This document shows, piece by piece, positions 1 to 64,000 of a DNA stretch of 64,000 nt (position 1 is its first letter; each line of letters starts with the position of its first letter). The notes beneath the pieces were generated by a model. It was given only the letters and a program-made list of their open reading frames with translations, was not told the DNA's origin and searched no databases. This DNA comes from Candidatus Obscuribacteraceae bacterium. GTDB taxonomy: Bacteria > Cyanobacteriota > Vampirovibrionia > Obscuribacterales > Obscuribacteraceae. A program made the position numbers and the translations under genes. The stretch lies in NCBI GenBank assembly GCA_044226015.1, contig JBGAHS010000001.1:1322611-1386610 (forward strand), given 5' to 3'.

Positions 1-1874
1 ACTGGATTTTTGTCTTTTGACAAATTCGCAAGCACTGCTGCTGGACAATTTTTGTTTTCTGCAACAGTCATGCGCACCCAGCTTTCACTGTCAGCAGAGA
101 GCTTCTCAAGGATGCTTGCGTCCGCCTTCGTACTTCGAGCCACTGCCGTTCTCACTTCCTGGCTAGGGTCCGCCTGTAACTGCAAGAGCAAGTCGGGAGG
201 TGATTTCGCTTTATCAACGGATTCTGCTCGAAGATCAGCGTCGTGAGATTTTGCATACTCCTGCAACAAATCAGCCGGACAGTTTGCGTGTGAGGCAATC
301 TGTAATTTGAGAGAGTCACCAGAAATTTTGGATAGAACGCGAATTGCATCTTCCGGCAGATCCGCCCGCGATAAGAGGAGTCTTCTGAGAACGCCATCTT
401 TGTCATCTGAGATTGCCACAAGTGCTTCTGCGCTCGTAGAAGGGTTTTGTGCAAGCGCTATGCGTACGTTGTCGCTATCATCTTTGCTCAAAATTGCGAA
501 GGTGGCTGCGTCGATTCCTTTGTTTTCAGCTAGATGTTGACGGACTCGTTCCACTGAATCTTTTGTCAATACAGAAATTATGCTGCCTGGAACCTTCTCG
601 TTGCGTGCCAGTTCTCCTCTAACTACCGACGAACTGTCCTTTACCAAAATGCTAGCGGAATTGGAGCGGATTTTAGGGTTGCTAGCTAACAAGCGTCTCA
701 CCAGTGGTGAAGTGCTGTTTGCAATTTTTTCTTCCAGCTCTGGGCTCAAGTCTGCACGAGACGCAAGCCCTTGTAAAACAGCCAGAACCTTATCATTTAC
801 CAGGCTTGAAGCTGTCTTCGCGTCCAAGCTCGGATTTAGTGAGACTGCGGTGCGTACCAGAGGATCTTTGTCTGCGGCTAAAATTGTGAGAGTCTCCACA
901 GAAGTGCTCTTGTTGTGAGCCACTGCTTCCCTGACGCCAGGATTTGAGTCCTTCGCCAGCAGCTGTAGCACTGTCAGTGGTGCGCCAGGGTTCACTGCGA
1001 GGTCCATCCGGACCTCATAATCGGAGTCTTTGTCCAGCTTGTCGAACACCTCTTTGGGAGTCGCTTTGTTACAGGCAATTGCTTGTCTGACAATGAGATT
1101 ATTGTCCGCGGACAAATTAATCAGTGCTTGTGATGGAGTATTTGGGTTTGCTGCACAAAATGCCTTAACACCCAAATCACCATCGTTTGATAGGGTCAAC
1201 AAAACGTTTGAGTGAGCATTGTTTTGCTTGGCTAGGAATGTGCGCAACATTCTGTCGCCAGTTTTCGCCAGACGTTCCTGGACATCAATTGGTGTGTTGG
1301 GATTGCGTGCCAGTGCAAGTAAAAGATATTCAGTTATCACAGGACTGACCACCAACTTTCGCAGTAGGTCCGCTGGCGTTTTGCGGTGCGACGCTAAGAG
1401 TTCGTATGTTGAAGGGGGCTGTCCGCTCGTCAATTTCTCAAGAATTTCGCGAGAGGGGAAATTAGGTCCTCGAAGGAGTGCTTCTCTTACGCGCTCGTCT
1501 TCATCGTTTACTAGCTGAGCCTGCAGAGCGGTGGAACAAGATGGATTTGCGATGACAGCCATCTTTACCAGCGCTGATTCATCTTTGGCGAGATTCTGCA
1601 GTGTTGAGGAGGACGTTGACGGATTTTGTGCAACCGCCATTTTGATGTGCTGTGCTGGAATCGTTATTCCGGCTGGAAGCAAGGATTGTCGGGCAGTGCT
1701 TTGCAGCGGATTATCAGCAGTCTGAGAGCCCTGTTCCGCTTGACTGATGAGGACATGGTCCACATTTCGGGATGCGTTTGCGTTTAGTTCTGTTGCAGCA
1801 AGTGTTTGACCTTGCGTCGTTGCCATAAAGCTGAACGATAAGGCAATCAACAGTTTTGCCCTGTCCGTGGACAT
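1..1874 (-). CDS. Secreted leucine-rich-repeat-variant (LRV)/HEAT-like repeat protein, 3' end runs off the window
   Basis: Absent from the ORF track because there is no stop in the window. ATG at 1874 follows a GAGGAGG RBS (cctcctc at 1881-1887 on +). My translation begins MSTDRAKLLIALSFSFMATTQGQTLAA (signal-peptide-like), then many ~24-aa repeats such as VKMAVIANPSCS, VREAVAHNKSTSVETLTILAADKD and VRIALAQNPSTSAEAL. Confidence 0.85.
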   Translation of the reverse strand, partial: MSTDRAKLLIALSFSFMATTQGQTLAATELNANASRNVDHVLISQAEQGSQTADNPLQSTARQSLLPAGITIPAQHIKMAVAQNPSTSSSTLQNLAKDESALVKMAVIANPSCSTALQAQLVNDEDERVREALLRGPNFPSREILEKLTSGQPPSTYELLASHRKTPADLLRKLVVSPVITEYLLLALARNPNTPIDVQERLAKTGDRMLRTFLAKQNNAHSNVLLTLSNDGDLGVKAFCAANPNTPSQALINLSADNNLIVRQAIACNKATPKEVFDKLDKDSDYEVRMDLAVNPGAPLTVLQLLAKDSNPGVREAVAHNKSTSVETLTILAADKDPLVRTAVSLNPSLDAKTASSLVNDKVLAVLQGLASRADLSPELEEKIANSTSPLVRRLLASNPKIRSNSASILVKDSSSVVRGELARNEKVPGSIISVLTKDSVERVRQHLAENKGIDAATFAILSKDDSDNVRIALAQNPSTSAEALVAISDDKDGVLRRLLLSRADLPEDAIRVLSKISGDSLKLQIASHANCPADLLQEYAKSHDADLRAESVDKAKSPPDLLLQLQADPSQEVRTAVARSTKADASILEKLSADSESWVRMTVAENKNCPAAVLANLSKDKNP

Positions 1875-2003
1875 TTCGAGCCTCCTCAATCTGAGCTGCG
1901 GTAGGCTGCTAATTATAGACTAGTACAGCGTTTTCCATATTATTGATGGCTGTTTACAACGCTCTGCCTTGCTCGATTTTCAAGAAGCTTTAAGCTCTTG
2001 CAA

Positions 2004-4457
2004 CTACTGCCTTTCTGGCTTTTTGGACGGCGGCATTTTGTTTTGTGTATTTTGATTAGAGTTGTTTGGCTTTTGTGGAAGGGGAGGCATTTTTGGAGGT
2101 CTTGGCATGGATGGTTCGCTAGGAGCTGCCGGACTTGGCACCGTATTCGGTGGCGGTTGAGTTTCTCCGGCGCCTGGCTTCTTCGGAGGCGAGTTGTGAT
2201 TAGCGGTTGATTTAGTGGTCGGCATGCTGCGGTTTAAGCTTGAAGCTTCAGACTGCATACTTGCTGATGGTAAATTTTGATTTGCGCTTTGTGGCTTAAC
2301 TGGGGGCATGTTTTGATTTGAACTTGCAGGCTTAGCTGGGGGCATGTTTTGATTTGAAGTCGCTGGACTTAATGCATGTATGTTTCGATGCGAATTTTTC
2401 GGGCTCGCTTCAGGCGTGTTCTGATTTGAATTTGCAGAATTGGAATTGACTGAAGGTAGATTCTGGCTAGAACTGCTTCCATTGTTCATTCTGGGCAGCT
2501 GTGGGCTATGTCTGCTTTCGGTTGCTTTGATCGCTTTCAAGCCCGTGTTCGAATCATTTGGAGCGAGCGGAATTTCTGAATGCGAATCGCTAGGAAAGCG
2601 ATAATGCCGCCCGATAAGTTGCTTCAGTTCTGAAAGCTCTAGCTCTTGTGCTGCATGCTCAACATACTTTGCTTGCCAACCGTCGAGCGCTTTTCCGAGA
2701 TTTGAAAGTGATAAAGCTGAAGCTTTAGCTGCGGCGAGGTTCACTCCGACCTCGCAGTGGTTAAGCGTAAGGGCCCGTGAGATAGCCGAGTAGCCCTGGC
2801 TTTCTCTTAGCGCGATTTTCAACAAAGCTTCGGAATGTTCTGAGCCTATGCGCGAACTGACTATAGATATGATCTTGCGAAAGTTTGCTAGCGGTTGAGA
2901 CAGGTCTTGAGATACGACTCGCATTAACTCGTAATGTATTAATCTAGAAATAGCAAATGCGACCTGGCATGATGTAACGTTTCCGATCTGTCTGATGATA
3001 TCAGATACGGTGCTCAGCCCATCTGCGGCGCGCCACACAGACCGCATCGCCTCCATTTCATCGGGACTTAATTCATATGCTTCCTGAGGGTCGGACAGTG
3101 TCTGTGCCAGCAGCCCCTGTCTATCGGGAAGTTTCTCCAGTACGCTCTTATCTCTTAGAGCCATTTTTTTCCAAACAGACTCGATGTTGTCGCTTGCTAG
3201 AGCTGAATCTAGCAGTAATTTGTCGAGCGGTCGGGTTATTTTGCAATCTTCAGTTGAAATATCGGGAGGCGCTGGACGTTCCATGTAAACAAAAACGCCT
3301 TCTTTCCATACAGAAACAAACTCTGTGACGGCGTTGTTTGCCCGAAGTTTATTTAGCTTGGCGAATGTTAATCGTCCCTGGTCGAAAACAGCTTTAAATG
3401 ACTGATCTTTGTAATCAACGACAACCACCCCACTAGCTCTGTTGCTGGCAAGGTTTTGCAATACGCCTGCAGCGTCTGTGGTTCCAAGATTACCTATAAG
3501 GGACTGTACGTGTCCTTCGTCATACTCGACTCTGACTTTTTCATTTTCTGTGTCTCGAATTTGCCCAAAGAATGATAGGTCTTGCAACGCTAACTCAAGC
3601 TGTCTTGCGCTCATGAATCCCTTTGCTACAGCCATAGAGCCTATTGACAGACGAGTCTTTTTCGTCTGCAGCATTGCGCTTTGCACTTCGTCTAATTGAT
3701 CGCGCGTTAGCAATTGAGATTCGATCAAGTAATCTTTCAACTTGAACTGCCTTCCGTTTTGGAAGTTCTGAACTAGAAAAGGAATCTTCGCAAATATGGG
3801 GTAGATGGCTCGCATCTTTTCCAATTTCTTCAGCTCTTTCTGCAGTGACTCGAAGTCATATTCAGAAACAAATCGTTGCGCCAGTGTATGGAGGGGCGTG
3901 TAATTGTCGATTGCCAGAAGCACAGCCTTATTGTGATTGCGTTTTTCAGAACCTGTCTTGAGCTTGATACCGTATGTGGTTAGAACTGGAATTGACGTGA
4001 GTAATATTTGCTCTGCTAAATTTGTGCTTTCTCTGCGGACCTCAATTGATTGACCCATGGCTTGTTGAATACTTTTAGCAATCAAGCTGGAGTAGTCATA
4101 GACTGCGGAAAAAGATTCAAAGACATGAAATGATAAGAACCCCGTTTGCTTCTCTTTTATAAACGCGGCGGCTCTGTCCTTCGTAATGAAAACGAGTGCT
4201 CCTTGAACTGCCAGGAAAATTTTTGCGAAAGCGGATGCGTTTACCAGAAACTCTGCGGGGAAAAGCAGCCCGGACTCAATTGTTTTCACTATGACAATGT
4301 CAAAGAGTCTTCTTGATTGCGTTAGTGCCTCGAGTTCTTCCAAGGTTCGAGGACCGAACTGCATAACCGCAATGTTCTCATCGGAGACCGCCCGTAGACG
4401 CATGGTTATGTCGTCTACATCGCATGAATCAAGCCAGCTTCCGGGATCATTTGACAT
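2004..4457 (-). CDS. MshEN-like plus DUF4388 (PATAN-like) domain protein with a Pro/Ser/Asn-rich C-terminal tail
   Basis: 817-aa ORF. The tandem motif KLKDYLIESQLLTRDQLDEVQ...RLSIGSMAVAKGFMSARQLELALQD resembles MshEN. GNLGTTDAAGVLQNLASNRASG...FDQGRLTFA...VWKEGVFVY...ITRPLDKLLLDSA resembles DUF4388. Confidence 0.7.
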   Translation of the reverse strand: MSNDPGSWLDSCDVDDITMRLRAVSDENIAVMQFGPRTLEELEALTQSRRLFDIVIVKTIESGLLFPAEFLVNASAFAKIFLAVQGALVFITKDRAAAFIKEKQTGFLSFHVFESFSAVYDYSSLIAKSIQQAMGQSIEVRRESTNLAEQILLTSIPVLTTYGIKLKTGSEKRNHNKAVLLAIDNYTPLHTLAQRFVSEYDFESLQKELKKLEKMRAIYPIFAKIPFLVQNFQNGRQFKLKDYLIESQLLTRDQLDEVQSAMLQTKKTRLSIGSMAVAKGFMSARQLELALQDLSFFGQIRDTENEKVRVEYDEGHVQSLIGNLGTTDAAGVLQNLASNRASGVVVVDYKDQSFKAVFDQGRLTFAKLNKLRANNAVTEFVSVWKEGVFVYMERPAPPDISTEDCKITRPLDKLLLDSALASDNIESVWKKMALRDKSVLEKLPDRQGLLAQTLSDPQEAYELSPDEMEAMRSVWRAADGLSTVSDIIRQIGNVTSCQVAFAISRLIHYELMRVVSQDLSQPLANFRKIISIVSSRIGSEHSEALLKIALRESQGYSAISRALTLNHCEVGVNLAAAKASALSLSNLGKALDGWQAKYVEHAAQELELSELKQLIGRHYRFPSDSHSEIPLAPNDSNTGLKAIKATESRHSPQLPRMNNGSSSSQNLPSVNSNSANSNQNTPEASPKNSHRNIHALSPATSNQNMPPAKPASSNQNMPPVKPQSANQNLPSASMQSEASSLNRSMPTTKSTANHNSPPKKPGAGETQPPPNTVPSPAAPSEPSMPRPPKMPPLPQKPNNSNQNTQNKMPPSKKPERQ

Positions 4458-4685
4458 GCAAAAAAAATCTCTGAGACTTATGATGAAGTTATTCCCGATA
4501 TCTCATTTCTGTCGCTGAGTTTTCCGACATCCCTCTCTAATATTTGTTAATGCTGAGGCCGGCTTTCGGAATCTCTTCGTAGCGTTGGGGTTGGGGGATT
4601 CGCTATGTTTGCCCAACTGGGCCAGACATTCTTAATTATCAGCAGTTCGCTTGGGCTGGGTATATTTACTAGCATTGATTGGTTC

Positions 4686-4691
4686 TATAAT
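4686..4691 (+). promoter_or_regulatory. Candidate sigma-70 -10 box of the response regulator gene
   Basis: Perfect TATAAT about 30 nt upstream of the ATG at 4721. The -35 is weak. Confidence 0.4.
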
Positions 4692-4720
4692 CTAAACGTC
4701 AGTCCCCCCTTAAAGTAGTC

Positions 4721-5413
4721 ATGGCAAAGATTCTCCTCGTTGAAGATGATAAAACCATCGGCAAGTTGGTTGCTCTCCAGCTTGAAAGAGAGCATCATCT
4801 CGTAGAACGTGTTGATACGGGGAAGGACGCGCTATTTAATCTTCGCGTTCATGATTTTGACCTTGTAATTCTTGACTGGATGTTGCCTGATCTGAGCGGC
4901 TTGGAAGTATGCAAGGGATATCGTGATGGTGGCGGAAAGAGTCCTATCCTCATGTTGACTGCCCGAGGGGAAGCCCAGGATAAAGTCAGTGCGCTTGACA
5001 CTGGCGCTGATGACTACCTTGTGAAACCTTTTGTGCCAGAAGAACTTCTGGCTCGTGTCAGAGCTCTATTACGTCGTCCCAACTTGATGACTGGCAAGCA
5101 AATTTCTGTGCAGGACATTGTCCTAGACACAGCCAGCCGCCAAATAACTCGCTCTGGCAATCATGTTGAATTAACGGCAAAGGAATTTGCGCTTTTAGAA
5201 TTGTTGATGAGGCATCCTAACCAGAGTTTCAGTGTGGAAGCTATTCTTGATAGGCTCTGGAAGTCAGAGACAACTGCATCGTTGGAAACAGTTCGTACAC
5301 ATGTCAAAACCTTGAGACGCAAGTTGGGCGATAGCGAAGAGAGCCCAATTATCAGAACTAAGCGAGGACTGGGATATCGCATAGTCAGCGATGAGGCAAA
5401 TGCCAGGGATTAA
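4721..5413 (+). CDS. OmpR/PhoB-family two-component response regulator
   Basis: REC domain (ILLVEDD, LVILDWMLP, MLTAR, DDYLVKPF) plus a winged-helix DNA-binding domain (LTAKEFALLELLM, VRTHVKTLRRKL, TKRGLGY). Confidence 0.95.
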   Translation: MAKILLVEDDKTIGKLVALQLEREHHLVERVDTGKDALFNLRVHDFDLVILDWMLPDLSGLEVCKGYRDGGGKSPILMLTARGEAQDKVSALDTGADDYLVKPFVPEELLARVRALLRRPNLMTGKQISVQDIVLDTASRQITRSGNHVELTAKEFALLELLMRHPNQSFSVEAILDRLWKSETTASLETVRTHVKTLRRKLGDSEESPIIRTKRGLGYRIVSDEANARD

Positions 5414-6249
5414 GGCGTTCTGTTACGAACTTCTCTAGCTTCGGTTTCTGCCGCATCGGCATCGCCACTGCGATTCTGACTCTTGTAAAACGCCGCGAGA
5501 TTGTTAAGTGCTTCTGAGAGTTCTTGAGAGTTGCCTTTGTGCTTGCGCACTGTGTTTACGTAAGTTTTGAACATTGATTCTGCTTCAACGACATTGCCTT
5601 CCTTATATAACACCTGAGCGAGGCTTCTTTGACTTTCCGCAAGCACGCTTGATGAATCTGGACTGTAGCTGAGCAGGTTGCCAGCATTGGCGCCACCGTT
5701 TTCGTTTATCTGAACGACCCGTTTCAAAATTCGCTCAGCATCGGAATATCGACCCTGCCTGGTGTACAAGGTGGCAAGACTGCTGAGTGTGTTGGAGACT
5801 TCAATTGAGCCAGGCAAGCTCGTCGGATTTTGCAAAACGTTTGAAACAAACGTCCTGGTATTCAAAAATTCGCCGTTGGAGTCACTTAGGGCGCCGGAGT
5901 ATCCGCTGGTGATTATGAGTGAGCGAATGAGGAAGTGCTCGGCGTCGCTGAGTCTGTTGTTATTCATATAAAACGTGCCAAGCAGGCGCGCCGTCTTTCC
6001 GGAGACGGAGGACATAGCTCCTGCGCCTCGGACAGATAAGGTTAATGCCTGATTCAGCTTAGTTTCTGCTGTTGAGATATCGCCTTCGCCGTTAGCCTTT
6101 TGTGATTCTTCAATCAGGTTGTTAACGTCGGAGATTGTGTCAGCAAGCGAGGCTGGTGGAACTGTTAGCATGATAATTAGCAAGCCCACTGCAAAAAAGC
6201 AGGACTTAGTCCATGAGCGCCCGGTGAAGTTGTTTGCCAGTCCAAGCAT
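5410..6249 (-). CDS. Secreted tetratricopeptide-repeat protein (start uncertain)
   Basis: Hydrophobic signal-like N-terminus and TPR helices (TLSSLATLYTRQGRYSDAERILKR, ALNNLAAFYKSQNRSGDA). Confidence 0.8.
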   Translation of the reverse strand: MLGLANNFTGRSWTKSCFFAVGLLIIMLTVPPASLADTISDVNNLIEESQKANGEGDISTAETKLNQALTLSVRGAGAMSSVSGKTARLLGTFYMNNNRLSDAEHFLIRSLIITSGYSGALSDSNGEFLNTRTFVSNVLQNPTSLPGSIEVSNTLSSLATLYTRQGRYSDAERILKRVVQINENGGANAGNLLSYSPDSSSVLAESQRSLAQVLYKEGNVVEAESMFKTYVNTVRKHKGNSQELSEALNNLAAFYKSQNRSGDADAAETEAREVRNRTP

Positions 6250-9049
6250 GTTTTTCCAGTTTTGAATCGAGCTCTTTGAAGATGGGCAGTTCCAATTCGC
6301 TCAATCTATGAGTCTCGCTTTTATTATAGAGGAGTCTTCTCAGTCTCTGGTTGCAAACTATAACAATCTTGTTAGGAGCATTTTGTCTGCATAAGAACTG
6401 AGGGGAGTTAGCGAAGAGTTTCTGCTGTGTTTTGTTGAGTTTGGTAGAAAGGTAGTTGCTGAGTGAGGTTTCTAATTCAGTTTCCAGCCAGTTTTGTAGA
6501 GCTTCTCTCATTTCGGGAAAAGGGCGTTCAAGTTCGAGTTCTTTAATCGCATTTTCCTGCTGGCGAAGAAATTCTCTAATCACAAGTTCAGCAAATTCTC
6601 TTTTGTTTTGAACGAAAAGCCTTGTTTTTTGTTTTGCGCTTTGTTTCTCGATGATAAGGCTTTCCAAAATGGAAAATTCACTAGCAGAGCATTGGAAGCT
6701 CTCTTTTATAGAATTCAAAATAAGAGCGTCAAGCTGCTGCTCAAGGCTTTCCAATTGGCTTGCTGCTTTGTTCTGTTCTCTGATAATTTCGTCGCAAATT
6801 TTTTCCGCGTCGTCGTTTTTGGAGAGCTGGATGATTCTTTTGTCTGCGGAGTAGTGCAGGCGAGTTTCATCAAAGAATTGAATTGTTTCTTTTGCCTGCA
6901 GCGCCTGGCCTGCGATCTTCTCTAATTCTTTTCTGCCGTCATTGCCAATTTGCAGTAAGGGAATCTGTTTGATATCGCCCACCTGGCAATTGAAGGTAGG
7001 GTTAAGCAGTGCCATGCAAAGTCCAGCGAAACTTGAGTTTAGATAGGAGAGCATGTATGCGAGATCCGCCTGGTTCGCGAAGAAAAGGGCTGAGCCTCCG
7101 ACATCGAATATTGCTCTTTCCGTCATTTTTCTAACCGCAAAAGCGCCGGTTGAGACGAATGAAAAAGTCAGTCCTTCTCTAAAATAGTATTGTTCGTTTT
7201 TTACTACCCAGGACGTTTTTCCTTTGAGATAGGGATAATTTGTCTCGACAGCTGCTTTAATATCGCTACCGTCTTTGCCCCAATCTACCACTGTTTGGCA
7301 GGCGGCCTGCCATCTTTCGCTGCCGGCACCTTTAATGTAGGGATGCCAGCGAACACTAATTTCTTCAGGCAAGACGTCCCACCAAAATCTGACAAAACGG
7401 TCATTATCACTGGTGGCTAGTCCTTGTTTGACCTCTGCTATTTCGCCAAGCTTTGCGGCATCATTCATGATGCGCTGGAGGATTGATGGACATTTGTAGT
7501 TAAAGGCGTAGGCGCGATTTTCAGAGAGCGTTTCATAACTTAGGGTTTGGAATTTCTGTTCTGAATTATCGTCACAAGCGAGTTGCAGTGCCTGCTGTTT
7601 GTCGCTGCATTTACTGATGTCTAGAAACTCTGCCGAGCTTCTGTCTGATGAATTAAGAGAGTCAGTTTCGTCTGGCTCATTTGGTTTTCGTGCGGATTTT
7701 GCAGGTGTTGATTTGCTCGTTTTCGCGTCGGCGATTTGTGCTTTGGCTTCGAGCTGGGGCGCCGCCTGGGGAGCTGCCTGGGGAGCCGCAGTTTGCTCAA
7801 GCACAATCAGCATGCTATTTATTTTCTCTCCTGCCACGAGTGGAAATACACCAGTGCCTAATTCCACTACGGAGAGTAAGTGGTTCCTGTTGAGCAATTC
7901 TTTTCTGAGTTCACCATAACTGGGAAGAAACAGTAAGGATGATTGTGTAATGAATGACACTCGCCCGGATGGCTTGCAAAGCTCGAGTGCGCGAACAAGA
8001 AATGCTGCGCTTATATCATTGTGAGCTGTTGGGTATTCTGCTTTCAAAAATTGTTTGAGTCGGCGGTCGAGTAGTCGTCTACCAATGTATGGGGGATTGC
8101 TAATTACAGCATCATATTTTTTTGAAAGAGTGTGATTGCTATGCCATTCTCGGTTTAATGAGCCTGTTTCTACATCTGAGTGGTTCTTACTTGCGATGGA
8201 AACATCAGTTAGATTTAGCGATAACGAGAGGAGAAACTTCTCGCCTTGCTCTTCAGTTAAATGGCTCAGAGCTTTTAGCGCCAAAGCGAAGCCGCAAACC
8301 CAAAGAGCCTGAGAATCTAAATCGCTGCCATGAATGCAATTATTCAAAATGTTGCTTGTCGAAAACTCTGGGGATAATCCTTCAAGCTGATGCAACTCAT
8401 ACAAAAGATCGAATGCTGCTAGAAGGAGGTGTCCTGAGCCTGCCGCGGGGTCTATGACTCTCAAGTTCGCGGCAGGGGAGGTTTCCGACGACAGTTCTCT
8501 CCTATATATACTTTTGAAGTTCGTTTGTTTCTCCCTTGCAAATTGCCAGCGTGGCAAGATTGAGTTTGCTGCAAGATAGGCAGCAATCCATCGTGGTGTG
8601 TAGAGTTGCGTAAAGTGGATGAGATCTTCTTTTTCACTTTTCTTGTCTGCGCTCTGAATTCTATCAAGGGCTTTTCTTCGAGCTGATTCGCAACTGAACT
8701 GATAAAAGTAGCCCGCAAAGTTTTCGTCGAATTGATCAAGTGTTTCGGATTTCTTTCGAAGTTGCCTCGCAAGTTCATGCAAGTTCGCCTCTCTAACGTT
8801 GTGTTCCGCTGGGATTTTGCTTTTGAAGTTTTCATCCAGAGAAGCTACAAGTTTCAAAATCTGTGTAGTACTAACTTTGTTTGCAATGCCCTGCTTCTCT
8901 CGTCTGCGAATTGCTTCTGCGATCAGCAGTTCTTCAAGCGAAAACTCGCTACTGCTCTCGCTTCCGCCAGCAGACTTCTGCAAATTGAAATAGAACTTTC
9001 GCAATGACGAGAGAAACTTTTTGGCATCGTCCAATGAAGTCGTTGGCAT
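6206..9049 (-). CDS. pglX: BREX PglX-like N6-adenine DNA methyltransferase (orphan)
   Basis: Motifs TQLYTPRWIAAYLAANSI, DPAAGSGHLL (SAM binding), NPPY (catalytic), KQGLATSDNDRFVRFWW and KNEQYYFREGLTFS are typical of PglX. The ATG at 9049 overlaps the upstream TAA (TAATG coupling), so I prefer it to the ORF-track start at 9097. Confidence 0.8.
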   Translation of the reverse strand: MPTTSLDDAKKFLSSLRKFYFNLQKSAGGSESSSEFSLEELLIAEAIRRREKQGIANKVSTTQILKLVASLDENFKSKIPAEHNVREANLHELARQLRKKSETLDQFDENFAGYFYQFSCESARRKALDRIQSADKKSEKEDLIHFTQLYTPRWIAAYLAANSILPRWQFAREKQTNFKSIYRRELSSETSPAANLRVIDPAAGSGHLLLAAFDLLYELHQLEGLSPEFSTSNILNNCIHGSDLDSQALWVCGFALALKALSHLTEEQGEKFLLSLSLNLTDVSIASKNHSDVETGSLNREWHSNHTLSKKYDAVISNPPYIGRRLLDRRLKQFLKAEYPTAHNDISAAFLVRALELCKPSGRVSFITQSSLLFLPSYGELRKELLNRNHLLSVVELGTGVFPLVAGEKINSMLIVLEQTAAPQAAPQAAPQLEAKAQIADAKTSKSTPAKSARKPNEPDETDSLNSSDRSSAEFLDISKCSDKQQALQLACDDNSEQKFQTLSYETLSENRAYAFNYKCPSILQRIMNDAAKLGEIAEVKQGLATSDNDRFVRFWWDVLPEEISVRWHPYIKGAGSERWQAACQTVVDWGKDGSDIKAAVETNYPYLKGKTSWVVKNEQYYFREGLTFSFVSTGAFAVRKMTERAIFDVGGSALFFANQADLAYMLSYLNSSFAGLCMALLNPTFNCQVGDIKQIPLLQIGNDGRKELEKIAGQALQAKETIQFFDETRLHYSADKRIIQLSKNDDAEKICDEIIREQNKAASQLESLEQQLDALILNSIKESFQCSASEFSILESLIIEKQSAKQKTRLFVQNKREFAELVIREFLRQQENAIKELELERPFPEMREALQNWLETELETSLSNYLSTKLNKTQQKLFANSPQFLCRQNAPNKIVIVCNQRLRRLLYNKSETHRLSELELPIFKELDSKLEKHAWTGKQLHRALMD

Positions 9050-9813
9050 TAGCTCTTCTGCGAGTTTGCTTCCATGAAGGCTAGAGTCAGTTGCCATGCG
9101 TCAGTTGCGGCTTCACGATGGTAGAACTCTCTTGTGTCATTAAAGAATGCGTGTTTTGCGTTAGGATAGATTTTGATATGCGTTTTCTTTCCGAGATCGA
9201 GCTGCTTTTTCTCTAACTCATTGATGTGCACAATTGGAATCAAATCGTCGATGCCACTGAAAAGTCCAAGGAAAGGACAATTGAGTCCGCCGGTGTAAGA
9301 AATTGGGTGGCGAGGCTTTTCTGTGGTGATGTCCTGGTAGTAAATTCGTCCGTAGTAGTCGATGGCATAAGCGAGTAGGGGTGTTCTTGCTGCAAATAAG
9401 TATGCGATAGCGCCGCCCATGCAGTAACCCAGCGTCCCGATGGCTTTGGGGTTAACTCTTGCGAATTTGCGGGCGTGGTCGAAAACTGACTGGAGATCGC
9501 TTATCAGCTGCTCGTCAGGGATGCTTGCCCAGACGGCTCTCATCGCTGCCAGATCGTTACGGTCGTAAGGCAAATTTGGATGGTATGCAAAAAGGTCGGG
9601 TGCAAAAACTATGTAGCCTTCCTGGGCGAATCTCCTGGCAACTTCTCGGATGTGTTCATTTACGCCAAAAATCTCGTGAATGAGAATCAGTGCCGGATAG
9701 ACTTTGTTGTCATCAGGAGCTGCACAATAGACTGGAAGGCTGCCCCCGCTTCTTTTAATGCTGAATTCCTCTTCGAAAAGGCCAGAATTCGAATTGGGAT
9801 GGCGGTCATGCAT
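9049..9813 (-). CDS. Dienelactone hydrolase family protein
   Basis: HEIFGVNEHIREVARRFAQEGY, the nucleophile motif GYCMGG and the HAFFND catalytic His. Confidence 0.93.
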   Translation of the reverse strand: MHDRHPNSNSGLFEEEFSIKRSGGSLPVYCAAPDDNKVYPALILIHEIFGVNEHIREVARRFAQEGYIVFAPDLFAYHPNLPYDRNDLAAMRAVWASIPDEQLISDLQSVFDHARKFARVNPKAIGTLGYCMGGAIAYLFAARTPLLAYAIDYYGRIYYQDITTEKPRHPISYTGGLNCPFLGLFSGIDDLIPIVHINELEKKQLDLGKKTHIKIYPNAKHAFFNDTREFYHREAATDAWQLTLAFMEANSQKS

Positions 9814-9930
9814 TGCAAATTTCCTGTGATTCTATGTTCTAAAGATGAGAAATGTCGGTTTCAAATGTGGAATAGTCTGATTGTAACCAAGCAACGATTC
9901 GGACAGGCATTTCAGGGACTGAATTATTAA

Positions 9931-11829
9931 GTGCTGATAAAACGAGTTATTAGTTTAGCGTTCTTGAGCGGATTATTTCTTGGACTTGCGCCGCTTGATT
10001 TCGTTGTGTCTGAGGCGAAGGCCGAGTCCCTTTCCGTGACAAACGGCAGCAAGGGTGCCAGCACTGTTCCAGTTTCGCAATCTTCTCAAATCGTTATTTT
10101 GCCGATGTTGATAGTTGGTAGGCAGTGTACCTTCAGTGTGGTCGACGGAAATGGTAGACCACTTTCAAATGCTGGAGTGAATCTGGGTGAGCAATTATTT
10201 GTGACCGATTCCATGGGTACCGTCACTTTCAATGTTCCTGATCAGGATGCTTTTGAGCTGACTTTGCAGGGTGATGGGCGCAAAAAGATTGGCAAACGCA
10301 AGTTTAAGCGTGTCACTGACAAAGTTCTTGCAGAGAGTGATTCGCTAGCTGAGGCTGCAAGCAGTATTTTGAATCTCGATAGCACTACATCTGGTGCACC
10401 AGCTGTCTTGTACTCGCCTTCAGTCATTTCTCCGGGCGAAGTGTTTGTTGTTTTAGGGAAGAATTTTTCCGAGAAAATTTCCGACAACGTCATCGATATT
10501 GATGGGTTAAATGCAACGGTCCTTTCAGCGAGTAAAGATGGACTTCTGGCGCTTGCGCCAGTTCGCTTGCGGATGGGGCCGCAAAAGGAAATTTTTGTCA
10601 CAGTGAATAATCAAGCCTCAAATATCTGTGAGCTTGATGTGGCTACACCGTTTTTCAATCATTCGAAAACTGATGACAATGATGCCTCTCCTGAGCACGG
10701 AAAGTTGGGAATGAATGGAACGAACGTGCCTTGTCTTTTGAGAGTTGTAAACGAAGACACTGATGCTGTCACGCTCTGGTCACCAAAGCAGGAGCCGATG
10801 GGGAAGACAAATATTCTTCTTACTCCTGGTGGTGATCAAAATTTTCTAGATATAGACATGCGAGTTCTAGCTCGATCGAAAAAAGAAAACCCGGTCAGTT
10901 TAAGTCTTGAACAAGCAATGGGTTCTCTGAATGGCAGTGGCACTATTCCTCCGCAATTACTCAGTGCGATTTGCAAGGCTGAGATTATTCGTTTGGAAAG
11001 ACGCAAGGTTGCAACGGAATATCGTTTGGATGCCTTGCGAAAGATGAGTGGACCTGAACTTTCCGGACAAACAATTGATGCTGACAAAATGGAGACGGAG
11101 AGCAAAGCGCTTTCTCTAAGACTGCAAAGAATCAGGAAGAGTCTCAGTGCTCGTCAAGCCATTTTTGAAAGTCTTGGTTACACAGATGCACAGTACAGGC
11201 AAGTTTTGGATGATGCTACAGGTGGTGCATTATTGACGCTGGACCAGTCGGTGAAACCAATTGTCATAGTTTCAGATGGTGGCGTTGCTTATGCCTCCAG
11301 CGACTCGGATAACAAGCCAGCGCCGAAGACTAAGAAAAAGGCTATTTCACAGAGGATGATGGAGCCGGTAATACGACTTCTTCCACCGATGACAAAAGAA
11401 GAGCAAGCCATATTTGATGCGATGCAATCAAAAACTCCGACGGGAAACCTTGGGGACTCAACTACTTCTGGTCGATCAGGTGGTGACAACGTCGTCACCA
11501 ATGCAGAGGGGGTTCAGCTAAGAGGGCAGAATTTTGTCGAACCAGAGCCGGGGTTTTCGGAAGAATCTCGCGCTGGTTTGGGTAAACCGGGAGATTCTGT
11601 TAAATCCCTGAAGAGTTCGGCAGGTTCCAAGCCTGCCGCTTCTGTAAATTCCAAGCCAGCTCCCGTGCATTCCAAGCCTGCAGCTGAGAAAACAAATTTG
11701 GTGAAAGATTCGAATGCAAAAAGCTTAGCTGTGAAAAAGTCCAAGCGTGGCAAGCCTGCGATTTCCTCCAAGACTGCTAAGCGTTCAATTAGTTCTGTGG
11801 TGCTTAAGAAGCGCAGGCGTCGTCGCTAA
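9931..11829 (+). CDS. Secreted hypothetical protein with a probable IPT/TIG-like domain and a basic C-terminal tail
   Basis: 632-aa ORF with a signal peptide. PAVLYSPSVISPGEVFVVLGKNFS...IDG..ATVLSAS is IPT/TIG-like. The protein ends KKRRRRR. Confidence 0.7.
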   Translation: MLIKRVISLAFLSGLFLGLAPLDFVVSEAKAESLSVTNGSKGASTVPVSQSSQIVILPMLIVGRQCTFSVVDGNGRPLSNAGVNLGEQLFVTDSMGTVTFNVPDQDAFELTLQGDGRKKIGKRKFKRVTDKVLAESDSLAEAASSILNLDSTTSGAPAVLYSPSVISPGEVFVVLGKNFSEKISDNVIDIDGLNATVLSASKDGLLALAPVRLRMGPQKEIFVTVNNQASNICELDVATPFFNHSKTDDNDASPEHGKLGMNGTNVPCLLRVVNEDTDAVTLWSPKQEPMGKTNILLTPGGDQNFLDIDMRVLARSKKENPVSLSLEQAMGSLNGSGTIPPQLLSAICKAEIIRLERRKVATEYRLDALRKMSGPELSGQTIDADKMETESKALSLRLQRIRKSLSARQAIFESLGYTDAQYRQVLDDATGGALLTLDQSVKPIVIVSDGGVAYASSDSDNKPAPKTKKKAISQRMMEPVIRLLPPMTKEEQAIFDAMQSKTPTGNLGDSTTSGRSGGDNVVTNAEGVQLRGQNFVEPEPGFSEESRAGLGKPGDSVKSLKSSAGSKPAASVNSKPAPVHSKPAAEKTNLVKDSNAKSLAVKKSKRGKPAISSKTAKRSISSVVLKKRRRRR

Positions 11830-12375
11830 GTCTGTTCAAGAAAGATTCAAGCTCTGAATGCCGAACCCAATTTGCTAGCGTGCGGTTTAGTGCCAGTGCC
11901 TCAAAAGATTAAAGCAAAATAGGTACATGAAAATTCGATTTGTTCGTCCATACAGATCCTGAAATGTTGCCTGAACAACAAAACAAAGCTGGTTCTTAGG
12001 ACAGTCTATCGGAAAGTTCCAGCTTAGCTCGTAATTGTAATGCAGCTAACATTACAGCGAAGCTAAGAAACATCAATTCAGGGCTTGGAAGCCACACCCC
12101 CTTGCTGACACCTGAAAACCAGCATGTTTGCTTTCCAGTTTCTCGACCGTGTTGGCGAATCTGAGCTTCTGTTAGCTGCAAGGACAATTTCTAGTATCAG
12201 AAGCGGTGTCAGGAAATGAAAGTCCAGCCATGGTCGCAGATTAATTCTGGAATTGCAGAATGCTGTTTCTATCGTAATACCAACGATGTGGCAGGCTAGC
12301 GTATACGTTAAATTGGGGGACAGATGTACCCGGACCGTGCGTTGTGGCGTAAACTGGTCTTATGTGCAGATAGAG

Positions 12376-12401
12376 ACGTCAGGTTTTATGTAGCCTGACG
12401 T
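12376..12401 (+). promoter_or_regulatory. Inverted repeat 30 nt upstream of the giant adhesin gene
   Basis: ACGTCAGG-ttttatgtag-CCTGACGT, a perfect 8-bp stem. It could be an operator or a leader hairpin. Confidence 0.4.
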
Positions 12402-12431
12402 ATGTTTCGAACTCCATCCGAGGGCTCTTGA

Positions 12432-15400
12432 ATGACTTCACCAAGCAGAACTTCCTGGAAGCCGCTTTTGTCTTTGTTTTGCTTGCTTTCTGGGCAAGTT
12501 GCGTATGGGCAAAATGTGCCGATTCCAAGTTCAAGTTCCAACACTGCTTCTCAAGCAGGTCGGGGCATGAGACCAGGGATGGTCAATACTTCAGGAGCCA
12601 CGGCGATCGTCTCGGGGCATCGACCTGTCAATCTTGACTTGAGCTCGTCCTCAGCAACGATTTCGGCGGCAGGGCTTGTGCCGAATGGCAATGTCAGCAT
12701 AAATGTCGGTAATTCGACTCAGATAGTCACCCCTATGTCGATGTTGACTCCAGCGGAGATGCTGGCTGTTTATCAGGTGGTTAATAGCGGCGCTCAATCT
12801 ATCCTTGTTGGCTCGACAGGTACGGCGGTCGGTGGTTCTCTGGACATAGGGGCTCAATTGAGCCACAACATTAACAGCCTTGTAATTCCCAAAGGGGTTT
12901 CGGCCGTTACTAATGTTGCTAACAGTTCCGGACTCTCGATAAGCGGCAATTTGGTTAATGCAGGCAGTTTGCTAGCAGTGTCTGATAATGCGGCGGTGAA
13001 GACTGCTCAAATTTCCGCTAACAACATCTATAACAATCCAAATGCGCTCATTTCGACTGTCGTTCCGCAAGGTGGAGTTGCGGGATACAACAATCTGGTC
13101 AGCAATTTGAACTTGAATTTGAATGCCGCAAATAACGTCGTTAATAATGGCACCATATCTAGTGCTGGCAATTTGTCCATTAGTGCTGCTGGAACGATAT
13201 CAAATACGGTGGCACTGGACAGTTCTATTGCTGTAAGTACCACAACTCCGTCCTTGTTAGCTGTTGGCGATATCTCTCTTGTAAGCGGCTCTGGAAACCT
13301 GCTCAACTCTGGGCTGATTCAAGCCGGTGGTTCTGTAAATGTAGCTACGAAGGACCCTTCGACTAATCTAGCAATTAACAACACCGGTGGATTGATTCAG
13401 GCTTTAGGTACTACCGCAGGTGATCTCTCGGGCATGATCAATATTCGCGAGCACGATTACAGTGCAAGTGCGAGTACGTTGTTGGTTGGAGGCGATTGGG
13501 ACTCGAAGCAGCTTAATGTTAATGGCGGGCAGGGCGAAGTATTTGCGAATGTGGAGAATGTCAGCGGTAAGTTGAATACAAATGCCGGCATTGCTCACGT
13601 ATATGCAGAAACCCCTAATCTCACCATTGGCGAATGCACCATTAGTGGTGACCCGACCTATGTGAATTCCGGGGGGAACGTAACCATCAGCGGTACCCTG
13701 GCGGAAGCAGAATCTCTTGCAATCATAGCTTCCGGCAACATTTTAGCTGCTTCTGGCGTGGCGTCTAAGATTGTAAACTCCGATGGTGTTCGAGGCTATG
13801 ACGTTTACTTGATTGCTGGTGCCAAAGTCACGATCACCAACTGCACGGGATGTTCTAACAGCGCTGGTGGAATCACAGTGCCAACTGGCAAGGTGACTGC
13901 GGGATTTGTTCAAGTCGCTACTGGTGGTACTGGCGGGAAGATTGACCTCACCACCGGCAATACCTTGTCTTCGGGTTCTATCATCGACACCAGTGGCACC
14001 ACTGCGCGAGGTGGCGACGTATACTTGATCGCTCTAGGCGGCACGTCCGGCACGATCAGTTATCCGACAGGCACTAGTATCAACACTGGGGCGGGCGTTG
14101 ACAAATCCACTGATGGCAAGGTCTTCATTTTCGCTGGGAGCACAGCCGGCACTAGCAACCTTGGTGGTATCGTCACCACGTCGGGGGTTGGTCCGAACAC
14201 CCTCCAGGGCGGAATCGACATCCGCACTGCAGCTCCAGTTTTCTCGGGTGGTGCGGGCGCTTGCGGCACTTGCATCAGCTTCGACTCAACAGGTGTTCAG
14301 TCAGGATCTATAGGCAATGGAACAGCGTCAAACGGCAATATTAATCTCAATGGAAACGTCGTCACTCGAAATGGAGCTAGTATTTTGGCGACGATCGGGA
14401 CCGGCACTCTCACCACTATTGGCACATTGACCACCGGGCTGAATCAGCTCGGGGCTGGTGGGTTGGTCGTCACTGGTCCTGTGACCGGTGGTATCACCTA
14501 CAGCGGTAGCGGGTCTCCCAGCATACTCGCAAATGTGAATGGGGCTGTAGACCTGACGACAAGTGCGGGCAGCGTGACAATTGGTGATGCTACCCATCCT
14601 GTAACGATTACTGGCAATCTCTCCGTGAACTCTGCTAATGCTACTACACTTGGCAAGAGTGCAAGCATACAGAGTACCAATGTTTCAATCATTTCAAAGA
14701 GTCTGTCAGTGGATGCGAGCGCCAGCATTTCTGGTACTAATAGTGTCTACTTCAAAGGCGCCTCAGTCAGTATCGGTAGTGGTACTGGACTGCTTATTAC
14801 AAGCGCCGTGTTAGGACAAATAACCACCAACAATCTGATGGTCGACTCAAACACTAGCATCACAGTAAATGCAAATCTTAATACCAGTGGAACTGGTGCT
14901 GGAGCTTACAATCTGTACTTTAATGCCTTGTCTACCACCTTCACTACCGGCACCAATACGGTGACATTGGGCAACAAGACTCTTGACGTGAACTCTGTGG
15001 GAGCTTTAACTATTGGAAATATCACCGCTGGTGATACCACGATAAACCTCACTTCTTCTGGTGGCGCTGTAAACCCGTCTACGATAACTGCGGGAAAGTC
15101 GACCGTCACAATCACTGCTGCTACAACGGTGCCCTTGAAGGGGGTTTCGCTTGATACCACTTCAGGTTCTCTAGCTGTGCACTCTAGTGCAGCTGGTGTC
15201 CAGGCTATCTCGCAAAGTGCTGGTAATTTGTCTGCCGGCTTCATTGATCTGCAGGTCCACAACAGCACTGCTGGGAGCAATATCGGGACAGCTGCGGCTC
15301 CTATCCTGATTTCCTCTGCTAATTCCTTTGTCAGTTCAAATGTTGCAGGAGCCTCCTCCTCTGCCTTTATTCGAAACACCAGTGGTGGTGTGATGAACTT

Positions 15401-18400
15401 CCAGTCCTCGGGAGGTCTCAATTCTGGAAGCACCACTTTGACGGTGACCGGAGCGGGCAGTATCAATTTTTCAGGCGACGTGCTTGGAGCTGCTTTGAAA
15501 GCCACCACTGGGTCTGGAACAATCACCGCTAGCAACAGCACGCTGATTGTAGCTGGTACAACTGTGACGTTGACTTCAACCAGCGCGGACATAGGCTCAG
15601 TCGGTACACCGATCAATGTTCGCACGACGGGCTCAGGAAACACCATCACCGCGGATACGACAGGATCTGTTTTCCTCAACGTTACCAATAGTGTTTTGCC
15701 AAAATTTGCTAGTACAAGCACTTTTGCAAATCTAACTTTGACTACGGACGGTTTTATTGAGACTAGTACTGCGCTGGCTGCGACTAATGCGCTCAGCATC
15801 AGCACTCTTGGCGGCAACATAAACATGGACCTTTCGCTGAGTGCAAAAACAGTCTTTCTGTCCACCGGCGGCGGCAATCTAAATCAGGCCGCCGGAACTG
15901 TAACTGGTTCGACAAGCGTTGCGATTGAAGGCAATAGTATAGTTCAGGTCAAGACTGCCACTCCAAGCTTACTGTTGCGAGGCGTTTCGGGTGACATTAA
16001 TGTTGTCAATACTGGAGTCGTTACAGTGTCTTCCAGTGGCTCTGGGGCGAACGATGGGGTCTCAGTTAGCAATAACAACAACATTACTGTCTCTGGCAGT
16101 TTGATTGGCAATACAGGTTCGAATGCTCAGCCTTTTGCTTTCCAAACAACTGCTAACAACGGAAATATCATTTTCAACGCGGATGTTAAGGGGGCTCCTG
16201 GCATAACTGCTCTGACCAACGGCACCGGCACTGTCACTGTAGCGACTGGTGTCACACTGCAATCGCCTGGTAAAATATCGCTCGGAGCGGCGTCTGTGAA
16301 TCTCAACGGAACTGCGAAAGTAGATTCCGCCACTTCTGTGCAAGTTTACCCAAATGTGGCGGGCACTTCTATTGGTATCAATGGTGGTGCCGGCACCTTT
16401 GCTGTTCCTGCCAGTTTGATTAGCAAGTTTACAACTCCTCAACTAATAATTGGAAGTCAGTCCGTGGGTTCGGGCGCGGTTACACAGTCCGGTTCGTTGA
16501 CCATCGACAAGAGTGGCTACAGCACTTACGAGCTGCAGATTGTCACTAATGGCACTTACAACGGGGTCGGTAGCACCACAACGCTGACGGGCGATCACGA
16601 TACATTTACAGTGAACTCCGTGCAGAAAGCAGATATCGGCACTATAAATGGAACGGGAACTGCTGGCGGTGTCGTTAACATAACAGCTTCCGGAGTGACC
16701 ATCCAGGCACTTGGTTTCTCACTTCTTGGAACAGCCAGTGCGACTATAACAGCAAACGGACTTAGTGGAAACATTGCCAAGAGCGCAACTACTCCTGGTA
16801 TTTTAACCGTCCCCTTCTTGACTCTTGCCGCCACTGGTACGACAAGCAACATCACGGGATTATCGATATCAACAACAAGTTTAACAACTTCGACATCGTC
16901 AGGTAATGTAAGCCTTACAAACACTTCCTCTGGGACTACACTTGGAATAGCGAACACAAATGTCACAGGCACATTTAGTGTAACTAGTGACGGACCTGTC
17001 TTCCTTTCGTTCAACCAGCAGGCGTCGGTAAGCTATAGTTTGACCACAACAGGAGCGATAACAGCTAATTCAATTGGTGCGAAAATTGTTTCGCCAAATA
17101 TTAGTCTTACAACAACCACAAAAAGTCCCATCACAATAAACAATGCGGCTAATCAATTGTTGCAGGCTTCCACTTCGCTCAATTTGAGCAGTGCTGGCGG
17201 TGATATTGATGTTTTGAGTGCAACTCCTTCGGTAAAGGTTGATACTTCAGGCAATGCGAACGTATCCAATGCAACTGCTGGAACTCTCACGCTGACATCT
17301 GGTGGAGCCACCTTCAATAAGCTTACAGTGGCTGCCGATCACGGGCTCACTATCGGTAGCGCGCTTACTGCTGCGGGAGACATTACATTTACCACTGCCA
17401 ACAATGGCGGTGTTGTGGTCAATGGTGGCAATGTCACATCGAATCTCGGCAATGTTTTTATCACTGCAAATGGGACTGGGACGATCAATCTTTCGAAGGT
17501 CGTGAGTTCGTTGACGAAGGATGTGACGCTCACTTCAGGAACGCTGACCGCCTTCACGGGGACCGGTGCTGTATCGGCCGCAGCCGGCACCGTGTTCTAT
17601 ATTCCGACTGCCGGCACTACCGTTGGAGTGGCTGGAGGGGCTGGAACCTATGCGGTACTTGCAGCTCAGCTCTCTGCTAGCACTGCCAAAACTGTGCAAA
17701 TAGGTGATAATGCATCAGGAAACATCAACTCCGGGTCATTCACCCTGAATACTTCAGGGGCAGGTTCTTTTGATATCAAACTCAAGACTGCTGGAACGTT
17801 CACAGCAGCTGCTGCAACTACAATAAATTTGCAGTCTCATAATATGAATATTGATGCAAAAGGTGCCTTGTCTATAGGAACAGTTTCTGGCACAGGTTCA
17901 GCGCTTACGATGAATGCTGATAGCATCACTATGACAAAGAATATTGGGCTGGGAACATCGAGTTCTGCAACTTTGTCGGCAAATTCAGGGGCGATAGCGA
18001 ACACAGGTTTCACGCTTACGGCAGCGTCTGTGAGCGTAACTGCCGGAACAAATATTGGTGCTGGATCTGGCAGTCCACTGACGATATCTTCAAGCAGCCT
18101 TTCCTATTTTGCTGCCGGAAATTCGGACATAAACAATACTAGTGGCAGCACGTTAACCGTATCTGGCATAGCGTCGGCAAATAACTCAACATTGAAGTCT
18201 AATAGTTCTATAGTCACCACGACTGACCTTTCAGCAAACAGTTTGTCTGTTGTGAGCACCAGTGGTGGTATCAGCTTCGGCGGGAACATAACTGGCGCCG
18301 ACGTGGTTCTGACGGCGAGTGCTGCTAACTCAATTAGCAAGACCGGAGCGTTCACCATTACTGGTACCAATACCATTTCTCTGACCAGCGGCTCGGGAGA

Positions 18401-21400
18401 TATCGGTGCGATTACGACGGATACTCCTTCGTTGACGCTTACAAGCACAGGCAAAGTTGACATTACGAACAATTCCGCATCACTTAACCTCGTGACTAGC
18501 GGCAATTACGCAAGTTTCAGTGTTTCGACGGCGGGCAATCTGTCAACAAGCACCACTATTAGTTCGCTTGGAAACTTGAGTTTGACTACTCAAAATGCTG
18601 GTAACATCAGTTTCAGCAACAGCCTGAGTGCGGGTGGCTTGCTCAGCCTTGTGGCTGACACAACTGGAAAGATTACGCAAAGCGGTTCAGGACTTGTTTC
18701 CGGCTCAAGTTCGATATCTGCAACGAGTGGCTCTGGCGACATTACCTTCACTGCTATCAATGGTTCTGTGTCTGCCAAAACGACTGGCTCGCTCTCCATG
18801 ACCGCAGTCAGTGGAGCCTTGAGCTTGAGTTCCGGTGGCGCAACATTCACGAATGTAAGCCTCACGGACAGTTTTGGATTGGGTATTTCAACTGCAAATG
18901 TAATCACCGCTTCCGGCAGTTTCAACATTTCTGGCGCTGGTATGGTCTCTATCGCAGACAGTGTCGATGCTGGAACCATCACCCTCAACGCAGGCACGCT
19001 GTCTCTGGCGTCGTTGACTTCTCCGAAGGCTCTTAAGGCTAGCACAGTGAGTTTAACGAGCAATTCTTCTCTCACTGTGGATGGCTCAATGATCAATTCG
19101 CCGAGCTTGACGTTGAGCAGTTTGTCTGGCGGCATCACTTTGACGAACAGCAACTCGACTACGCTCAGCGCCACTGCATCTGGCGCCGTCTCGCTGACAT
19201 CTACTGCCACCGGTGGAACCGTGACTCTTGGTTCTGGAAGTTCCAGTGCTTCTACCTTCAAGCTTACTCTGTCCGGTACTAATGAGTCGCTCATCATTGC
19301 CGGACCAGTGGGCGGTACCTTTGTAGATATGACTGTGAACTCAGGCAGCATAACTCAACAAGCTGGCGCCGATATTACTGGCATTAACAGTGTCACTCTA
19401 AAAGCGCCATCCGGTGGTATTAGCTTTGGGGCTTCTGTGAAAGCTACTTCAGGAACCGGAACGGTGTCAATTACAGCCAAGAACTCATTGACGGATGCTT
19501 CTGTTTCGGCCTTAAGTGCTAATACTTTGAGTCTCACATCAACGAGCGGCAACATTAGTTTGACCAGTTCTGGCTTGACTGGGAAGGGTGGCTTAACTCT
19601 CGATGGAGCAACCGGCGTCCTCTCGACTGGTGGTTTGCTCGACACAGCTGTACTGACACTCAAAGGGGGCTCAGGCTCTGTCACCGTATCCGACACTAAT
19701 GCTAGTTTAATAACCGCCACCGCCTCTGGTGACATCAGTGTCAGCGATTCTGTAAGTGGGACGGTGAATATTTCCGACTCTTCTTCCACCAGTGGCAATC
19801 TGTCAGTGACCGCCACCGGGGTAGCTGATATCCAAGTTCTTACAAATCTGAGTGCTGGCAAAGATCTCACATTGCAGGCAATGAACGGTTCTACCAGCGG
19901 TTTTGGAGACCTGACTGCTGGGGCTAACGTAAATTTGATTGCTGGAAATGGCACGGTTTTCGTCGGAACAAAAGCCAGCGGCGTCGGTGTATTCATTACC
20001 GCATCTGGCCAGTTGACTGATGTCGCACTTTCTAACATCGTTGCTTCGCAGTCAATCGGTCTTACATCCACCGGTGCTGACATCTTGTTGACTGGTCCGT
20101 TATCAGCGGCTACATCGATTACTTTGAGTGGAGCCACAGGTGTCAGCACTTCGAGCACCATAAGTACTGGCACTCTAAACTTGGCTGGGGGAGGTGTGAT
20201 TACCATACCACAGACTACCGCCAGCACCATAACTGTCAGTGGTACTGCTAGCGTGATTGTAACGGATCAAAATGCTTCGTCTGTCACTTTAGGCGCAGTC
20301 AGCGCCGGTTCATTTACTTTGACATTGCCAAACGCAAAAACTTTCGATCTGAACGGTGCCATTTCAGCTGGCACAGTTTCGCTCACATTCAACAACGCGA
20401 ATCTTACGCAAAGTTCCGGGTCTCTTGGCGCGACAAGCAGCTTAAGCCTGATCTCTAGCTCCGGAAATGTGGGCACTGTAGGCGCATCTATAAATACTTC
20501 CTCTCCAATTATCAACTTGAATGTTCCTAATACGGTGAACATTTCTAATAAGACTGCAGGAACTTTGATTGTAAACTCCTCCGCTACGCTGGCAAATTTG
20601 TTGGTTTCTACGGACCATACACTCGATATGGGCACAAACCTCACGTCCACAGGCGTTCTGACGCTCACTAGTACAGCTAACGGTGGCTCGATTGCAATAT
20701 CTAAGGACGTATCAGGTGCTGTAGTCACAATTTCAGCAAATGGCGCAGGCACCATCAGTGGAGCCGGAACTATTAGTGCAAGCACCAATTTAACGCTGAG
20801 TTCTGGTTCGGGTGATATCGGTACTGTTGGTACCCCACTCAAGACCAGTACGAACCAGATTCTCGGTCTGGGAACAACTGGGTCGGCCTATCTGAGTAAC
20901 AGCATTGGGTCTGGCTCGTTTTTTGTGAGCTTCTCTGTGCCGACTTTGATGAATCTGACAATGGTGAGTGATCGAGACATCACGACAGGCTCGGCCATAA
21001 CAGTAACGAATGCGCTATCAGTTAGTACCACTGCTAACAACGCTGGCATTTTAATTGGAGCAAATACGAGTGCGGCGACGGCAACCCTTTCAGCTAATGG
21101 TTCGGGAACAGTCATAGTAGCTTCCGGTAGCACTCTTAGCGGAAGCACTTCGATCGATTTGAAATCATCTTCCGGCGACATTAGAGGTACAGCAGCCCTG
21201 GCGGCGGCTGGTCTTGCAACTCCGTCTCTCTCTCTTGATACTACAGGGAACGTGATCATATCGAACACCTTTGCCGGTAATTTTCAGCTATTTAATTCTG
21301 CTGCTACTTTCACATCTTTCAGTGTTGCTACCTCTCAGTCATTGACCACGCAGAATGCCATCAAGGCTGGTGGCGGCATAACTTTGTCATCTGGTAATAA

Positions 21401-24400
21401 CGGCAGCATATCTCTTTCTGGCGCCCTGACTGCATCGAATATTTCTCTGTCTGCCAACGGTTCAGGAGCTATCGTGGCTGCTGCGAATTTGTTAACTGCC
21501 AGTTCGCAAATCACCCTGACCTCTGGCTCTGGAAGTATCTCTGCTTCAAATCTCAACACACCTTCGTTGTTGTTGGGCAGCACTGGAGATGTAAACGTAA
21601 ACAACAGTAGTGTGGGCATACTCAATCTAGGTTCTACAGGTACTAAGTTCAATAACTTGCAAGTTCAAACAAGCAATGGACTGACTACTACCAGTTCAAT
21701 ACAATCTGCTGGGAATCTGACTTTAGCTAGCACCGCCGGTAGCATCCTCATCGGAGCTGCGCTATCGGGTGGTGCGGTGTCTCTGACTACCGGTTCTGGC
21801 TCTATAAATGCCGGAAGCAATGTTGTGACAGGAAGCACATCTGTGAGCTTTGTCACGTCAGATGGGGCTGTAGGTGATTCCAGTGTGATGAACGTTAACA
21901 CTGCAAGTCTTAGCTTCGTAAACCTCGGTACTACGGGCATGTTTGCTAATGTCAGTGTTTCTGCGACACCTGCAGTTGCTGTGACTTTCACAAAGTTCAG
22001 CAACCTGACTTTAGCTGCCGACCATTCTATTAATGGGTTGAATAGTCCTATAGCTGTGGGCACCATTAAAATGAGTACTGCGAACAATGGTTCGATTACT
22101 CTGGCAGGAGCGCTTGCTGATGTTATTCAATTGAATGCGAACGGAAGTGGCGGTATTACAGCAAGTTCTAATTTGACAGCGACCAGCAGCATTTCTCTGA
22201 GTTCAGGAACTGGCGATATATCCTCGATTTCGACCAGTACAACTAAGCTGACTGTCAACACTTCAGGTTCTGCGTCGGTACAGAACAGCAGCCCTGGCAC
22301 CTTGACTTTCGCTTCGAGTTCCACTTTTACGAACCTAGATTTGCAAACAGACCATGATCTATTTGTAAGCACATCAGTAAGTTCGAGCGGAAACCTTGTC
22401 TTGATGACTACCGCGAACTCAGGTTCGATTGACCTCGCTAGCACTGCCAGCGGGAAGAATGTGACCATAACCGCAAGCACCGCTGGAAACCTAACTGCTG
22501 CCGGATCGATTAGTGGCAGCAGCACCGTTTCTCTATCTTCTGGATCTGGCAGCATAGGTACAAAAATTACGGCAATAAACACTGCCACACCCGACCTCAC
22601 TCTGAACACCACTGGAGACTCTTTCATAGCCAACACAACGGCTGCAGGTCTCAAGCTGTCGGTTGGTGGCTCTACGATGAATTCGTTGACTGTAAACTCA
22701 AATCACGGCATCACCAGTGGAGCCACTCTAAAGGCAACGCAAATCAGTTTGAGTGCAGGAAATGCCGGTGACATCACTGTGAATACATCGACTCAGTCGC
22801 TCACTTTTAGTACGACTGGAAGTGTAACAGCAACTAACATCGGAGCCGGTTCTCTCGACCTCACTGTGGCTCTGGTTCCAATCAATCTAAATGTAAGTAC
22901 AAATCATGATTTGAACACTCTTGGGGCTATAAGCGCCAATGGTACGGTGAATCTTAGCACTATCTTGAATGGCGGTTCTATCGCTCTGGGGGCTGACCTG
23001 AGTGGAACCAATGTCACATTGCAGGCTGATGGCGCCGGGACTATCACAAGTGCAGGGAAGGTAACTGCAACGGGCACGCTGACCCTGAGTTCTGTGTCGG
23101 GTGACATTGGTGGTGCTGGTCTGAGTACTTCTGCACCCATCATGGTGTTGAACACCAGTGGTTCAGCTAAAATCAGCAACAATACGAGTGCTGGGCTCAG
23201 CTTGAGTTCAAGTTCAACCTTCAGCAACTTGACTCTGAGCACCAACCACGCCTTAACTGTTGGAAGCAGTTTGTTCTCGGTTGGCTTGTTGCAGCTCTCC
23301 ACGGCAAATGGTGGCAACATCTCAGTTGGAGGCAACATAAGCGGTGGAACGACATCGCTAAGTGCTGGTGGGGCTGGCACTCTCACGGCGAGTGGAGCCT
23401 TCTTCGTGTCAGGCTCGTCAATTAACTTGAGTTCGGGAAGTGGTCTAATCGATTTGTCCACTAAGACAACGGACTTAACTGTTGGAACAACAGGCGCTGT
23501 AACTCTCAAGAATACGATAACTGTCTCTCCATTGAACCTCAGCTCTGGTGGAAGTACATTTAGCAGTCTGACAGTCAGCAATGACAGTGACATCAACACA
23601 AGCAATGTGATCAATGCAACCGGGCTCATATCTTTAAGCACCACCAACAGTGGCGGTATCAATCTTGCTGACTCTTTAACTGGTGGATCTGTAGCACTCA
23701 ATGCGAACAGTTCCGGTGCAATTAAACAAACCGCAGGAAGCATTTCTGCTGCGACCGTGAGTCTTGTGAGTGGTTCGGGGGCAATTCAGAACATTGCCAC
23801 CCAAACTCCAGCATTGACAGTGGGCTCGACAGGCAATGTGTCTGTTCAAAACACTACTGCAGGATTGCTTTCGCTCTCATCGACTGGAACTAATTTCGCG
23901 AGTCTTGATATCAAAACAAATCATGACCTATCCACAAGCACCAGTCTGAGTACCGTGGGGACGCTCTCTTTGAGCACTGCTAATGGTGGCGGCATCACAT
24001 TCAATGCTGATGCGTCTGGAGCTAACCTCAACGTCGTCGCTAATGGCTTGGGAGCAATTCAAACAAAAACCAATACGTTAACGGGCGTGAGTTCTGTGAC
24101 CCTGACCTCAGGAAGCGGCGATGTCACTGTTAACTTGAAAGCGAGCAACCTTTTCATTGACACCACCGGTAATGTCAATATAACGAACACGGGCAATCCC
24201 ATCGGTACAAACCTGGCGGTCCACAATAGCGGAGGAACTTTCGCAAGCTTTAATGTGAAGGCAAATCAAAGCTTGACTCTTGTTGAAGCGTTGAGTTCGA
24301 CTGGTGCTGTCGTGCTGAATTCCTCTAATAATGGAGATGTTTCCACTCTAAATAAGGTATCGGGTAGCAGCGTTCAAGTAACGGCCGATGGATTAGGCAA

Positions 24401-27400
24401 AATTGATGGAAATTTCGCCGGGGTGAGTTCTGTCAATTTGAGTTCTCTTTCTGGGGCGATTGGTTCTTTCGGCGCAGTGACTTCGACTCCGCAGTTGACT
24501 GTGAGCACAAGTGGATCTGTCAAAGTCACGAACACCTCAGCCGGTGTGCTCTCTCTCATCGAAGGTGCGAAGACTCCTTCAAGTCTCAACGTGAGCAGTG
24601 ACAACGGAGTATCTGCCAGCGGATTGAAGTCGGCTACGCTCGTTGTTGATGGGCAGAACGGGGCGGTCACGCTCAGCTCGATAGCAGCCACGACCTTGAC
24701 CGTTAACTCTCTTGTTTCTGCAACGATCACCGATACAGCAAGTACTGTAAATCTGAAAGCTAGTTCGGCGACAGGCGGCAAGTTCTCATTGACTCTGCCA
24801 TCTGGCGCACTGACAGTTTCGGGTGTTTTGAACGCGAAGTCGGTCAATTTTGATGCCTCTGGCACTGCAACGATTAACGCGGCTGTGAATGCTGGTGATT
24901 CAATCAGCGTGAAGGCTAGTTCCATCACTTTAGCTGCTGCTCTGACTGCTGCAAATCCTGGTTCTACGATCTCACTTCATTCACTTGCAGGTCTCGGGGA
25001 TGGGCAGGCGAGCAAGGTGAGTGCTGAGAACATCAGCCTTGTCTCTACTGGTGGTACCGTCAATTTGACTGTTCCAATTAATGCTGCTCAGTCGATCGTT
25101 CTTAAAGGAGCCACTGGCGTCAGTAGTTCTGGTGTTTTGAATTCTCCAAGTTTGCTTGTGGATAGCAGCTCTGGTGCGGTGAGCGTCACAAGCACGAATG
25201 CCAGCGATCTCACTGTCACTTCTGCAGGCGCTGCAATAGTTTCCGACACACATTCAGGTGCTGTTAATCTGAGTTCCGGCAATACTGGTTCTCTGAGTGT
25301 GCTTTTGACTGGGGCTGCTTCCAGCCTCGTTCTTGTGGGACCGATTAATTCCAGCGGCGCCATAACCTTGAATGTGCTAAACGGAGGGATAAGTCAATTT
25401 GATTCGGCCGCTACTTTAAAAGCGACTTCAGTGCAGCTTAGTTCTGGGACCGCTGTGACGCTAAATGCAAATGTACAAGCTAATTCAGTGAGCATCACTT
25501 CGTTTAATTCAATAGGTGATGCTGGGCTGTCCTTCATCAGCACGCCAGCTTTGAGCTTGAAGTCTACTGGTGGAAACATTTCATTGAATGCGAATCTTAC
25601 TGCAAGTTCAAGTATCAGTTTGACTGGCTCTACAGGGGTTACGAGCACTGGAAAACTATCTACAGCTTCGTTAACGCTGAGCAGCGGTTCGACGATCAAT
25701 GTGCAGGATACGGATGCGGGTGTCGTGGTCGCCACTGGTGTGGGTAAGGTTGACCTGACGCTAAATGCGTTGAGCACTAATTTGACGGCAAATTCTTCGG
25801 GTGACGCAGTCAATGTGCTAGCAAATGGAAATGTGCAAGTGCAGAGTGCTGGACCTACTACCAATGGTGCGCTGCTTTCTTACACTGTAAGCACTAACCC
25901 TAATGTAAACGGCGATGGAAAAATTACAATTGCTGGTGATATCAATGCAAATCAGGTCACTTTGCAGTCTTCTGAATCTGGCGTGGGTGGTAAAGGCGGC
26001 ATCGCCTGGACTTCCGGTGTGCTAGTCGCTCCTGTGGTCGTCCTGAAGGATGGCGCTAGTGGCACTGGAACCGCCGACATAGGTTCTCTGGCGCTGCCGA
26101 TCAGCACATCTACTGGTTCTTTGACCACCCTGACTAAGGGTGACGTTTATGTGTCTGATTCATCCGCTGGAAATTTGCAGCTTGTTTCAAATACATCGAA
26201 TAAGCTCAGTGTGAGCAGCACTGGCTCGATTGAGATTGTGGCAAATCCAGATGCTAACTATATAAAGTTGGTAGCTGCATCGAAGGTTAGCCTTTCCAAT
26301 GATTTATCAGCAAATGCTGATGTTAGCAATGGAATTGGTGGCAGTATCTTAATTACTGCTGACTCACTTGAGAATAAGAGTGCTGGAACCCTAAAGCTGA
26401 GTGCCGATGGCAGTGGAAATGGGGCTGGCGGCAAATTAGACCTCAATCTCAACTCTGTGAGCTCTCCGAATGACGGGTCCCTGATGCTTAGTGCCAATGG
26501 CTCCGGTTCTGGTGATGGTGGCTCTGTCAACCTGACGAGTGCAGCTGGTTCGCTGAGTCTTGATTCAGGAAAAGGCTCAATAATTATAGCCGCACACGGG
26601 CAAAATGGTGGCAGCATCTCTGTTTCAGCAGGACTGAATCTGACGGTTGATCTGACAAATGTCTCTGTCACAGCGGGCACTAATGGTAACGGTGGCAACA
26701 TATCGTTTAGTGCTGGTTCCAGTTTGAATTTCACAAATAACTCGCAGATCTCAGCAGATGGCGATGGCACCGGTGCTGGTGGCTCTATCGTCTTGTCTGC
26801 GGATCAATTGACCTATGCTGGAATTGGAGCCAGTCCGCTTAAGCTCACTGCAAATGCCGGGCAGCCTACCGGTGTCGCGGGCAAAATCAGTGTTTCTGTG
26901 AATAAATCTGATCTGGTGCTGACGAAGAATCATCAAACGCTATACAGTGGAATCGAAATTTACGCAGAAGCCAAAGGGACTGGCAAAGTCGATACATTGA
27001 ACAAGCTGGCGTTGAATGGTGTGAGTTTTGCTACTAAGTCGAACATCGCTGTCTATCAGGATGGTATTGATTTGAGCCATTTGGCTGCTAACGGAAATGG
27101 TGGCAATGCGATTCTGGATGCCGGTAGTAAGGTTATATTCAATGGCACTAACACACCTACTTTCAGTGGTGGTTCAGCGACGGTGGCGACCAATGGGGTC
27201 GGTTCTGGTTCTGGTGGCTTGCTTGCTATCTACGCGGTTGATGGTGTCGATTATGCTGGTGCAGGGTCTGCTCCGCTTACGCTCAGCGCCAATGGTGGTC
27301 TGACAGGTAGTGGTGGCATCGTCATATTTGAGACCAACAAGTTGTCCAATCTTCAGGTGGGTACTGTCGCTACGAGCAATGTGCAGATTTCTGCTACAGG

Positions 27401-30400
27401 CGGGTCACTGAACAATGCTGCAATAGCAAACGGTGGTGTCATTGTCATTCAGAATGGCGGGTCACTGAATGTCACGGCGGGAGGCGTCAAGGCTGGTCCG
27501 TTGGGGCTCAATGGTAATGGCGCTACTTATGTTCTCAAAGCCGGATTCTATAAAGACGTTGTGACGCAAGGTTCGGGTAGTGGTACTTCGAATCTTGCTG
27601 TTGGCTTCGCTTTGACAGCTAACGGCGTGGGGTCTGGCAGTGGGGGGAGCATCTCACTGGGATCCGATAGTTCGACGCCGATGAATATGGGGTTGACTAA
27701 GAGCAATTTTAATGGTGTCGCTGGACTTGTTTCTGTGTTAAAAGGCAAGACCAGTACGGGTGCAAATGGATCCCTTTCCTTTGATAACGGCAGTGGATCA
27801 GTTGTATTGACCGGTTCTTATACAGCCATTGCCAATGCCTCCATAAGTGCTTTCACCGATGTAAGTCTGGGCGGTTCGCTCGGTATTACAACAAGCAAGA
27901 CGGCTATTCAGAACACGAGTGTGATCTCACTTCTGTCGCAAACGGGTAGTGTGTTGAGCAAAGGCACAGTCAGCGCAAGCAACATAGCTCTTAACGCCGG
28001 AGCGGGATCAGGCACCATTGGCACGCCGACGGCCGCCTTCAAGATCGCAAGCGGTCTCTTGACACCGGTCGCTTTATCGGCGAAGGCTGGTGGCACAGTG
28101 AACATCAGCAATACAGGTACTGGTCCTATGACTCTGGGCAGCTACGGTGCAGTCGGTCTCTCGGGTGCGGGGACTTCATTCATAGTCAGTACTGCTGGTA
28201 GTCTGCAAACAAACAGCAACATTTCAAACACTGCGGGTGGTGCCGTTCTCAGTACCATATCACTAAAGGCAACCGGCAACATAACGCTTGGTGGCGGGCT
28301 GTCGACTGGAACCACGAGTGCCGGAACAATCAATCTGACCGGTACAGCAGCTGTCGTAAATGCTAGTTCAAGTGGTACGGACCGCATCGACACGGCGAAC
28401 TTGAACATTAATGCTGGTGCGAAGGGAACAGTCGGAGCGCTCGGAAATCCGTTGAGAGTGACCAACCTGGTGAACCTCTCCTCGTTAGCGAAGGGATCTG
28501 TGTATATTAGCAATGCTGGCACTTCTGCGCTCACATTGACGAAGCTTGATTCTGCCGGTCAACTCGATTTAACCACTGCTGGTGCGCTCACCGTGAAGAG
28601 TGCAAACACAACAGTGACTGGAATCAACTTGAATGCTGGCGGAGACGTAACCTTCTCTGCGGCTATTGGGTCTTCCACAAAGACTACATCAGTAAATGTT
28701 GTTAGCACTGCTGGAAGCATCAAGAGTTTCAGCAGCTCAAGCATCCTGTCGGGTAAGAACATTGTTTTGAGCAGCAACAACAGTATAGGTCTTCTGGGCG
28801 TGACTCCGGCACCATTTTACTTTAACGCTGGTGCAAGCTTGAAGATGACTGCTCCGGGGCTAGTGAACGCTGTCAATAAAGGTAGTACTGCGGCGAGTCT
28901 GCTTAGTTCCACCCTTGGTGCTACGCTTGATTTGAGTTCCAGCGCTGGAAGCCTAACTATTCCTTCGACTGAGCTGATCAGCGTTTCTCAAGCTGTGAAA
29001 GTCACTGCTAAGTCTTTCCAAATCGATGGGAAAATGAGCAGCTCTGCAGCCGTGAGTCTTATAGCTGTGGGGGCTGGAAACGTGCTTGGAGCTGCCACGG
29101 GGTCTCTTGTATCTCCTGTCAGTGTCAGTCTGAGTAGCACTTCGGGCTCGATTGGCAGCAGCACTGCTGCTGTTCAAGTTGATGCACCGTCGGTGACACT
29201 ATCCACTACAGGACTGATCAACGCTAAGAGCATCAATGTGGCTCCGGTTAATCTCTTGTTCGGAGCTGCTAAAGCCGCGAAGACAGTGAACTTTACTGCG
29301 GCTGGCGATATCAACGTTGCTAGCGCTATCACTACTGCTGCTACAGGTTTCACGCTGACCAGTACCGGTGGCAACATCAATCTCGGCGCCAATATCGTGG
29401 CGTCGAGTGCTGGCACTATGACTCTGAGTGCCAGCTCTATCACTCAGACGGCAGGCATTTTGCAAGGTGGAACGCTGAGCCTGACAGCTACAAGTGCTGA
29501 TGTGAAAGGCGCAGCTGGAAGTCTGAACGTTAATGCTGCTAAGGGGCTCGGAGGATCCGCTGCGTTGGGAACTTTCGATGTAAACAATACTGGAACTGCA
29601 ATTCTCTCCTTGCTTCCAAGTTCAGCTGGAACCTTCAAGCTATCTTCGGCTTCTTCTGTTGTTATTTCAGGGGCTGTGCTCGCAACGAATTCACTGTCGA
29701 TTACGACGAGTGGGTCGGCTCACAATATCACAGACAAGGTTGGAACTGAGATTTTGCAGGCTAGCCAGGTCACGTTGTTTGCTAGTGGTGCCAATAGTTC
29801 GATTGGAACAAGCAAAGTTGGTGTCGCGGTTATGACTGCGGATCTGACAGCGAACACTGCGAGTACTGGAACCGGTCTTGTGAATTTGAACAGTTCATTT
29901 GCGGGTTCGATGCAATTGAATCCATCCAGTTCGGCTAGCTCTTTTACGCTGAAGACTGCCAGCGATACTGTTCTGAACAACATATCGGCGGGCAATGGCA
30001 GCCTCCTTGTCACGGCCAGCGGCGGAACATTGTCTACAAATTCTGGTGCGGTGTTATCTGCAAAGAACGGTGCTTTGACCTTGAACAATACGAACCTTGT
30101 CAATGGCAAAATTGTCATTCAGGACGGTTCGCAGATCACGACTTCTGGTAAGTCTGGACTTAACGTCAGCATGATCATAGGGGCTACAACAACTGTTGCT
30201 GGCACGCCGGCCGCGGGCGTGAATTACAAAGTTAATGGTGCTTCTGTGACACCGCCGTTGCCACCGAACACCTTCTTCTTTGGCAATAAGGGTATTTCGA
30301 CTACAAGTCCTTCGACTATTGATCTATCAGTGCTTGGTGGTGCCAAAGTGATCTTCAACACTGATAACAGTGTGCTTGGTGCTTCTGCAATTACTGTTGT

Positions 30401-31730
30401 CGGAAGTTCATCGGGACCGCACACATTTATCCAGGCGGATCCTCCTGTGGTGACAGGGTCCAGCGGTGTACTGCGAAGCACCTTTCCAATTGTGGCAGTT
30501 ACGCAGGACGTGGGGGCGCCGGTGGTCGCATCGCAGGGCGTGGCTCCGCAGATTGCGACTGCGCTTCCGGGTCTGGCAGCGGTTCAGGGCGTGGCTGCGC
30601 TTCAGGGTGCGGGGGCGCTTCATGGTGTGGCTGCGCTTCAGGGTGTGGTTGTGCTTCATGGCGTGGGGGCGCTTCAGGGTGTGGCTGCGCTTCAGGGTGT
30701 GGCTGCGCTTCAGGGTGTGGCTGCGCTTCAGGGTGCGGCTGCGCTTCAGGGCGTCGGGGGGTTCATGTACAGCGGCACTCAGAGTGCTACTTTGACGAAT
30801 GTGTCGTCAGGATCATTGTTTGCCGACACATCATTCGCCACCCGAATGACTGCCACCGGAAGTGGTGCCAGTCTCGTGGCGACCGAAGGGGTCGACGGCG
30901 TCAGCGTCCGTGGGGCAACTTATGTGCCTACTCTCGTCGCTGACAACGGAGCTGTATTCGGACTCGAAACAGAACTTGAGGACGGAAGTTTACCGGCGCA
31001 GTTGATATCTGACAGAGACATGGGACTTCTCTGCGCTGAAACAGAAACGCGTGCTGTTTCCTTGGCCGATTCAGCTGAGCTACAAAAAATCGCATCTGCG
31101 GGTCCGCTGACTTCAGGCATTTCAATGAAGCCCAAGGTTGCACCGCTGACTGCAGGCATTTCGATGAATCGCAAGGTTGCAGTGCATTCTTCGTCTCTTA
31201 CCCGCGAGCTTCAATTACCCAAGGGCTCAATATTACTTGCTCCAACATCCGAAAGTGTCGTAAACACGCCTTCTGGGCGTGTCCATGTCGCTGCCGGAGC
31301 GCTTGCGCTGATAATATCAGTTGAGGATGGTTTGGCGGTCTACGATCTTGACGATCAGCATTCTGCTTCAGTAAAAGTGGTAACTGCTAAGGGGCAACAT
31401 TTCCAGTTGAATCCTGGCATGAGTGTGGTTTTGTCGCGGGCAAACGTCAGAGCTTTTGATGAAGTGAATCCAGCGCAGTCGATTGCGTATCGCGAAATTC
31501 AAAGGCATACCACGGGGGGAGAGTTTGTTGCTTTCACCGCTGAATTCTCTGTTCCTTCTGCAATGAGAGCTGTGGTTCCGTTGAGGAAGTTGCTGGAATC
31601 TAAGCATCCTATGGCAAAGCGATTGGCATTCCACTTGCTCAAGACGACTGCCGCTAATCAACAAGTTCATAGCAGAGGCGGTGGCTTCCAACTCATTCCT
31701 CGCAAAGCAACTACAGCTTGGGTGCGTTAG
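12432..31730 (+). CDS. Giant (6432 aa) secreted haemagglutinin/adhesin-like beta-repeat protein
   Basis: Uninterrupted 19.3 kb ORF with a signal peptide. S/T/G/A/N-rich degenerate beta-helix-type repeats (e.g. LTSGSGDIG...TPSLTLxTTG) are followed by a distinct globular C-terminal domain. Confidence 0.85.
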   Translation: MTSPSRTSWKPLLSLFCLLSGQVAYGQNVPIPSSSSNTASQAGRGMRPGMVNTSGATAIVSGHRPVNLDLSSSSATISAAGLVPNGNVSINVGNSTQIVTPMSMLTPAEMLAVYQVVNSGAQSILVGSTGTAVGGSLDIGAQLSHNINSLVIPKGVSAVTNVANSSGLSISGNLVNAGSLLAVSDNAAVKTAQISANNIYNNPNALISTVVPQGGVAGYNNLVSNLNLNLNAANNVVNNGTISSAGNLSISAAGTISNTVALDSSIAVSTTTPSLLAVGDISLVSGSGNLLNSGLIQAGGSVNVATKDPSTNLAINNTGGLIQALGTTAGDLSGMINIREHDYSASASTLLVGGDWDSKQLNVNGGQGEVFANVENVSGKLNTNAGIAHVYAETPNLTIGECTISGDPTYVNSGGNVTISGTLAEAESLAIIASGNILAASGVASKIVNSDGVRGYDVYLIAGAKVTITNCTGCSNSAGGITVPTGKVTAGFVQVATGGTGGKIDLTTGNTLSSGSIIDTSGTTARGGDVYLIALGGTSGTISYPTGTSINTGAGVDKSTDGKVFIFAGSTAGTSNLGGIVTTSGVGPNTLQGGIDIRTAAPVFSGGAGACGTCISFDSTGVQSGSIGNGTASNGNINLNGNVVTRNGASILATIGTGTLTTIGTLTTGLNQLGAGGLVVTGPVTGGITYSGSGSPSILANVNGAVDLTTSAGSVTIGDATHPVTITGNLSVNSANATTLGKSASIQSTNVSIISKSLSVDASASISGTNSVYFKGASVSIGSGTGLLITSAVLGQITTNNLMVDSNTSITVNANLNTSGTGAGAYNLYFNALSTTFTTGTNTVTLGNKTLDVNSVGALTIGNITAGDTTINLTSSGGAVNPSTITAGKSTVTITAATTVPLKGVSLDTTSGSLAVHSSAAGVQAISQSAGNLSAGFIDLQVHNSTAGSNIGTAAAPILISSANSFVSSNVAGASSSAFIRNTSGGVMNFQSSGGLNSGSTTLTVTGAGSINFSGDVLGAALKATTGSGTITASNSTLIVAGTTVTLTSTSADIGSVGTPINVRTTGSGNTITADTTGSVFLNVTNSVLPKFASTSTFANLTLTTDGFIETSTALAATNALSISTLGGNINMDLSLSAKTVFLSTGGGNLNQAAGTVTGSTSVAIEGNSIVQVKTATPSLLLRGVSGDINVVNTGVVTVSSSGSGANDGVSVSNNNNITVSGSLIGNTGSNAQPFAFQTTANNGNIIFNADVKGAPGITALTNGTGTVTVATGVTLQSPGKISLGAASVNLNGTAKVDSATSVQVYPNVAGTSIGINGGAGTFAVPASLISKFTTPQLIIGSQSVGSGAVTQSGSLTIDKSGYSTYELQIVTNGTYNGVGSTTTLTGDHDTFTVNSVQKADIGTINGTGTAGGVVNITASGVTIQALGFSLLGTASATITANGLSGNIAKSATTPGILTVPFLTLAATGTTSNITGLSISTTSLTTSTSSGNVSLTNTSSGTTLGIANTNVTGTFSVTSDGPVFLSFNQQASVSYSLTTTGAITANSIGAKIVSPNISLTTTTKSPITINNAANQLLQASTSLNLSSAGGDIDVLSATPSVKVDTSGNANVSNATAGTLTLTSGGATFNKLTVAADHGLTIGSALTAAGDITFTTANNGGVVVNGGNVTSNLGNVFITANGTGTINLSKVVSSLTKDVTLTSGTLTAFTGTGAVSAAAGTVFYIPTAGTTVGVAGGAGTYAVLAAQLSASTAKTVQIGDNASGNINSGSFTLNTSGAGSFDIKLKTAGTFTAAAATTINLQSHNMNIDAKGALSIGTVSGTGSALTMNADSITMTKNIGLGTSSSATLSANSGAIANTGFTLTAASVSVTAGTNIGAGSGSPLTISSSSLSYFAAGNSDINNTSGSTLTVSGIASANNSTLKSNSSIVTTTDLSANSLSVVSTSGGISFGGNITGADVVLTASAANSISKTGAFTITGTNTISLTSGSGDIGAITTDTPSLTLTSTGKVDITNNSASLNLVTSGNYASFSVSTAGNLSTSTTISSLGNLSLTTQNAGNISFSNSLSAGGLLSLVADTTGKITQSGSGLVSGSSSISATSGSGDITFTAINGSVSAKTTGSLSMTAVSGALSLSSGGATFTNVSLTDSFGLGISTANVITASGSFNISGAGMVSIADSVDAGTITLNAGTLSLASLTSPKALKASTVSLTSNSSLTVDGSMINSPSLTLSSLSGGITLTNSNSTTLSATASGAVSLTSTATGGTVTLGSGSSSASTFKLTLSGTNESLIIAGPVGGTFVDMTVNSGSITQQAGADITGINSVTLKAPSGGISFGASVKATSGTGTVSITAKNSLTDASVSALSANTLSLTSTSGNISLTSSGLTGKGGLTLDGATGVLSTGGLLDTAVLTLKGGSGSVTVSDTNASLITATASGDISVSDSVSGTVNISDSSSTSGNLSVTATGVADIQVLTNLSAGKDLTLQAMNGSTSGFGDLTAGANVNLIAGNGTVFVGTKASGVGVFITASGQLTDVALSNIVASQSIGLTSTGADILLTGPLSAATSITLSGATGVSTSSTISTGTLNLAGGGVITIPQTTASTITVSGTASVIVTDQNASSVTLGAVSAGSFTLTLPNAKTFDLNGAISAGTVSLTFNNANLTQSSGSLGATSSLSLISSSGNVGTVGASINTSSPIINLNVPNTVNISNKTAGTLIVNSSATLANLLVSTDHTLDMGTNLTSTGVLTLTSTANGGSIAISKDVSGAVVTISANGAGTISGAGTISASTNLTLSSGSGDIGTVGTPLKTSTNQILGLGTTGSAYLSNSIGSGSFFVSFSVPTLMNLTMVSDRDITTGSAITVTNALSVSTTANNAGILIGANTSAATATLSANGSGTVIVASGSTLSGSTSIDLKSSSGDIRGTAALAAAGLATPSLSLDTTGNVIISNTFAGNFQLFNSAATFTSFSVATSQSLTTQNAIKAGGGITLSSGNNGSISLSGALTASNISLSANGSGAIVAAANLLTASSQITLTSGSGSISASNLNTPSLLLGSTGDVNVNNSSVGILNLGSTGTKFNNLQVQTSNGLTTTSSIQSAGNLTLASTAGSILIGAALSGGAVSLTTGSGSINAGSNVVTGSTSVSFVTSDGAVGDSSVMNVNTASLSFVNLGTTGMFANVSVSATPAVAVTFTKFSNLTLAADHSINGLNSPIAVGTIKMSTANNGSITLAGALADVIQLNANGSGGITASSNLTATSSISLSSGTGDISSISTSTTKLTVNTSGSASVQNSSPGTLTFASSSTFTNLDLQTDHDLFVSTSVSSSGNLVLMTTANSGSIDLASTASGKNVTITASTAGNLTAAGSISGSSTVSLSSGSGSIGTKITAINTATPDLTLNTTGDSFIANTTAAGLKLSVGGSTMNSLTVNSNHGITSGATLKATQISLSAGNAGDITVNTSTQSLTFSTTGSVTATNIGAGSLDLTVALVPINLNVSTNHDLNTLGAISANGTVNLSTILNGGSIALGADLSGTNVTLQADGAGTITSAGKVTATGTLTLSSVSGDIGGAGLSTSAPIMVLNTSGSAKISNNTSAGLSLSSSSTFSNLTLSTNHALTVGSSLFSVGLLQLSTANGGNISVGGNISGGTTSLSAGGAGTLTASGAFFVSGSSINLSSGSGLIDLSTKTTDLTVGTTGAVTLKNTITVSPLNLSSGGSTFSSLTVSNDSDINTSNVINATGLISLSTTNSGGINLADSLTGGSVALNANSSGAIKQTAGSISAATVSLVSGSGAIQNIATQTPALTVGSTGNVSVQNTTAGLLSLSSTGTNFASLDIKTNHDLSTSTSLSTVGTLSLSTANGGGITFNADASGANLNVVANGLGAIQTKTNTLTGVSSVTLTSGSGDVTVNLKASNLFIDTTGNVNITNTGNPIGTNLAVHNSGGTFASFNVKANQSLTLVEALSSTGAVVLNSSNNGDVSTLNKVSGSSVQVTADGLGKIDGNFAGVSSVNLSSLSGAIGSFGAVTSTPQLTVSTSGSVKVTNTSAGVLSLIEGAKTPSSLNVSSDNGVSASGLKSATLVVDGQNGAVTLSSIAATTLTVNSLVSATITDTASTVNLKASSATGGKFSLTLPSGALTVSGVLNAKSVNFDASGTATINAAVNAGDSISVKASSITLAAALTAANPGSTISLHSLAGLGDGQASKVSAENISLVSTGGTVNLTVPINAAQSIVLKGATGVSSSGVLNSPSLLVDSSSGAVSVTSTNASDLTVTSAGAAIVSDTHSGAVNLSSGNTGSLSVLLTGAASSLVLVGPINSSGAITLNVLNGGISQFDSAATLKATSVQLSSGTAVTLNANVQANSVSITSFNSIGDAGLSFISTPALSLKSTGGNISLNANLTASSSISLTGSTGVTSTGKLSTASLTLSSGSTINVQDTDAGVVVATGVGKVDLTLNALSTNLTANSSGDAVNVLANGNVQVQSAGPTTNGALLSYTVSTNPNVNGDGKITIAGDINANQVTLQSSESGVGGKGGIAWTSGVLVAPVVVLKDGASGTGTADIGSLALPISTSTGSLTTLTKGDVYVSDSSAGNLQLVSNTSNKLSVSSTGSIEIVANPDANYIKLVAASKVSLSNDLSANADVSNGIGGSILITADSLENKSAGTLKLSADGSGNGAGGKLDLNLNSVSSPNDGSLMLSANGSGSGDGGSVNLTSAAGSLSLDSGKGSIIIAAHGQNGGSISVSAGLNLTVDLTNVSVTAGTNGNGGNISFSAGSSLNFTNNSQISADGDGTGAGGSIVLSADQLTYAGIGASPLKLTANAGQPTGVAGKISVSVNKSDLVLTKNHQTLYSGIEIYAEAKGTGKVDTLNKLALNGVSFATKSNIAVYQDGIDLSHLAANGNGGNAILDAGSKVIFNGTNTPTFSGGSATVATNGVGSGSGGLLAIYAVDGVDYAGAGSAPLTLSANGGLTGSGGIVIFETNKLSNLQVGTVATSNVQISATGGSLNNAAIANGGVIVIQNGGSLNVTAGGVKAGPLGLNGNGATYVLKAGFYKDVVTQGSGSGTSNLAVGFALTANGVGSGSGGSISLGSDSSTPMNMGLTKSNFNGVAGLVSVLKGKTSTGANGSLSFDNGSGSVVLTGSYTAIANASISAFTDVSLGGSLGITTSKTAIQNTSVISLLSQTGSVLSKGTVSASNIALNAGAGSGTIGTPTAAFKIASGLLTPVALSAKAGGTVNISNTGTGPMTLGSYGAVGLSGAGTSFIVSTAGSLQTNSNISNTAGGAVLSTISLKATGNITLGGGLSTGTTSAGTINLTGTAAVVNASSSGTDRIDTANLNINAGAKGTVGALGNPLRVTNLVNLSSLAKGSVYISNAGTSALTLTKLDSAGQLDLTTAGALTVKSANTTVTGINLNAGGDVTFSAAIGSSTKTTSVNVVSTAGSIKSFSSSSILSGKNIVLSSNNSIGLLGVTPAPFYFNAGASLKMTAPGLVNAVNKGSTAASLLSSTLGATLDLSSSAGSLTIPSTELISVSQAVKVTAKSFQIDGKMSSSAAVSLIAVGAGNVLGAATGSLVSPVSVSLSSTSGSIGSSTAAVQVDAPSVTLSTTGLINAKSINVAPVNLLFGAAKAAKTVNFTAAGDINVASAITTAATGFTLTSTGGNINLGANIVASSAGTMTLSASSITQTAGILQGGTLSLTATSADVKGAAGSLNVNAAKGLGGSAALGTFDVNNTGTAILSLLPSSAGTFKLSSASSVVISGAVLATNSLSITTSGSAHNITDKVGTEILQASQVTLFASGANSSIGTSKVGVAVMTADLTANTASTGTGLVNLNSSFAGSMQLNPSSSASSFTLKTASDTVLNNISAGNGSLLVTASGGTLSTNSGAVLSAKNGALTLNNTNLVNGKIVIQDGSQITTSGKSGLNVSMIIGATTTVAGTPAAGVNYKVNGASVTPPLPPNTFFFGNKGISTTSPSTIDLSVLGGAKVIFNTDNSVLGASAITVVGSSSGPHTFIQADPPVVTGSSGVLRSTFPIVAVTQDVGAPVVASQGVAPQIATALPGLAAVQGVAALQGAGALHGVAALQGVVVLHGVGALQGVAALQGVAALQGVAALQGAAALQGVGGFMYSGTQSATLTNVSSGSLFADTSFATRMTATGSGASLVATEGVDGVSVRGATYVPTLVADNGAVFGLETELEDGSLPAQLISDRDMGLLCAETETRAVSLADSAELQKIASAGPLTSGISMKPKVAPLTAGISMNRKVAVHSSSLTRELQLPKGSILLAPTSESVVNTPSGRVHVAAGALALIISVEDGLAVYDLDDQHSASVKVVTAKGQHFQLNPGMSVVLSRANVRAFDEVNPAQSIAYREIQRHTTGGEFVAFTAEFSVPSAMRAVVPLRKLLESKHPMAKRLAFHLLKTTAANQQVHSRGGGFQLIPRKATTAWVR
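30585..30755 (+). repeat. In-frame 18-bp tandem repeat encoding (GVAALQ)n, about 9 copies
   Basis: CAGGGTGTGGCTGCGCTT units are visible directly. Confidence 0.95.
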
Positions 31731-31809
31731 AGGTTTGCCGAGATGGAGATATTTTGATACGAGTCTTCCCTGTCGTTTGGACGCCTGATCTCCGTTTCTA
31801 CAACACCGC

Positions 31810-32045
31810 AAATTCGGATCGATACCGATCGAGTTACGAAATTGGATCGATACCGATTGAGTAGCAAGAATATCTGTGCCTTCAGAAGCGAAGATTTTCC
31901 TTAGGCTGGATGGAGTTGTTGAAAACGCAAATTTGGATCGATACCGATCGGGTTGCGAATTTGGATCGATACCGATTGAGTAAGATTATCTGTGCCTTCA
32001 GAAGCGAAGATTTTCCTTAGGCTGGATGGAGTTGTTGAAAACACG
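31810..32045 (+). repeat. 119-bp direct duplication, each copy with two GGATCGATACCGAT cores 28 bp apart
   Basis: Cores start at 31816/31844 and 31935/31963. The block ATCTGTGCCTTCAGAAGCGAAGATTTTCCTTAGGCTGGATGGAGTTGTTGAAAAC is present twice. Confidence 0.9.
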
Positions 32046-32056
32046 AATTGCATGCG

Positions 32057-32113
32057 GTTGAGATGCAGTTGAGATGCAGTTGAGATGCAGTTGAGATGCA
32101 GTTGAGATGCAGT
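32057..32113. repeat. 11-bp tandem repeat (GTTGAGATGCA) x5
   Basis: Five perfect copies. Confidence 0.95.
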
Positions 32114-32220
32114 GTAACCGTAGGGGTGAACGGTTTTGCCAATAGCTTGCAATCCGATGGTGTAAGCCACCCGGCGGAGCGCCCACCCAGATCACTAGCA
32201 TGTGGCGGCTTGCTCCGTGG

Positions 32221-32324
32221 CGTCCAGTTCCGTCCAGTTCCGTCCAGTTCCAGTTCCGTCCAGTTCCGTCCAGTTCCAGTTCCGTCCAGTTCCGTCCAGT
32301 TCCGTCCAGTTCCGTCCAGTTCCG
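32221..32324. repeat. 10-bp tandem repeat (CGTCCAGTTC), 9 full and 2 truncated copies
   Basis: Visible directly, just downstream of the stop of the single-domain response regulator. Confidence 0.95.
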
Positions 32325-32337
32325 CAGAGGTTTAAAG

Positions 32338-32712
32338 TTACAATGAAGCCGCACTCTTTCCTACGATCTGCTCCACGCGTGCGGATAGTTCTTTAAGGTT
32401 GAAAGGTTTTGCCATATAGTCTGTGGCGCCGGCATCCATCAAGGACTGTATTTCTTTTGCCTCTGTTCTTCCTGTTAACATCAATACTGGCATTTTCCCG
32501 CCTTCAGTTCGATATTGCCTGAGAACATCTATGCCGTTCATTCCAGGAAGTTGCCAATCCAAGACTACGATATCGAAAGCACCGAAACGCATTTGTTCAA
32601 GAGCTTCTGTTCCTGTAAAGACAGCTTCAACTGTGTGTTGCTGAAACATGAGCCAATCTTGAAGCGTTTCCGACAGATCCGTGTCATCTTCAACCAGCAA
32701 AATGTTAGCCAT
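32338..32712 (-). CDS. Single-domain response regulator receiver
   Basis: ILLVEDD, VVLDWQLP, MLTGR, DYMAKPF. No output domain. Confidence 0.93.
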   Translation of the reverse strand: MANILLVEDDTDLSETLQDWLMFQQHTVEAVFTGTEALEQMRFGAFDIVVLDWQLPGMNGIDVLRQYRTEGGKMPVLMLTGRTEAKEIQSLMDAGATDYMAKPFNLKELSARVEQIVGKSAASL

Positions 32713-32741
32713 ATAGAAGTTCCTTTTAGCGAGCGGACTGT

Positions 32742-35324
32742 TTACCCTTCGATGACAATTTGGCTACGTCCATTTGCTTTCGCTATGTATAGCCTTTTGT
32801 CTGCATGTAAAACAAGATCGTGAATAGTGTTTCCGTCTTCCGGAAAATCGACCATTCCGGCGCTGAACGAAGTGTAAAAGGGTTCCCCCTGGTCGCCCTG
32901 AAATTCAACCTTCTTTAGTTCATCCAATACCCGGTTTAATGCCTTTTGCATCGTTTCTTTGCGCTCGTGCTTGAACGCAAGGATAAATTCTTCGCCACCC
33001 CAGCGACCTCGCAGGTCTTCAACTCGGAATCGTCGCCGTAACAATTTGCCAAAATATTGTAAAACTCGGTCGCCAGCCATGTGTCCAAACTTGTCATTGA
33101 CTTTCTTGAAGTGGTCAACGTCCATCAAGCAAAGCGAGAAGTTGAATTTGTGCCTTTCTGATTCAGAAAGCAAGGCGGTGATTTGATCCACGAAAGCGCG
33201 GCGTAGAAGTAAGCCTGTCAAAAGGTCCCGGTCTTGTCGTTCCCGTTGCATTCTGGCTCTGTCCAGCCGTACTTTCACACGCTTCAACAATTCCATGTTG
33301 ATTACCGGCTTTGGAAGATAGTCATCGCCGCCTGAATCAAACGCTGAAAGTCTAGACGCGAGGTCCGTTTGCGCTGTAAGGAAAATGATTGGCAAGTCTT
33401 GCCATCTGCCTGTGCCACGTACTTTTTTGCAAACATCGAAACCTAGAATTCCCGGCATCATCACATCGAGAAGCATCAGGTCGGGTTGGTATTCTTCAAG
33501 AATTTCCAGCACGTAATTTGGATTGTTTAGAGCTTTGACCAACATTCCTTCATTTCCGAGCGTGCTGGTAATCAAATCCGTGAAATCTTCATCATCATCG
33601 ACAATCAGGACCCTAGAGCGGCCTCCCTCTCTGATGGTAACCAGATGTTGTAGGGCCTGTTGAAGAGTGTCTTGCTTGTATGGTTTCTCCAGGAACAGTG
33701 ATGCCCCAGCATGGGTTGCTTCGGCTCTATCATTCTCGTCGTTGTGCGAGATAAATCCTAACGGTAGAGTTTCGTACCCAACCATGCTTCTAAGCTCTCT
33801 GGCTAATTGGAACGCACTATCACGCTCATCTGGTACTATCTCAATGAGAGCTGCATCTAATTGCTGTTTTGCCGCTCTTTCGAGTGCCTCCTCTGGACTT
33901 CCTACTCCGATAATTTCTAAGGGAATACCTTGTCCAGCTGCTGTGTGCCCATGTACAGACGGATCTCCTTTACCGTTGTTGTTCAAAGAGGGCGGCTCTT
34001 TGCTGACAACGAGAACTTTTGCTTTGGCAGCATCAGGATTCAGGTTCGCCAATTCTTCGGCCGTCGGTACATAGTCCGAAAACTGTAGCTTTACGTTTTC
34101 AACTTCTTTTTTTGCTGCTAAAAGAGCGCTGTCGACGTGACCCCATTCTTCTTTGTGGTTTACGTCTGCTAGTTCCAGCATGTCTCTTAGTGAATATTCA
34201 ATGCGCTCAGCGAGGTTGCCTAGCACATCGAAACCACAGGACCGGGATGTGCCTTTTAGGTTGTGAGACAATCTTCGTCCTTCTATCAGCAGATTGGGAT
34301 CGGGTTTAGTTCGATCTACTTCCTGAATATTCTGTTCGATCTGCTTGACGCGTGATGGTAGCGACTTGGAAAACTTCTGGCGGAAACTGAGTAGCGTGGC
34401 GTCCGCGAATGCATTGAGAGTCGCTGTGGAGGGACTGCCAGGTAGTGGAGGACCAGCTTGGGAGCCGCCCCCTGGTAAGGGCACTGTAGCGGTCGGTTGT
34501 GGGACTTGCAACCCTGCATTCATATTGGCCAGGCCTGGAAATTCGTAGCTGTTGGTGTTTCCCCCGGCCACTGGCCACGGTGTATTTCCGGAGCCTGGCA
34601 CTGAAGGACCCGACCAACTCATGCCATCTTTTGATGTTGGAATATTGGCAGGTGATGAGAGTGAATTTGGAAGAGAGCCGGGTGATTGCGGCAGGGGCTG
34701 GGGAATCTCGCTTGATTTGGCCACTTGCTCGGATTGTTGGTTTTGTGTGCCTATGTTTTGCGGTAACGCAGGATAGGTACCCGAAGTAACAGAACTCTGC
34801 GCTGTAAATGAAGGCGATGACGAAGGGATGGCGGTGAAGGAGCCTGATGCTGATGGCATTGGTGTCGAGATGGACCCGCCAGGAGTCGGTACTACTCCCA
34901 TCGGCGGCGGTGTTGATTCTAACCCGCTACCTGGGAGAGCTGGAAGTCCTCGCCTCTGGTCGTGCCAGAGTGCGTCAACTTGAACCCCGAATACGCTTGA
35001 TTTTATTGGACGATGAAAGATATGGGCGACCTTCAATTCTTTAGTGATTTTTTGAAAGAACTCTGCATCTCGCCAAATCTGAGATAGAAAAGCAACCTTT
35101 AGTTCCTTTTCCTTCTGTCTCAGTTTAATAATGAATCCGACACCATCAATATCAGTCAGCTCTTCACCAACCAAAACCAGGTCCGGCTTGCTGTCCAAAA
35201 TCATTTCTATAGCTTTGTGACCAGAGATTTCCTGTTCAACACTGAAATCCCGCGCCTCAAGCAGAGGCACTATAAGCGCACGTAAAGCTTCGTCTGTCTC
35301 CAGCAGGAGAACCTTTCTGCCCAT
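32742..35324 (-). CDS. Diguanylate cyclase with REC-linker-Hpt-REC-REC-GGDEF architecture
   Basis: Hpt motif LSHNLKGTSRSCG, canonical REC (IVDDD...LLDVMMP...YLPKP), DVDHFKKVNDKFGHMAGD, RVED I-site and GGEEF active site. Confidence 0.92.
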   Translation of the reverse strand: MGRKVLLLETDEALRALIVPLLEARDFSVEQEISGHKAIEMILDSKPDLVLVGEELTDIDGVGFIIKLRQKEKELKVAFLSQIWRDAEFFQKITKELKVAHIFHRPIKSSVFGVQVDALWHDQRRGLPALPGSGLESTPPPMGVVPTPGGSISTPMPSASGSFTAIPSSSPSFTAQSSVTSGTYPALPQNIGTQNQQSEQVAKSSEIPQPLPQSPGSLPNSLSSPANIPTSKDGMSWSGPSVPGSGNTPWPVAGGNTNSYEFPGLANMNAGLQVPQPTATVPLPGGGSQAGPPLPGSPSTATLNAFADATLLSFRQKFSKSLPSRVKQIEQNIQEVDRTKPDPNLLIEGRRLSHNLKGTSRSCGFDVLGNLAERIEYSLRDMLELADVNHKEEWGHVDSALLAAKKEVENVKLQFSDYVPTAEELANLNPDAAKAKVLVVSKEPPSLNNNGKGDPSVHGHTAAGQGIPLEIIGVGSPEEALERAAKQQLDAALIEIVPDERDSAFQLARELRSMVGYETLPLGFISHNDENDRAEATHAGASLFLEKPYKQDTLQQALQHLVTIREGGRSRVLIVDDDEDFTDLITSTLGNEGMLVKALNNPNYVLEILEEYQPDLMLLDVMMPGILGFDVCKKVRGTGRWQDLPIIFLTAQTDLASRLSAFDSGGDDYLPKPVINMELLKRVKVRLDRARMQRERQDRDLLTGLLLRRAFVDQITALLSESERHKFNFSLCLMDVDHFKKVNDKFGHMAGDRVLQYFGKLLRRRFRVEDLRGRWGGEEFILAFKHERKETMQKALNRVLDELKKVEFQGDQGEPFYTSFSAGMVDFPEDGNTIHDLVLHADKRLYIAKANGRSQIVIEG

Positions 35325-35496
35325 TCTATGTAACTAGTCCCGCCCCACGAAATTTAATAAAGGTTATTTCGAATCATGCCCAGAAATATCGCTACTTACA
35401 CTTCTCAGATAATCTTGTGCAACTTGAAGGACTTTCTGACAGCTACCGGAATTCAATTCGAAAACGAGGATTTACTGCCTAACATGTGTGGTAAAT

Positions 35497-35669
35497 TTCG
35501 ATACTCAAACGGTATCGCTCGGATAAGCGACTAGTTCGATACTCAAACGGTATCGCTCGGATAAGCGACTAGTTCGATACTCAAACGGTATCGCTCGGAT
35601 AAGCGACTAGTTCGATACTCAAACGGTATCGCTCGAATAAGCGACTAGTTCGATACTCAAACGGTATCG
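35497..35669 (-). repeat. 38-bp tandem repeat, 4 full copies plus 1 partial
   Basis: TTCGATACTCAAACGGTATCGCTCGGATAAGCGACTAG at 35497, 35535, 35573, 35611 and 35649. It contains the hairpin CGATAC-n7-GTATCG, and the minus strand reads GCGATACCGTTT. Confidence 0.95.
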
Positions 35670-35982
35670 TTAAGATACGACACGATCCCTTGAATCGAAT
35701 TCAGATAAGCAACTTGATAAAAGTTGCGGAACGATTATGAGTTCAGCGCACAAAAAAATTTAGCCAATCCAAATTGAATCGGGCGTGACTGTGAGCTGCA
35801 GATTCTGATGACTCCTTACGCGTCTGATGTCTAATACTCCATTATGCTTATTCACTTCTTTGAAGTTAGACAAATGAGGCAAGTATGGACGCTTGTTTCA
35901 CCCGTGGAAACAATTGCGTGCATACTTGAGCGTCATGACCAAATAGCTCTATGCTCAATTGAAAGATGGGCTATGTTAACCA

Positions 35983-36951
35983 TTAGACCGCTGACGGCAC
36001 GAAAACCTTGGAAGGAGAAACATAGCTCTGGATAAGATTTCGATTTGGCGGTTCGGCTGAACAAAATTCAAACCAACAAGATTGATTCCAGTTTTTAGTG
36101 AGCGAATTCCAAAACAAAGCTAAGTACATCTGCACATATTTACGGCTGATTCTCTGCCAAATATTTTTTGTGGTTTGGAAAAATTGTTCTAGGGATGTGC
36201 CGATGGTTTCAATAGATGGTGGAATGCCTTGTGTTTCGCTAAGTTTGTACGATTGACCATTCCTAGACTCGATCAATCCTCTAAACTGTAGGCTCGTCAA
36301 ACCCATCACCAAATCATCAAAGTTAATGCCGATAATTTCGATTAGCTCGTCAAGGGTCTGAAACTCATCTATCTTGAGACACTGAAAAATTGATTGTTCA
36401 AGTTCGCTGAGGGAATTTAAATGATCATTCGATTGGGAATCTTTATGTTCGAGTTTGTTTAATGCAAGTTGTTCTTCTTTTGGATGTGCATTAGCCGGAG
36501 TCTCTGAGCTCCTTCTACAAAAGAGCTCAAGAAACACTGCTGTCGAAACGAGAGGTAACTCTCGCATTCTTTCAGTGATGAAAAGCGCGATTGTCTTGAT
36601 GATGTTTTGCGCTGTCGATAGCGCTGTTCCGAAAATCTTCGCAAACTCATACGCGGAGAAGAGTATTCCTTTTTCTGTGAGCCAGAGTCCTGCAAACCAT
36701 GCTCGAACTAAGCGAACTCTCGCAAAGACTGTATCAGCATATATTCTGCGTTTACGACCACAATTATCACACTCGGAAATTCTAGGATTTTGCGTAACTG
36801 TGTATTTGTCACTTCCACATCTTTCGCAATTTGGTGTTTGGAAAATCAACGATAGTGCTCTGTGACAGGATAATTCATCCGGAAACAATTTGTTGAACTC
36901 CTGCATGTTTCGCTGGAGATCACTTTCTCTTTTTTCCTTCGCCATGATCAC
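35983..36951 (-). CDS. IS1595-family transposase-derived protein (Zn ribbon + HTH + winged helix; DDE core not recognisable)
   Basis: FPDELSC...CERCGS...CDNCGR...DTVF is an IS1595-type zinc ribbon and ISRKYVQMYL resembles the IS1595 C-terminal motif. The middle (LSELEQSIFQCL...TLDELIE...LTSLQFRGLIE) resembles a DprA-type winged helix. Confidence 0.65.
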   Translation of the reverse strand: MIMAKEKRESDLQRNMQEFNKLFPDELSCHRALSLIFQTPNCERCGSDKYTVTQNPRISECDNCGRKRRIYADTVFARVRLVRAWFAGLWLTEKGILFSAYEFAKIFGTALSTAQNIIKTIALFITERMRELPLVSTAVFLELFCRRSSETPANAHPKEEQLALNKLEHKDSQSNDHLNSLSELEQSIFQCLKIDEFQTLDELIEIIGINFDDLVMGLTSLQFRGLIESRNGQSYKLSETQGIPPSIETIGTSLEQFFQTTKNIWQRISRKYVQMYLALFWNSLTKNWNQSCWFEFCSAEPPNRNLIQSYVSPSKVFVPSAV

Positions 36952-37223
36952 GCTCCTCTTTGTTCTTTTATTCTTTAAACGTTTTGCGTGTGAAAAAAGT
37001 TCAAAAAAAATGCTGAGAAGTTACTACTTGGGTTCTGATTTTAACTTGGCTTTGTCAAGCTATGCCTCGGTGAGAATCGTTTTTCTTCGAAAATGTCTTA
37101 CGGATGCTGGTAGCGCATATGGTGGCGCTTGATTATTAGCTGAAAAGGTATTAGAGAGCAAAATTGGAAAAACTTCCTGTTGGAATTCAGCAACAGGCTA
37201 GGCAACAGGCGCTAGCGGATCAT

Positions 37224-37475
37224 AATTACTCGGACTCACTGATTTTTTTCTGGCAAGTGCTAAGGCGCCTGCGATTTTCTACCGCCAATCCTAACGCAAT
37301 TATTTCCAAGCTAAAAAATTGCTCTTACTCACGGACTTTGTTTGCTGGCAAGTGCTAAGGCGCCTGCGATTTTCTGCCGCCTGTTTTAACGCGTTTATTT
37401 ACAAGCCAAAAATTACTCTGACTCACGGATTTTTGCTTGCGAGCGCCATTGCGCCTGCGATTTTTCTGCCGATGT
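37224..37475. repeat. Degenerate ~93-bp tandem repeat x3, last copy inside the 3' end of the DUF488 gene
   Basis: AATT(A/G)CTC..ACTCAC...GCGCCTGCGATTTT(T)CT.CCG starts at 37224, 37317 and 37411. Confidence 0.8.
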
Positions 37476-38018
37476 TTCCCTCTCGGAATCTGCGTTTGCC
37501 AAGAAAAGATTGAGCTGGGTCGGGGGCTCGTCTACATGATTCGCCAAAACCAATTCTAAATAAGTTTGCAAATCACCATGCTTTCGGATATGCAAAACAT
37601 CAATCCCGGATTCAGATGCAAATTTGGAAATTAAGAGATGGCGATGGCAGCCGCTAGGATCCTCCTCTCCGCACATCACGGCAACTCTGAATGATTTAAT
37701 ACCTTTCTGCAACCGTTCCATGCCACCGAGAAACTTACTCGATGCCGCGAGTTTTGCGTAATCCACGAATCCCTCGGAATCGTAAAACTCGTTTTCTTTC
37801 GGTTTACCGCCTATCTCATGACCAAGAAATACGTACTTGAAGTTCCTTTTTTTTAACTCTTGTTTCAAAAACTCACCTGTGAAGTGCGTTGCATAGCGCG
37901 AGTAAGGATTGCTCCTTACGTCTGCTACCACTTCTATTGAGTGCATAGCTAGTAGCTCGATGAATTTGTCCATCGAATAGTTTGAGTGCCCGATAGTATA
38001 GAGTCGAAGTGTGCTCAC
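37413..38018 (-). CDS. DUF488 family protein
   Basis: LYTIGHSN, DVRSNPYSR, MCGEEDPSGCHRHLL. Confidence 0.9.
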   Translation of the reverse strand: MSTLRLYTIGHSNYSMDKFIELLAMHSIEVVADVRSNPYSRYATHFTGEFLKQELKKRNFKYVFLGHEIGGKPKENEFYDSEGFVDYAKLAASSKFLGGMERLQKGIKSFRVAVMCGEEDPSGCHRHLLISKFASESGIDVLHIRKHGDLQTYLELVLANHVDEPPTQLNLFLANADSERETSAEKSQAQWRSQAKIRESE

Positions 38019-38052
38019 GCTTTAACTAATCGAAAGCTTGTGAAAGTTCCAG

Positions 38053-39840
38053 CTATTCGGCAACCAGTTGATATATGCGGTCGAGTGCAGCGTCAACGTC
38101 AGCCGGCAACTGCACTCTTAATAGGCGCCTTTTTCGCGAGCTCAGTGCTTTGAAGTCACCGAGCGCTTGAGCTTCTTTCAGGACTGCGAAACTAAATTTC
38201 TCTCCCGGAATTTCAACGTCTTGTTTTTCTTCGCTTGTGATTTGCAAGAAGACGCCGCTGTTTGGTCCACCTTTGTGCAACTGCCCCGTTGAGTGTAAAA
38301 ACCTTGGTCCAAAACCAACAGTTGTGGCGACTTTGTATTTCTGCATTACAAAGTCGCGAATCCTTTGGAGTTTAGCCTCCAGTCTGGGGCAGCACTCAAT
38401 GTATGCATTTATAGCAAAGTAGTTGCCAGGGCTTAACTGTGAGAGGTGTGCTTGAAACAATGCTCTCATCGTTTCCTTACTTCCAACTTTTGCCTTAAGT
38501 TGCTTGATGTTATCGTCGTCGGCAAACAACTCGAATCCACTTTCAATAACGAGCAATTTGTTTTCTGGAAGATACCCTTCTTCTTCGTATTCAGCGAGTA
38601 TCTCTTTGGTGAAATCTTTGCTCTCTTGCACATTTGGCTGATTGAAAGCGTTAATTCCGATAATTGAGCCGCCGGTTGCAGTTGCAATTTCCCAACGCAA
38701 GAATTCGGCTCCCAGGTGAGCCAGATCGCTCATTTCAATACGAACCACTGGTTGCCCGGCTGCCTCTAGAGCTGCGATCCGCGCATCTTGATCGGGACAG
38801 GTTTTCGTTGAAAGTCGCACATAAACAAACAATCGATCAGAACCATAGTCAGATGGTTCGCTTAGCGTTTCCGCTGCAATCGGTATAATTCCTTTGCCGT
38901 CTTTGCCAGTGCTCTCTGCAATGAGCTGTTCAAGCCAGGTGCCAAGGCTGTGCACCGCAGGTGATGTCACTAATGTGACTTTATCTCTACTTCCTCTGGT
39001 TAGGACACCAAGGATTGTACCAAGCAACACGCCTGGATTGTCTCCCGGAGATACTTCTGCACCACACATCTTTTGCATGCTGTGGGCATGTTCTAGAATC
39101 TCTTTGACGTTAAGTCCCATTACTGTCGCTGGAACCATACCGAAGTTTGATAGAGCTGAGAATCGACCGCCAATACTTGGTCGTCCGTAAAAGGTGTGAG
39201 CAAACTTCAAATCCTTTGCTTTCTTCTCCATCGAAGAGCCAGGATCAGTGATAGCTAAGAAATGTTCTCCTGCTTTGTCACCAACGATTTTTTTTGTTTC
39301 GTCATAGAAGTATTGGCACAGAACGTTAGGTTCTGTCGTGCTTCCAGATTTGCTCGCCACGATGAAAAATGTTTTGCCTGGATCAATCTGGTTTCGGATA
39401 CTGAGCACCTGTGCGGGCACTACTGAGTCAAGAACCAACATTTCGGGATGACCAGCTATGTTCCCGAATGTTTGTCGCATAACTTCTACACAGAGGCTGC
39501 TTCCACCCATTCCCAGCAAGACAGCATGCTTGTAATTCTTAGACTTGATCTCGCTGCTGAGTGCGTCAAGTTTGCCGAGGTGCTCAAGTTGTTCATCAAC
39601 AATGTCGAGCCAGCCTAGCCAGTCGCCCTCATCTTTGTTGCTCCACAAGCTAGCATCTTTTGACCAGAGACGTTTGGGAAAATCTTTGCTGGTAAGAGCG
39701 GCGAGTTCAGCTTTTAATGCTTCTTCGAATTTTCCTAGCGAATGGCTGGTTGCACCGGTTTTGACATTCTGCGCCACACTGCTATCGGCGTTTCCCATTT
39801 CCTTATCCCCTTGTGAAGCTATCAGACTCGATGATGCCAA
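38053..39840 (-). CDS. pgi: Glucose-6-phosphate isomerase (type related to the PGI part of transaldolase-PGI fusions)
   Basis: GMGGSSL, SKSGSTTE, IGGRFSALS, EQLIAESTGK, FNQPNVQESK, GPRFLHSTGQLHKGGP. The start may be the ATG at 39798. Confidence 0.88.
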   Translation of the reverse strand: MASSSLIASQGDKEMGNADSSVAQNVKTGATSHSLGKFEEALKAELAALTSKDFPKRLWSKDASLWSNKDEGDWLGWLDIVDEQLEHLGKLDALSSEIKSKNYKHAVLLGMGGSSLCVEVMRQTFGNIAGHPEMLVLDSVVPAQVLSIRNQIDPGKTFFIVASKSGSTTEPNVLCQYFYDETKKIVGDKAGEHFLAITDPGSSMEKKAKDLKFAHTFYGRPSIGGRFSALSNFGMVPATVMGLNVKEILEHAHSMQKMCGAEVSPGDNPGVLLGTILGVLTRGSRDKVTLVTSPAVHSLGTWLEQLIAESTGKDGKGIIPIAAETLSEPSDYGSDRLFVYVRLSTKTCPDQDARIAALEAAGQPVVRIEMSDLAHLGAEFLRWEIATATGGSIIGINAFNQPNVQESKDFTKEILAEYEEEGYLPENKLLVIESGFELFADDDNIKQLKAKVGSKETMRALFQAHLSQLSPGNYFAINAYIECCPRLEAKLQRIRDFVMQKYKVATTVGFGPRFLHSTGQLHKGGPNSGVFLQITSEEKQDVEIPGEKFSFAVLKEAQALGDFKALSSRKRRLLRVQLPADVDAALDRIYQLVAE

Positions 39841-39982
39841 GACTATTATTTCCCGGCTGTCAGCATACCGGGCGAGGCAATCCTAATGCGCTAAGTATAT
39901 CTAAATATGTCCCGAGAATTGAGACTCTTTAAGAGTACTTTCCTCACAAAAAGCTGTAATTCTGATGTCAGCAAGTGAGTTC

Positions 39983-39991
39983 TGCTACACT
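39983..39991 (+). promoter_or_regulatory. Extended -10 promoter of ylqD
   Basis: TG-C-TACACT upstream of the GGGAGG RBS (40021) and the ATG at 40033. Confidence 0.45.
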
Positions 39992-40032
39992 ATGCCAGAC
40001 ATTTGCGCATAGAGTCGATTGGGAGGTTCTAG

Positions 40033-40470
40033 ATGGTTGAGACTATTCAACTAACTCGCCAGGTTCAGGTTAAAGCTATTGTCACTGAAAATTTCAAGGG
40101 GCAGGTCGCCGCTGAAATCAATCGCAACCTGCAACAAATCGATGCAGAGCTTCAACAGTTGGAATTCAAAGGCAAGAGAGCTATCTCTGATATCGAAAAG
40201 AGAAGTCCCAGTCCTATGCCCCCCGAAGTGAAAGCTCAGGTTGAAACGATCAGGCAGCAGGTCGAAGCTGAGAAGCTCCGCTTAATGCAGCTGAAAGAAG
40301 AAATGACAGCTCAGAGCAACGCGCTTAACGAATTGCCTATTGGAAGTGTTGTTACTCAATTCACAGTCGAAAACCAGGTAGATGTCAGAATCGGGGAGAA
40401 CATATTTCAACGCCTTGAGGGCGGTGAGATTCTCGTTAAAGACGGCATAATTCAAGAGATTCGTATCTAG
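40033..40470 (+). CDS. ylqD: YlqD family protein
   Basis: IQLTRQVQVKAIVTE, a coiled coil, and the C-terminal EILVKDGIIQEIR. Strong RBS. Confidence 0.88.
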   Translation: MVETIQLTRQVQVKAIVTENFKGQVAAEINRNLQQIDAELQQLEFKGKRAISDIEKRSPSPMPPEVKAQVETIRQQVEAEKLRLMQLKEEMTAQSNALNELPIGSVVTQFTVENQVDVRIGENIFQRLEGGEILVKDGIIQEIRI

Positions 40471-40481
40471 GTAACTCGATT

Positions 40482-40507
40482 ATCGCGACTCCATCGCGAT
40501 TATTATT
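40482..40507. terminator. Hairpin between convergent ORFs
   Basis: ATCGCGA-ctcca-TCGCGAT with AT-rich flanks, just after the ylqD stop. Confidence 0.45.
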
Positions 40508-40511
40508 AACC

Positions 40512-40706
40512 TCAGCAAGAGGTCCGAAGATTGGGAAGTGCTCCTTGATCCTCTAGCGACAGCATTTGCGAGGATGCTTCGCGCGGACCCTCGGTTTGAG
40601 CTGGCTTGTTAAGGGCTTGCAATTCAAGGTTTTTCCAAATCTGAGTAGCCCAGCTAGACTGAGAGTCATCAGTCTTATCAATCGAATTTCCAGGTTTGTC
40701 GGTCAT
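40512..40706 (-). CDS. Small hypothetical protein (64 aa)
   Basis: ATG at 40706 with a GAGGA RBS upstream; sequence MTDKPGNSID...QGALPNLRTSC. Confidence 0.4.
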   Translation of the reverse strand: MTDKPGNSIDKTDDSQSSWATQIWKNLELQALNKPAQTEGPREASSQMLSLEDQGALPNLRTSC

Positions 40707-40837
40707 AGTAACGGGTCCTCGCTTGATTTCGCCCAATCAATGCGATCCTCATTCACTTATCGCATCAAAGAGGAATGACATTTTTGTAACATTTTTACAC
40801 CTTGAAATTTCGAAGGTCAAAATCAAATGCCGAGTAG

Positions 40838-41049
40838 CAATTGGAAAATCGAAACGCAAACGGTAGCGATTGGAAAATTGAAACGCAAACGGTAGCGATT
40901 GGAAAATCGAAACGCAAACGGTATCGATTGGAAAATCGAAACGCAAACGGTATCGATTGGAAAATCGAAACGCATCGATTGGAAAATCGAAACGTAAACG
41001 GTAGCGATTGGAAAATCGAAACACAAACGGTGTCGATCGGAAAATCGAA
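40838..41049 (-). repeat. 29-bp tandem repeat, about 7 copies
   Basis: AAACGGTA(G/T)CGATTGGAAAATCGAAACGC units. The minus strand reads ATCGATACCGTTT. Confidence 0.95.
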
Positions 41050-41213
41050 GCCAACAAGTTCCGTTCAGAATTTGAATAGCGTTATCTCAAAGCGATAGCA
41101 TTTCGTCAATTTATAATTGCGATATTGGGATATTCGCTTCCTCTACCTTTAGATCAATGGATTATTCGCGGAACCATGTATTGATTCACCGGGAATTTAA
41201 TACAGCCGTCACT

Positions 41214-42032
41214 TTAGGAGGCGAGCTTGAAACCTGCTACTTGTTTCAGATAGTCTCGCAATGAGGCAATCCAGAATTGGAGCTGAGCTGTTGTAACATC
41301 GAAACCGTCGGTGGCTTCCAACTTTGCAAGGCATTCGTAAAGCTGGCGCGACGATTCCAGTGAACGAACCGACAACTCTTCGATTGTAGCGATGTGTTGC
41401 TCTGATCTTCCGGTCGAAAGGGTTATGAGTTTGTTTTGTGCACGGCTAAGACCCATGATGAAAAGCCCGCGCTTCCATGGCTCGCAATTATTCAACACCA
41501 CTCGGATCATGAACTTCTCTGGAACGCCTGCTGCAGGCATCTGGTCCATATCTTCTTGGATTTCGACTACCTTTTTTCTCTTTGTCTTGAACTGTGCTCC
41601 CCATGCTGCTGGTTTCAAATCCTCTGAGGTAATTTGTGACTCAACCAATTGCGAGCCGAATAATCTGCAGGCTATGCATGTGTGTTTCTCAACTGCTTTG
41701 ACTAACCCTTCGTTGTCTTCGCCATAACGTATCAATAAATCTTGGAGATAAGTGCCACCATCATTTTTTGGTTCGCCAAGCCTAATGCAAGCCTTATCGC
41801 GATTGAAACTGTCGCACACATACCCAGGTCCTAGTGTTTCTTTCAACAACGACTCCACTTGCCTGCGCAAAAAAGTCTTGAAATTAGATCCAGAGATGTA
41901 AGGCATACCTGAGAGGTCTTTTAAAGTATAGAGGTCTGGGGAATTTCGCCTTCCGTCTCCGGATTGTTCGAGACGAGCACCATTTTTACATTTGATGAAA
42001 CCTGTGAGAACCACGCGGGATTGAAAACTCAT
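41214..42032 (-). CDS. Solo, diverged CRISPR type III Cas7-group RAMP protein (Csx7/Csm3-like)
   Basis: FQSRVVLTG, PDLYTLKDLSGMPYISGSNFKTFLRRQVESLL (compare D.PV.RD..G.PYIPGSS.KG.LR), Zn-type C..C and CIACRLFGS, and NCEPWKRGLFIMGL. The Gly-rich loop is degraded to LSTGRSEQH. Confidence 0.8.
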   Translation of the reverse strand: MSFQSRVVLTGFIKCKNGARLEQSGDGRRNSPDLYTLKDLSGMPYISGSNFKTFLRRQVESLLKETLGPGYVCDSFNRDKACIRLGEPKNDGGTYLQDLLIRYGEDNEGLVKAVEKHTCIACRLFGSQLVESQITSEDLKPAAWGAQFKTKRKKVVEIQEDMDQMPAAGVPEKFMIRVVLNNCEPWKRGLFIMGLSRAQNKLITLSTGRSEQHIATIEELSVRSLESSRQLYECLAKLEATDGFDVTTAQLQFWIASLRDYLKQVAGFKLAS

Positions 42033-42075
42033 TGTGGTGCTACCTCGCTAATACGAACTGTTGGGGGCAAGATAT

Positions 42076-42152
42076 GGCACCTGACGACACTGCTGCGTAA
42101 GCAGAACGCCGAGCTAAGTAGCTGGCGGTATCAAATATGGTGCCCTTACGGG
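42076..42152 (-). promoter_or_regulatory. Candidate structured RNA leader of the Cas7-like gene
   Basis: The minus strand folds by eye into nested stems GGCACC/GGUGCC, GAUAC/GUGUC, CGCC-AGCU/AGCU-C-GGCG and CUGC/GCAG. Confidence 0.45.
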
Positions 42153-42400
42153 TTTCTCTCAAACTTTATTGCGTAACAGTATACACAGTTAATCTATAAC
42201 AGGATCGTCGTTACCAAAAATCGCGGGTTAAAAATAGTTCTTGTCAACTTCGTGCTTACGGAATACTGCATGCTGCCCCGTTCGGGCGGGGTCTGGTTAT
42301 CTAACTTGCCCGCTGATAGATGACGCCAACTGTTTGCAGGATTACCGGTAGACATTCGACGATGCATTTCTTTTGCTTGCAACACGAGCTGTTTCTGGGG

Positions 42401-42840
42401 GTCGGGACGGCAAGCGAGATCCGCCAATGGGTGGCGTGAGGACAGTAAGCCAGATCTGGCAGCTGGAGCCAGGCGGCAGGGCTTCAATCAGATCTGGCAG
42501 CTGGAGCCAGGCGGCAGGGCTTCAATCCAGATCTGCCAGCCGGAGCCAGGAGTGAGGACAGTAAGCCAGATCTGCCAGCCGGAGCCAGGAGTGAGGACAG
42601 TAAGCCAGATCTGCCAGCCGGAGCCGGGAGTCAGGACGGCAAGCGAGATCCGCCAATGGGTGGCGTGAGGACCGTAAGCCAGATCTGCCAGCCGGAGCCG
42701 GGAGTCAGGACGGCAAGCGAGATCCGCCAATGGGTGGCGTGAGGACCGTAAGCCAGAGCTTGCAGCTGGAGCCAGGAGTCAGGGCTGCAAGCCAGATCTG
42801 GCAAGCTGGAGCCAGGCGGTAGGACGCTAACCGCAAGCCA
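42401..42840. repeat. Mosaic GC-rich tandem array of 35- and 38/39-bp units (11 units)
   Basis: AGATC anchors at 42417, 42452, 42490, 42529, 42568, 42607, 42646, 42681, 42720, 42755 (variant) and 42794. Confidence 0.9.
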
Positions 42841-43033
42841 AGTTCATCATAGATGTTCGGAATCCAAGTTCGCGAGCAATGGTGACGAGCCGGTTTTTGT
42901 GCCGGCCCCGCGAGAAAATCTCGCCGGACGCCTAGGTGTCGGACCATTAGGTGTCGGACCATGGTTCTCTTTATCTCGCACGGCATTTGCACGGCAGTTT
43001 CTATATCGTCGATTTGTTGGGCGAGGAAAATCG

Positions 43034-43588
43034 ATGGATAGATTCACGTTTAAGGCAGAACCGGAGTCGAGTAAGACTCATAACAATCCTGGAGATGTTT
43101 GGCTTTCTGAGTTACTCCAGCATAGCGAATTGAGGTCAGTTCCCATAAAACCACGAATTTCTGATTTGCCACCACAGCACGCGGAAAAGTCTGATGAAAA
43201 AAAGATTGAAGAAGTCGCCACCACTTTAGCTTCGCAGCTCACAGCAAAAGTGTCCACGATGAAGGATTGTACGAGCAATCGGTGTGAACCGACCCATTTG
43301 AACATGTTCAATCCGAAGGCTCTACCGCACGGTATCGTTGGTGTTCAGCTTGACTTCGAACTCGAAAGAGGCGGAAAAAATGGACGGACAATTGACGAAA
43401 CTATGTTAGTTGGAAATGAGTCCAATAAGCCGCAAGAAGATCTGAATCGCACTCTAAACCAGCTAGTTAGCTCCGGTGCCGAGGACGGTCAATTTAGGCT
43501 AAAGCTTGAAGCCAAAGACTCTGCTTTAGGCTCTTTTCGGGAAATGGAGGGAACTGTTCACGTGCATCTTTTGCGTGGCTTGAACTGA
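43034..43588 (+). CDS. Hypothetical protein
   Basis: ATG at 43034 with a GAGG RBS lies inside the 42899..43588 ORF. No family recognised. Confidence 0.6.
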   Translation: MDRFTFKAEPESSKTHNNPGDVWLSELLQHSELRSVPIKPRISDLPPQHAEKSDEKKIEEVATTLASQLTAKVSTMKDCTSNRCEPTHLNMFNPKALPHGIVGVQLDFELERGGKNGRTIDETMLVGNESNKPQEDLNRTLNQLVSSGAEDGQFRLKLEAKDSALGSFREMEGTVHVHLLRGLN

Positions 43589-43792
43589 GCTTATCTGTCA
43601 TGTGTGCTTGTAACATCTCTTTCTCCGTCACTTGCGTGGCTTAGCTCATTCTTTTGGCGTTCGCCAGGCAGGACCAGTGGACCTGCTCGTTGTGCAGTTT
43701 CGTTAGAAGGCGCGACTCTGCAGTTGCTTAATTGAGTCACGTGGGAAGTCGCATCTAGTTGACTGGAAGGTGCTTCTGATCCGTTTGACTGG

Positions 43793-44100
43793 CGTGAGGC
43801 TGTCTCATCCGCCACGGATGCGTGGGGCTGACTCCTCCGTTATGGATGCGTGCTGCTGCTTCATCTGACATGGATGCGTGGGGCTGTCTCATCGTCCATG
43901 GATGCGTGGGGCTGTCTCATCCGCCGGATGCGTGGGGCTGTCTCATCCGCCATGGATGCGTGGGGCTGTCTCATCCGCCACGGATGCGTGGGGCTGTCTC
44001 ATCTGACATGGATGCGTGGGGCTGACTCCTCCGACATGGATGCGTGCTGCTGCTTCATCTGACATGGATGCGTGGGGCTGTCTCATCGGCCACGGAAGCG
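43793..44100. repeat. 28-bp palindromic (REP-like) tandem repeat, about 11 copies
   Basis: GGATGCGTGGGGCTGTCTCATCCGCCAT units (GGATGCG at 43816, 43844, 43872, 43900, 43926, 43954 ... 44066) form CATCC-n5-GGATG hairpins. The array lies between convergent genes. Confidence 0.92.
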
Positions 44101-44168
44101 CCTTGCCCGTCGGGAAGGTGAGCCAACGTAATCATGTCGGATGAAAAAGCCCCACATGCGTGGACTGT

Positions 44169-45014
44169 TCATTCGTCGTGACTTGCGTGTGTACTCCAGA
44201 GTTCACCGCCTGGGCGGTTGACCTGGTTGATCCAGTCTCCGAATTTTCCACCAGATTTCCAGATGAGTTTTGGTGGTCCACTCTTCGTCAATGAATAAAC
44301 GGTGTACATGTGATAGTTCGAGTCGTTCAATTTTTCGTGTATAAATGCGATTTCCTGTTTGCCATCGTGATCTACATCGGCAGCTGAAACTGTATCCAGC
44401 TTTTGTCCGGTTTTGGGATCGACGACAGTGACATATTCCATCGGCGGAGTGTATTCGGTCAATACGACTCTTCCGTTCTTTAACCATTGCATGGCGGCTA
44501 TCCATCGTCCGTAAATTTTACCCATGCGAAGAACGTAGCCGCCAACTTTGTGATTTTTCCACTCCAAGCTGTTCAAGAATCCTTTATCCATTGAGCTAGG
44601 CGGCAGATGTGATGTCCACGACTTTACTGTATCGGCCTTGTTTGCACTGTCCCCTTTTGTATTGTCACTCACAACTCCGTGCTTAACTTTGTTTGCACTC
44701 TCTGCTCTATCAGCGACGTCATCACCGTCGTTCTTATTCGCATTATTGCTCTTGGGGATGTCGCCCTTACTTGTTGTGGCAGGAGCCGCCGCTAGCATGA
44801 GACCCACCGTATCTTTAGCGGTCTTTCTAATTCCGATGGAGTCGGAGCTTTCGTTGTAGGCAGTTTCTTTTCCATAAAAGTTTGCAGAATCGGCTTTGCG
44901 ATTCGAAACACAATCACACATGGTTGGTGCTGCTAAAACACGAGAAAAGGTAGTCGGCGCCAAAACGAAGAACACCGAGCAAAATATGCAGCTGATTTGC
45001 GTGGTTCGGTCCAT
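44169..45014 (-). CDS. Secreted hypothetical protein with an FG-GAP/DxDxDG-like Ca-binding motif
   Basis: Signal-peptide-like N-terminus and AADVDHDGKQEIAF. Confidence 0.7.
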   Translation of the reverse strand: MDRTTQISCIFCSVFFVLAPTTFSRVLAAPTMCDCVSNRKADSANFYGKETAYNESSDSIGIRKTAKDTVGLMLAAAPATTSKGDIPKSNNANKNDGDDVADRAESANKVKHGVVSDNTKGDSANKADTVKSWTSHLPPSSMDKGFLNSLEWKNHKVGGYVLRMGKIYGRWIAAMQWLKNGRVVLTEYTPPMEYVTVVDPKTGQKLDTVSAADVDHDGKQEIAFIHEKLNDSNYHMYTVYSLTKSGPPKLIWKSGGKFGDWINQVNRPGGELWSTHASHDE

Positions 45015-45273
45015 AAATCCATTTTTCCACTGAGTGCCTTGATTGTGCTCAGGGTTATCACCGTAATTGCATTAAATTAAATTTCCATCACGAAGTCCTG
45101 ATGATAATAATTACACTTTTAGACCTTTTCATCGTCGCATCAAAAAGACAAAGCTCTCGAAACCTTTGTTATTGTTGTCGTTGCTTAGGACACCCCAGTA
45201 TCCAAGATGAACTGCGTTCAATGATTTTTGATTCGCATCTAATAGATCATGGGTCTGTCAACGGAGACAGGCA

Positions 45274-46758
45274 GTGCTATTCAATAGTTTTACCTACTTA
45301 CTTTTCTTACCACTTGTGGCGTTGGTCTATTGGACGGCTCCGCAACGAGCGAGACATCTCATCCTCCTGCTAGCGAGCTATTTCTTCTACATGAGCTGGA
45401 TGAAGATCTACGGCTTGCTTCTGTTCGGATTGACTGCAATCAATTATTTGCTTGGAATTTCTCTGGCAAGCTCGAAGTCGCATTCATCTCGCCGATTGAT
45501 TTTTATCGCTGGATTGAGTGCAAATTTGGGCTGTTTGGCGCTTTTCAAATATACCAATTTCTTCATTGACTCGGTCCGGCAAATTAATGCCGCGCTTGCG
45601 CATGCCTTTGGTGTGCCTATTGTCGCTGATCTAGCCAGTCTGCCTGATCTACCCATCATTCTTCCACTGGGGATCTCATTCTTTGTTTTTGAATTCATCC
45701 ACTATCTAGCAGATGTGTTCAAGGGCGAGAAGCCTATGAAGTCGCCTGTCAGATTTGCACTGTTCGCGGCATTCTTTCCTTCGCAAATTGCTGGTCCCAT
45801 CAAGCGTTTTGAAGATTTCGAAAACCAGCTCACTGCGTCAGCACAATTTTCGAAACAACTGTTTCAATCTGGACTTCTGCTGATTTTGCAGGGACTCTTT
45901 AAGAAGGTCGTACTGGGCGATAATCTTGCTCCGCTAGTGCAGGCAGGTTTTTCTGCCCCGCAAAATATGGGCACCTTCGATGCCTGGATTTGCGTTTTTG
46001 CCTTTGCTTTGCAAATCTACTACGATTTCTCTGGTTACACCGACATCGGTCGTGGATCGGCTATGGTACTCGGTTTTACGCTTCCCGAAAACTTCAATAT
46101 GCCTTACGTGGCGAAGAGTCTAAAAGAGTTCTGGCATCGCTGGCACATCAGTCTGTCCACATGGCTTCGCGATTATCTTTTTATTCCCATGGGCGGCTCA
46201 CGCAACGGCAAGGTCGCTGCCGCGCGGAACCTAATAGTGACCATGCTCTTGGGTGGTCTCTGGCACGGAGCATCATGGCATTACGTAGCCTGGGGTGGCT
46301 TCCATGGCAGTGGGCTTGCGGTAAACAGAGTTTTGGATACATTAATTGAGAAATCGCCTGCGCTCAGCCGCGCTTCACAGACCTGGTGGTGGAACCTATC
46401 TGCGCAATTGTCAACATTTTTGCTCGTTTGTATTGGCTGGGTTGTTTTCCGCGCAAGTGACATGAATGAGGCAATGGGTGTATACCAATCGATGTTCACG
46501 ATGCGCCCATCGACTGGACCAGAAGCAACAATTGCCGAGCTTTTTCTGCAGTCGAGTTTGCCAGTAGCACTGATACTATATGTGGTGACATACACGCTGA
46601 CAAAGTACTTCCCAACTTGGGGGCTTCATTTGCCAGAATCTCTGCGCAATCTTCGCTTTCCAATTTATGCCAGAGCGATCGCGGTTGCCGGATTCGCTCT
46701 TGTTGTTGTTGGCTTAGCACCACAACGCTCCATTCCGTTTATTTATTTCCAATTTTAA
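45274..46758 (+). CDS. MBOAT family O-acyltransferase (AlgI/PatA/DltB-like)
   Basis: MLFNS, LPLGISFFVF, AGPIKR, QIYYDFSGYTDI, EFWHRWHISLSTWLRDYL, GLWHGA and the terminal FIYFQF. Confidence 0.95.
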   Translation: MLFNSFTYLLFLPLVALVYWTAPQRARHLILLLASYFFYMSWMKIYGLLLFGLTAINYLLGISLASSKSHSSRRLIFIAGLSANLGCLALFKYTNFFIDSVRQINAALAHAFGVPIVADLASLPDLPIILPLGISFFVFEFIHYLADVFKGEKPMKSPVRFALFAAFFPSQIAGPIKRFEDFENQLTASAQFSKQLFQSGLLLILQGLFKKVVLGDNLAPLVQAGFSAPQNMGTFDAWICVFAFALQIYYDFSGYTDIGRGSAMVLGFTLPENFNMPYVAKSLKEFWHRWHISLSTWLRDYLFIPMGGSRNGKVAAARNLIVTMLLGGLWHGASWHYVAWGGFHGSGLAVNRVLDTLIEKSPALSRASQTWWWNLSAQLSTFLLVCIGWVVFRASDMNEAMGVYQSMFTMRPSTGPEATIAELFLQSSLPVALILYVVTYTLTKYFPTWGLHLPESLRNLRFPIYARAIAVAGFALVVVGLAPQRSIPFIYFQF

Positions 46759-46773
46759 GAACCCTTCAGTAGA

Positions 46774-48435
46774 TTGAGTAAAATGGTTGAACTAAAAGAC
46801 AAAATTGAATCAGGTATTCAAAAAACGCAGGCGGAGGCGAGTTCGAGATCGCTAGCTGGAGGCGTAGCTACTCTAGCCAGCGCTGCTCTGCTGAGTGTAC
46901 TCATGATGGGTCTGACGTGGGGCGTCGTTGAGTGTATTTTTGCTGCAGCGCATGTTGGCGAGGATACAGTTGCACAGCCGGATCCGCTGCTGGGATACTC
47001 TCATCTCGAAAATCAGATGATTACTTTTAGATCTGAGGGCTATTCGCGCTCGCTGATAAACCCAATGGGATTCAGAGATCGTATATACGCCGTTCCTAAG
47101 CCTCCTGGCGTCAAGAGAGTGTGCATCACTGGAGACTCTATGACTATGGGTCTGGAGGTTCCGCTGTCTGCGACATATCCAAAGCTCCTGGAAAAACGCT
47201 TTCAAGCCGAAGGCAAGAACATTGAAGTGGTAAATTGTGGCATGTCGGGAACTGGAACGGGACAGCAGTTTTTGGGATGGCGTCAATCTATTTCAAGACT
47301 CCAGCCCGATATGTTGATCATCGGTTACCACCTTGGGGATACGGACGACAATGTAGGCGGTGGAACGAATCCTCCTCGCCCAACATTTCTAGTTGATGCT
47401 AAGAACAATCACTTGAACGTAGATTTCGCTGATGTGGATAGATTCTTTGCTGGGGAGAACTCTAGATTTTATTCTTCGTTTGGATGGTTTCGCCGGAACA
47501 GCCGTGTGCTTGCGGTTTTGAATAAAATGGATCTCGATTTGCACGCCGATCCTGCACATAAATTGGTGATGAATGTAATCGGAAAGCCTATTGGGGCTGC
47601 CTGGTCATCGCTGTTGAAAAAACTACCCGCGGGAAATTGGCAAATTCAAGAGCGTCGAGCTATTGTTGCTGACTTGCTGCCGGGATCTAATTCTGTTCCC
47701 AAAGTGAATGCACCAGCTTCACCACCACCACCTTCACCAACACCAGCTTCCGATGTGACTGCAGCCGCGGTGTCCGTGAAGTCGGGAGACGCAGCAACAT
47801 CAACCTCTGATCCGGCAACAGAAGCTTCGGCAACGGCAGGTTCGGCAAAGCCGGCTTCGGCAACAGCCGCTTCGGCAAAGCCAGCTTCGGCAAAGCCAGC
47901 TTCGGCAAAGCCAGCTTCGGCAACGCCAGCTTCGGCAACGCCGGTATCAGGATCTTTATCAGCTTCAGGTGCGAGTTCTGAGGCAGTGCCAGCAACCGCT
48001 GCATCCGTAGCGATTCCTACTGCCGTATCTACAGTTCCTTCAACAGAAGCAAAGGCGATGCCTGTGGAACATGGACAAGCAGACATCGATTTATATCGTG
48101 GCATGATCTGGCTCCATAACCAAAGAATGCAGGTCACTCTATCCATCCTGAAAGAGCTCAATGCTGAATGCAAAGCTCACAATTGCAAGTTAGTAGTTGC
48201 TGGTCTTCCGGCATACAACAATACGATCATTTATTATCGTGAGCTCCAAGATATTCGCAAGCTTGCTGAGAAAGAGCACTTCGGATTTGTTGAGTGCTGG
48301 ACTCCGTATCCAAGGCGAGGACCGCTGGAAGACAGCAAATACCATTTCAGCACGCACTTTAATTGTGCTGGTCACCAAGTAATGGCTGAAACTCTCTATA
48401 AAAGGGTTTTTCAAGACCCTTCGATGTCCCTATAA
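46774..48435 (+). CDS. SGNH/GDSL-family membrane-anchored O-acyltransferase partner
   Basis: N-terminal TM segment, GDSMTMG, NCGMSG and HFNCAGHQVMAE. Directly downstream of the MBOAT gene. The start may be the ATG at 46783. Confidence 0.85.
   Translation: MSKMVELKDKIESGIQKTQAEASSRSLAGGVATLASAALLSVLMMGLTWGVVECIFAAAHVGEDTVAQPDPLLGYSHLENQMITFRSEGYSRSLINPMGFRDRIYAVPKPPGVKRVCITGDSMTMGLEVPLSATYPKLLEKRFQAEGKNIEVVNCGMSGTGTGQQFLGWRQSISRLQPDMLIIGYHLGDTDDNVGGGTNPPRPTFLVDAKNNHLNVDFADVDRFFAGENSRFYSSFGWFRRNSRVLAVLNKMDLDLHADPAHKLVMNVIGKPIGAAWSSLLKKLPAGNWQIQERRAIVADLLPGSNSVPKVNAPASPPPPSPTPASDVTAAAVSVKSGDAATSTSDPATEASATAGSAKPASATAASAKPASAKPASAKPASATPASATPVSGSLSASGASSEAVPATAASVAIPTAVSTVPSTEAKAMPVEHGQADIDLYRGMIWLHNQRMQVTLSILKELNAECKAHNCKLVVAGLPAYNNTIIYYRELQDIRKLAEKEHFGFVECWTPYPRRGPLEDSKYHFSTHFNCAGHQVMAETLYKRVFQDPSMSL
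47824..47943 (+). repeat. In-frame 15-bp repeat (ASAKP/ASATP) x8
   Basis: GCTTCGGCAAAGCCA units inside the SGNH gene. Confidence 0.9.
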
Positions 48436-48446
48436 GACCTAAAAGC

Positions 48447-48703
48447 TTAGATCGATACCGGTTGAAAATCGAGTTTGAAGCGAGGCGCTTGCCAATCGAA
48501 AATTAGATCGATACCGGTTGAAAATCGAGTTTGAAGCGAGGCGCTTGCCAATCGAAAATTAGATCGATACCGGTTGGAAATCGAGTTTGAAGGGAGGCGC
48601 TTGCCAATCGAAAATTAGATCGATACCGGTTGGAAATCGAGTTTGAAGGGAGGCGCTTGCCAATCGAAAATTAGATCGATACCGGTTGGAAATCGAGTTT
48701 GAA
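48447..48703 (+). repeat. 56-bp tandem repeat, 4 full copies plus 1 partial
   Basis: ATCGATACCGGTT at 48451, 48507, 48563, 48619 and 48675. Confidence 0.95.
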
Positions 48704-48754
48704 TCTTGTCTGTCGAATAAAAATTCTAAGCTATCTAGGGTATCAAAGTGTCAG

Positions 48755-50047
48755 CTAATTCGTGTCGGCGTTATACCTGGCTCTATCAGCATCTGCTCTG
48801 GCTCGATCCGACGCATCTCTGGCCAGATTAGCGTAGTTTTGCGCCTGAGTACCACCATTGTAGGCCGCAGATTCTGCTCTCTGCGAAGCATAGTAAGCAT
48901 CATTGGAGGCATAATATGCCTGGTCTGCCCAATTTTTTCGACTCCATTTATCACTTCCATAACGCGCTTTCTCTGCATAGTTGCGTGCTCTGGTTGCTTC
49001 GTTCTCAGCCCTTTGATAAGCGTTGTAAGCAGTCGCTGTTGCTTGCGAATGATCGGTCGGTGGCGCCGCTGCACTTCCGCTGCCACCACCCATAGTGCCA
49101 CCGAAAGAAGGACTGCCTCCTTCGAAAAACACTCGAAGGAGATCTTGTTTGGTCATACCAGGAAACATGCCGGACATTCCCCTGTTTTGTTGAGGTGGGG
49201 ACGGGCGGGTATAGGCATTTGGTGTGTAATTTTGTTTCGCTACAGGTTGCTGTGGTACTCTCGATACGGGAGTCCTCGACCAGTTGCTTTTGGTATCGAT
49301 AGCATTTAGCGCTTGTTCGAGATTCTGCATTGTATTAGCTCCATTAGAGGAACCATTTCTCGCAAGGTTTGGCGAACCGTACTGTTGCTGTTGTCCATAG
49401 TTGTTTTGCGGTTGACTAGCGTACTGGTGAGACTGCATTGCTGAATTCGGTTGAGGAACATACCGCTGTTGAAAGTTGTTGGAGTGTTGGGCTCCGAATT
49501 GTGTGGTTTGGTTATAAGGCTGTGCTCTACCGCCAAATGAATAGACATTTCGGGCTCCGGTATAGTTCGAGCCGGAAGCTCCGTTGTTATTTCCGTAAGT
49601 ATAGTTCGAGCCGGAGGCTCCGTTGTTATTTCCGTAAGTATAGTTCGAGCCGGAAGCTCCGTTGTTACTTCCGTAAGTATAGTTCGAGCCGGAAGCTCGG
49701 TTGTTATTTCCGTAAGCATGGTTCGAGCCGGAAGCTCCGTTGTTATTTCCGTAAGTATAGTTCGAGCCGGAAGCTCCGTTGTTGTTTCCGTAAGCATAGT
49801 TCGAGCCGGAAAATCTGCCGTTGTTATTTCCAAAGGATCTGCTGGTGCTGTTGCCATTGTTGTTGGAGTAAGACCTATTCGAACCACCGAACCCGCTGTT
49901 AAATGAGCTGTTTGATTGTCCAAAACTACCGTTGTTATTATTATCTGCGGGAAAGTACTGAGCATTTGCAGATGAACTAGAAAACATTGCTAGAACGAGC
50001 AACGAGGAAAGAACCAAATTTGTCTTCGCTGGTTTCATTTCGATCAC
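48755..50047 (-). CDS. Secreted Asn/Gly/Gln-rich low-complexity protein
   Basis: Signal peptide (MKPAKTNLVLSSLLVLAMFSSSSANA; likely ATG at 50038), 13-aa repeats GSNYTYGNNNGAS and an Ala-rich helical C-terminus. Confidence 0.75.
   Translation of the reverse strand: MIEMKPAKTNLVLSSLLVLAMFSSSSANAQYFPADNNNNGSFGQSNSSFNSGFGGSNRSYSNNNGNSTSRSFGNNNGRFSGSNYAYGNNNGASGSNYTYGNNNGASGSNHAYGNNNRASGSNYTYGSNNGASGSNYTYGNNNGASGSNYTYGNNNGASGSNYTGARNVYSFGGRAQPYNQTTQFGAQHSNNFQQRYVPQPNSAMQSHQYASQPQNNYGQQQQYGSPNLARNGSSNGANTMQNLEQALNAIDTKSNWSRTPVSRVPQQPVAKQNYTPNAYTRPSPPQQNRGMSGMFPGMTKQDLLRVFFEGGSPSFGGTMGGGSGSAAAPPTDHSQATATAYNAYQRAENEATRARNYAEKARYGSDKWSRKNWADQAYYASNDAYYASQRAESAAYNGGTQAQNYANLARDASDRARADADRARYNADTN
49560..49830 (-). 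repeat. In-frame 39-bp repeat x7
   Basis: GTATAGTTCGAGCCGGAAGCTCCGTTGTTATTTCCGTAA units on +. Confidence 0.95.
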
Positions 50048-51117
50048 TGATTCTTCGGTAATTTGACGAGATGCATTACACTCGTATCCGGAATGGGCTC
50101 GCCATCACAACTTTGTTCAATCGATTGCCAGTTGAATTCGTTTGAATTCAAACGAGTGAATACGTTTTTTGCAAGTGTGTTTTTGCCTTGAGAAGACACC
50201 CCTGCGAAACTAAGTGTCCATTGCTCCCCATTGTGGTCCCATTTGCCATATCCAAAGCCACCGTCACAATCAAAATGCCATGAAACTAACGAGCTAGTTT
50301 TTGGATCCCATCCGATGATTTGTTTATCTACTAATTCACTATTATCTGGCTCTTTGAATATGGTTTTAGCCTCGATAAATTTGTGGTTTTCGGTCCACTT
50401 AATTTCAACGGAGCCTGATTCTCCCGGCTTTTCAATCCTCCAATTTCCAATCATCCAGGACATCTCGAGTAATTGGTCATGCGATTTCAAATTCTGAATT
50501 AGTGTCTCGGTAGCTTCGCTAATGAGCCAACCCGCATTCTCTTTTACGAGCACCACAGATATTTTGGACGTAGGCAGTTCCGCTTCACCGCTTTTGCGAG
50601 TGAGGTCTCCTGTAGCGATTGCGACGTGTGGTGCTGGAAAAGAAACTGTCTCCAGATGAATTGCTATTTTGTCAGCAGCCCGGTTCTTGAACGCTGCATT
50701 AAAGTAGTCTTGCAGCTGCCCTTTGCCCTGAAATGACTCGCCATCTTGATTAATGAATGTAGCGTTGGGATTCCAGAGAGAAAGCAATTTCGTTGCATCG
50801 CCGAGATTAATGCATTCGGCAAGGTTCCGCAATGTTCCGCGGACTTCTTCGCCGATGTCATCGCTTGTGACAATATTCGTGGACTTTTTTGTTTGTACAT
50901 CCGACTCCGAAAGTTTGCTGATTTGTGATTTCTTTCCAGAAGCGGATTTCTTGTTTGCGGATTTCTTGTTTGCAAGTTTCTTGTTTGCTATATCATCCCC
51001 AGTTTGTTGAACTTTCTTCGGTTCGGTTGATGCTTCTACCGCCCCAGCTGGTAAGCAATTCTCAGCGCTAAGAGAATAAAACAAAAGGGCTATTGTCAGT
51101 GCTATTTGTGTCTTCAT
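50044..51117 (-). CDS. Secreted NTF2-like (SgcJ/DUF4440-type) domain protein with a second beta-barrel domain
   Basis: Signal peptide, GDATKLLSLWNPNATFINQDGESFQGK...VLVKENAGWLI, then LEMSWMIGNW...IIGWDP...SWHFDCDGGFG. Confidence 0.8.
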   Translation of the reverse strand: MKTQIALTIALLFYSLSAENCLPAGAVEASTEPKKVQQTGDDIANKKLANKKSANKKSASGKKSQISKLSESDVQTKKSTNIVTSDDIGEEVRGTLRNLAECINLGDATKLLSLWNPNATFINQDGESFQGKGQLQDYFNAAFKNRAADKIAIHLETVSFPAPHVAIATGDLTRKSGEAELPTSKISVVLVKENAGWLISEATETLIQNLKSHDQLLEMSWMIGNWRIEKPGESGSVEIKWTENHKFIEAKTIFKEPDNSELVDKQIIGWDPKTSSLVSWHFDCDGGFGYGKWDHNGEQWTLSFAGVSSQGKNTLAKNVFTRLNSNEFNWQSIEQSCDGEPIPDTSVMHLVKLPKNQ

Positions 51118-51200
51118 AATGACCCGCAGGAAAAGGAAATATTATAAAGCATTCTATTTGTCATTGAATCGGCGAGGGACGGATCTCTTTGCATCGACGC

Positions 51201-51737
51201 GATCACCCAACCGGTATCGATTGAAAATTTGAATGACCTGGCAGCGAGAAAATCATAAAGTGGAATGCGTAAGATTTTCCCGGATTAGGTTGTAAGAGAA
51301 ACGATCACACAACCGGTATCGATTGAAAATTTGAATGACCTGGCAGCGAGAAAAACATAAAGTGGAATGCGTAAGATTTTCCCGGATTAGGTTGTAAGAG
51401 AAGCGATCACCCAACCGGTATCGATTGAAAGTTTGAATGACCAGGCAGCGAGAAAATCATAAAGTGGAATGCGTAAGATTTTCCCGGATTAGGTTGTAAG
51501 AGAAACGATCACACAACCGGTATCGATTGAAAATTTGAATTACCTGGCAGCGAGAAAATCATAAGTGGAATGCGTAAGATTTTCGCGGATTAGGTTGTAA
51601 GAGAAGAGATCACCCAACCGGTATCGATTGAAAGTTTGAATGACCAGGCAGCGAGAAAATCATAAAGTGGAATGCGTAAGATTTTCGCGGATTAGGTTGT
51701 AAGAGAAGCGATCACCCAACCGGTATCGATTGAAAAT
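51201..51737 (-). repeat. 102-bp tandem repeat, 5 full copies plus 1 partial
   Basis: GATCAC(C/A)CAACCGGTATCGATTGAAA... at 51201, 51303, 51405, 51507, 51608 and 51710. The minus strand reads ATCGATACCGGTT. Confidence 0.95.
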
Positions 51738-51949
51738 CTGGTGCTATGAACATCCGTAATTTGTGTTGGACAAATTGAGCAGCCAACCATTATCGATAGA
51801 ACCTTGTAAACCAATGTTCCGATCGAAAAAATCAGTACGCAGCAAAATGCATGCGAGTGGAGGTCCTCGCATGCACCAGTGTGGTGTACATCGTTCAAGC
51901 GAATGGTTGAGAATCAATCATTTTCAAAGCTATCTTTCAAACTGCCAAT

Positions 51950-52939
51950 TTACTCTTCGAGATAATCGCGCAGCTTTTCAGTGTGATCCGATGTTCGCAG
52001 TTGGCGTAGCGCCTTCAGCTCAATTTGGCGAGTGCGCTCTCTTGTGATTCCTACAAGTTTTCCAACCTGTTCAAGAGTTCTTTGATTACCATCTTTCAAA
52101 CCAAATCGAAGGATGATGATTTCTCGCTCTCTTGCAGTAAGCATTGAAAGAACGCCTCTGATATCCAGCGCCAAGAGAGCTGATGCAGTTGACTCTTCTG
52201 GTGGAGTTGACAGTTCATCCTGCACAACATCGGAAAGACTGTTGTCTTCTTCCTCACCAAGCGGAGAATCCAACGACATCGGTGTTCTGTTTGCCGCCAG
52301 CACTTCTTTAATCTTGGTGATACTGCATTTCATTGCTTTTGCAAGATCTTCCATTGTGGGTCGGCGACCAAGCTCTTGCGAAAGCTGACGCGTCGTCTTA
52401 CGCAAATTGTTAATCGTCTCGACCATATGCACTGGCACGCGAATAGTTCGAGACTTATCCGCAAGGGCTCTTGTGATACCCTGACGAATCCACCATGTCG
52501 CATAAGTGGAGAATTTGTATCCGCGTTCAGGGTCAAATTTCTCTGCCGCTCTGATGAGCCCCAGGTTTCCTTCTTGAATCAAATCAAGAAAAGGAAGACC
52601 TCTATTCTGGTATTTTTTTGCAACGCTAACTACCAGTCTAAGGTTCGCCTGCACCAGTCTTTTTTTTGCTAGCTGATCACCCTTGCAGATGCGTCTTGCT
52701 AGCTCAATTTCCTCTTTTGCAGACAGGAGTTTTACTCTTCCAATATCGCGAAGGTAAACCTGCACAGAATCTTCAGAGCGGGAGCGCCCTGTTACATCAA
52801 TGTCGGGCTCGCTATCGTCGCTATTTTCGTTATCACTGAAGAGATCTGGGTTGTCATAACCGGACTGAGCAAAGTCCAGTGTGAAATCATCCAACGTGAT
52901 ATCTTCGATTGTTTGTGTATTGTATCTTGCCATTTTCAT
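51950..52939 (-). CDS. RpoD/SigA-family sigma-70 factor (probably group 2)
   Basis: [57 protein letters not shown]...TRERTRQIE. Confidence 0.95.
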
Positions 52940-52940
52940 T

Positions 52941-53036
52941 AGCGGTCCAAGTCCGCTGTTTGTTGGTGTATACGATATTTCCGTGAAGTAGTCCGCGCAT
53001 TGGACTACGCCACCACAGGAGTGGAGGCGCGGAAAT
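52941..53036 (-). promoter_or_regulatory. Candidate structured 5' leader of the sigma factor gene
   Basis: Three-way junction at 52977-53036, plus an AGCGG-n7-CCGCU hairpin next to the start codon. Confidence 0.5.
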
Positions 53037-53199
53037 TTTTCAGGTACTCGGTTTAGTTGACGACTCTACTATTAAAATGTTCCAACACCAATGTTGGAAT
53101 GACGTTAACCCTAGATCTTTTTGTCGTAAGTACTCGGTATTCTTTTGTTAGTAATTCACGGCTTTGCTGCGAAGCTTCTTACGCCAAAGATTCTCAGGT

Positions 53200-54195
53200 T
53201 TAATCTTTGAACTTGCCGTAGCTGTGAAGTCCACCAAATCCCAGCGAATTAAATCCCAGGTATGTAAGGATTGTTAAAAGCATCCCGCCGACGGCCACCA
53301 GAGAAAGCTTCTCCGATGAACACTCATGGTGTATGCGCAAATGGATGTAAGCTGCGTAACCCAACCAGGTCGCCAGTGCCATGGATTCTTTTGGATCCCA
53401 TGACCAGTAGCTACCCCAGGCATGGTTTGCCCAGAGTCCGCCAGTAATAATCCCAATTGTGAGCATTGGGAAGCCGATCATGATAGAGCGGTAAATCACT
53501 TCGTCATAAAGTTCAGCTTTTTCTTTATTGACCTTCTTTTCGTCAATTGTGCCAATATTCGACCAGGCTAGACCCAGCCCCGCAAGACTGCCGCCAACAA
53601 ACAATCCCTGCAGAGCAAATGTGTTTGTGTCTGTAAAAGTTCCCAAACCAATAGCAGACATGCCCGAAATCAGGGCGAGTGCAGATAGCAGAACAGAACG
53701 CATGCGCCCAGCCTGCCAGAGTTGCACAAAAGCCGACAAACCAGCAATGAAGAACATCGCATACGAGACTATCAGTGGTGGCACGTGAATTTGTCGCCAG
53801 TAGCTAACGAGCGCTGGAACAAGTGGCTTTATTTCGTGTTGGCTCTGCGGCAACCAGCTTCCATAGAGGAAAAAGACGGCAGCCGCCAGGCTCGCCAGCC
53901 AGCCCAGCTGCTTGAGATCGTAAGATCTTGAGACGAGCAAATATCCGCCCATAATTGCCCAGGCGAACCACAATAGCGATTCGTACAAGTTCGAAAGAGG
54001 AAAACGTTCTGATTCAATTCCTCTGGCAATAATCGCTGCCGTTAGCGCTGTAAAGCCGATTACGAGAACAAATTGAGCAGCCTTAACGAAATGCTCTCTT
54101 TTCTTGACCAGAGCATTAGAGCCTACGAAAACCCAGAAGGAAACTACTGAAGAGACTCCTGCCGTGTTTGTTAGTGCAACCTGTAAGTCTGACAT
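53200..54195 (-). CDS. ccsA: Cytochrome c biogenesis System II protein CcsA (ResC)
   Basis: FPLSNLYESL, LVPALVSYWRQIHV, the WWD motif WANHAWGSYWSWDPKE, and GLHSYG. Confidence 0.95.
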   Translation of the reverse strand: MSDLQVALTNTAGVSSVVSFWVFVGSNALVKKREHFVKAAQFVLVIGFTALTAAIIARGIESERFPLSNLYESLLWFAWAIMGGYLLVSRSYDLKQLGWLASLAAAVFFLYGSWLPQSQHEIKPLVPALVSYWRQIHVPPLIVSYAMFFIAGLSAFVQLWQAGRMRSVLLSALALISGMSAIGLGTFTDTNTFALQGLFVGGSLAGLGLAWSNIGTIDEKKVNKEKAELYDEVIYRSIMIGFPMLTIGIITGGLWANHAWGSYWSWDPKESMALATWLGYAAYIHLRIHHECSSEKLSLVAVGGMLLTILTYLGFNSLGFGGLHSYGKFKD

Positions 54196-54200
54196 TTGCT

Positions 54201-55598
54201 CTACCCCGCAGTGCTGGCTGTTTCAGCAGCTTCAGCCGTGATTTCTTTATTTTCCTCCGAAAGTTCCGATTTGGCGCTTTCGATTTCAATATATTCACCG
54301 AACTTTTCTTTCAGGCTATTGGCGTGTTTCTCAAGCGCTTTGTTGAAGGCGGATTTTGCTTTCTTTGAGATACCACCCAGATACAAACCTGAATGTCCTT
54401 CGCGTTCGACAGCATATGCCCAGACCTGCCGATGAGGGAAGGCAGCCATCACGACTCCTATCATGATCACAGTAAAGGCAAAATATGTGATGGGTAAGCC
54501 AGGGTCGCATTTATATTGTAATCCGGTGATTGGCACCGGTCGAACATATCCCACATCTACCTGCCCGAAGTGTGCCTGCTGTCCAGGAGCAATTTCCGCC
54601 AGCATTTTGGGCGCCTGCCATTCAGGAATCTTCGCAAAAACTCGCAGCGGAGCGGAAGCGCTGCGCAAAGAGAAAATCATTATTGTTGTTTGGTCCAAAG
54701 GCATGAAAGCGGCATGGGTTGCGCCCATTTCGCGCAATGGTAATTCAGTTACACGTCCATTGAAAGAAATGCGAATGGAATCAAGTCCCCAACTTGATTG
54801 ATAAATATCCACGCCATCATAGCTGAGTGGATTGTTTACTGAAATTTCCTGCTGCTTCAAAACCTTGCCATCTTTGCCGATGACGGAAAGCTTGCTGAAC
54901 CATTGTTTTGCTTCGCCAGTTTTGTAGTCTTCACGTCTGGTGTCATCGACTCGAATTTTCCAGTCCGGCAATTTTCCAATCCAGAGTTTACTGTGCTCAG
55001 AGTCTGAAAAACTCAGGCTAGCATCCAGCGGAACCGGCTTGAAGCCATTGAATCCGGTCCATGATGTGATGGTCACACCCAGCATCAAAGAAAGCAAACC
55101 AATATGCGTGACGGTAGCAGCAAGGCGTGAGAACTTTGCCCACTCGCCAGTCAGGCTCGCATCTTTGATATCTACTTTGTATCCCTGTCTTCTCAATCCG
55201 CTAGCAAGCGCATTTAGGGCTTCGCCAGCTGGACATTTCAGGTCGATATTCTGGTAGACGGGGAACTTCGCAATTTCGCGATCACTGATAAAAGCCATTT
55301 TTTGCTTCATCAATCGAGCTTTCGGAAACACTCGTTGGAAGCTGCAAGCAATCATGTTCACTGTCAACAACGCGATCAGCAAGAGAAAAAATGGTGTGTG
55401 AAACAGGTCGGTGATTCCCAGTTGGCGAAGATTCTTCGCCATATCTTCACCAAAAGCCTCAACAACTTTTTGAAAACCGACTTGTGACTCTTGTGGGCAC
55501 CACGCGCCAACGAGAATCGAAAGAGCTATGAGGCTCAGAAGGACGATCGTCAGCTTCACTGATGCGAATGCTGAAAGGCGCAAGGTCACACCTCTCAA
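54201..55598 (-). CDS. ccs1: Cytochrome c biogenesis System II protein Ccs1/CcsB (ResB)
   Basis: ASVKLTIVLL, THIGLL, ISVNNPLSYDGVDIYQSSW and GLQYKCDPG. Adjacent to ccsA. Exact start uncertain. Confidence 0.9.
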   Translation of the reverse strand: MRGVTLRLSAFASVKLTIVLLSLIALSILVGAWCPQESQVGFQKVVEAFGEDMAKNLRQLGITDLFHTPFFLLLIALLTVNMIACSFQRVFPKARLMKQKMAFISDREIAKFPVYQNIDLKCPAGEALNALASGLRRQGYKVDIKDASLTGEWAKFSRLAATVTHIGLLSLMLGVTITSWTGFNGFKPVPLDASLSFSDSEHSKLWIGKLPDWKIRVDDTRREDYKTGEAKQWFSKLSVIGKDGKVLKQQEISVNNPLSYDGVDIYQSSWGLDSIRISFNGRVTELPLREMGATHAAFMPLDQTTIMIFSLRSASAPLRVFAKIPEWQAPKMLAEIAPGQQAHFGQVDVGYVRPVPITGLQYKCDPGLPITYFAFTVIMIGVVMAAFPHRQVWAYAVEREGHSGLYLGGISKKAKSAFNKALEKHANSLKEKFGEYIEIESAKSELSEENKEITAEAAETASTAG

Positions 55599-56626
55599 TT
55601 AGTTCTACTGATAAGCCAATCTATCATTTGATCGAGCGAGTCGCGATAAGTTGATTGGGGTACCAGTGTTAGCGTTTCACGTGCTTGTTTTGCATAACGC
55701 TGAGCCAATCCAACTGTCGATTCGACGCCGCCATTGCTTCGAATGATATTTAGCGATTCTTCGATGCCCTCTTCAGTGCTGACTGCGCGAGTGCGAATCA
55801 AGTGGGTCAATCGTTCGGCTGCAGCATCATTGCGCTCAAGAACAAAGAGTGTCGGTGCGGTGATTAGTCCCTGTGAAAGATCGCTTCCAGCGGGCTTGCC
55901 CAACTGCTGACTTGTGCTTGTGACATCGAGCAAATCATCGACTATTTGAAAACAAATGCCAATGTTCAATCCGTATGATTTCATTGCAGAAATAACATCA
56001 TCATTACAATGATTCAGGATTGGTGCGCTTTGAGTTCCAGCTGCGAATAGCGATGCTGTTTTCCAAATTGACTTCTGGATATAAGCTTCCCAATCTATGT
56101 TCAGCACAAATTGCGAACGCATCTGACGAATTTCGCCTGCGCAAAGGTCTCCCAACACCTGTCCATATATTCCAACTATGGGAGGATTCATCAGCCTAGA
56201 AAGGCAGACTGAAGCTTGTGCAAAAAGCAGATCGCCTGTGAGCACTGCTAACTTGTCGCTCCATTTGCGGTTTACTGTCTCTGCTCCACGGCGCAACGCA
56301 GCACCGTCTATGACGTCATCATGCACCAGGCTGGCTGTGTGGATCAGCTCGGTAAGGACAGCAAGAATGATATGAAGTCGGTTCAGTTCACCTCGAGGAT
56401 TTGCTGTTGCTTTTGCCACCATTAGTGATAGCGCGGGACGCAACCGCTTTCCACCCGCTTTGAATACTTGAGCAAGAAGTTCAGCGATAAATGGACTGTC
56501 GTCTACTAAGTTTGAATTCAAAAATTGCTCAACAAGTTCAAGTTCTTCCTTAATGGGCTCTAATAGCACGCCCATCTCTGGAGGAGATGCAATGATTGAA
56601 CCTGGTGAACTTTGCTGGATGCTCAT
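55595..56626 (-). CDS. sds: Polyprenyl (solanesyl-type) diphosphate synthase
   Basis: GGKRLRP, LIHTASLVHDDVID, KTASLF, FQIVDDLLD. Confidence 0.9.
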   Translation of the reverse strand: MSIQQSSPGSIIASPPEMGVLLEPIKEELELVEQFLNSNLVDDSPFIAELLAQVFKAGGKRLRPALSLMVAKATANPRGELNRLHIILAVLTELIHTASLVHDDVIDGAALRRGAETVNRKWSDKLAVLTGDLLFAQASVCLSRLMNPPIVGIYGQVLGDLCAGEIRQMRSQFVLNIDWEAYIQKSIWKTASLFAAGTQSAPILNHCNDDVISAMKSYGLNIGICFQIVDDLLDVTSTSQQLGKPAGSDLSQGLITAPTLFVLERNDAAAERLTHLIRTRAVSTEEGIEESLNIIRSNGGVESTVGLAQRYAKQARETLTLVPQSTYRDSLDQMIDWLISRTN

Positions 56627-56694
56627 GAACTGTAAATCTCAAATGAAGCTAGCTTTTCATAGATCTAGCGTAAACGTCAACGCAAATGGCCAAA

Positions 56695-58434
56695 TCACTT
56701 AATAAGTACTCCAATTGCGTTGCATTTCACTAGGAGGAATTTCCCCTGGCTACAAACTACTTTACAGCCAGGAAGATTCTCGAAGAACTCCTTCTGCTTG
56801 GTCTTTGTTAGAACGTAGGCACCATTGACCGCTTTGTCTGAAGCAAGAAACTCTTTGACAGCATCCTGTGACGACGGTTGTATTACCTGCCTTCCGGTGT
56901 AAAAGGGCATCGATGGTTTGCGCATATCGAAGACGAGAACCGGCAAGCTTGAAGAGCCCGCAAAACGTGCCATATCAGGCAATGGTTGCTCCCAGGTGTT
57001 GCTCAATTCTGTCAATATCTGACCGCCAAAATAAAGGAAGCTGAGCACGGTGGGACCGAGGAACGCGAAAAACGCAGTTCTATATGAACGGCGCAGCGTG
57101 AACGCGACAGCCACCATTGTGAAAATCAATTCATACGAACATAGAGACTGAGCTAATTGTATAAGTGAAGTAGGAGCGTCTCTTAACTTGCTGACGAGAT
57201 GCGGCAACACCAGGCTGATTCCAGCGAATATGCTTGCCAGCAAAATTGCAGGCACGAGTGCTTTTGTTTTGTTCCGTGTTTCAAGGATTTTGTCGAATTC
57301 CAGAGCGATTAATAAGGCTACTGCGGGAAACGCAGGCAATGTGTATGGAAGTAACTTAGACACACTGGCGGAGAAAAACCCGACTGTGATCACGGTCCAA
57401 CATAGACAGTAGAGTGCCAGCTCCTGATTGAGACTCATTTCGCCACAATAGGTGCTTATAACCTTTAGCGGTCCGTTGCGCCAGAGTGCTCTTACGCGCT
57501 CAACCTGGAGAGCACCAAAGAGCGCCTGTGGGATGAATACACTCCAGGGAAAGAAACCTGCGAGCATCGCTGCAATGTGATACCACCAACCACCTTTATG
57601 TGAATCGACAACACTGGTGAAACGCTGGAAATTTTCCCGCAAGATGAAGTCATTGAAGTATGCGCCCTTAGTTATGTAGATCTCGACTGTGAACCAGGGA
57701 AGTGCAATTAAACCTACAATCAGAGCACCAATAACAGGGCTATAAAAACGTAAAGCTTCTTTCCAATTGTTTCTTAGCAAATGGAAAAGCCCGAGAATCG
57801 CGACCGGAAGCACAATGCCTACGGGACCTTTCGTCATCACTGCCAGTCCGGTCAGCACATATGCTAACCAGAGGTAGTTTTTATTGGTTTTCTTGAAAGC
57901 CGCATAGAAACACATCATGCCACTAGCGGTGAACAAGCTCAGCGGCATATCTGTAATTGCCATGCGAGCAGTTCCCACAAAAAGTGGCGCCGTGCAAAGT
58001 ACCATAGAAGACGCTATGGCTGCGCGTCTTCCAGCAAACTTTTCCGCAAAGCAATAGGTTGCCGCTACCAATAGGGCACCAGCTGTAGCACCAAAAAAAC
58101 GCACTGCAAATTCGTTGCAACCGAATACGACTATACCGAGAGCCTGTCCCCAAATGGTTATTGGTGGCTTTGTAAATCGCACAACATAGTTCAGGTACGT
58201 TGTGATGTAATCTCCGATTGCTAGCATTTCCTTTGCTGGCTCTGCATAAAGCGCTTCATCTGGGTTGAATAGCGGGAAGTTTCCCAAGTGAGCAAAGAAC
58301 AAAGTGCAAGTAACAGCGAATACGATGGCAAAGGGCAAAACACCTTGCCATGCTTCTCTGAAGCCGCTGTCTGGAGTTGCCGAGCCCTCCATCTGTGTTT
58401 TAGTGGAGATCGGTTTGACTAAGCTTTCGGGCAT
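56695..58434 (-). CDS. ArnT/PMT-like (GT83/GT39) polytopic glycosyltransferase
   Basis: PDEALYAEPAKEM, RFTKPP, MTKGPVG and KLLPYTLP, with many TM segments. I prefer the ATG at 58434. Confidence 0.9.
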   Translation of the reverse strand: MPESLVKPISTKTQMEGSATPDSGFREAWQGVLPFAIVFAVTCTLFFAHLGNFPLFNPDEALYAEPAKEMLAIGDYITTYLNYVVRFTKPPITIWGQALGIVVFGCNEFAVRFFGATAGALLVAATYCFAEKFAGRRAAIASSMVLCTAPLFVGTARMAITDMPLSLFTASGMMCFYAAFKKTNKNYLWLAYVLTGLAVMTKGPVGIVLPVAILGLFHLLRNNWKEALRFYSPVIGALIVGLIALPWFTVEIYITKGAYFNDFILRENFQRFTSVVDSHKGGWWYHIAAMLAGFFPWSVFIPQALFGALQVERVRALWRNGPLKVISTYCGEMSLNQELALYCLCWTVITVGFFSASVSKLLPYTLPAFPAVALLIALEFDKILETRNKTKALVPAILLASIFAGISLVLPHLVSKLRDAPTSLIQLAQSLCSYELIFTMVAVAFTLRRSYRTAFFAFLGPTVLSFLYFGGQILTELSNTWEQPLPDMARFAGSSSLPVLVFDMRKPSMPFYTGRQVIQPSSQDAVKEFLASDKAVNGAYVLTKTKQKEFFENLPGCKVVCSQGKFLLVKCNAIGVLIK

Positions 58435-58543
58435 CCGCCTCAATCCTTTTTTGCGTCTTGAGATCTTCCTTGACCCTTTGATTTAGTACAAGGTGAGAAT
58501 TCTAAAGTTGCGGCTGATGATAAGGACTGCTTAATCTTTTGGT

Positions 58544-59074
58544 TTATTTCCCCAGGGAATCTTCTTTTTCCGCCAAAGCCGCATGCACGCCTTGAGTAAT
58601 GGCTATTTCTGCGGACTTGAGAGCCTTTTTGAATGCTGTCTTATCCAGTAATGTGCTTGTTGACCGTGGTGCAGGCGCCTTCGGTGAATTGTGTTCTAAA
58701 GTTCCGAAGAAAATCGTTTTGAGTTTTTCCGCAATCTCTCTCATTGTGCGTGGGTCTGGACCTACCATTTTCGTGGGCAAGTCAATGTTGGGAAGGTTCT
58801 TGGAAGAGTCTTGGTTATCTTTGCCTGATGGATATGGCGACGGTAGTTCCAGACCTTTGGGGTGTTTGGGCTTTTCGTGAGATGAATCCTGGCTATGGCT
58901 TTTGCCTGAGATCTCGTCAGCAGCTTTCATGGTGCGTTCAGGCTGTTTCAAATCCGGCGGTAGTTTATGGTCTGCATTTTGACCGCAGTTGCGATTTAAC
59001 TCAACGGCGAATCTTGCGGAGCTGTTACTTAGAGTTTCCTGGGAATTGCGTGGTGCTTGAATACTGTCGAACAT
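58544..59074 (-). CDS. Hypothetical protein
   Basis: 176-aa ORF with an AAGGAG RBS upstream of the ATG. No family recognised. Confidence 0.6.
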   Translation of the reverse strand: MFDSIQAPRNSQETLSNSSARFAVELNRNCGQNADHKLPPDLKQPERTMKAADEISGKSHSQDSSHEKPKHPKGLELPSPYPSGKDNQDSSKNLPNIDLPTKMVGPDPRTMREIAEKLKTIFFGTLEHNSPKAPAPRSTSTLLDKTAFKKALKSAEIAITQGVHAALAEKEDSLGK

Positions 59075-59159
59075 AGGCTCTCCTTATTTAAGGGTTAGCC
59101 TCCCTCATCATTAAAATTAATAGAGCTGCCTGAAAATAAATTGAAATGGCGGTTGGGTA

Positions 59160-59538
59160 GTTGGGTAATCGGAACTGGATCGATACCGGTTGGAAATCGA
59201 ATTTGGATCGATACCGGTTGGGTAATCGAATTTGGATCGATACCGGTTGGATGATCGGAACTGGATCGATATGGGTTGGGTAATCGAATCTGGATCGATA
59301 CCGGTTGGGTAATCGAATCTGGATCGATACCGGTTGGGTAATCGAATCTGGATCGATACCGGTTGGATGATCGAATCAGGATCGATACCGGTTGGATGCT
59401 CGAATTTGGATCGATACCGGTTGGATAATCGGAACTGAATCGATACCGGTTAGGTAATCGAATCAGGATCGATACCGGTTGGATGATCGGAACTGGATCG
59501 ATACCGGTTGGATGATCGGAACTGGATCGATACCGGTG
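59160..59538 (+). repeat. 28/29-bp tandem repeat x13
   Basis: GGATCGATACCGGTTGG(G/A)T(A/G)ATCG(A/G)A... with cores at 59177, 59205, 59234 ... 59524. Confidence 0.95.
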
Positions 59539-59631
59539 AGGCAACACCACTTGAAATTGTAGTCTCTATGCGACTGTCAGTAGGAACGAATACAAAATGC
59601 TTGCGTCTTCGTTCCCATCTCTAAGCTTAAG

Positions 59632-60024
59632 GTGAACATCATGCAAAGATACCGCGACTTGAATTTCAGCATTTTCCTCATGCTAGCGGCGCTGATATCG
59701 TTGCCGATCTTGTCAGCTTGTGGTCCTCAGCCGAAAACCGGCACTAATGTGTCGTTCCATGCTGACAGCGCCAATGCTCAAGAACTCGACACGTCTTCTA
59801 GTGTCGATGCGCCCTATACACGAGTTCAAACCGATGACTTCACAGGGCACAGCTCCGTTAGGGCTCCATATGTGAAGTTGGATTCTCAAGAAGATGGAAG
59901 AGCGACTCTGCGTGCTCCGTTTGTCAAAATCGACCATGACGAAGATGGGCTGAAGATAAAAGTAGGAAGACACCACCATCATCATCATCTGTTCGATTCC
60001 CACTATGACTATCCCGAAGAGTAA
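59632..60024 (+). CDS. Small lipoprotein with a His6 run near the C-terminus
   Basis: Lipobox LSAC after a hydrophobic stretch, three short repeats (VDAPY, VRAPYV, LRAPFV) and RHHHHHHL. Confidence 0.75.
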   Translation: MNIMQRYRDLNFSIFLMLAALISLPILSACGPQPKTGTNVSFHADSANAQELDTSSSVDAPYTRVQTDDFTGHSSVRAPYVKLDSQEDGRATLRAPFVKIDHDEDGLKIKVGRHHHHHHLFDSHYDYPEE

Positions 60025-60314
60025 TTCGCGAACCGCAGGATAGCAGCATTTGTCCTGTAGGTGCGCGTCCAATAGTCTTTTGCGGCGAACTTCTCGATTA
60101 TGCTCGTCTAACGGACAACGGTATGTTCGTCCTGGCGGCGATGGCAAACGAAACAAGAGCTCAATAGTATTGGCAGGCTTGCGGATTGCTGGCGGCTTTT
60201 GTCTAGATTTGAATAGCTTCGTGCCTTTGGGGATCGGATCTCGGACTAAATGTGCTAAAAGTTCCATTGTGCATGTTTGGCACGTGTATTCCCCATCAAT
60301 CAAGGCATTGCATT

Positions 60315-62012
60315 ATGAACATCTTTGCAGCGGTCAAAGAGGATCACAAACTTTTTGATAAACATCAAGGCACTCTGGATAAAGCAATCGAGGCAATTCA
60401 CAAACGTGAATTCTATGGTGCATTTGAAGAAATGCCCTCACCCAAAGTGTACGGTGAGACCGCTGAAGCAGATCAGAAAAAACACTTTGAGTCGCAACTC
60501 AAGAACAAATTTGAGCGCTTAAAACAATCCAGCGATGCCTGGCTAAACAGTGATGAGAGCAGCCCCTACACGGGCGAATCCCTGGGATTGAGTTACCCGG
60601 CATTTACGGATCCGGCTAAATATGTAGCGGCTGCTGAATCCGCTGCTGCAGATTGGAAGCGCACTGATGCTCAAACACGTGCAGGAATCCTCGTGGAAAG
60701 TCTGTTCCGAGTGAAAGACCATTTCCATGAACTTGCATTTGCAACGATGCATACAACTGGTCAATCCTACATGATGAGCTTCCAGGCAAGCGGACCGCAT
60801 GCTGCAGACCGCGCAATGGAAGCGATTGCACTGGGCTATCAGGAATTGACCCGTTTTCCAAATAAGTTTTTGTGGGAAAAACCAGCGGGGAAAGTGACTC
60901 TGAAGCTGGAGAAATTTATCACCACGGTTCCAAAAGGTGTGAGCCTTGCAATTGGCTGTGCAACATTCCCCACGTGGAACTCGGTTCCAGGCATTTATGC
61001 CAGTTTGATTACTGGAAATCCGGTTATTGTAAAACCGCATCCGAAGGCTATTTATCCAATTGCGATTGTAATAGAACACTTGCAGGCAGTGTTGGCGGAA
61101 AATGGATTTTCCGCCGACCTGGTTTTGCTTGCGGCCGATACTGAGCAGAAGCCAATTACGAAGCAACTTGCCGAAGATTCAAGAGTGAAAATAATTGATT
61201 TCACAGGTAGCAGTGTTTTTGGAAAGTACATTGAATCCCTTCCGAACAAAATCACATTCACCGAAAAGGCTGGAGTCAACAGCATTTTGATTGATAGCGT
61301 TGAAGATCTTAATGCAATGGCTCAGAACGTGGCGTTCAGTCTCTGCCTTTACAGTGGGCAAATGTGCACAGCTCCGCAGAACTTCTTTATTCCCAAAGAT
61401 GGTATCAAAGCTGGTGGCGAGCATGTGAGCTTCGATGCTGTTAGAGATGCCATCGTTAACGCTATCAAAGGTCTATGTGCTCATCCAAAGATGGGACCAG
61501 CCGTCTGCGCTGCGCTCCAGAGTGAAGCTACTTCAAAGCGAGTACAATCGGTTAAGGAATCTGGTGGCAAAGTTCTGCTAGAGAGCGGACCCATTGCAAA
61601 CCCAGATTTCCCAAATGTTCGCTCGGCTACACCTATTTTGTTCGAAGCAAGCAGCAAGGACAAAGCCAAGTTTGAAAGCGAGTTGTTCGGACCAATAGCG
61701 TTCATAATTCAAACTTCCGGGATCGATGAAAGTATTGAGCTCGCATCGTCGATAGCGCAGGAGCATGGTGCTATAAGCTGTGGGGCTTATACAACAGATT
61801 CAACTTGCATGGATAAAATTGCGCAGCGCATGGCGGAAGTGGGAACTCCAGTTTCCTTCAATCTGACCGGTGGAATCTATGTGAACCAGCACGCGGGCTT
61901 CTCCGATTTCCACGTGACTGGCGGAAATCCCTCGGGAAATGCAAGTCTCACGGATCCGGAATTTGTGCTCAAGCGTTTCAATCGGGTCCAAGCTCGCATC
62001 AATCGCGGTTAA
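60315..62012 (+). CDS. paaN: PaaN-type aldehyde dehydrogenase family protein
   Basis: HTTGQSYMMSFQASGPHA, IGCATFPTWNS, EKAGVNS, catalytic LYSGQMCTAPQN and FSDFHVTGGNP. I prefer the ATG at 60315. Confidence 0.9.
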   Translation: MNIFAAVKEDHKLFDKHQGTLDKAIEAIHKREFYGAFEEMPSPKVYGETAEADQKKHFESQLKNKFERLKQSSDAWLNSDESSPYTGESLGLSYPAFTDPAKYVAAAESAAADWKRTDAQTRAGILVESLFRVKDHFHELAFATMHTTGQSYMMSFQASGPHAADRAMEAIALGYQELTRFPNKFLWEKPAGKVTLKLEKFITTVPKGVSLAIGCATFPTWNSVPGIYASLITGNPVIVKPHPKAIYPIAIVIEHLQAVLAENGFSADLVLLAADTEQKPITKQLAEDSRVKIIDFTGSSVFGKYIESLPNKITFTEKAGVNSILIDSVEDLNAMAQNVAFSLCLYSGQMCTAPQNFFIPKDGIKAGGEHVSFDAVRDAIVNAIKGLCAHPKMGPAVCAALQSEATSKRVQSVKESGGKVLLESGPIANPDFPNVRSATPILFEASSKDKAKFESELFGPIAFIIQTSGIDESIELASSIAQEHGAISCGAYTTDSTCMDKIAQRMAEVGTPVSFNLTGGIYVNQHAGFSDFHVTGGNPSGNASLTDPEFVLKRFNRVQARINRG

Positions 62013-62049
62013 AACAGTTAGGGCAAAGCTGCCTCTTCTACTTGCAGCT

Positions 62050-62408
62050 TGTTCTTGCCAGCTGCGGGTAGCTTGCGGATTCGGTGCTTGTCAGCTGGGT
62101 AACTATGTGTGCTTGCCAGCTGCGGGGTTAACTTGCAGCATGTGTGCTCGCCTTCTGTGGGTAACTTGCGGATTCGGTGCTGGCCGGCTGCAGGGGAACT
62201 CGCAGCATGTGAGCTCGCCAGCTGTGGGTAGCTTGCATCATGCGTGCTCGCCTTCTGCGGGTAACTTGCGGATTCGGTGCTTGTCAGCTTGGGTAATTAT
62301 GTGTGCTTGCCAGCTGCAGGGGAACTTGCAGCATGTGTGCTCGCCTTCTGTGGGTAACTTGCGGATTCGGTGCTTGCCAGCTGCAGGCTAGAGTTGCAGC
62401 ATATGTGC
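62050..62408. repeat. Degenerate ~33-bp GC-rich tandem array (about 11 units) with a higher-order duplication
   Basis: TGCT(T/C)GCC(AG/TT)CTG.GGGTAACTTGC(AGCATGTG/GGATTCGG) units. Confidence 0.85.
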
Positions 62409-62620
62409 CGCTGCAGCTTGGTTTGGGCAAGATTGCCCGAGGTCATGCGAATTTCATCAAGGTCACGCAGAGTCCTCCGTGCAAAATCTTGTGGTCCGCA
62501 TCAATTGCGCCTTGTTACGCTGTGCGATCCTCCAAAATGTAAAGGATCAGTCCTTGACTCGCCGTTCTGAGCTTGAGATCTGCGATAATCCCCATGTTTC
62601 GCGGTTTTGGAGTGTAAAAC

Positions 62621-63808
62621 ATGGAGATTTCCAACAGGTTGAAAGCTATTCCTCCTTATGTATTTGCTGAATTAGATAAGAAACGAGCAGTCGTTGCAGC
62701 AAGAGGAGTTGATGTAATCAATTTGGGTATTGGTGACCCTGACCAGCCTACTCCGAAGCACGTTGTAGATGCTATGAAAGCAGCTTTGGACAATCCGCTC
62801 AATCACCGATATCCCCCTTTCGGTGGAACCAAGGAATACAAAGAAGCTGCTGTTGAATGGTGCAAAAAGCGTTTCAACATCGACATCGACGCTGCAACCG
62901 AAATCACCTCATTGATTGGATCAAAAGAAGGAATTCACAATGTGATTGCTGCGTTTGTTGATCCTGGTGATATCAGCTTGATTCCTGACCCAGCTTATCC
63001 AGTCTACAAATCTTCCACTATTCTGGCTGGTGGAACTCCTCATCCAATGCCGATGTTGGCAAAGAATGATTTCCTCGTAGACCTCGAGGCTATTCCAGAA
63101 GATGTGGCGAAGAAAGCCAAAATCATGTTCTTGAATTATCCGAACAACCCAACAGGTGCCGTTTGTGATCTGGCTTATCTAGAAAAAGCCGTTGCATTCG
63201 CGCGTAAACATAATCTACTTTTCGTACATGACCTTGCGTATTCGGAAATGGCTTTCGATGGTTATGTTCCTCATTCTGTGTTTGAAGTCGCTGGAGCAAA
63301 AGACGTTGCAATCGAATTACACAGCTTGTCCAAAGCACACAATATGACCGGTTGGAGAATTGGATTTGCAATTGGAAATGCATATGCAATTAAGGCCCTT
63401 GCTCAAATAAAGTCGAATGTTGACACCGATGTTTTCAAAGCTGTTCAGTGTGCGGCAATCGCGGCTTTCAAGGGCGGTAATGAAGACATCGAACGTTGCA
63501 ACAAACTCTATAGGGAACGTCGCGACGTTGCGGTTGAAGGTTTCCGAAAGCTCGGTTGGGATGTGAAACCTATAAAAGCTACTTTCTACATGTGGTTGCC
63601 AGTTCCAACGGGCATGACTGCTGCAGAGTTCAGCACACTGATGCTTGAGGAAGCAGGAATTGTTGTTCCTCCTGGTACTGCATATGGTGACTGCGGTGAA
63701 GGCTATTTCCGCCTCTCCCTTTGCACTAGCAAAGAACGGTTGCAAGAAGCCTTTGAACGCATGGAAAAACATTCAGTTCGTTTCGATAGAAACGCAGCGA
63801 AGGTATAG
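62621..63808 (+). CDS. dapL: LL-diaminopimelate aminotransferase
   Basis: PPYVFAELD, LGIGDPDQPTP, LIGSKEG, NYPNNPTG, HDLAYSE and the PLP-lysine motif SLSKAHNMTGWRIG. Confidence 0.88.
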   Translation: MEISNRLKAIPPYVFAELDKKRAVVAARGVDVINLGIGDPDQPTPKHVVDAMKAALDNPLNHRYPPFGGTKEYKEAAVEWCKKRFNIDIDAATEITSLIGSKEGIHNVIAAFVDPGDISLIPDPAYPVYKSSTILAGGTPHPMPMLAKNDFLVDLEAIPEDVAKKAKIMFLNYPNNPTGAVCDLAYLEKAVAFARKHNLLFVHDLAYSEMAFDGYVPHSVFEVAGAKDVAIELHSLSKAHNMTGWRIGFAIGNAYAIKALAQIKSNVDTDVFKAVQCAAIAAFKGGNEDIERCNKLYRERRDVAVEGFRKLGWDVKPIKATFYMWLPVPTGMTAAEFSTLMLEEAGIVVPPGTAYGDCGEGYFRLSLCTSKERLQEAFERMEKHSVRFDRNAAKV

Positions 63809-63874
63809 GCTGACACCTGGACTCATATTCTTGAAAGGTTCGAATTTTGTTCGAACCGTTTTTGGGTCGAAATA

Positions 63875-64000
63875 GGATCGATACCGGTTGGAAACCGAAA
63901 TTGGATCGATACCGGTTGGAAACCGAAATTGGATCGATACCGGTTGGAAACCGAAATTGGATCGATACCGGTTGGAAACCGAAATTGGATCGATACCGGT
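63875..64000 (+). repeat. 28-bp perfect tandem repeat, at least 5 copies, truncated by the window end
   Basis: GGATCGATACCGGTTGGAAACCGAAATT at 63875, 63903, 63931, 63959 and 63987. Confidence 0.95.

Follow-up and report, generated by a model that had tools for sequence, protein, structure and literature searches.

The window (the whole 64,000-nt stretch of Candidatus Obscuribacteraceae DNA analysed here) contains an orphan gene of apparent CRISPR origin, whose product P0001 resembles Csx7, the backbone subunit of type III-D complexes. Since the gene is intact, conserved and located at one fixed site, has lost its guide-gripping parts and persists where no other CRISPR genes are found, it was likely recruited as a cellular RNA-binding protein. 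We assign a probability of about one half to the reading that P0001 is a domesticated, guide-free host RNA-binding protein, fixed as a lone gene in one clade of Obscuribacterales. The original prediction had described an intact frame of 272 aa with a number of quoted motifs, and all of them are present on the minus strand.

41214..42032, minus strand: orphan Csx7-derived Cas7 gene encoding P0001 (272 aa), intact ORF

P0001 matches the Csx7 profile TIGR02581 with E 1e-14 and 54.6 bits, half of the curated cut-off of 108.05 bits, and the best-scoring orphan (87.3 bits) also falls below this cut-off. The PADLOC Csm3 profile is matched as well (E 3e-14), the Pfam RAMPs profile weakly and below the cut-off (E 0.003), and one orthologue is labelled plain Csm3 in the public record. 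The main AlphaFold2 model, based on an alignment of 122 sequences with canonical Csx7 included, has pLDDT 89.6 and pTM 0.86, with low confidence at the thumb and at the C-terminal end. The best Foldseek matches of this model are type III Cas7 chains (8bmw_H, E 2.5e-9). In the VIA structure comparison it aligns with 8bmw_I (type III-D Cas7) over 202 residues (Z 14.7, rmsd 4.1), and the top 29 rows are CRISPR proteins without exception. A weaker model based on the orphans only (27 close orthologues, pLDDT 67.6) yields the same best match with E 3e-4, and the ESM Atlas yields RAMP/Csx7 clusters only. Thus, profile and structure searches, suggested earlier as a check, do find a RAMP fold, and P0001 is predicted to have the RRM-based Cas7 fold, belonging to the Cas7 group of the RAMP superfamily.

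Residue counts given below refer to 30 full-length orthologues, and motif counts to 33 orphan rows compared with 65 canonical rows. The fragment P0028 is left out of all counts, and the fragments P0022 and P0027, as well as P0029 (equal to G061), are left out of the 30-row counts. The following elements of the Cas7 core are kept.

41934-41936, minus strand: D33 of SPDL, at the position of the Csm3 catalytic Asp, acidic in 30/30 orthologues (28 Asp, 2 Glu)
41862..41891, minus strand: helix alpha1 motif GSNFKTFLRR, with S49, K52 and R56 kept
41667..41816, minus strand: predicted Zn site C73, C82, C119, C122, each cysteine present in 30/30 orthologues

In the profile alignment D33 falls on the Asp of Thermococcus Csm3 (GIDNP in 6iqw and 6muu) that is replaced by Ala in the PDB entries of the dead protein (GIANP in 6mur and 6o7h), and the loop preceding position 33 is highly variable among the orthologues. 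In helix alpha1, R56 is found in all 30 orthologues, S49 in 29, and K52 in 29, the remaining one having Arg. These three residues, mapped from S. epidermidis Csm3 to P0001 by the shared position of the GSxxKxxLR motif, and the acidic residue in position 33 are retained at rates equal to those of canonical Csx7. According to the accessible part of PMC10289348, most contacts of Csm3 with crRNA are made via alpha1 (S49, K52, R56), and the thumb intercalates into the duplex. G126 and D138 are also invariant (30/30), and P141, R177, C183 and Q199 are newly invariant in the orphans.

The guide-gripping loops are shortened or replaced.

41526-41582, minus strand: eroded thumb, reading KRKKVVEIQEDMDQMPAAG, a hypervariable basic-then-acidic linker with low model confidence
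41391-41420, minus strand: LSTGRSEQHI in place of the Gly-rich loop, the canonical motif being found in 0/33 orphan rows versus 55/65 canonical rows

The distance between D138 and F174, spanning the thumb, has a median of 33 aa in the orphans versus 43 aa in canonical Csx7. The loose thumb pattern (R.GV.IDR ... YD.EVVP) is found in 2/33 orphan rows versus 53/65 canonical ones, and the YD.E pattern in none of the 33 versus 47/65, while the helix and the strand flanking the replaced Gly-rich loop are kept in the model. The catalytic-site Asp, the four Zn-type cysteines, the shortened thumb and the altered Gly-rich loop had all been pointed out in the original prediction, and all are seen in P0001. 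Two more losses had not been noticed there. The N-terminal IG.G loop is found in 3/33 orphan rows versus 41/65 canonical ones, and Gly53, the invariant Gly of GSSxKG in alpha1, is kept in 1/30 orphans versus 65/65 canonical proteins, being replaced by Asn, Thr or Arg. In the accessible part of the VIPR study (10.64898/2026.04.26.720920) three features of crRNA-binding RAMP proteins are named, the RRM, the G-loop and the thumb. Hence, with the RRM kept and the thumb and G-loop lost, one of three RNA-binding features is left in P0001, and the two dropped ones are specific for guide presentation. The G-loop is eroded in type I Cas7 too, as stated in the available portion of PMC3150331.

The assembly containing the window (G000; 8.19 Mb, 13 contigs) is 92.2% complete, so that absence of genes from it, and of arrays least of all, is not provable. 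P0001 is the sole RAMP match in this assembly. There were no matches in it to Cas1, Cas2, Cas6 or type I Cas7 (PF05107), and 21 Csm, Cmr, Csx and Cas10 queries from relatives retrieved nothing outside P0001, which was matched by Csx7 and by one Csm3 (E 0.036). The repeat scan of the assembly yielded tandem repeats only, with near-identical or irregular "spacers", and no CRISPR array. The claim that no cas genes or array are recognisable in the 64 kb thus extends, by these searches, to the whole 92.2%-complete assembly, where the genome-wide search found no type III locus besides P0001.

Two candidates from these searches were rejected. A match to the Cas10 palm profile (C3, E 8e-6) was taken as a cyclase-like protein and not as Cas10, this profile having weak matches in 46/107 genomes; the matched gene lies among non-cas genes and is not hit by real Cas10 queries. 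The tandem repeats flanking the orphan (29 nt and 39/74 nt) were considered as a degenerate CRISPR or a guide, but unique spacers are missing from them; repeats of a similar kind are scattered over the window and the genome, and none of the flanking ones aligns in orthologous loci.

In the survey of the order 11/107 genomes have a match, and 96/107 have none. The orphan is found in 8/8 genomes of the window's genus and in 2/2 genomes of a second genus (36-37% identity), the eleventh match, in G022, being a canonical Csx7 encoded in a cas10-csx10-small gene-csx7-cas7 operon. In all ten carriers the orphan is a single-copy gene with a stop-free open frame, and the genes marking its site are as follows.

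38053..39840, minus strand: transaldolase/phosphoglucose isomerase-like gene (tal-pgi), located a few kb from the orphan in 10/10 carriers
40033..40470, plus strand: ylqD, the convergent neighbour on one side of the insertion site, near the orphan in 9/10 carriers
51953..53065, minus strand: sigma-70 gene (open frame) delimiting the ancestral site opposite to ylqD, upstream of the orphan in 8/10 carriers

In the window other genes, spanning about 10 kb, lie between the sigma-70 gene and the orphan, and in G059 ylqD, the orphan and the sigma-70 gene follow each other in unbroken succession. In the non-carriers ylqD directly meets the sigma-70 gene in 8/11 loci with a called ylqD ORF, and the same is observed in G022; tblastn found no trace of the orphan in any of the 18 non-carrier loci fetched around ylqD. 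Neither cas genes nor their fragments were found beside the orphan in the 10 carrier loci or on one further metagenome contig, and no partner gene is co-conserved with it across the 10 carrier loci. The carriers form one clade both in the five-marker tree (8 carriers versus 18 other genomes, SH-aLRT 100; the carriers G060 and G063 were left out, having too few columns) and in the tal-pgi tree (10 versus 3).

In the profile search of 1.84 billion representatives, only four orphan-type clusters outrank G022 Csx7. A sample of 400 other genomes of the phylum yielded 26 weak matches (E 1e-20 or worse), the best 11 of which are canonical Csx7 in operons; as seen in these controls, a second Cas7 adjoins csx7 in G022 and in 11/11 cyanobacterial loci. 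The class sample contained no orphan, and no relative of it was found in viral contigs with two patterns. This distribution points to a single insertion that took place before the two genera diverged and was then inherited vertically.

Several features were observed in the same neighbourhood. An unannotated 64-aa ORF (40512-40706, minus strand) lies between the orphan and ylqD, on the same strand as the orphan; it is conserved in G065 (52%) and G063 (44%), has no Pfam match, and was not found by tblastn in 26 other loci. The ylqD gene, whose family is known from Firmicutes, is present in 99/107 genomes of the order, and in the majority of the loci examined (L100-L117) its neighbours are ccsA/resB and a sigma-70 gene of group-2-like type. 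A low-GC gene encoding 322 aa (35983-36951, minus strand) has weak matches to the IS1595 zinc ribbon and the DprA winged helix and no counterpart in orthologous loci, and is probably a transposase-derived insertion.

In the careful tree of 36 rows the orphans are monophyletic (100/100), with a stem of 0.73, and sister to G022 Csx7 (100/98). The quick tree of 99 rows has the same sister grouping with support 99, and among the 1.84 billion representatives G022 Csx7 is the non-orphan nearest to the orphans. Grouping of the orphans with the carriers' own long-branched Csm3 is not rejected by the AU test (p 0.29), and thus the tree alone leaves the donor unfixed; the Csx7 donor rests on full-length collinearity. 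Indeed, G022 Csx7 and P0001 are collinear from end to end (31% identity, E 2e-34), including the Zn insertion and the C-terminal helix, and Csm3 has no tblastn match to P0001.

Most pairs are saturated for the dN/dS analysis, and the only usable ratio comes from one unsaturated pair with true starts (G059/G062), being 0.028 for the orphan and 0.037 for tal-pgi. In 21 pairs within the genus, mean pN and pS are 0.21 and 0.80 for the orphan, compared to 0.20 and 0.77 for tal-pgi, with pN of 0.29 for DUF488. The orphan is under purifying selection and is conserved like tal-pgi. Orthologue synteny and dN/dS had been named in the original prediction as the means to recognise a neutrally evolving copy from cas operons, and the orphans are never found in such operons. 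We infer that the common ancestor of the two genera captured the gene once from a III-D operon, and that the gene then passed through a burst of remodelling, seen as the long stem, before it was stabilised.

Conserved motifs were found in the non-coding DNA 110-240 nt upstream of the orphan.

42179..42194, minus strand: motif A GATTAACTGTGTATAC, putatively promoter-like, 160-185 nt before the start in 6/10 carriers
42128..42143, minus strand: motif B GCACC-R-N4-TG-R-TAC, an imperfect palindrome, in 7/10 carriers
42228..42246, minus strand: motif C, TGTCAAG...ATTTAA-like, in 7/10 carriers

The spacing of these motifs to the start is constant whatever gene lies upstream, and they are conserved though synonymous sites are saturated; motif A is absent from all non-carrier loci examined. 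Taken together, motifs A-C suggest a dedicated promoter for the orphan. In the one RNA run found, which contained 0.07 of the words, ylqD of a relative is covered, and the orphan gene lies outside the coverage.

Two other interpretations of the motifs were discarded. Motif A contains a DnaA-box-like 9-mer, but a replication origin is not supported here, as dnaA lies on another contig at the GC-skew sign change and there is no skew flip at this locus. Motif B has sigma-54-like spacing, but no RpoN match was found in the genome. Of its 263 matches 29 are intergenic, compared to 12% of the genome being intergenic, and because of this lack of enrichment no regulon was drawn. The form GCACC-R-N4-TGATACC recurs in intergenic DNA of G000 (e.g. 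C1:698349, C8:725554, C11:817143), one intergenic copy of motif B being upstream of what we take to be a lexA-like gene.

Other type III genes are present in 7/10 carriers, including III-D operons in two of them, III-B genes in one, and a syntenic III-A operon cas10*-csm2-csm3-csm4-csm5-cas6 in 6/10.

L118-L123 (G064, G059, G063, G060, G062, G068), e.g. L118:6088-11878: III-A operons, syntenic and array-less

No array was found beside these operons within the fetched 11-20 kb, and Cas1 was not found in 4/6 genomes with the operon. Their Cas10 proteins lack GGDD in 6/6 cases and HD in 5/6 (the five of the genus), and their Csm3 keeps the Asp, the thumb and the G-loop. The operon adjoins a gluconokinase-like gene, with a pair of Ser/Thr kinase genes on the other side in the genus's five genomes, and this site is empty within the contig in G000 and G065. 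An intact version of the III-A locus with an array and cas1 is found in G021. In G062 the III-A repeat of G021 occurs once, as a partial copy (93% over 27 nt; L159:1501-1527, minus strand), and some 60 nt away lies what we take to resemble a tRNA end; the copy is possibly a solitary repeat serving the array-less III-A operon. No RAMP besides the orphan was found in G000 (92% complete), G061 (91%) and G069 (66%). Csx7 above the cut-off is present only in G022, and no carrier has a Csx7-type parent operon. As the orphan is present in 10/10 carriers and the III-A module in 6/10, the value of the orphan is independent of this module.

If P0001 acts as a guide-free RNA-binding protein, single-stranded cellular RNA would be bound along alpha1 and the RRM palm (S49, K52, R56, FGS, D138), with the protein being a Zn-stabilised monomer or small oligomer. 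As there is neither a thumb to flip every sixth base nor a G-loop, threading of crRNA and its presentation for base pairing would not take place, and the protein, lacking the Cas11 arginine, would show little cleavage or none. D33/E33 may then be retained as a metal or RNA contact, while P141, R177, C183 and Q199 would form an altered binding surface; the likely role of P0001 would be to protect one particular host RNA or to control it post-transcriptionally. The accessible part of PMC5965380 describes RNA binding by type I-D Cas7 as governed by the palm and not by the thumb, and against this stands its report that Csm3 and type I-A Cas7 with a mutated thumb bind crRNA less tightly. Moreover, alpha1, FGS and the cysteines may be kept for fold stability alone, replacement of the alpha1 Gly by Asn, Thr or Arg may block the RNA path, other type III operons are held by 7/10 carriers, and no co-conserved RNA or partner gene has been found.

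A broader interpretation, which we hold tentatively and at somewhat less than even odds, is that a CRISPR backbone subunit has been fully domesticated as a core gene. It would have shed guide threading, keeping the RRM face, the Zn site and the acidic residue, and, expressed from a conserved promoter of its own, would regulate or process a specific host RNA. The origin of RAMP proteins would here be reversed, a CRISPR effector having turned into a plain cellular RRM protein, and as the clade also keeps a disarmed, array-less III-A operon, it would have repeatedly turned type III parts into housekeeping machinery.

P0001 could also be a stand-alone metal-dependent endoribonuclease, with D33 processing or degrading host RNA without a guide. 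Position 33, aligned with the Csm3 catalytic Asp, is acidic in 30/30 orthologues although the preceding loop is variable, and D138 is invariant, which is consistent with such an activity. However, as described in the accessible parts of PMC11026444 and PMC10289348, the catalytic Asp lies between the scissile phosphate and the thumb, and works, together with an Arg from another subunit, where the thumb has kinked the backbone. Because cleavage in type III complexes needs both, RNase activity is less to be expected here than RNA binding. Given that the thumb is lost, that the Csm2 search of G000 gave no match, and that Glu replaces Asp in 2/30 orthologues, we consider this explanation unlikely.

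Rather improbable is the loss of RNA binding altogether, with P0001 being a Zn-stabilised regulator that binds proteins or DNA. It would fit the loss of three guide-gripping loops and the alpha1 Gly and the appearance of new invariant residues, but S49, K52, R56 and the acidic residue in position 33 are kept at canonical Csx7 rates, and no partner gene is co-conserved.

The original prediction had offered two possibilities, exaptation to a non-CRISPR role and trans-acting modulation of a type III complex encoded elsewhere. The former has gained support from the single copy, synteny, vertical inheritance, purifying selection and retention without another RAMP. In the latter case P0001 would restrict filament growth or autoimmunity, being a thumbless cap or a dominant-negative subunit. 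Type III operons are indeed present elsewhere in 7/10 carriers, six of these being the syntenic array-less III-A, and the accessible part of 10.1101/2023.06.24.545427 describes inhibitors derived from Cas proteins that form defective complexes. Still, the orphan is intact in the 3/10 carriers without another RAMP (G000, G061, G069), the III-A site is empty in G000 and G065, none of the carriers has the parent operon of Csx7 type, and the orphan is chromosomal and not on a mobile element, with no relative in viral contigs. These observations weaken trans action, and we regard it as quite improbable.

Very improbable, in our view, is an RNA-guided system similar to VIPR, in which P0001 would be the sole protein and the effector, and the guide an unrecognised RNA of non-CRISPR type. 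Stand-alone RAMP proteins with guides of their own do exist, as reported in the accessible part of 10.64898/2026.04.26.720920, and the conserved non-coding motifs upstream of the orphan might be viewed in this light. According to the same source, however, Vipr has both the thumb and the G-loop, which are lost in P0001. No GGY-NN array was found (none of at least 6 units in the genome, none of at least 5 units in nine carrier loci), positions 38000-46000 have no Rfam match, the region downstream of the orphan is not conserved as RNA, and the flanking tandem repeats resemble others across the window.

Finally, although hallmark motifs are eroded and scores fall below family cut-offs, decay of a remnant of a lost type III-D operon has a negligible probability and is refuted by the selection data, since the frame is stop-free in 10/10 genomes, dN/dS is 0.028, the protein is conserved like tal-pgi at saturated synonymous sites, and no other cas fragment adjoins the orphan.

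To return to the guide-free RNA-binding protein, its closest relative among known systems is Csx7 (TIGR02581; the III-D backbone subunit of PDB 8bmw, intact in G022 together with cas10, csx10 and a second Cas7). P0001 is similar to it in the fold, collinearity, four cysteines, S, K and R of alpha1, the acidic catalytic position and the C-terminal helix, and probably descends from it, judging by the sister grouping and the collinearity. If functional, P0001 would work in the manner of the Cas7 RRM palm. On the other hand, it has no thumb motif, Gly-rich loop, IG.G loop or alpha1 Gly, scores below the cut-off, and is encoded by a lone gene in a housekeeping region of a genome where no cas partners or array were found; the Csx7 operon setting (cas10, csx10, another Cas7, array) is observed in 0/10 carriers. 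Therefore, with the thumb, G-loop, operon and cut-off all lacking, P0001 is not Csx7 in the sense of a functional III-D subunit.

The orphan is not VIPR, HRAMP/ARAMP, or a Cas-derived anti-CRISPR, as far as the accessible parts of the respective sources describe them. HRAMP and ARAMP (PMC8730458) are likewise lineage-restricted, array-less and RAMP-derived, but they are multi-gene modules of Cas5, Cas7 and nucleases with predicted defence function, whereas the orphan is a lone gene in 10/10 loci, has a traceable donor and is conserved like housekeeping genes. Vipr (10.64898/2026.04.26.720920) is also a single RAMP protein outside CRISPR loci, but it is about 20 kDa, mostly viral and early-branching, keeps the thumb and the G-loop, and uses GGY-NN guide RNAs, while the orphan is nested within Csx7, is chromosomal and has neither the thumb nor the G-loop, and the search for GGY-NN arrays was negative. 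Cas-derived anti-CRISPRs (10.1101/2023.06.24.545427) are altered stand-alone cas genes as well, but they belong to anti-defence clusters of mobile elements and target a cognate system, whereas the orphan is a vertically inherited core gene at a fixed housekeeping site, kept even where no type III system was found. The literature searched, which included few subscription journals, yielded no description of the orphan family or of a lone Cas7 core gene, and no passage on a solo Cas7 was found in the accessible part of PMC12669027.

Non-defence CRISPR derivatives described so far are multi-gene modules or keep the guide RNA. For the orphan, an intact donor can be traced within the same bacterial family, the insertion site is dated and controlled by its empty counterparts, and the residues lost or kept can be cleanly listed. 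Together with G022 Csx7, 31% identical to it, it constitutes a natural experiment on the shares of the thumb, G-loop and alpha1 in RNA binding, polymerisation and cleavage, and on the route from defence protein to core gene. Moreover, the orphan points to an unknown RNA regulation in Obscuribacterales, an uncultured sister group of cyanobacteria.

Apart from the orphan, intergenic tandem repeats with the palindromic core CGGTACCG, or ATCGATACCG-like, occur in the window (35497-35669, 40834-41049, 48447-48703, 51199-51737, 59160-59537, 63868-64000) and throughout the genome. Of the CGGTACCG sites, 137/298 are intergenic, compared to 12% of the genome, and they constitute a dispersed family of REP-like elements.
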